A stretch of 59,659 nt of DNA, the filler included, from Pirum gemmata (taxonomy: Eukaryota), in NCBI GenBank assembly GCA_002812295.1. It is 10 parts of 10 records of this genome, joined end to end, with 100 filler letters (N's around TTAATTAATTAA, not from the genome) between each part and the next. Parts side by side here need not be neighbours in the genome. Positions count along the whole stretch, not along the records: positions 42,948 to 48,400 come from PDIN01000510.1; 9 more parts are not named here. One strand, written 5' to 3'. Below are positions 1 through 59,659 of the stretch, one piece after another. The notes under the pieces are model-generated. The model saw nothing but the letters and a program-made list of their open reading frames with translations, was not told the origin of the DNA and did not search any database. The position numbers were made by a program, and so were the translations under genes. Numbering within the stretch: the first letter of the stretch is position 1; every line of letters begins with the position of its first letter.

Positions 1-36556: not shown

Positions 36557-36994
36557 GAGTGGGAGTGTCTAGAGAGATCTAGTAAGCCAAAAATAACCAA
36601 AAAAAGACATTTTTTCAGAGTTGTTTTTCAGATAGAGTTTTCCTCCTACCTACTAGTAGAGAGGTTCTAGCTAGAGAGTTTTTCAATTTTTCCAAGGAAT
36701 CATTAGCAAGAAATCTAGCTCTGATAACGAAAGAACTTTTAGTTAGAGGTGCTCGTGTTAACACTATACTTAAAAAATTAACAGTAATCTTCCTCAGTAA
36801 TCTTAGTGTAATCTTCAGGTGTAATCTTACCGTAGCCTGACCCTTTGTGCATTTAAAAAATTTAAAAAATACTTTAACTATCGATACTAATAATGATAGT
36901 TACTAGTCTAAAGACTCTAAACCACTACTGTAGTGGCTGTGGCCTTTTTATTATAGACTATTATAGTCTAGCTCTATTATATATTATAATATAT

Positions 36995-37169
36995 TATCGT
37001 GCTTTTCAGTTGTTTTGTCATTATAAAATATAAATAAATAATACGAAATGGATTTTATTTGGTATATTTTATTATCTATTTATTCATTTAAAAAATTTAA
37101 TGTCAATTTAAAATACTATAACCAACCAAATAAATACTCAGAGTAACAAAATAAATGAAAAGCACAATA
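36995..37169 (+). mobile_element. MITE family A, full-length copy, TA-flanked (Stowaway/Tc1-mariner-like)
   Basis: TA|TCGTGCTTTTCAGTTGTTTTGTCA ... TAACAAAATAAATGAAAAGCACAA|TA. Confidence 0.85.
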
Positions 37170-37193
37170 TAATATTATCATATCCGTGATATA

Positions 37194-37293
37194 NNNNNNN
37201 NNNNNNNNNNNNNNNNNNNNNNNNNNNNNNNNNNNNNTTAATTAATTAANNNNNNNNNNNNNNNNNNNNNNNNNNNNNNNNNNNNNNNNNNNN
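37194..37293. other. Artificial scaffold linker
   Basis: 44N-TTAATTAATTAA-44N. Confidence 0.95.
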
Positions 37294-37306
37294 TAATAAT
37301 AATTAC

Positions 37307-37341
<35 letters not shown>

Positions 37342-38101
37342 TAATAATAATAATTAATAATATAATAATAATAATAGTCTAACTGTTGGACTTAATTTCA
37401 GCGGACATTTATTTATTTAATTAATAATTAGCATGAAATTATGATTAGGGTGAATAACATGGTTTACAGAATAAATCCGTGCCCACAAAGAGCGAACAAC
37501 ATTGTAAGTGGTTCCCGCAAGAAAATGAGCAATAATAATAAAGTTAACCCTAGGCCTGATAGTAACAATGTTAGGACTAAAAGGGAAAAATTCTCTGCTA
37601 ACCGTGGTAGTGAAACTTCTTCTTTGACTTCTTCTTTGACTTCTTCTTCTACTACTACTGCTGCTGCAGCTGCTACTACTACTACCGCTGCTACTACTAC
37701 TACTACTGCTACCAATGCTACCATTGCTAGTAGTACTTAGTAGTCTTGCTAATATTATTAATACTACTACTACTGCGACTACTACTTCTAGTGCTACTAC
37801 TAGTGCAACTAATGCGACGACACTACTAGTACCAGTTTTGCTACGGCTTCTAGCACTACTACTACTACTGTTATTACTAGTAGTAGCTCTACTACTACTA
37901 TTGATACTAGTACTGATACTACTGCTACTGCTACTACTAGCTAGTGCTACTACTGCTACTACTGTTGCTACTGCTACTGCTACTGCTACTACCACTATTA
38001 CTACTAGCTAGCTAGTGCCCATTCCCGTTCACCTCTTTCTTTGATTTCTCGGAATATTTCAAATGAGGCAAGGGGGACAATTAGTACAATTAGGGACAAT
38101 G

Positions 38102-38358
38102 TGTATGATATTGTTATCACCTCAAAAAGGGAAAGGTGTATGTTGAACGGGAAATGCAAATAACTATCATAGCTACAGTAGACTAAGTCAGTTATGTGGC
38201 GAAAATGAGTGAGGTAAAAAAATCTGTATGATATTGTTATCACCTCAAAAAGGGAAAGGTGTATGTTGAACGGGAAATGCAAAATTGCAAATATGATAAC
38301 TAGCTAGCTACTAGATAAGTCAGTTATGTGGCGAAAATGAGTGAGGTAAAAAAATCTG
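38102..38358. repeat. ~125-bp tandem duplication
   Basis: TGTATGATATTGTTATCACCTC...GGGAAATGCAAA and TAAGTCAGTTATGTGGCG...AAATCTG each occur twice. Confidence 0.9.
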
Positions 38359-38520
38359 AAGGCAGCCCACCCATTGGTATAAAGAGCAATGCTGACGTAA
38401 AAGTGACGTTTTTTTTTTACCCAGTCCCAGTCTCCCAGACACCCCGAAAACGCTTTTACTTTTAATTAAAATTAAAAACTAACAGCTACCAGTGGCTAGT
38501 TAGCTAGCTAGAGAGAGTAA

Positions 38521-38567
38521 CTAACCCTCTAAAACCCTAACCCTAACCCTAACCCTAACCCTAACCC
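38521..38567 (-). repeat. Interstitial (CCCTAA)n
   Basis: Perfect CCCTAA units. Confidence 0.9.
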
Positions 38568-39889
38568 AGTCTACCAGAGTGATCGGTAATTTGTAGAAAA
38601 TTACTAGAAAATTACTGAAATGGAGTTTGATTATTGGGAAATTCACCAAAAAAAGAAATTATCACAGGTCTTGGAATCTACTACTACTACTACTACTACT
38701 ACTACTATTTTTCGTTTTTTACATTCAAGAATCAAGAATCCTCATGCTTTCTATCATATACATAATACATCGATATAATAATATTATATTATAATATATA
38801 TTATACATTTATATAATATATAATATATATAACTTAATTAATATAAAAGAATATGATCCTCATGGACCACCAGTAACTAGATTAAAAAATAATTGCAAGA
38901 CTAGGCTAGTTAAAACTTCACAGTTATCTAACTACTGGTAGACTGTGATTTATAATTATTTCTAATTACATAGCTATTACATATTATACTAATAACCCCA
39001 ATTAAATAAATAATAATATTATTAGGTTTATAATTAGTTTTAGGTTTAGGGACTTTTACAGTTTATTACAAAATTTAATAATATGTTTAATATTATTTAT
39101 AGTATATTATAACATGTAGTGTTATTTATGTTATGTTATAATTACATTATGTTATGTTATGTTATATAATATTATATATAATATTATAATATATCATAAA
39201 TTAAAAACCAAAATTTAAACTGATTAAAAGCGACGAAAAAGAATTTGCTTTGTCTTACCATAACGAGAAAGATTAGNATTAATGTATTTATTATATTATA
39301 ATACTAATATTATATTATTATAAATTATATGTAAGTTATAAATTTTATATTGTATTATATTGTATTATACAGTATTATACTACTAGTTAAGAATATAAAT
39401 AACCTAGTTAACGTCTATATACTACTATAAGTTAAAATAAATAATATTATTGATTTAATAATAATATATTGTGCGGCATTATAATATACTCTGCTGTTTT
39501 TATAATGATATTAAAATTTATATTCCTCACATTATAGAGATAATAGTTTTTATCGCTCTCTTGTTTGGAAAAAAAAATAGACTAATTTTGATTTGATCTT
39601 TTACAGACCATGATTAATTAATAGACTAATCTAGCTAGCTGTCAATAGTTTGTTATACATACCGGTATACTACAATATGATACTATCAATATATAAAACT
39701 GAAAAAACAAAATGTAGAAAGCGAAATAACAAAAAAAACAAAATAAAACAAAAAAAAACAAAATAATAAAATAACAAAATAAAGTAACAAAATGACAAAA
39801 TAACAAAATAACAAAATAACAAAATAACAAAATAACAAAATAACACAAAATAAAAAAAATAACAAAATACAAAATAACAAAATATTAAA

Positions 39890-40470
39890 ATAATAAAATA
39901 ACAAAATAACAAAACTATAAAACTATAGAAAACGTTTTAATAACAAACCAACAAACCAACAATCCAACAATCCAACAATCCAAAAATCCAAAACCAAAAA
40001 TCCAAAAAACCTAAAAATCAAAAATCAACGTTTCTAACAAACCAACAAACTAACAACCCAACAAATTAACAACCCAACAAACTAACAACCCAACAAACTA
40101 ACAACCCAAAAAACCAACAACCCAACATACCAACAAACTAACAACAAACTAACAAAATAAAAAACTACTAAACTACAAATAGAATAACAAAATAACAAAA
40201 CTATAAAACTATAGAAAACGTTTTAATAACAAACCAACAATCCAACAATCCAACAATCCAACAATCCAAAAAATCAAAAATCCAAAAATCCAAAAATCCA
40301 AAAATCCAAAACCAAAAAACTAAAAAACCTAAAAACCAAAAATCAACGTTTCTAACAAACCAACAAACTAACAACCCAACAAACTAAAAACCCAACAAAC
40401 CAACAAACCAACATACCAACAAACTAACAACAAACTAACAAACTAAAAAACTACTAAACTACAAACAAAC
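39890..40470. repeat. ~290-bp duplicated A/C-rich low-complexity block
   Basis: CTATAAAACTATAGAAAACGTTTTAATAAC and ATCAACGTTTCTAAC each occur twice. Confidence 0.8.
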
Positions 40471-40568
40471 CAACCAACCAACCAACCAACAAACAAACAA
40501 ACAAACAAAGAAACAAAGCAACCAACCAACAAAGCAAAAAACCAAAAAAATAAAAAACCAAAACAATA

Positions 40569-40985
40569 ATGATTGGATTTACACTGTCATGTGAGCCTCG
40601 CAATATTAGCGTGGCATCAATATTACAAAAACCCTTATTACACCAGCAATTACAACATCAAAAACAACTACAACATAGATTAAAGAATCTAATGTCACTA
40701 AAACAAACACCAATAACACCAGCAGCAGTAACAACTATAACCACAGCTAGACCACCAACGACAGCATCATCACCAACAATAGAAACAACAACAGCAATAA
40801 CAACAACAATCGCACCACTATCACCAACACCACCATCAATACCATCACAACCATCACTATCACCACCTGCAACACAAGTATTAGAACCAGTAACAGCAAA
40901 ATTAGGGACATTGACATCATCATTAGCATCATCATCGTCATCCCCATCACCTCCGTCGTCGTCATCCCCATCACCTCCGTCGTCG

Positions 40986-41020
<35 letters not shown>

Positions 41021-42122
41021 TTCACCATCATTAGTATCAACATCGGCAGTATCGATAACTACAACAACTACAACAACTACAACAAGTGCAACAATTCCAA
41101 CAATTGCAACAAGTGCAACAAGTGCAACAAGCACAGCAGCAACATTAATAGCAACACCAACGACAACGGCAACATTAGCAGCAACAATTTTTCCATTTTC
41201 AGTACCATCTCCAGATTCAACCACCAAATCATCAAACAATTTCAAACAATCTTGTAAGTCTTGTAAGTCTTCCTCCGAATTACATAATTCCAGTCAAAAA
41301 TCATCATCCAAACAACTTCGTAAGTCTTTCTCATCAGGAAAAAGGGTAGGGTTAGATAATAACAAAAGCAACACTTATATTAATAGTAATGAAAATAAGC
41401 CAGAAACATTAACAACCTTAAAAACATCGGCAACATCATTGGAAAATGTAGACTCAACAAGTTCTTATATCGAGTTGGCAGAGCCAGTTTGTTCTCTTTC
41501 ATCTTTTTCAAAACAAAAAGGACGTTGTGCTAGTCCACCTAATAGTCCGCCAAGCACTGCTACTATCAAACGATCCAAAAGTTTAAAGGGAAAATATAAA
41601 ATAATATTAGGTAAAGGTAACAGCCATCGTAAGAATTATAAAAAGGATAACATTAGTAATGATAACATTAATGATATTGATAACGGTAGAAACGTTAAAA
41701 GTAATAGTGGTGTAAATATTCGAACTCTTTCTTTGTGTGATAGCAATATCTTAAACCAAGTAATCGACCCACCAAGACCTTGTTCGATGACTTTACCCAG
41801 ATATGTTTCTTTCGAAGACGTGAATAATTATATGAGGGAAGAACAGGAAGAAACACAAGACTGTCAAGAACAGGCCCAGGAGCAGTTTAGTCATAAAGAA
41901 GAACACCAACATCAACTAGAACCTAAGCATGAAATTGAACATGAACATTCACAAGAACATGAACATAAACATAAACATGGATATGTACAAGGACAAGGAC
42001 AAGGACAAGGACAAGAAGAATATTATAATCAACAAAAATTCGAAGGTGAACCAAAACCTTTCGTGGATCTGGAAGAAAGAATGTTTCGTAGTTTGTTAGC
42101 AACATTTGATACTTTGGTTTAA
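40569..42122 (+). CDS. Ser/Thr/Pro-rich disordered hypothetical protein, 517 aa
   Basis: Long ORF, partly low-complexity, with non-repetitive stretches and an ordered-looking C-terminus (PFVDLEERMFRSLLATFDTLV). Confidence 0.5.
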
Positions 42123-42847
42123 ATTATCTATATTTATAATGTATAATATTAATTATATATATATGTCATTAATCGCAAAAGACCATTGGTTGGACGTTTA
42201 AATTTGACGTTTATCTTTTTGTTCAACAGTAACCGGAATTTTATTTTCAAAGTAATAAATATTATTTCTGTCCCTGTCCATTATTCATTTACAATATTAT
42301 ATATATAGATTTTGTGTTCTTTTTTTATTTGAAGGTTGTTGAATGATATATAGACCTATATATAATATATATGGAACCAGATGTATATATATAGGTAACT
42401 CGAACCGTTGTGGTAGCAACTCAACCCTACTAATTTAAAACTTGGTACTTTTATACCTATATAAAGCTAACTCTACCATAACTTAAAAAAAAAAAATAAT
42501 AATAATAATAATAAAAAATAAAAATAACCTTGACCTAAACTTTAAAACGTTAACCTTGACACTAACCTTGACTTTCATCCCGTTAACCCGAACACTAAGC
42601 AACTGAAAGGTTGTAAATAACCATTAAGATAATATGATAGCTATACATAGTGTATATTATATAATCATATATAGCGTTTACAAACTTACCTTGTTCAACA
42701 TAATATTATAATAGAGAATAATGAACTGCATGATCATTATAACAATAAAGTACAATAATAAAAATATTAATATTAATAATAATAATAATTATAACAATGT
42801 ATAATATTAATAATATAATAATGATAATAATCAAAGTAATAATTAAT

Positions 42848-42947
42848 NNNNNNNNNNNNNNNNNNNNNNNNNNNNNNNNNNNNNNNNNNNNTTAATTAAT
42901 TAANNNNNNNNNNNNNNNNNNNNNNNNNNNNNNNNNNNNNNNNNNNN
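42848..42947. other. Artificial scaffold linker
   Basis: 44N-TTAATTAATTAA-44N. Confidence 0.95.
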
Positions 42948-43357
42948 TTTTTAATTTTGAAATTCTTTTTTATATATAAAAAAACAACAACAACCACAAC
43001 AACCACAACCCTAATGTAACCTAACCTGACCTTTAAGTATCCTATCTCATAATTGTATTAATATTAATATTATATAGTCTTGTAATTATTCTATTGACAA
43101 AAAGAATATTAACATTAATAGTAATAAAACATATTAATAAAGAAACAATAATGCCATTATCATTAATATCAAAAATAACTAACAACATCAACAAAGAAAA
43201 TTTCATAAGAATAAATCACATATACAATTATAATTATAACATATCAAACAACTAGCTAATAACCAAAAAACAAAAGAATTAAAAACCAATATTCTATATA
43301 ATAGTATAATTAATAATATTTTAATTAATTGATATTTTAAAGAGGAAATTAATTATT

Positions 43358-43572
43358 ATGAGTAAAACAAAGCCGTTGTTGTTCAGGCGGAATAATAGAT
43401 TTTTCCAGTTAAAAAGAAGAACTATACAACCTTCAGAAAATGTAATAAAAACTGTTCGATTATTTATATATACAAAGGAAACTCAGAAAGATGATGAAAT
43501 GTTAGCAAATTTATTGCTAAATACTCGGATGAGTGATGGTCATAATATTTTCCCAACACTTAATATACCTAC

Positions 43573-43662
<90 letters not shown>

Positions 43663-43825
43663 GCAACAGCAACGTAATAAAAAGCTAGAAAATGATTACA
43701 ATATAAATAATATAATTAAGTTTACAACGTTAGAAACCTTATTTACCAGTAAAATTCAGTTTCAGTTTTCACAGCAACAAACCCAATTACAACACACTTT
43801 AACACAAACCCCTTTAGGGTATTAA
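43358..43825 (+). CDS. Possible polyQ protein or exon
   Basis: 155-aa ORF containing a long (CAA)n; no recognisable domain. Confidence 0.3.
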
Positions 43826-43898
43826 ATAAATGATATATTTGATTTAAATGCTTGTAATTATTATTTTTTTCTTATTGATAGAACATGTTATATATTAT

Positions 43899-44068
43899 CT
43901 ATAATTTTAATAATATATATAATAATGTTAACAAATACGTATAAATTAACTAAAACTTCATAATATAATATAATATATACAAAAATATTATATCATAATA
44001 TATATTAATATTGCATTTTAAATTATACGTATTTGTTAACATTATTATATATATTATTATAATTATAG
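43899..44068. repeat. 51-bp-arm inverted repeat (fold-back)
   Basis: Arms 43899-43949 and 44018-44068 with two mismatches. Confidence 0.85.
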
Positions 44069-44356
44069 TTATAACTTTACACTTGCTTTTTATAATAAGT
44101 ATAATATAATAAATATATTATAACGTATACAATTTAGTAGCTGTTTTGTTTTAACATTTTTTGATAGTTTATTTTATTTTTTTATTTTATTTTTTCGACA
44201 CTTCTTACGAGAAGTATGACAAAATGTGCGAATAGTGGCACTTTTGTATGTATTTATAATATAATATTTTATATAATATAATTAGTATTATATCATATTA
44301 TATACAATATATATTATATTATTTGTTATCAGGGTTAGTATAATTATATATTAATA

Positions 44357-46114
44357 TTATACATCCACATTTAAAGCATTGGTGGATTCATACACACCGC
44401 TTTCAAATAATGGGTTTTGATCACTTGGGTTGGTAATTTCATCAAAACTACCATTTGCCGTTTTAGTACTCGCAGATTGTTTCCAAAAGTAAGCGCCCGC
44501 CAAAGCAGCTGCCCCTAATACTGCTGCACCTGCTGCGGCTCCACCTGCAATAGCTGCAACATTAACCCCATCATCTTCGTTCGTAACAGGTACAGGACAC
44601 GGAACTGTACAGTTAGAGACTTCCTCGCCTTCGGGACATATACTAGTTGAGGAACCTTCGATTATTAAACGAGTGCGCAATTGTTCTCCTTCACCACATG
44701 TGCCATTAATAACTGCACAACTTGACCATTCACCCCATTCATTACTTACACAAGGTTCGCATACAATATTACAGTCCTGTCTTTGTTCATTACCAGGACA
44801 TTCTTCAGGAAAATGACCTTGTTCAAGAATATTTCTTTCACGTTTTTGTTCACCATTACCACAATCAGCATTATTAGACAACAAACAGACTGACCATTCG
44901 GCCCACTCCGTCATTGTACACGGAATACAAGGAGAGTCACAAGTCTGAGTTTCAGCAACAGGGGGACATTCTTCAGGTTTGGATCCTACTTCCTTGATTG
45001 TTCTTTCTCTTATTTGTGTACCATTGCCACAAATTTCGTTTGGCACACACTGGGTCCATTCCGACCAAGCTGAAACACTACAAGGAACACAAGGTTTTTC
45101 GCATGGTTCGGCTTCCGTTAAATCAGGGCATTCATCAGGATAAGAACCAGTTTCCAAAATTGATCTTTCTTTTTTTCTTGTTCCACTACCACAAACATCA
45201 TCAGTTTTACATTCACTCCATTGACTCCAACCACTTACAGAACAAGGAATGCACTCGATGTTACAATCTTTTTCTTCATCCAAAGCAGGGCACTCTTTTC
45301 CATTATTTTCTTGTTCAATAGTAATTGTTCTACTTCTTTTTTGTGTACCGCTACCGCAAACTTGTCCTGTTTGTAGCCCACAAGTACTCCAAGTAGACCA
45401 TTGTGTAACACCACAGTTAATGGCACATATTTTGTTACTGATACCTTCAATTTGTTCAAAAATAGAGTCAAAATCATCAGAATAAAAAATATTATCATTT
45501 GAGCCAGTTATTTCCCGAAGTTGATTTAAATCAACATTGCCAATCGCTAATGCAAGAATTTCATAATCATGGTTTCTTCTGAGATTTTTACCTACATCCA
45601 CAGCGTTATCAGTCGCGGCACCGTCGGTTAAAATTATCAATACTTTTGGAACACTTTGCCTGCTAGGAACTCTGTTCCCTTTACTAAAAACGTCTTTATG
45701 AACTTTTTCCATTGCTTCTCCTAACTCTGTTCCTTGGTATAAGTCATCTTCATTATATCTAATTGAATTAAGTTCTGCCGTTAATTTTGATTTTACGTAC
45801 GATTCGTCCTGAGTGAATTTGCTTTCAATTTTTGTTTTAGAATTGAACGAAGTAAAAGCAATATTGGTTTGTTCTTTCCCAATAGTTAAGCCATCCATAA
45901 CGATGCTAACAAACTCTTTCATGGTAGTAAAACGGTCATTAGCTAAGTTAATATCCCTCTTACCAGAGCCAGGCTTCATAGATATACTTCCACTTTTGTC
46001 AAATATAAAATTTACATCAGCAACCAAGTCACATTCATCCGTTACTTGCGCGCCGACTGTCATAATATAGGCCATGCACAACACAGCAATTATAGATTCT
46101 AAAAATGAAACCAT
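44357..46114 (-). CDS. Type I membrane adhesin: signal peptide, vWA (MIDAS), 5x TSP1, TM, NPLF tail; 585 aa
   Basis: DKSGS...GT...LTDG MIDAS; five CxxxxWxxWxxC...CGxG.xRxR repeats; Gly/Ala-rich TM; tail DQNPLFESGVYESTNAL. Confidence 0.9.
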   Translation of the reverse strand: MVSFLESIIAVLCMAYIMTVGAQVTDECDLVADVNFIFDKSGSISMKPGSGKRDINLANDRFTTMKEFVSIVMDGLTIGKEQTNIAFTSFNSKTKIESKFTQDESYVKSKLTAELNSIRYNEDDLYQGTELGEAMEKVHKDVFSKGNRVPSRQSVPKVLIILTDGAATDNAVDVGKNLRRNHDYEILALAIGNVDLNQLREITGSNDNIFYSDDFDSIFEQIEGISNKICAINCGVTQWSTWSTCGLQTGQVCGSGTQKRSRTITIEQENNGKECPALDEEKDCNIECIPCSVSGWSQWSECKTDDVCGSGTRKKERSILETGSYPDECPDLTEAEPCEKPCVPCSVSAWSEWTQCVPNEICGNGTQIRERTIKEVGSKPEECPPVAETQTCDSPCIPCTMTEWAEWSVCLLSNNADCGNGEQKRERNILEQGHFPEECPGNEQRQDCNIVCEPCVSNEWGEWSSCAVINGTCGEGEQLRTRLIIEGSSTSICPEGEEVSNCTVPCPVPVTNEDDGVNVAAIAGGAAAGAAVLGAAALAGAYFWKQSASTKTANGSFDEITNPSDQNPLFESGVYESTNALNVDV

Positions 46115-46589
46115 CTTGCTATTAAAGTTTTAATGTTGTTATTATTATTATTAATACTTCCAAATAATTACAGCAATTAAAATTAGCCTTTTTTTTTGTA
46201 TTAAACAAATTAATGTTTTCAGTATTCTTTTTTTTTAGTTTGTTTTTATTATATTATATTACTAGTATTAATTAATATTGTTTTTTATTTTTTTCAAAAA
46301 TGTATGTTTCTAGTTTTTTAGTATTTTTTTTTATACACATTGTCTACTATTTATATATATGTATTTTTTTTTTTTTTTTTGTTGGTTTTTTTTTGGGAAG
46401 AGTATATTGTTTTATTATATATTTAAAAAATTTAAAAATTTACTATAATAATGTTTTGTTGCTTTGTTGCTTTGTTGTTTTATACTATTTTATAGTGTTT
46501 TATTGTATATGCTTTATTAATTTATTGTTTTAAGTTTTTCTATTGTGTATTTCGAAAATGTAATTCCAGTATTAGTTATGTAGTTATGT

Positions 46590-47710
46590 ATTGTAATAAC
46601 AAAACCAATTTCAAGACTTAGTACTATTCCTTTGAAAGAAACCTAATTTAATCCTATATATATAATTATATTAATAATATATATTAATATAATAATTATA
46701 TCTAATCACAATTTTTACCCTAACCCTTACACTAATTTATAACTATAACCCTAATCCTAATTACCCTAACCCTTACATTAATTTACAACTATAAAGTTAC
46801 TATGACTCTAATCCTAACATTAACCTTAACATTACCCTAATACCAATTAAATCCCTAACTCTAACAGCCCAATACCCTAACAGACAAATTACAATATAAT
46901 TTAATTATTTATATTAAAATTATATAATGTTGTAGTATTGTAGCTACGTATATATTGAACAATAATATGTACATAAATATATAATTATACAATAGATTAT
47001 AAATTATTATAATATCGATTGTAATAACAAAACCAATTTCACGTATCATTCCTTTGAAAGAACCCTAATTCAATCCTATATCTAATCATAATTTATTACC
47101 CTAACTCTTGCGCTAATTTATAACTACAACCCTAATCCGAATTACTATAACGCTAACACTAACATTGACAAATTACAATGTCGTATATTGAACAAAAATA
47201 TATACATAAATATATAATTATACAATAGATTATAAATTATTATAATATCGATTGTAATAACAAAACCAATTTCACGTATCATTCCTTTGAAAGAACCCTA
47301 ATTCAATCCTATATCTAATCATAATTTATTACCCTAACTCTTGCGCTAATTTATAACTACAACCCTAATCCGAATTACCCTAACCCTTACACTAATTTAT
47401 AACTATAACGCTAACACTAACATTGACAAATTACAATGTCGTATATTGAACAAAAATATATACATAAATAACAAAACCAATTTCACGTATCATTCCTTTG
47501 AAAGAACCTTAATTTAATCCAATTTATTACCCTAACCCTTGCGCTAATTTATAACTATAACCCTAATTCTAATTATCCTAACCCTTACACTAATTTATAA
47601 CTATAACCCTAATCCTAACATTGACAAAATATAATGTCATTTAATTTTTTATATATAAAATACTGTAGCATTGTAGCTACGTATATATTGAACAAAAATA
47701 TATACATATA
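46590..47710. repeat. Complex minisatellite (four related units) seeded with CCCTAA
   Basis: AACAAAACCAATTTC...ATTCCTTTGAAAGAA recurs near 46598, 47026, 47259 and 47470 with TACCCTAACC subrepeats. Confidence 0.85.
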
Positions 47711-48269
47711 TTATATAGTAGATTATAAAAATTAAAACTATAATTTGCTTATAAAAAAAAGAAAAAAAAAAAAAAACTTTAAAAGACACTCTTAGACCCA
47801 TTTTACCTCGTTTTGATTTTCTTTTTTCTTTTCTCTTTCAAGTTTATCAGCCATTTGTTAAAAATAAAAGAGTAAACCCAATAAATAATCATTATTGACT
47901 GCTTATAATAATATACTGCTTATATTGATATATTCCCTTAAATAGTTGTTTTATATTTTAAAATAATTTTTTATTGGTAAACATAATTGTTATATTATAA
48001 TATATTTCCTTAAATACTCGTTAATTCTTTTAAAAAAGTTTTTTATTGCTAAATAAAAATTGTTTTTTTTAAAAAAAAAGAATTCTGCCGTTATTTCGGG
48101 ATAGCATCATTTACTATAGCTAACTATATAATAAACATTCTCATAGACATTCTTTATAGAATAAACATCATTTTCACTATGCGTAAGGACTCGTATGGGT
48201 GAATATAAACCAATATTTGTTATGTTTAGAAGAAGTTTTATTATTATATTATTAATATTATTATAAATA

Positions 48270-48400
48270 ACCCTAACCCCAATTCTAATAACCCTAACCC
48301 TAATAATACACTATAATACTAACCCTTTACCCAAACCTTTACCCTAACCCTGACCCTACCCTAATCCCAACCCTAACCCTAACCTAACCCTAACCCTAAC
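48270..48400 (-). repeat. Degenerate (CCCTAA)n at scaffold end
   Basis: CCCTAA variants running into the linker. Confidence 0.85.
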
Positions 48401-48500
48401 NNNNNNNNNNNNNNNNNNNNNNNNNNNNNNNNNNNNNNNNNNNNTTAATTAATTAANNNNNNNNNNNNNNNNNNNNNNNNNNNNNNNNNNNNNNNNNNNN
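48401..48500. other. Artificial scaffold linker
   Basis: 44N-TTAATTAATTAA-44N. Confidence 0.95.
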
Positions 48501-48650
48501 AATAATAATAAAAATAACAATAATTAAAATAATAATGGCAAAAATAACAACAATGATAACAATAATATAATAGTAACTTATTATTATACACAGAGTAGAT
48601 TTAAATATTAATACTACATTTTCATTTTGCTTTTTAACAAGTATTCTTAC

Positions 48651-49737
48651 CAAGGAAACTTTCTTCTTTCAAAAAACGCGCCCAGTATATATTCAGTATG
48701 TATTCCTTTGACATCGAATTTTCAGTAGAACCGCTTAAAATAATTGGAGCTCCTTCGTGTCCAAGTGTATTGATGCTGTTTTCTATTATCTTCATATACA
48801 TTTCATGGGTAGGTTTGTTTTTCATGTAACCAAAAAAAAAATTGGTATTTTCTTTATAATCATAGTCAATGTGGTCTGATTTAAAGCTAGACAATGCATA
48901 TAAACATATATTCGTATTAAATTCCTGTTCACCATTGATAACTACTACGAGCTTGCGACAAAGAGTATTAAATAAAGGAGTTGGTTTAAAGGAAGGAGAA
49001 GAAGTGTATTCTTGGCAAAAGTCTAAAATTCGTTTCAGTATGCCTTCATGAATAAAGGAGTTTTCGACTAACTCAACCAAATACAGGAAATCTTTTAATA
49101 ATAGAGCATCAGATACTTCTTGGTGTAATATTTCTTCAGGTAAAGCTGTTTTACTCTTGTGGTATGATTTAACAAAGCAACGTGTCAAATCCAATCTTGA
49201 AGCCTTAAAGTAGAATTTTTTTTAGAAAAATAGTGATCAAAGAAGGTTTTCCCTTGTTGTTGTTGTTGAAGTAATGAAAAAATAACAACCACAATTATAA
49301 ACACAGCCATAGTCATAATCAAAAATAAGAAACAATAAGAAACAATAATGTTAACCACAATGATAATCATAATGTCATTAACGTTAAAAATAATGTTAAA
49401 AATAATGAACACTAAGTTTACTAATATCAGTAAAAACAACAATGAAAAACACACAAAATAGCACAAGTAAAGATCCCACTCCTTATCTAAAAACCACAAA
49501 TATATATTTGTATATATAAAGGAGAAGCCAAAAAAAACTTACGTTTCGCAAAAAATGGTAAAATTCTAATTCGATTTTTCTAGAAAAAACAATTCCATTT
49601 TTATGTAAAAGAAGAAAGTTTTCAATAAAACCCATCAAGTCAGTTTGACTTCTGGAGGTAGACTGAATAGTAGAACGCAAATACTCTTCAAAAATAGCAC
49701 TGTATTGATTTGGATTTATCTTAAGTTTACGAATAAT
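48651..49737 (-). CDS. Two exons (49737-49543, 49203-48651) of an unidentified helical protein
   Basis: TAG|IIRKLKINP...HFLRN|GTAAGT joins AAG|ASRLDLTRCF... in phase 0; the second exon ends at a |GTAAG donor. Confidence 0.6.
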
Positions 49738-49948
49738 CTAAAAATCGAAATGTAAAACAATATACTTTTAATAATAATAAAAAAACCAAGAACGAAATAA
49801 TCAGAGAAGCAAAAGCAACAGAGGTAAAATGACATCTATTTTATAATCTAGCAAGTACAGCGAGTATAACAAGTATAGGAACCATATCAATCATGTTTGA
49901 GAAACGATTATTGGTAATAATAATAATAATAATATCTATAACTATAAC

Positions 49949-49987
<39 letters not shown>

Positions 49988-50030
49988 CAACAATAATATA
50001 AGAATTCCTTAAAAATCAATCAATATAATT

Positions 50031-51818
50031 ATGAAATTTACCTCAGCATGCTTACTATCGGCTTTTTTTTTAGGTCATAATGGTGTTAGTGCCATGAATA
50101 CCTATCAACAAGATGCTGCAAATTGTAATTTAATTGCTGATATTGTCTATCTTTTTGACCAGTCCGGTAGTATTGGTTGGGATAAAAATAACAATAATGT
50201 ACTAAACTTAGGACAAGAACGTATGTTAGACATGCAAGAATTTGTTCAATTCGTCAATGATGAAATTAGTATTGGCGCTAAACAATCCCACGCTGCCTTT
50301 GCAGAGTTCAACGTGGGTTACACTCAGCGTACTGATTTTAGGGGACCTGGAGCTTACAGTAAAGCAACATTAACAGAAGAATTATTTAAAATGGAATATA
50401 CCACAGCAGAAAATAAACCAAATATGAGAACACATCTAGGGGGCGCTTTAAGGCAAATCGACTATGGCGTATTTAAAACTGGGCGAAAAGGTGTACCAAA
50501 AATTATTGTCACTCTAACTGATGGTGATGCTAATGATGAAGATCCTAATGATTATGTCACTAAAGTTGCACCCAAATTACGTGCCGAAGGGTATACTATT
50601 TTAGCTGTGGCTATTGGTAAAGTTAAACAACAGGGTTTAATGGATCTAACTGGTAACTCTAAAAACATCTTTAAGGTTGGTAATTTCAAAGAATTGAAAC
50701 ACAAAATTCAACAATTGTCCAAGAGAATTTGCGAAACACCTCCTCCGCAAAAAGAACAAGATGATAGTTGTGATTTAATTGCTGATGTTGCTTATTTGTT
50801 TGACCAAAGTGGCAGTATCGGTTGGGATCAAAATGGTCAAAACAACTTAAAATTAGGTCAAGCGAGAGTGAAGGAAATGCTAATGTTTGTTAATAAGGTG
50901 AACAAAGAATTAAGTGTGAGCAATGATCAAGCACACATCGCTTTTTCTGAATTTAACACCGAGTACACGCCAATTGCCAGCTTTTCATCCGACGCTACTA
51001 AGGTAAAAACTAACTTGAACAAGTTGGAATATACGGAAAGGGAAAATCAGCCTAACATGAGAACCTTTTTGGGTACGGCTTTGAAGAAAATGGACAGTGG
51101 CTTATTTAAGAGTGCCAGAGCAGGGGTACCAAAAATCATCGTTACCTTAACTGATGGTGATGCTAATGACGAAAAATTTGGTGACCCTCAAAATGCTGTT
51201 TCTATAGTTGCTCCAAAATTGCGTGAAGATGGTTACATTATTCTGGCTGTGGCCATTGGAAATATTAAAGAACAAGGTTTATTAGAGCTGACTGGCGATC
51301 CTTCTAATATATTTAAAGTTAGCGACTTTTCTCAATTGGAAAGTAGAATTCAAGATTTATCCAAGAAACTTTGCAGTCTTAATTGTGAAACATCAGAATG
51401 GGCAGAATGGTCAACTTGTGAGTTACCTTCGGATAATTCCAACAACGCAAACAATACTTGCGGTATGGGTTCCCGAAGTACCTCCCGAGTTGTTACAAAA
51501 GAATCTGCCCACAACGGTTTGAAATGTCCCGCGTTAGATAAAACAGAAGAATGCGAAATCCCTTGTGCCCCCCCACCACCTGTAGAACCACCTGTAGCTG
51601 AACAAAACCCGCCGAGCTCTAACGCAGGTGCCATTGCTGGTGGGGTTATTGGTGGCTTAGCTGCTTTAGCTGGTATCGGTGCTGCGGCGTATATGTATAA
51701 CCGAAATGTTGCTAATCAAAGTCCAGACTTTGAAAATATCAAAATTGAACATCCTTCTGATAACAACCCTCTGTTTCAAAACGGAATGCAAAGTCACAGT
51801 AATCCTATTGCACAGTAA
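50031..51818 (+). CDS. Type I membrane adhesin: signal peptide, 2x vWA (MIDAS), TSP1, Pro-rich stalk, TM, NPLF tail; 595 aa
   Basis: Two DQSGS...RT...LTDG domains; CETSEWAEWSTC...CGMGSRSTSR TSP1; TM AGAIAGGVIGGLAALAGIGAAAY; tail DNNPLFQNGMQSHSNPIAQ. Confidence 0.9.
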   Translation: MKFTSACLLSAFFLGHNGVSAMNTYQQDAANCNLIADIVYLFDQSGSIGWDKNNNNVLNLGQERMLDMQEFVQFVNDEISIGAKQSHAAFAEFNVGYTQRTDFRGPGAYSKATLTEELFKMEYTTAENKPNMRTHLGGALRQIDYGVFKTGRKGVPKIIVTLTDGDANDEDPNDYVTKVAPKLRAEGYTILAVAIGKVKQQGLMDLTGNSKNIFKVGNFKELKHKIQQLSKRICETPPPQKEQDDSCDLIADVAYLFDQSGSIGWDQNGQNNLKLGQARVKEMLMFVNKVNKELSVSNDQAHIAFSEFNTEYTPIASFSSDATKVKTNLNKLEYTERENQPNMRTFLGTALKKMDSGLFKSARAGVPKIIVTLTDGDANDEKFGDPQNAVSIVAPKLREDGYIILAVAIGNIKEQGLLELTGDPSNIFKVSDFSQLESRIQDLSKKLCSLNCETSEWAEWSTCELPSDNSNNANNTCGMGSRSTSRVVTKESAHNGLKCPALDKTEECEIPCAPPPPVEPPVAEQNPPSSNAGAIAGGVIGGLAALAGIGAAAYMYNRNVANQSPDFENIKIEHPSDNNPLFQNGMQSHSNPIAQ

Positions 51819-52425
51819 ATAATAGCTTGTAATATTAATATGATATTTTAATAATAATAATAACAATAATAAAATAATAATAACAACAATAATAACAACA
51901 ATAATAATAACAATAATAACAACAAAAAGTTCCAGTTTTTTTTTTTTATTTTTTATTTTTTTTTTTTATGAAAAGGAAAAATTTCAACGAAAAGGAAAAA
52001 TGTCGACAAGTCCGAAACACCATAAAAGGGTAGGGATTTGTACGTCATTTGTAAAGCGAAAAAAACACCCAGACGATTCCTTGAACTGTTTATTTGCTGA
52101 AAATAAAAAAATTGCAACCCAATTCGATAAATAATAACAATAATAATAATAAACACAGAAAAAAACTAAAATAACAATAAATAACAATAACAATTAACAA
52201 TAACAATAAATAGCAGTAACAATAACAATAACAATAACAATGACAATGACATTAACTGCAATAACAATAACAATAACAATGACAATAACAATAACAATAA
52301 CAAGAACAAAAACAAATAATAAAATTTAATAACAAATAACAAATAACAAAATTTAATAATAATTATATAGTAACAATAACAATATAGTAACAATAACAAT
52401 AACAATAACAATAAAAAATAACAAT

Positions 52426-52458
<33 letters not shown>

Positions 52459-52977
52459 AACAGTAACAAAATAACAAGAACAAGAACAAGAACAAGAACA
52501 AGAACAAGAACAAGAACAAGAACAAGAACAAGAACAACAAAAACAACAAGAACAACAAGAACAAGAACAACAAGAACAAGAATAGTAACAACAACATTAT
52601 AACACCAACACCACTACCAACAACAACAACAAGAATTCTGAAATATTTTATTGGTGGGGCTGGGCCGAGTGGTCATTGGTGGCTTTAGCACTAGTTGTGG
52701 GTCTGTGGTACAGTGGACTACAGTGGTACAGTTACTAGCTAGTGAATGGTACTCTGTGTATATGAATAATCGTATCCTACATTCTATACGTTTTGAAAGT
52801 TCGAACTTATGTAATTAATAATTATAGACTAAATAAGTTTGAATTTTTTTTTTCGAACGCAGCTGGTGTCTCTAAAATCCCACTACCATATAATTGGTTG
52901 GTTAAAAAATTAGTTGATAACCAATTATATTCTAGAGATTATAGAGATCCACAAAAGAAGATTTTTTTTTAAACAGC

Positions 52978-53088
52978 ACCAAGCTGGATAAAAAATGGCA
53001 ACATCCGCCATATTATCTCAAAATGCTCCAATTTTAATGAAAGTACTACCAAATTTGTCTAACTAAGAAAACTCTATTATAACCCAGT
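52978..53088 (-). mobile_element. MITE family B, partial diverged copy
   Basis: Reverse complement contains ATAATAGAGTTTTCTTAGTTAGAC...TAGTACTTTCATTAAAATTGGAG. Confidence 0.6.
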
Positions 53089-53354
53089 GGCTAGTTTTTA
53101 AAAATAATTTGGCTAGTTAGCGTTAAATATTTTTTAAAAAAAACGAAGTAAAAAAATGATTTCAACAGTTTTATCCGATCAACAATAACAAGAACATTAA
53201 CAACTACAATAACAATAACAATAGTAATAACAATAACAATATCAATATCAATATCAATATCAATATCAATAATAATATCAATAACAATAATTAATATAAT
53301 AACAGTAACAATTACAATAATAATATTAATGACAGCTACCATAATCATAGTCAT

Positions 53355-53528
53355 ATAACCATAACCATAACCATAACCATAGCGCTACCATATCCATAAC
53401 CATAATCAAAACCAAAGCCATAACCATAACCATAACCATAATCATAACCATAACCATAACCATAACCATAACCATAACCATAACCATAACCATAACCATA
53501 ACCATAACCATAACCATAACCATAACCA
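53355..53528. repeat. (TAACCA)n hexamer array
   Basis: Long, nearly perfect run, one base from the telomeric TAACCC unit. Confidence 0.9.
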
Positions 53529-54007
53529 CTAACAATAACACCACAGATCCGTCCCTCCAACTTCTGGGCCCATCAGATGAACATTATAAGCTTTGAGATT
53601 TCAATCTAAGCCATTGAAATGACAATATAATATCATATAGAAAAAGGGTATGTTTTTTTTTATGTCATTAGTGAATGTTCCCTAGCTAGCTAGCTGCCTC
53701 AACTTCCTACTAGCTAGGGCTTCACTCGCTCTGAGTCATTCAGTAACAACTCTAGTAATAATACTCTAACGATAAAGGGATTATAAATAATTGGTTGGTA
53801 AAAATTATTTTTAACCAATAATCTGTTATATGGATATTTTTCAACAAATAGTAACTGATAATATACCACAGGATCTATAGCGGGCCCTTTTAATTGGCAA
53901 AGAGAACTTCTTCTGAAATCGTTCAATGTTATGAAAAAGATACAATAAATTTTTTTTAAAATATAATATATATCCATTTTATTTAATTTGGTATATTTTA
54001 TAATCTA

Positions 54008-54107
54008 NNNNNNNNNNNNNNNNNNNNNNNNNNNNNNNNNNNNNNNNNNNNTTAATTAATTAANNNNNNNNNNNNNNNNNNNNNNNNNNNNNNNNNNNNN
54101 NNNNNNN
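54008..54107. other. Artificial scaffold linker
   Basis: 44N-TTAATTAATTAA-44N. Confidence 0.95.
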
Positions 54108-55396
54108 TATTATTATTATTATTAATATATTATTATTATTATTATTATTATTAATGTTATTATTGGGTTTGCATATTATTATTATTATTATTATTGTTAT
54201 TGTTGTTGTTGTTGTTGTTGTTGTTGTGGAGCATACAAAATAACATTAATTAATTAATTAATACTAATTATGATATATTAATATTAAATTGATATTAATA
54301 CTCTAGTAGTGATTACTTCAAACATATAAGTAACAGAAACAAACAAAAAAATAGCGAAGAAAAAACAAATTTAAACTATGAAACTACCAAACAACCAAAC
54401 AACCAAACAACCAAACAACCAAACAACCAAACAACCAAACAACCAAATAACCAAACAACCAAACAACCAAATATTTAAACAACGTTAACCAAATAACAAA
54501 CACAACCAAACAACCAAAACAACCAAAACGAAAAACCAATTTGCACCAATTTGCAATAATTAATTATTAATATACTAACAAAACACTCAAACAAACATTA
54601 CATAGTCATTGCATACTCATTGCATCGAAATATCCAGTGGAAAGTGGAATTTGGAAATACCAACACCGATTTGGATGCAGGCCTCGGATGCTCTCCGATG
54701 AAAAACAGGGAAACGGGCAGGGGAAACGGGGTCAGCTTGTGTATCCTAGTCTCTTTAGCTAGCTAGCTAGGTCTACGATCACTACTACTAGCTAGCTAGC
54801 TAGAGGCTGTGTATCTCTAGCTATGATTATTTTTTTTGTTTCATTTCGAAAAAAGACTTTATTATAATAAATAAAAGACTTGTTTTTATACATCGGAGTA
54901 TGATGTGCGAAAACTACATAAATAATAATAAAAAAAAATAGATTTTTTTATATCATATCATTATCATATCGATATTATTAGGGTTATGAAAAAAAAAAGC
55001 AATGATATTTTTTAACTTTTCGTGAATCGTAAGTCTATATTATATTATTATATTTATCATTACCGGTATTCGATATTTTTTGTATAATAAAAATGAGAGA
55101 ATCATGATTTAATAATAATCATTTATTATCGATATATATATTATTATAAAAATAAACCACGAATCAGACGAATCACGGTACTAAGGGACAGTGGAGTTTG
55201 AGTGGACAGTGGACTGGGTTTTGCGTTTTTTCACCGTTTTCAGCTAGCTAGAGGTCTAGAAGACTAGACCCTACCGTTTTCCAACTGTGTACAATGCGGT
55301 CAATGCATCCCTTGGTGCTCTGTAGAACTACCGTGTGTGAGGACAAGATTTTGTGGTCAAGGCAAAGACTCTATGGAGTCTTTCCAAAGGTCAAAT

Positions 55397-55573
55397 TGTT
55401 TTGTCATCGATGTATCATAAAATATACAATAAATAGTACCAAATTAATACAATATGAACCATTCAATTTAATTTGGTGTCTTTTATTATCTATTCATTTA
55501 TTTAAAATGTCTATTTAAATATTATAACCCTCCAAATAAATATTCAGAGTGACAAAATAAATGAAAAGCGATA
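55397..55573 (+). mobile_element. MITE family A copy
   Basis: Family core plus right TIR GTGACAAAATAAATGAAAAGCGATA. Confidence 0.8.
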
Positions 55574-55689
55574 ATATCTACACTGGTAACTGGTCTACAG
55601 ACTTAAAAATTTTTAATTTATATAATATCATAACCAACCAAATAAATATTTGGAGTGACAAACTAAATATATTTGAGTAAAAATACCAT

Positions 55690-55946
55690 AATGCCAAACA
55701 AAATAACGTACAATTTTTTCTCAAATAAGAAGAAGGCAACTAAATATTAATATTAGTATAACTTGGTCAGGCTTTTACGTCCAACTTACCGTTATGGTTT
55801 AAAGGAAATGTATTTATAATAACAATATCAGATGTTGAGGAATCATAATATTCAGCAAGGTAGGTTGGAATTTTATTAATATTATAAGTTGAGATAAATT
55901 CAGATAATATAATTGTGTTTGAAGTAATATATCCTATAAGTTCAGT
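55690..55946 (-). pseudogene. Decayed NRPS adenylation-domain C-terminal fragment
   Basis: Manual translation ELIGYIT...LAEY/MIPQH/IVIINTFPLNHNGKLDVKA*P matches A9-A10 (LPxYMIP...LPLTxNGKLDRxALP), with indels and an in-frame TGA. Confidence 0.65.
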
Positions 55947-56452
55947 ATAATATATATATATCGGGATAATTATATTCCTATTAAAATAGCCTGTGCTCCT
56001 TGAGGCTTGACCCTTGAAGTTGAAGGAAATTTCAAGGAATGCTTTTCGCTCTCATAGGTCTACTAATAAAGGTGCACTAGTACTATACCGTAGTTTTAAA
56101 AAAATGTAACATTTATCAAATAGCATAGTTAAATTAAAGTTGCAATTTGTTGATTTGTTTCATATTATAATATAATACTTTGGTATAAGTAAATGATTTA
56201 ATTGTCATTTGGTTTTAGCTTGTTGTATATATATTTTTAGTCTATATATGATAAGTAATTGTATTGTTTTGTTGTAGAAATATTAGTTTTTAACCTTTGT
56301 TCCTAGTATTATAGCGTTGCAGTCGTTGTTGTGGATATTGTTGGAGTTGTTGTCTATATTCGGATTTATATTAATTAATTAATATATGTAATATTTTTTT
56401 TATGTAGGCTATAGCTATAGCTACTACGTGTACTATCAAATGATACTACCAG

Positions 56453-56640
56453 TATCGTGCTTTTCAGTCGTTTGTTATCATAAAATGTACAAAAAAGAGT
56501 ACCAAATTAATACAATATAAATCCATTTCATTTAATTTGGTATATTTTATTATCTATTTATTCATTTAAAAAACTCAATTTAAATATTATAACCAACCAA
56601 ATAAACATTTGGAGTGAAAAAATAAATGAAAAGCACAGTA
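56453..56640 (+). mobile_element. MITE family A, full-length copy
   Basis: TATCGTGCTTTTCAGTCG ... AATAAATGAAAAGCACAGTA. Confidence 0.85.
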
Positions 56641-58246
56641 CTAATTACAATGATAGTAGCCAGCTAGCTTGTAGTATTGAATAAATTTAAATATCACGAT
56701 GTTACTAATAACTTAATTATAATTATTACGTACTACTATTATAAAAGCTATTATAATAAATCATATATATATTCCAATTACCAATTACCATCTCATAGTT
56801 CGAAATATACTAAATTATTACAATATATTTCATTTAATTTGGTATATTTTATTATCTATACTAATAACTTATAATTATAATTATTACGTACTATTATTAT
56901 AAAAGCTATTATAATAAATCATATATTCCAATTATCAATTACCATCTCATAGTTCGAAATATATATAAAAAACAAACATAAACATGTAAATTTATTTATA
57001 AATTTATATTATATTATTAATAATAGATAGATAAATTTATAAATAAATAAAAGATTTTCTTGGCGTGGAGTCAATTGTCTAGTACGTACTACGTAGCTAG
57101 TTCACTGATTTTCTTTGATAAAAAAAATTACAAAAAATTAGTATTCATGCATGGATCATGTATGAATTTTCTTTTTTTATAATAATTATATAATAAGTCT
57201 TTTTGTGTTGTAATTGATTCTCCTGTTTTTGATATTATTTATTCATTTTGTTCTGTATTCCATAGATTGCAATTGTTGAGGTTGTTGATGTTGTACATGT
57301 TGTTATCAAAAATTTTTGCTTTGAGCTCGAGATGTTCTAAGTAAATACCATAGGTCCCCGAAGTTTTTATTAAAAAAATTTAATACTATTTTTTAAAATA
57401 TTAATTATCAGATACAGGATTGCACTGATTATTCTGCACCAAAGATTTATATATTATTATGCATAATAAAAAAAAATACGATTTTAAAAATTTTATAAAC
57501 AGCGGTCATTGAATCGGAAGTTACGGTATTTTGTAAAGTGTTTTTTTGTGATCATGCCCAAACAGGAAATTCCTTCTTGATCATCGATCGTCTCTACTAC
57601 TACTACTAGTAGTAGAGTACTAGCTAGGTCTAGTAGTACTCTCAAGTCTCTGTTTATAAAATTATCGATTGTGAACTTTTTTATTAATAAAAAACCGAAG
57701 TCCTAGCTAGCTAGTAGCTAGAACTGAAGATCACTGAACGTATGACAAAGTCTACTCGTCTACTACTACAACAGAATTATATAATAATTTAATTATAAAT
57801 AGCATATGCATTAATTAAATTTTATACTGCATTATAAATAAATTTAAAATATCGATAATACTTTTTTTTAATAACACATCGATCTATACATTTTGAGTTA
57901 TTTATATAAATAAATATTAATAAATATGACAAATAGTAGCTTTCCAGTTTAGAATAATAGATCGATTCATATACGCATTGTTTGTTTACAAGCATCCTTC
58001 TAATAAACAATTTAAAGGTCGCAGTATAGTATTCTGAGTATACAGTATACTTACTTACTACTGCGTACTACTAAAACCTGTATATCTATCAAAACATGTG
58101 CACTGTACACTTCTACTACTATGATACTACTACTATCGTCCAGTTCAAAAACTGAAATAAACGTAGCAAATTATTATTATTATGGTTAATTAAACTATAT
58201 GTATAGCTATCAGACGTGTTTTGATTAATTTGGTATTTTATACTTA

Positions 58247-58425
58247 GGAATCATCCATAAAGGACGTCACCCAATCTTACATATGCCTCTTTGTCCAAAA
58301 CACTTTTGGTCATAATTTTAAAGTTCATTTTTTTAATAATTAATTACTGCCTAAAACAGTTTAAGTCACACTTTCGAGCAATGACTTCTATGAAGGAATA
58401 AGTGAAGTCCTTTATGAATGTTCCC
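58247..58425. mobile_element. Tourist/PIF-Harbinger-like MITE, 179 bp, TTA TSD
   Basis: TTA|GGAATCATCCATAAAGGACGTCAC ... GTGAAGTCCTTTATGAATGTTCCC|TTA; TIRs match at 20 of 24 positions. Confidence 0.8.
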
Positions 58426-59659
58426 TTAATGTTGTATTTTATAAAAAAAATCAATTATTAAAATACACTTTTAAACAGTACCAAAATTGAGAGTACAACT
58501 AACTGTAATGCGATAGCTAGCTAGTAGTCTAAAAAGTCAAGTGTGGAAATTTATTTCATTGAATTTTGTTGTATTAATATAGCTATTAATATCTAGTCTA
58601 CACATTTTGTTATTAATACTAAAGATTTGTATTAATACAGTGTGTTTGGACGTATTTTTCAGAAAATGACATAGTTAATATTTGAGGGTAGGGTACAATA
58701 TTATTTATTATCAGAAACAAGATATTAATTGTTTCAAGCTCATCTTCCCCTTCACCCCGTTCTATCGAGTGTAGATATAATATAATACTTCTGTTTCTCT
58801 CCTTTCACCACATTCTACTTCCAACTCATCTCTTGTCTCATCAGTGTGACTATTAAAAGTATTACCAACGTCACAATCATCGCTATTATCATCAATGCAT
58901 ACGATGTTTAAATTTATATTCGTAAGGGTATAACTTTCAGAGGTTTTTCGAAACACTTCCTTATCATCTTTAATTTTCCTTTATAAATTCCAATTTTTCT
59001 AAAATTGTTTTAGTATTGCTAATTTATGCATGAGTTTGATTTAATATTTCATACTCCAAACACACAACATTAACTCTTAAATACTTTAATATGGTTTTTA
59101 TCATCGTATTATTAATGCTATTAGTGTCATAATCACTATCCAACGTTCCTTTTATTTTCTTATACAGCTTTTTAGTATCGCACAAATATGCATATGATTG
59201 CTATTAATAACTACGAGAGTTTTTACTATGTCGCTTAATTTGAGGCGGAAGGTAGAGTTTATAGGGTTTATGAAGCTGTGTAAACTGAAACCTAGCTACT
59301 TGTTCTTTTTACAAATGTTCCATAATTGTCATGATCATAAATATATATTCTTCTCGTGTACATCGAATATATAATTATAAGAGTACACTTTTGTGTACTT
59401 ACTTTGATCAACCTCCCTTATGTACTTAATTATATACATAATTAAGTACACAATTAAGTACATAAGGGAGGTTGGAGTTGAGGAAACTAAGTTTTCCTCA
59501 GATGATCTATTCTTTCTATTAACATGTACATGTTTACGAGAAAATTTCGTATGATATTCACTTGTTAATAAATATCTCATCCAACAGTGGTCCGTGCAAG
59601 GTGTAGAAACCGAAGTACTTCATGATTAAATATAATAATAATAATAATAATAATATATA

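What the first reader, a model, noticed from the sequence alone, without database searches (positions are those of the whole stretch)
44357..46114. Second family member: vWA + 5 TSP1 (MIC2-like) with the same PSD(Q/N)NPLF-x8-N tail
Seen: a different domain count from the 50031 gene but the same CDLVADV..FDxSGSI vWA start, IAGG-containing Gly/Ala TM and PSDxNPLF tail motif; both genes are intronless. Finding two members among ten short scaffolds suggests an expanded, domain-shuffled family with a conserved cytoplasmic coupling motif (inference). The two genes sit on opposite sides of an artificial linker, so clustering is unproven.
Basis: partly seen in the sequence, partly recalled or inferred. 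Interest (0 to 1): 0.8.

Follow-up and report, generated by a model that had tools for sequence, protein, structure and literature searches.

The report
Integrin-tailed adhesin family, animal relative
A single-celled relative of animals has a family of membrane proteins that join the kind of sticky outer domains malaria parasites use to a short inner tail resembling that of animal integrins, so they likely grip surfaces and are predicted to anchor to the cell skeleton through talin without being integrins.

Summary
46114..44357(-) encodes signal peptide, vWA with intact MIDAS, five spondin-type TSP1 repeats, a Gly/Ala helix and a tail with NPLF-x8-N; 50031-51818 is a paralogue. The host is the ichthyosporean Pirum gemmata, not an apicomplexan. 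A profile search found four more Pirum paralogues and one Abeoforma homologue with shuffled vWA/TSP1 counts. All 7 carry NPL[FY] 43-47 residues after the helix start, 6 of 7 the x8-N; PSD is kept in only 3 of 7. 'MIC2-like' fits the ectodomain only: the TRAP tail tryptophan is absent in 7 of 7 and the vWA shows no clear preference for MIC2/TRAP. The tail instead resembles integrin beta tails (Pfam Integrin_b_cyt in 2 members, E about 0.02, below cut-off; same spacing as beta2). Best reading (0.55): a lineage-specific, non-integrin adhesion receptor that couples to actin through talin, working like Dictyostelium SibA. Against it: the talin-contact Trp and the distal aromatic are missing, and talin in Pirum is unchecked. 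Main rival: a sorting signal. Intronlessness and the neighbourhood of the two genes carry no information. New variant of a known kind.

The parts
44357..46114 (-). Gene of the finding (P0001, 585 aa): type I membrane protein SP-vWA-5xTSP1-TM-tail
46049..46114 (-). Predicted signal peptide (about residues 1-22)
   Evidence: hydrophobic N-terminus; cleavage site read by eye
45425..46033 (-). vWA domain C28-C230 with complete MIDAS: D39-S41-S43 (45986-46000), T129, D164
   Evidence: all five residues invariant in 7 members
44597..45415 (-). Five spondin-type TSP1 repeats (residues 234-506), 32-50% identical to each other
44486..44560 (-). Gly/Ala-rich transmembrane helix (519-543) with a GxxxG (GAAAG)
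   Evidence: hydropathy
44378..44416 (-). Cytoplasmic NPLF-x8-N motif (N567-F570, N579) in a 42-residue tail with no C-terminal Trp
50031..51818 (+). Paralogue P0002 (595 aa): SP-2xvWA-TSP1-TM(AGGVIGG)-tail; an EukProt gene model
51765..51803 (+). NPLF-x8-N motif of the paralogue; weak Pfam Integrin_b_cyt match
48401..48500 (.). Artificial scaffold linker between the two genes (another at 42848-42947)

Best explanation
This gene belongs to a Pirum/Abeoforma (ichthyosporean) family of single-pass membrane proteins with vWA and TSP1 domains outside and a conserved NPL[FY]-x8-N tail inside; they likely work as non-integrin adhesion receptors whose tail is predicted to bind the talin head and so link a surface ligand to actin, as Dictyostelium SibA does. 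Steps: (1) shown: architecture, family, tail conservation, host lineage; (2) inferred from intact MIDAS residues: metal-dependent binding of an acidic ligand (host gut surface, substrate or own wall; ligand unknown); (3) inferred: 1-10 TSP1 repeats act as a stalk of variable reach; (4) inferred from motif layout: the proximal NPL[FY] binds a FERM F3 (PTB-like) domain, most likely talin; (5) speculative: the Gly/Ala helix, close to the TRAP rhomboid motif in 2 of 7 members, allows shedding to release the grip.
For: NPL[FY] in the last 45 residues of 5 of 5 hits whose vWA alone scores 140-317 bits, against 4 of 144 other hits (vWA at most 73 bits); x8-N in 4 of 5 against 0 of 144; joint shuffle probability 2e-10. 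N567-P568-L569 are invariant although members are 28-43% identical outside one duplicated vWA. Distance helix start to NPL is 43-47 in 7 of 7. Pfam Integrin_b_cyt is the only family hit by the bare P0002 tail (E 0.025) and also hits P0159 (E 0.023), both at profile positions about 25-42 of 44. Beta2 integrin uses NPLF for talin, then a TTT stretch and NPKF (PMC9564206); F754, T758-760 and F766 give the same 12-residue offset, and P0159 has TTT at the same +4..+6 place; P0239 has a full distal NxxY. SibA (vWA, Gly-rich helix, NPxY) binds talin and bears force without integrins. A related ichthyosporean, Creolimax, has a nearly complete adhesome. Stand-alone PTB domains are scarce in ichthyosporeans, none found in Pirum or Abeoforma RNA data, which narrows the likely reader to FERM proteins. 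MIDAS complete in 10 of 10 family vWA domains.
Against: No binding or localisation data. P0001's own tail gives no Pfam integrin match, nor do those of P0124, P0138, P0172 and P0239 (2 of 7 match, both under the 23.4-bit cut-off), and tail searches of the PDB found no integrin tail. The Trp before NPLF that beta2 needs for talin (W747) is absent in 7 of 7. The distal motif lacks its aromatic in 5 of the 6 members that have the N, and the Abeoforma protein ends before it. NPxY-type motifs bind many PTB proteins, not only talin. Talin was not looked up in Pirum (no genome held; none of its rows in the supplements searched). The passages seen describe amoebae for Abeoforma and Creolimax, not for Pirum. 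The search profile included the tail, so members without one may have fallen below the 150 rows shown.
Confidence: 0.55

Rival explanations
1. The tail is a trafficking signal: NPL[FY] is read by an endocytic or recycling adaptor (Dab/ARH/Numb-type PTB, or an SNX17-type FERM; these names partly recalled), and the proteins are ligand-capture or wall-remodelling receptors that cycle through endosomes rather than bear force.
For: NPxY/F motifs bind Numb, Dab1/2, EPS8, tensin and Dok as well as talin (PMC4030831). The talin-contact Trp and the distal aromatic are missing.
Against: Few stand-alone PTB proteins in ichthyosporeans, none seen in Pirum or Abeoforma RNA data, which may be incomplete. 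No aromatic residue two places before NPL in 7 of 7, which the LDL-receptor-type FxNPxY signal needs (recalled). The conserved second Asn and Ser/Thr-rich linker follow the integrin layout.
Confidence: 0.25
2. The ectodomain is the product: a vWA/TSP1 glue or wall protein shed by a rhomboid protease, and the tail only routes it.
For: P0002 (AGGVIGG) and P0138 (AGGVVGG) are close to the TRAP rhomboid motif AGGIIGG. The best solved vWA relative per domain is the mussel byssus protein PTMP1.
Against: The motif is in only 2 of 7 members and not in P0001. Tail position and sequence are tightly conserved. Gly/Ala helix starts of this type also weakly match unrelated proteins.
Confidence: 0.1
3. A true TRAP/MIC2 relative, gained from an apicomplexan sharing the invertebrate gut (or a contaminant), with the tail later replaced.
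For: Same domain order; one continuous vWA-TSP1 alignment with MIC2 (E 1.5e-7); best Atlas cluster is TRAP (0.90, 159 shared features, under the 170 typical of same-family hits).
Against: Family profile scores MIC2 50.7, integrin alpha-X 50.2, PvTRAP 39.4 bits and PTMP1 147 over two domains. The fold search ranks ANTXR2 and PTMP1 above MIC2 (low-confidence model). No subterminal Trp. Present in two genera and diverged to about 30% identity; GC and GC3 match neighbouring host genes, which argues against contamination. No tree with apicomplexan sequences could be built.
Confidence: 0.08

Closest known systems
Dictyostelium Sib proteins (SibA-E)
   Same: Type I membrane protein, extracellular vWA, glycine-rich helix with GxxxG, NPxY/F tail, small paralogue family, not an integrin
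   Different: TSP1 stalk instead of bacterial-type R1-R4 repeats; one full NPx[FY] plus a mostly degenerate second motif; holozoan host, whereas Sib was reported only in dictyostelids; talin binding not shown here
Apicomplexan TRAP/MIC2 family
   Same: Signal peptide, MIDAS vWA followed directly by TSP1 repeats, single Gly/Ala helix, short tail; rhomboid-like motif in 2 of 7 members
   Different: No subterminal Trp; NPL[FY]-x8-N instead; ichthyosporean host; vWA shows no clear preference for TRAP/MIC2
Integrin beta subunits (beta2 in particular)
   Same: NPLF, Ser/Thr-rich linker and second Asn 12 residues on; weak Pfam Integrin_b_cyt match in 2 of 7; helix start weakly like beta2 (E 0.4-1.3, not significant)
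   Different: No beta-I/PSI/EGF ectodomain, no HDRKE alpha-contact motif, no upstream Trp, distal aromatic mostly lost
Entamoeba lectin and Acanthamoeba mannose-binding protein (proposed talin receptors)
   Same: Non-integrin surface receptors with an integrin-like tail (PMC12686525 discussion)
   Different: Lectin ectodomains; amoebozoan hosts

Membership tests
TRAP/MIC2 | Signal peptide, vWA and/or TSP1 ectodomain, single helix, short tail | tested here: met
   definition
TRAP/MIC2 | Subterminal tryptophan in the tail | tested here: not met
   0 Trp in the last 40 residues in 7 of 7; feature from PMC6307320
TRAP/MIC2 | Rhomboid motif (AGGIIGG type) in the helix | tested here: inconclusive
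   P0001 has AGGAAAG; near matches in P0002 and P0138 only; cleavage untested
TRAP/MIC2 | Apicomplexan host with micronemes and glideosome | tested here: not met
   Host is Pirum gemmata
TRAP/MIC2 | vWA descends from the TRAP/MIC2 vWA | tested here: inconclusive
   No score preference; no apicomplexan row identified in the tree
Integrin beta | beta-I domain with ADMIDAS/SyMBS, PSI and cysteine-rich EGF stalk | tested here: not met
   Pfam finds VWA and TSP1 domains, no integrin ectodomain family; definition
Integrin beta | Membrane-proximal NPxY/F | tested here: met
   7 of 7
Integrin beta | Distal NxxY/F 12 residues on | tested here: inconclusive
   Asn in 6 of 7, full NxxY in 1 of 7
Integrin beta | LLxxxHDRKE alpha-contact motif | tested here: not met
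   absent by inspection of the seven tails; motif
Sib | vWA + glycine-rich GxxxG helix + NPxY/F tail | tested here: met
Sib | Two NPxY motifs | tested here: not met
   second motif is NALN here; none of 7 has a second NPx[FY]
Sib | Bacterial-type R1-R4 repeats; dictyostelid host | tested here: not met
   none by Pfam; holozoan host
Sib | Tail binds talin | not testable with these tools

The most novel reading that the evidence does not exclude
Ichthyosporeans built a third, independent talin-coupled grip next to integrins and Sib: a TRAP-like vWA/TSP1 head on an integrin-beta-type tail, released by rhomboid cleavage. It would be a hybrid of the apicomplexan attach-and-shed design and the animal talin clutch, in a lineage that also has true integrins.
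Probability: 0.25. Interest if true: 0.8.

Novelty: new variant of a known kind. Interest (0 to 1): 0.58.

Why it matters
A 2025 study showed that talin carries force through the non-integrin receptor SibA and asked for more single-celled species to test convergence (PMC12686525). Known or proposed examples are amoebozoan. This family gives concrete candidates in Holozoa, in a culturable organism, with a short tail that can be tested at once by pull-down or chimera. It also shows that the vWA+TSP1+Gly/Ala-helix layout is not a marker of apicomplexan gliding, and that tail and head of such receptors can be mixed.

Tried and rejected
No whole genome held, so no tblastn count of paralogues and no talin or rhomboid check. 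Word-index homologue searches were insensitive: one search found only P0002 and missed 5 members later found in its length range; one search found 2 of the 6 known members in range, so neither says anything about absence in other lineages. The representative search showed 150 of 523 hits at 1e-30, mostly TSP1- or vWA-repeat proteins. No RNA holder listed; X2 is only guessed to be RNA, so expression is not claimed; X1, a possible source, showed no piece over the gene body. Atlas search with the helix and tail: best 0.78, uninformative. PDB searches with tails: nothing significant. Model of P0002 245-595: mean pLDDT 53, vWA fold only trustworthy in outline; a second model of P0001 had not finished when I stopped; VIA-align not run. 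No complex prediction: no talin sequence at hand. Intronless-as-transfer signal rejected. Gene clustering rejected as unprovable: linker artefact. Earlier findings: five look-ups, nothing shown.

Full report
Observation. The frame 46114..44357(-) is open for 585 residues. Pfam gives one VWA and five TSP1_spondin stretches; the 50031-51818(+) gene has two VWA and one TSP1. They are 36% identical over vWA+TSP1. Both have a hydrophobic N-terminus, one Gly/Ala helix near the end and a 40-42 residue tail with PSDxNPLF-x8-N, 23 residues from the helix. The tail similarity was not reached in 20,000 shuffles. Nine identical N-linkers cut the window into ten scaffolds, one between the two genes, so their neighbourhood is an artefact. 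Contigs of run X2 match 44397-46076 in three pieces with no differences or joints.

Host. The ammonium transporter at 9088-10689 matches EukProt Pgem_evm1s13819 at 95%, differing only in the C-terminal gene model; P0002 is itself an EukProt protein, while the exact P0001 sequence is not in the collection. Pgem is Pirum gemmata, Ichthyophonida, a unicellular relative of animals isolated from invertebrate guts (title of a reference seen). Its published assembly is AT-rich, fragmented and incomplete, with 8,389 introns in 21,835 gene models, so single-exon genes are ordinary. GC (0.39) and GC3 (0.25-0.29) of the two genes are in the range of the neighbouring genes.

Family. A profile of the window's domains against 1.84 billion representatives (best 150 of 523 hits at 1e-30 shown) gave five further proteins whose vWA alone scores 140-317 bits, against at most 73 for the other 144 rows. 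They are Pirum P0124 (three vWA-TSP1 units plus one TSP1), P0138, P0159, P0239 (TSP1-like repeats before the vWA) and Abeoforma whisleri P0172 (vWA plus 10 TSP1). Pirum P0246 is a probably partial model with half a vWA, 17 TSP1 stretches and no helix. Contigs in runs X1/X2 show two more genes with the same helix start and different in-frame flanks (read by eye); these flanks match no stored protein, and their ectodomains and tails are unseen. The ten family vWA domains form one side of a 100/98 branch among 46 rows (bootstrap not fully settled; only the best domain of each non-family protein was kept). The 11 of 36 outside rows that I named are all animal; this reflects ranking by repeats and is no evidence of origin. 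All ten domains keep DxSxS, T and D of the MIDAS. Range beyond Pirum and Abeoforma is open: the word-index searches missed known members.

Tail. All 7 full members carry NPL[FY] 43-47 residues after the helix start; 6 of 7 have Asn 12 residues on; PSD is in 3 of 7. Among the 144 other rows 4 have NPx[FY] near the end and none the x8-N. The search profile contained the tail, which may favour tailed members, but the five were ranked here by vWA score alone. No member has a Trp in its last 40 residues, the TRAP hallmark (PMC6307320 passages). Pfam's Integrin_b_cyt matches the tails of P0002 (E 0.025) and P0159 (E 0.023), under the cut-off, and not those of the other five. In beta2 integrin NPLF is the talin site, followed by TTT and NPKF (PMC9564206 passages); F754 (PMC9266208 passage) and T758-760/F766 (PMC2119009, abstract start in a listing) give the same 12-residue offset; assigning those Phe numbers to the two motifs is my inference. 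P0159 has TTT at the same place and P0239 a full distal NxxY. Against: W747, also needed for talin, has no counterpart, and the distal aromatic is mostly lost.

Ectodomain origin. MIC2 aligns across the vWA-TSP1 junction and the Atlas's best cluster is TRAP (0.90), but its next cluster with the same two domains is eukaryotic with a diatom record. The family profile scores MIC2 50.7, integrin alpha-X 50.2, PvTRAP 39.4 and PTMP1 147 over two domains, and the fold search with a low-confidence model puts ANTXR2 and PTMP1 ahead of MIC2. P0002 and P0138 have helices close to the TRAP rhomboid motif AGGIIGG (PMC3406075 passages); P0001 does not. So the resemblance to MIC2 is architectural; transfer is not supported and not excluded.

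Mechanism. Most likely (0.55) a non-integrin adhesion receptor: the MIDAS vWA grips a ligand, TSP1 repeats set the reach, and NPL[FY] binds the talin head and so actin. The working model is SibA, which has a vWA, a glycine-rich helix and NPxY motifs, binds talin and bears force (PMC9197732 and PMC9453864 passages; PMC12686525 sections 10 and 12). Creolimax has a nearly complete adhesome, up-regulated in amoebae (PMC4739763 passages), and stand-alone PTB proteins are rare in the group (PMC4342544 passages). Talin in Pirum itself, binding, localisation and expression are untested. Rivals: sorting signal (0.25), shed glue (0.10), TRAP relative by transfer (0.08).

Membership and novelty. It is not a TRAP, not an integrin beta and not a Sib (definitions: bioRxiv 2020.04.29.069435 passages; PMC9250747 section 17); it likely works like Sib. 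Searches listed no paper describing such proteins in ichthyosporeans; the library lacks most subscription journals, PMC12716839 (listed) was not read, and the bioRxiv supplements on integrin-like proteins could not be seen and may bear on this. PMC11286789, PMC4030831 and PMC11187247 were seen as passages only.

Unexplained. With about nine members in an 84-Mb assembly, a second member in a 60-kb window would be expected under once in a hundred (my arithmetic). The family may be much larger than found, or long genes are enriched on the longer scaffolds.

Verdict: real, new variant of a known kind, interest 0.58.

Noticed in passing
window 17240-18685 (+): Secreted-type 481-aa protein with His-Gly after the signal peptide; its first 209 residues hit PDB 8s71/8s6s (E 3e-4, 4e-4) and 6z5y 'Lytic Polysaccharide Monooxygenase' (E 0.002). 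Looks like an oomycete AA17-type LPMO (family label recalled) in an ichthyosporean, followed by a Gln-rich linker; no Pfam family passes.
   Followed up: partly
window 25879-31124 (-): Non-LTR retroelement: 726-aa ORF1 and an ORF2 with endonuclease and reverse transcriptase, cut by a scaffold end.
   Followed up: partly
window 9088-10689 (-): Ammonium transporter; after two Pgem proteins the best hits (about 40%) are Amt and Amt-PII fusions, the named ones bacterial. Possible bacterial origin, untested.
   Followed up: no
window 46700-47620, 48268-48400 and elsewhere: Degenerate TAACCC/TTAGGG telomere-like tracts and a dispersed repeat downstream in coordinates of the gene's 5' end; similar tracts at 1519-1596, 19455-19503, 38522-38567.
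   Followed up: no
window 48634-49221 (-): 195-codon open frame without ATG start next to the paralogue, protein-like composition, no Pfam match; possibly an exon or transposon fragment.
   Followed up: partly
P0199 (unnamed Logan protein): 1786-aa protein with 21 TSP1 repeats, a helix and an NPLY tail but no vWA: another TSP1 receptor with an NPxY tail outside this family.
   Followed up: no
window 4289-5017 (+), 5253-5747 (-), 40569-42122 (+): ORFs with no Pfam match; the first looks like a glycosyltransferase-type fragment by eye only.
   Followed up: no

What the first reader, a model, noticed from the sequence alone, without database searches (positions are those of the whole stretch)
50031..51818. 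TRAP/MIC2-type adhesin with an apicomplexan-like rhomboid TM but an integrin-beta-like tail
Seen: signal peptide, two MIDAS-complete vWA domains, one TSP1, a Pro-rich stalk, a TM beginning AGAIAGGVIGGL, and the tail NPLF-QNGMQSHS-NPIA. Known (from recall): vWA+TSP1+TM is the architecture of apicomplexan gliding adhesins (TRAP, CTRP, MIC2). AGAIAGGVIGGL matches the rhomboid-cleaved TM start of Toxoplasma MIC2/MIC6. Those proteins end in an acidic tail with a subterminal Trp, absent here. The NPxF-x8-NP spacing instead equals integrin beta1 (NPIY-x8-NPKY) and resembles talin-binding Dictyostelium Sib tails. Inference: a sheddable adhesin coupled to actin through talin/FERM-type adaptors, combining features of two adhesion systems usually treated separately.
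Basis: partly seen in the sequence, partly recalled or inferred. Interest (0 to 1): 0.88.

Follow-up and report, generated by a model that had tools for sequence, protein, structure and literature searches.

The report
Ichthyosporean adhesin with integrin-like tail
A single-celled relative of animals carries an intact gene for a surface adhesion protein whose outer part is built like the TRAP adhesins of malaria parasites, while its short inner tail resembles the integrin-beta tail and is predicted to recruit talin-type adaptors; it belongs to a small family that I did not find described.

Summary
ORF 50031-51818 (+) is intact and encodes a signal peptide, two vWA domains with MIDAS residues, one TSP1 repeat, a short Pro-rich stalk, one TM helix and a 39-residue tail (NPLF-x8-NPIA).

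- **Lineage.** This is not an apicomplexan TRAP/MIC2 member. Its named relatives come from the ichthyosporeans Pirum gemmata, Abeoforma whisleri and Amoebidium parasiticum. A paralogue lies 3.9 kb away in the window.
- **vWA domains.** They score closest to animal collagen-VI/PTMP1-type domains. MIC2 scores no better than the anthrax-toxin receptor or the integrin alpha-M I-domain.
- **TRAP hallmarks.** The acidic tail and the subterminal Trp are both absent.
- **TM start.** The 'MIC2-like' AGAIAGGVIGGL is generic. Near-identical strings occur in fungal single-pass proteins, and integrin beta-2 has a similar start.
- **Tail.** This is the real signal. NPx[FY] is present in 13 of 13 family tails, and N follows after exactly 8 residues in 12 of 12. 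Pfam Integrin_b_cyt is the only recurrent hit (5 of 13 tails; one reaches the curated cutoff). A TM+tail profile retrieves integrin beta-3, beta-1 and beta-7 collinearly (E 0.001-0.007).

Binding to talin, or to any adaptor, is predicted but untested, and so is shedding. The closest concept is Dictyostelium SibA. I rate it a new variant of a known kind, of moderate interest.

The parts
50031..51818 (+). Single-exon CDS of the adhesin (595 aa plus stop), protein P0001
   Evidence: Contigs of runs X2/X3, which are probably RNA, lie unspliced on 50149-50573, 51162-51402 and 51315-51792.
50031..50093 (+). Predicted signal peptide (residues 1-21, MKFTSACLLSAFFLGHNGVSA)
   Evidence: Read from the sequence; modelled as an N-terminal helix of low pLDDT. 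No signal-peptide predictor was run.
50139..50696 (+). vWA domain 1 (about residues 37-222); MIDAS residues D43-S45-S47, T134, D164
   Evidence: 70% identical to the single vWA of Pirum P0002.
50784..51344 (+). vWA domain 2 (residues 252-438); DQSGS at 258, TDG at 374
   Evidence: pLDDT above 90.
51384..51569 (+). TSP1 repeat (residues 452-513; WAEW at 457; six Cys)
   Evidence: E 9.1e-8, below the curated cutoff; aligned together with vWA to MIC2/TRAP structures.
51570..51623 (+). Short Pro-rich stalk (residues 514-531)
   Evidence: low pLDDT.
51624..51698 (+). Transmembrane helix rich in Gly/Ala (residues 532-556, AGAIAGGVIGGLAALAGIGAAAYMY)
   Evidence: helix 542-562. The N-x-x-x-I-A-G-G start is shared by most family members.
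51699..51815 (+). Cytoplasmic tail of 39 residues. Only Pfam hit: Integrin_b_cyt, E 0.024, 14.8 bits (below the cutoff of 23.4)
51765..51776 (+). NPLF motif (residues 579-582), conserved as NPx[FY] in 13 of 13 family tails
51801..51812 (+). Distal NPIA (residues 591-594). Only the N, exactly 8 residues after NPx[FY], is conserved (12 of 12)
44357..46114 (-). Paralogue P0003: signal peptide, 1 vWA, 5 TSP1, TM (VAAIAGGAAAG...), tail ...SDQNPLFESGVYESTNALNVDV
   Evidence: 36% identical to P0001 over vWA+TSR.

Best explanation
The ORF encodes an intact type I membrane protein of a family found in the ichthyosporeans Pirum, Abeoforma and Amoebidium, and its conserved NPx[FY]-x8-N tail is predicted to dock a PTB/FERM adaptor, most likely talin, so that the protein would act as a single-chain, integrin-like substrate adhesion receptor.

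Shown here:
- the gene is intact;
- the domains are present;
- the family and its taxa are identified;
- the tail motif and its spacing are conserved;
- the tail has a weak but specific profile resemblance to integrin-beta TM plus cytoplasmic domains.

Inferred:
- the two MIDAS vWA domains and the TSR bind ligands on surfaces or other cells;
- the Gly/Ala-rich TM may pair with other helices or be cut by an intramembrane protease;
- the tail recruits an adaptor that links to actin in wall-less amoeboid or plasmodial stages.

My odds: surface adhesin family 0.9; the tail read by some PTB-type adaptor 0.6; talin specifically 0.35; rhomboid shedding 0.25.
For: Architecture.

Family. In a HMMER scan of 1.84 billion representatives, 1109 proteins scored E<=0.001 and the best 150 were listed. 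A script over those plus the window's own proteins found 25 with a C-terminal hydrophobic window. By eye about 17 are real single-pass tails, and 14 of them carry NPx[FY]. Of the 12 members fetched from the databases, 8 are from ichthyosporeans: Pirum gemmata (6: P0013, P0016, P0053, P0089, P0110; P0002), Abeoforma whisleri (1) and Amoebidium parasiticum (1). Two more are from metagenomes, and one is from a 14-kb contig of a beetle assembly.

Tail conservation. NP is invariant in 13 of 13 tails, and N follows 8 residues after the motif in 12 of 12 that reach that far. This holds even though the two window paralogues share only 36% ectodomain identity.

Integrin likeness.
- Pfam Integrin_b_cyt is the commonest hit among the 13 TM+tail pieces: 5 of 13, against 2 of 13 for the next family.
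- Scores are 24.2 bits for Amoebidium P0131 (cutoff 23.4), then 18.0, 14.8, 13.6 and 13.4.
- The 13-sequence profile, run against 177,635 PDB sequences, gives integrin beta-3 TM+tail E 0.0011, beta-1 0.003, beta-7 0.0066 and a beta-2 tail peptide 0.023.
- 15 of the 60 rows shown are integrin beta chains, aligned collinearly from the TM to the distal N without a gap between NPLY and N.

Literature.
- Capsaspora integrin-beta NPxF tails recruit human talin, and an NPxA mutant does not (PMC6450878, passages).
- SibA, with a vWA domain and two NPxY motifs, is treated as the functional equivalent of beta-integrin and is thought to connect talin-A to the membrane (PMC12686525, passages).
- Creolimax, another ichthyosporean, has a nearly complete integrin adhesome that is up-regulated in its amoeboid stage (PMC4739763, passages).
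- Abeoforma forms amoebae and plasmodia (PMC11286789, passages).
Against: - For this protein the Integrin_b_cyt score (13-14.8 bits) is well below the curated 23.4, and 8 of 13 tails give no hit.
- All hits cover only profile positions 23-44. The membrane-proximal HDR(K/R)E-type segment of integrin beta is absent.
- The aromatic residue of the distal NxxY is missing in 10 of 12 tails.
- A Trp 8 residues before the motif's aromatic, which I recall as important for talin F3 binding, occurs only in P0128.
- APP, another TM+NPxY protein, also scores E about 0.1. Part of the signal is therefore generic 'TM plus NPxY'.
- A language-model search with the TM+tail alone gave only chance-level neighbours (0.81: syndecan/neurexin-type and MUC1), with no integrin.
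- Whether this organism has talin, kindlin or integrins could not be tested, because no genome is held.
- Expression rests on a few contigs from runs whose RNA nature is a guess.
Confidence: 0.5

Rival explanations
1. Endocytic or engulfment receptor. The NPx[FY] motif would be read by Dab/Numb/ARH/GULP-type PTB adaptors to drive clathrin-dependent internalisation of ligands captured by the vWA/TSR ectodomain. This follows the way LDLR-family and CED-1-type receptors use NPxY (recalled knowledge).
For: NPx[FY] is conserved in 13 of 13 tails. APP, whose NPTY binds Dab/Fe65-type PTB domains (recalled), also matches the profile (E about 0.1). The talin-typical Trp at -8 is absent from 12 of 13 tails.
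Against: The canonical sorting signal has an aromatic residue two places before the Asn ([FY]xNPx[YF], recalled). In the 13 tails that position is D (7), N (3), R, A or S, and never aromatic. The conserved N exactly 8 residues downstream, with an S/T-rich spacer, is an integrin-beta feature and not an LDLR one.
Confidence: 0.22
2. The tail motif has another or no adaptor role (for example a trafficking signal), and the protein mainly serves as a shed or wall-associated matrix or adhesive component. Its ectodomain would be released by intramembrane or juxtamembrane cleavage.
For: The helix-destabilising Ala/Gly-rich outer half of the TM is conserved. Its best PDB match is the TM of Toxoplasma AMA1 (E 7e-5). 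Shedding of AMA1 depends on rhomboid ROM4, and rhomboids cut between small residues in Ala/Gly-containing TMs (PMC2858701, passages). Integrin ectodomains were detected in the Creolimax secretome (PMC4739763, passages). The best structural relative, PTMP1, is a secreted byssus matrix protein.
Against: Such TM starts are generic: fungal single-pass proteins, HLA class I, ErbB4 and integrin beta-2 all match. Strict conservation of a cytoplasmic motif with fixed spacing across paralogues of 36% identity argues for a cytoplasmic reader.
Confidence: 0.18
3. A genuine homologue of apicomplexan TRAP/MIC2 gliding adhesins, by shared ancestry or gene transfer. It would be driven rearwards by an actomyosin motor and released by a rhomboid.
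For: The order signal peptide - vWA - TSR - TM is the same. The nearest ESM-Atlas cluster by features is apicomplexan TRAP (0.91). MIC2 and PvTRAP structures align over vWA plus TSR.
Against: The hallmarks decisive for TRAP-family membership, an acidic tail and a subterminal Trp (PMC9019593, passages), are both absent. With vWA2+TSR alone, MIC2 scores 29.6 bits, against 71.5 for PTMP1 and 53.6 for collagen VI. That puts MIC2 level with ANTXR1 (27) and integrin alpha-M (25), and Plasmodium TRAP is not listed at E<=1. The four best non-family representatives I looked up are animal proteins: collagen-VI-like chains of a fish, a shark and Hydra, and an amphioxus protein. vWA+TSP1 clusters also exist in diatoms.
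Confidence: 0.05
4. The scaffold is a contaminant from another organism, such as a gut parasite, in the assembly.
For: One family member (P0128) and a related fragment sit on small contigs of a beetle assembly and cluster with metagenome proteins. Sequences of this family can therefore turn up as contaminants elsewhere.
Against: The window is 28% GC and full of simple repeats, with a LINE-type element. That matches the published description of the AT-biased, repeat-rich Pirum and Abeoforma genomes, which were obtained from axenic cultures (PMC5560861, passages). Family members occur in three separately sequenced ichthyosporeans. Three runs labelled with the same organism hold the gene.
Confidence: 0.02

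Closest known systems
Dictyostelium SibA-E (Sib, 'similar to integrin beta')
   Same: A non-integrin type I adhesion receptor with an extracellular vWA domain, one TM and a short tail carrying NPxY-type motifs. It is treated as the functional equivalent of beta-integrin and is thought to connect talin-A to the membrane (PMC12686525, passages; 10.1101/2020.04.29.069435, passages).
   Different: It comes from a different supergroup (Amoebozoa versus Holozoa). From recall, Sib proteins are much longer, carry bacterial-type repeats, and have no TSP1. Sequence relatedness was not tested, because no Sib sequence was available from a tool. Here only one full NPx[FY] is present.
Integrin beta TM plus cytoplasmic domain (Pfam PF08725)
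   Same: NPx[FY], an 8-residue S/T-rich spacer, then N. The TM start N-x-A-A-I-x-G-G resembles that of beta-2. The alignment runs collinearly from TM to distal N, at E 0.001-0.007.
   Different: The ectodomain is a generic VWA (PF00092) plus TSP1, not a betaI/PSI/hybrid/I-EGF ectodomain. No HDR(K/R)E-type membrane-proximal segment is present, and the distal aromatic is usually missing. The score for this protein is below the Pfam cutoff. No alpha partner is implied.
Apicomplexan TRAP family (TRAP, MIC2, CTRP, TLP)
   Same: Signal peptide, MIDAS vWA, TSR, a single TM with small residues at its outer end, and a short tail.
   Different: The tail is neither acidic nor Trp-bearing, so the decisive family hallmark is not met (PMC9019593). 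The lineage is holozoan. The vWA domains are closer to animal matrix vWA domains.
Mussel PTMP1 and collagen VI N-/C-terminal vWA arrays
   Same: Best sequence and fold matches for the tandem vWA part: PTMP1 E 2.6e-21 and Foldseek 4e-31; collagen VI alpha-3 E 3.8e-20. The four best non-family database hits I looked up are animal proteins, three of them collagen-VI-like chains.
   Different: Those are secreted matrix proteins without a TSR-TM-tail module.

Membership tests
Apicomplexan TRAP family | Signal peptide, vWA and/or TSR ectodomain, TM near the C-terminus, short tail | tested here: met
Apicomplexan TRAP family | Acidic cytoplasmic tail (hallmark per PMC9019593, passages) | tested here: not met
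   4 D/E against 2 K/R in 39 residues
Apicomplexan TRAP family | Subterminal tryptophan in the tail (hallmark per PMC9019593, passages) | tested here: not met
   No W in the tail. Among the 13 family tails only P0128 has a W, and it is not subterminal.
Apicomplexan TRAP family | Rhomboid cleavage within the TM | not testable with these tools
   A small-residue AIAGG start is present, but the same start occurs in fungal, HLA and integrin TMs.
Apicomplexan TRAP family | Closest sequence relatives are apicomplexan TRAP/MIC2 proteins | tested here: not met
   Named relatives are ichthyosporean. The non-family hits looked up are animal proteins. MIC2 scores 29.6 bits against 71.5 for PTMP1.
Integrin beta subunit | betaI-domain ectodomain with PSI and Cys-rich stalk (10.1101/2020.04.29.069435, passages) | tested here: not met
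   Pfam finds VWA (PF00092), VWA_2 and TSP1 only.
Integrin beta subunit | Cytoplasmic domain PF08725 at the curated cutoff (23.4 bits) | tested here: not met
   P0001 scores 13.0-14.8 bits. One relative, P0131, reaches 24.2 bits as a fragment and 20.2 bits full-length.
Integrin beta subunit | Proximal NPxY/F plus distal NxxY (PMC6450878, passages) | tested here: inconclusive
   NPLF-x8-NPIA. The spacing and the N are conserved in 12 of 12 tails, but the distal aromatic is present in only 2 of 12.
Integrin beta subunit | Charged membrane-proximal alpha-interacting motif (LLxxxHDRKE; 10.1101/2020.04.29.069435, passages) | tested here: not met
   The tail starts NRNVANQSPDFEN. Pfam hits cover profile positions 23-44 only.
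Sib-type receptors (Dictyostelium) | vWA ectodomain, one TM, tail with NPxY motifs | tested here: met
   This shows resemblance of design only.
Sib-type receptors (Dictyostelium) | Sequence homology to Sib proteins; binding of talin | not tested
   No Sib or talin sequence was available from a tool, and no genome of the organism is held.
Ichthyosporean vWA-TSP1-NPx[FY] family (unnamed; defined here) | Signal peptide, 1-3 vWA, 1-8 TSP1, Gly/Ala-rich TM, 27-51-residue tail with NPx[FY]-x8-N | tested here: met
   closest member is Pirum P0002, 70% identical over vWA1.

The most novel reading that the evidence does not exclude
The TM-plus-tail cassette is truly homologous to that of integrin beta and was shuffled onto a vWA/TSR ectodomain in ichthyosporeans. 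The result would be a single-chain 'mini-integrin' that couples to talin without an alpha subunit. In that case the talin-docking module was a mobile part, reused on several ectodomains in unicellular relatives of animals before integrins became the dominant matrix receptors.
Probability: 0.25. Interest if true: 0.75.

Novelty: new variant of a known kind. Interest (0 to 1): 0.55.

Why it matters
Talin is older and more widespread than integrins. Which receptors it uses in unicellular relatives of animals is an open question, raised explicitly in PMC12686525 (passages).

This family offers a concrete, compact candidate in Holozoa. It has a MIDAS/TSR ectodomain joined to a tail that keeps the integrin-beta motif and its spacing.

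The idea can be tested directly with an existing assay: tail clustering with an NPxF-to-NPxA control, as was done for Capsaspora integrin tails in PMC6450878.

It also shows that the 'TRAP architecture' is not an apicomplexan invention. It is a recurrent domain combination that can be wired to different cytoskeletal couplers.

Tried and rejected
- Own-genome search for talin, kindlin and rhomboids: no genome is held.
- First word-indexed homologue search: only self and P0002 (2 of 7999 candidates).
- TM+tail region search: no MIC2 and no integrin. The best hits were fungal single-pass proteins. This argues against TM specificity but is weak evidence, because candidates must share exact words.
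- Third homologue search, with the 13-tail profile and longer proteins: only 8 known family members, so no other ectodomain carrying this tail was found.
- Full-text search for the TM string: 0 papers.
- Searches for a published description of this family found none: Pirum+thrombospondin, ichthyospor+vWA/TSP1/TRAP, ichthyospor+NPxY, Creolimax+thrombospondin/VWA/integrin, Abeoforma+integrin+adhesion. Supplements were not read.
- Single-sequence fold: unusable, pLDDT 35.
- ESM-Atlas search with the TM+tail alone: chance-level neighbours.
- Sequencing runs: no RNA holder is listed. X2 and X3 look like RNA, because their contigs end with unlike sequence at 49542 and 49738 as at splice sites, but that is a guess.
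- Complex prediction was not used, because no talin or PTB sequence of this lineage was available.
Full report
**1. What is there.**
The window is AT-rich (about 28% GC) eukaryotic DNA with simple repeats and scaffold gaps.

Positions 50031-51818 (+) form one open frame of 595 codons, ATG to TAA, with an in-frame stop just upstream.
- Pfam finds two VWA domains (E 6.2e-45) and one TSP1_spondin repeat at residues 452-509. That repeat scores E 9.1e-8 and 32.7 bits, under the model's cutoff of 41.
- DxSxS lies at residues 43 and 258, TDG at 163 and 374, and WAEW at 457.
- The MIDAS threonine aligns with that of mussel PTMP1.

A single-sequence fold failed (pLDDT 35). A fold on a 50-sequence alignment gave mean pLDDT 82, with both vWA domains above 90 and a three-stranded TSR.

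Foldseek against the PDB ranks PTMP1 first (4e-31). Collagen VI, ANTXR2, TgMIC2 and PvTRAP follow; the last two align over about 288 columns, i.e. vWA plus TSR.

**2. Whose gene it is.**
No genome is held for the window.

The only close relative in the word-indexed search was P0002. It is 70% identical over vWA1 and 53% over vWA2+TSR.

A full HMMER scan of 1.84 billion representatives gave 1109 hits at E<=0.001. Exact look-ups named the relevant ones:
- P0013, P0016, P0053, P0089, P0110, P0068 and P0076 are Pirum gemmata proteins. P0002 carries the same 'Pgem' EukProt label.
- P0020 is Abeoforma whisleri.
- P0131 is Amoebidium parasiticum.
- The four best non-family hits looked up are animal proteins: collagen-VI-like chains of a fish, a shark and Hydra, and an amphioxus protein.

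Published passages describe the Pirum and Abeoforma genomes as unusually AT-biased, repeat-rich and derived from axenic cultures (PMC5560861). That fits the window and argues against contamination.

I therefore take the organism to be an ichthyosporean of the Pirum/Abeoforma group. The species was not established.

**3. A family, and a paralogue next door.**
ORF 44357-46114 (-) encodes P0003, with a signal peptide, one vWA, five TSP1 repeats, a TM and the tail ...SDQNPLFESGVYESTNALNVDV.

A script ran over the 150 listed representatives plus the window's proteins. It found 25 with a C-terminal hydrophobic window. By eye about 8 of these are buried vWA strands, which leaves about 17 real single-pass tails. 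Fourteen of the 17 carry NPx[FY]. The three without it are an amphioxus protein, a Peranema protein and an unnamed metagenome protein that has an acidic, Trp-containing tail.

Thirteen of the fourteen were aligned (A2). I left out P0078, a protein with 33 TSP1 repeats and a 69-residue tail.
- NP is invariant in all 13.
- In the 12 tails that extend far enough, an Asn follows exactly 8 residues after the motif.
The aromatic of an NxxY is present in 2 of 12.
- Background NPx[FY] frequency in the other stored proteins is 2.6e-4 per residue.

Full-length Pfam scans show that all ichthyosporean members have 1-3 VWA plus 1-8 TSP1.

**4. Is the tail integrin-like?**
The tail of P0001 scanned alone has one Pfam hit among 24,736 models: Integrin_b_cyt, at E 0.024-0.085 and 13-14.8 bits, against a cutoff of 23.4.

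Across the 13 TM+tail pieces, Integrin_b_cyt is the commonest family. It is hit by 5 of 13, and the next families by 2 of 13. Scores are 24.2 bits for Amoebidium P0131, 18.0 for P0016, and 13.4-13.6 for P0013 and P0128. Eight tails give no hit. All matches cover profile positions 23-44 only.

The 13-sequence profile was run against 177,635 PDB sequences:

| Match | E-value | Extent of the match |
|---|---|---|
| Toxoplasma AMA1 | 7e-5 | TM only |
| Integrin beta-3 TM+tail | 0.0011 | TM end to distal N |
| HLA class I | 0.002 | TM only |
| Integrin beta-1 | 0.003 | TM to distal N |
| Integrin beta-7 | 0.0066 | TM to distal N |
| Integrin beta-2 tail peptide | 0.023 | tail only |
| APP | about 0.1 | TM to NPTY |

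Fifteen of the 60 rows shown are integrin beta chains, and their matches run from the TM through to the distal N.

With a three-sequence profile, the beta-2 TM start (NIAAIVGGTVAG) aligned with the family's N-V-A-A-I-A-G-G start.

The resemblance is therefore specific but short and weak. It concerns TM and tail together. Part of it is generic 'TM plus NPxY'. A language-model search with the TM+tail alone showed nothing.

**5. Is the TM apicomplexan-like?**
The region search returned fungal single-pass proteins carrying SSNVGAIAGGVIGGLAVIA and SSNAGAIAGGVVGG. Together with the HLA, ErbB4 and integrin matches, this shows that the string is a common type of TM start.

Rhomboids do prefer Ala/Gly-containing, helix-unstable TMs, and MIC TMs are cut between small residues (PMC2858701, passages). 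Shedding therefore remains possible, but the motif is no evidence of kinship with MIC2.

I could not check the exact MIC2/MIC6 sequence.

**6. Is it a TRAP?**
The review PMC9019593 (passages) states that an acidic tail with a subterminal Trp is decisive for TRAP-family membership. Both are absent here.

With vWA2+TSR alone as the query, the scores were:

| PDB match | Bits |
|---|---|
| PTMP1 | 71.5 |
| Collagen VI alpha-3 | 53.6 |
| TgMIC2 | 29.6 |
| ANTXR1 | 27 |
| Integrin alpha-M | 25 |
| Plasmodium TRAP | not listed at E<=1 |

The ESM-Atlas neighbour by features is a TRAP cluster (0.91), followed by a diatom vWA+TSP1 cluster (0.80). This reflects shared architecture.

I conclude that the architecture is TRAP-like by domain combination, most likely independently assembled.

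**7. Mechanism.**
Best-supported reading: a type I adhesion receptor whose MIDAS vWA domains and TSR bind external ligands. Its conserved tail would be read by a PTB/FERM adaptor, most likely talin, which would couple it to actin in wall-less stages.

This step is inferred from several sources:
- the motif conservation reported above;
- Capsaspora integrin NPxF tails recruiting talin in an NPxF-dependent way (PMC6450878);
- SibA as a precedent for a non-integrin vWA receptor coupled to talin (PMC12686525);
- amoeboid and plasmodial forms in this clade (PMC11286789).

Against it:
- the scores are sub-threshold;
- the membrane-proximal integrin segment is missing;
- there is no Trp at -8 in 12 of 13 tails;
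- it is unknown whether talin is present in this organism.

An endocytic or engulfment adaptor is the main rival. The usual aromatic two places before the Asn is never present, which weighs somewhat against that rival.

**8. Expression.**
Runs X2 and X3 carry the same organism label as the DNA holder X1. They hold unspliced pieces of the ORF at 50149-50485, 50353-50573, 51162-51402 and 51315-51792. They also hold a neighbouring piece, 49542-49738, whose contigs continue into unlike sequence at both ends, as spliced RNA would. Their RNA nature is a guess, so this is only a hint.

**9. Verdict.**
This is a real, intact gene of a previously undescribed, ichthyosporean-centred family. My five literature searches found no description of it. 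It combines a common vWA/TSR ectodomain with an integrin-beta-like TM-tail module.

Conceptually it is a holozoan counterpart of Dictyostelium Sib proteins, so I class it as a new variant of a known kind. The integrin-tail insight stands, and is now better founded.

Noticed in passing
window 25827-28826 (-) and 28944-31214 (-): A LINE-type retroelement: an ORF of 999 codons with an endonuclease/exonuclease/phosphatase domain and a reverse-transcriptase domain. It is preceded by a 756-codon ORF without a Pfam hit, possibly ORF1.
   Followed up: no
window 9088-10692 (-): An ammonium transporter gene (Pfam Ammonium_transp, E 4.5e-89) in one open frame of 534 codons.
   Followed up: no
window 49542-49738: Contigs of runs X2 and X3 cover this stretch and continue into unlike sequence at 49542 (both runs) and 49738 (X3). 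This looks like an internal exon of a spliced transcript of about 2.9 kb, lying between the two adhesin genes.
   Followed up: partly
P0128 (871 aa) and P0186, labelled Zophobas morio: A vWA + TM protein with the most integrin-like tail of the set (FRAWEANINPMYKSSLQSTDNNLIS, with Trp at -8) sits on a 13,955-bp contig of a beetle assembly. A related fragment on a 705-bp contig clusters with metagenome proteins. It is either a genuine insect gene or DNA from a gut eukaryote in that assembly.
   Followed up: partly
P0141 (1626 aa, metagenome): A TSP1-rich type I protein with an acidic tail containing Trp (…EDEAAEDSEAEEEVVDTHW…). It is the only TRAP-style tail among the 150 best representatives.
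   Followed up: no
window 40554-42122 (+): A 522-codon open frame rich in Ser/Thr/Pro runs, with an acidic/His-rich end and no Pfam hit. It may be a mucin-like or low-complexity protein, or not a gene at all.
   Followed up: no
window, e.g. 6122-6221, 13759-13858, 42848-42947, 48401-48500: Eight pairs of 44-N runs, each pair separated by exactly 12 bases. This is a regular masking or scaffolding pattern, not biology.
   Followed up: no
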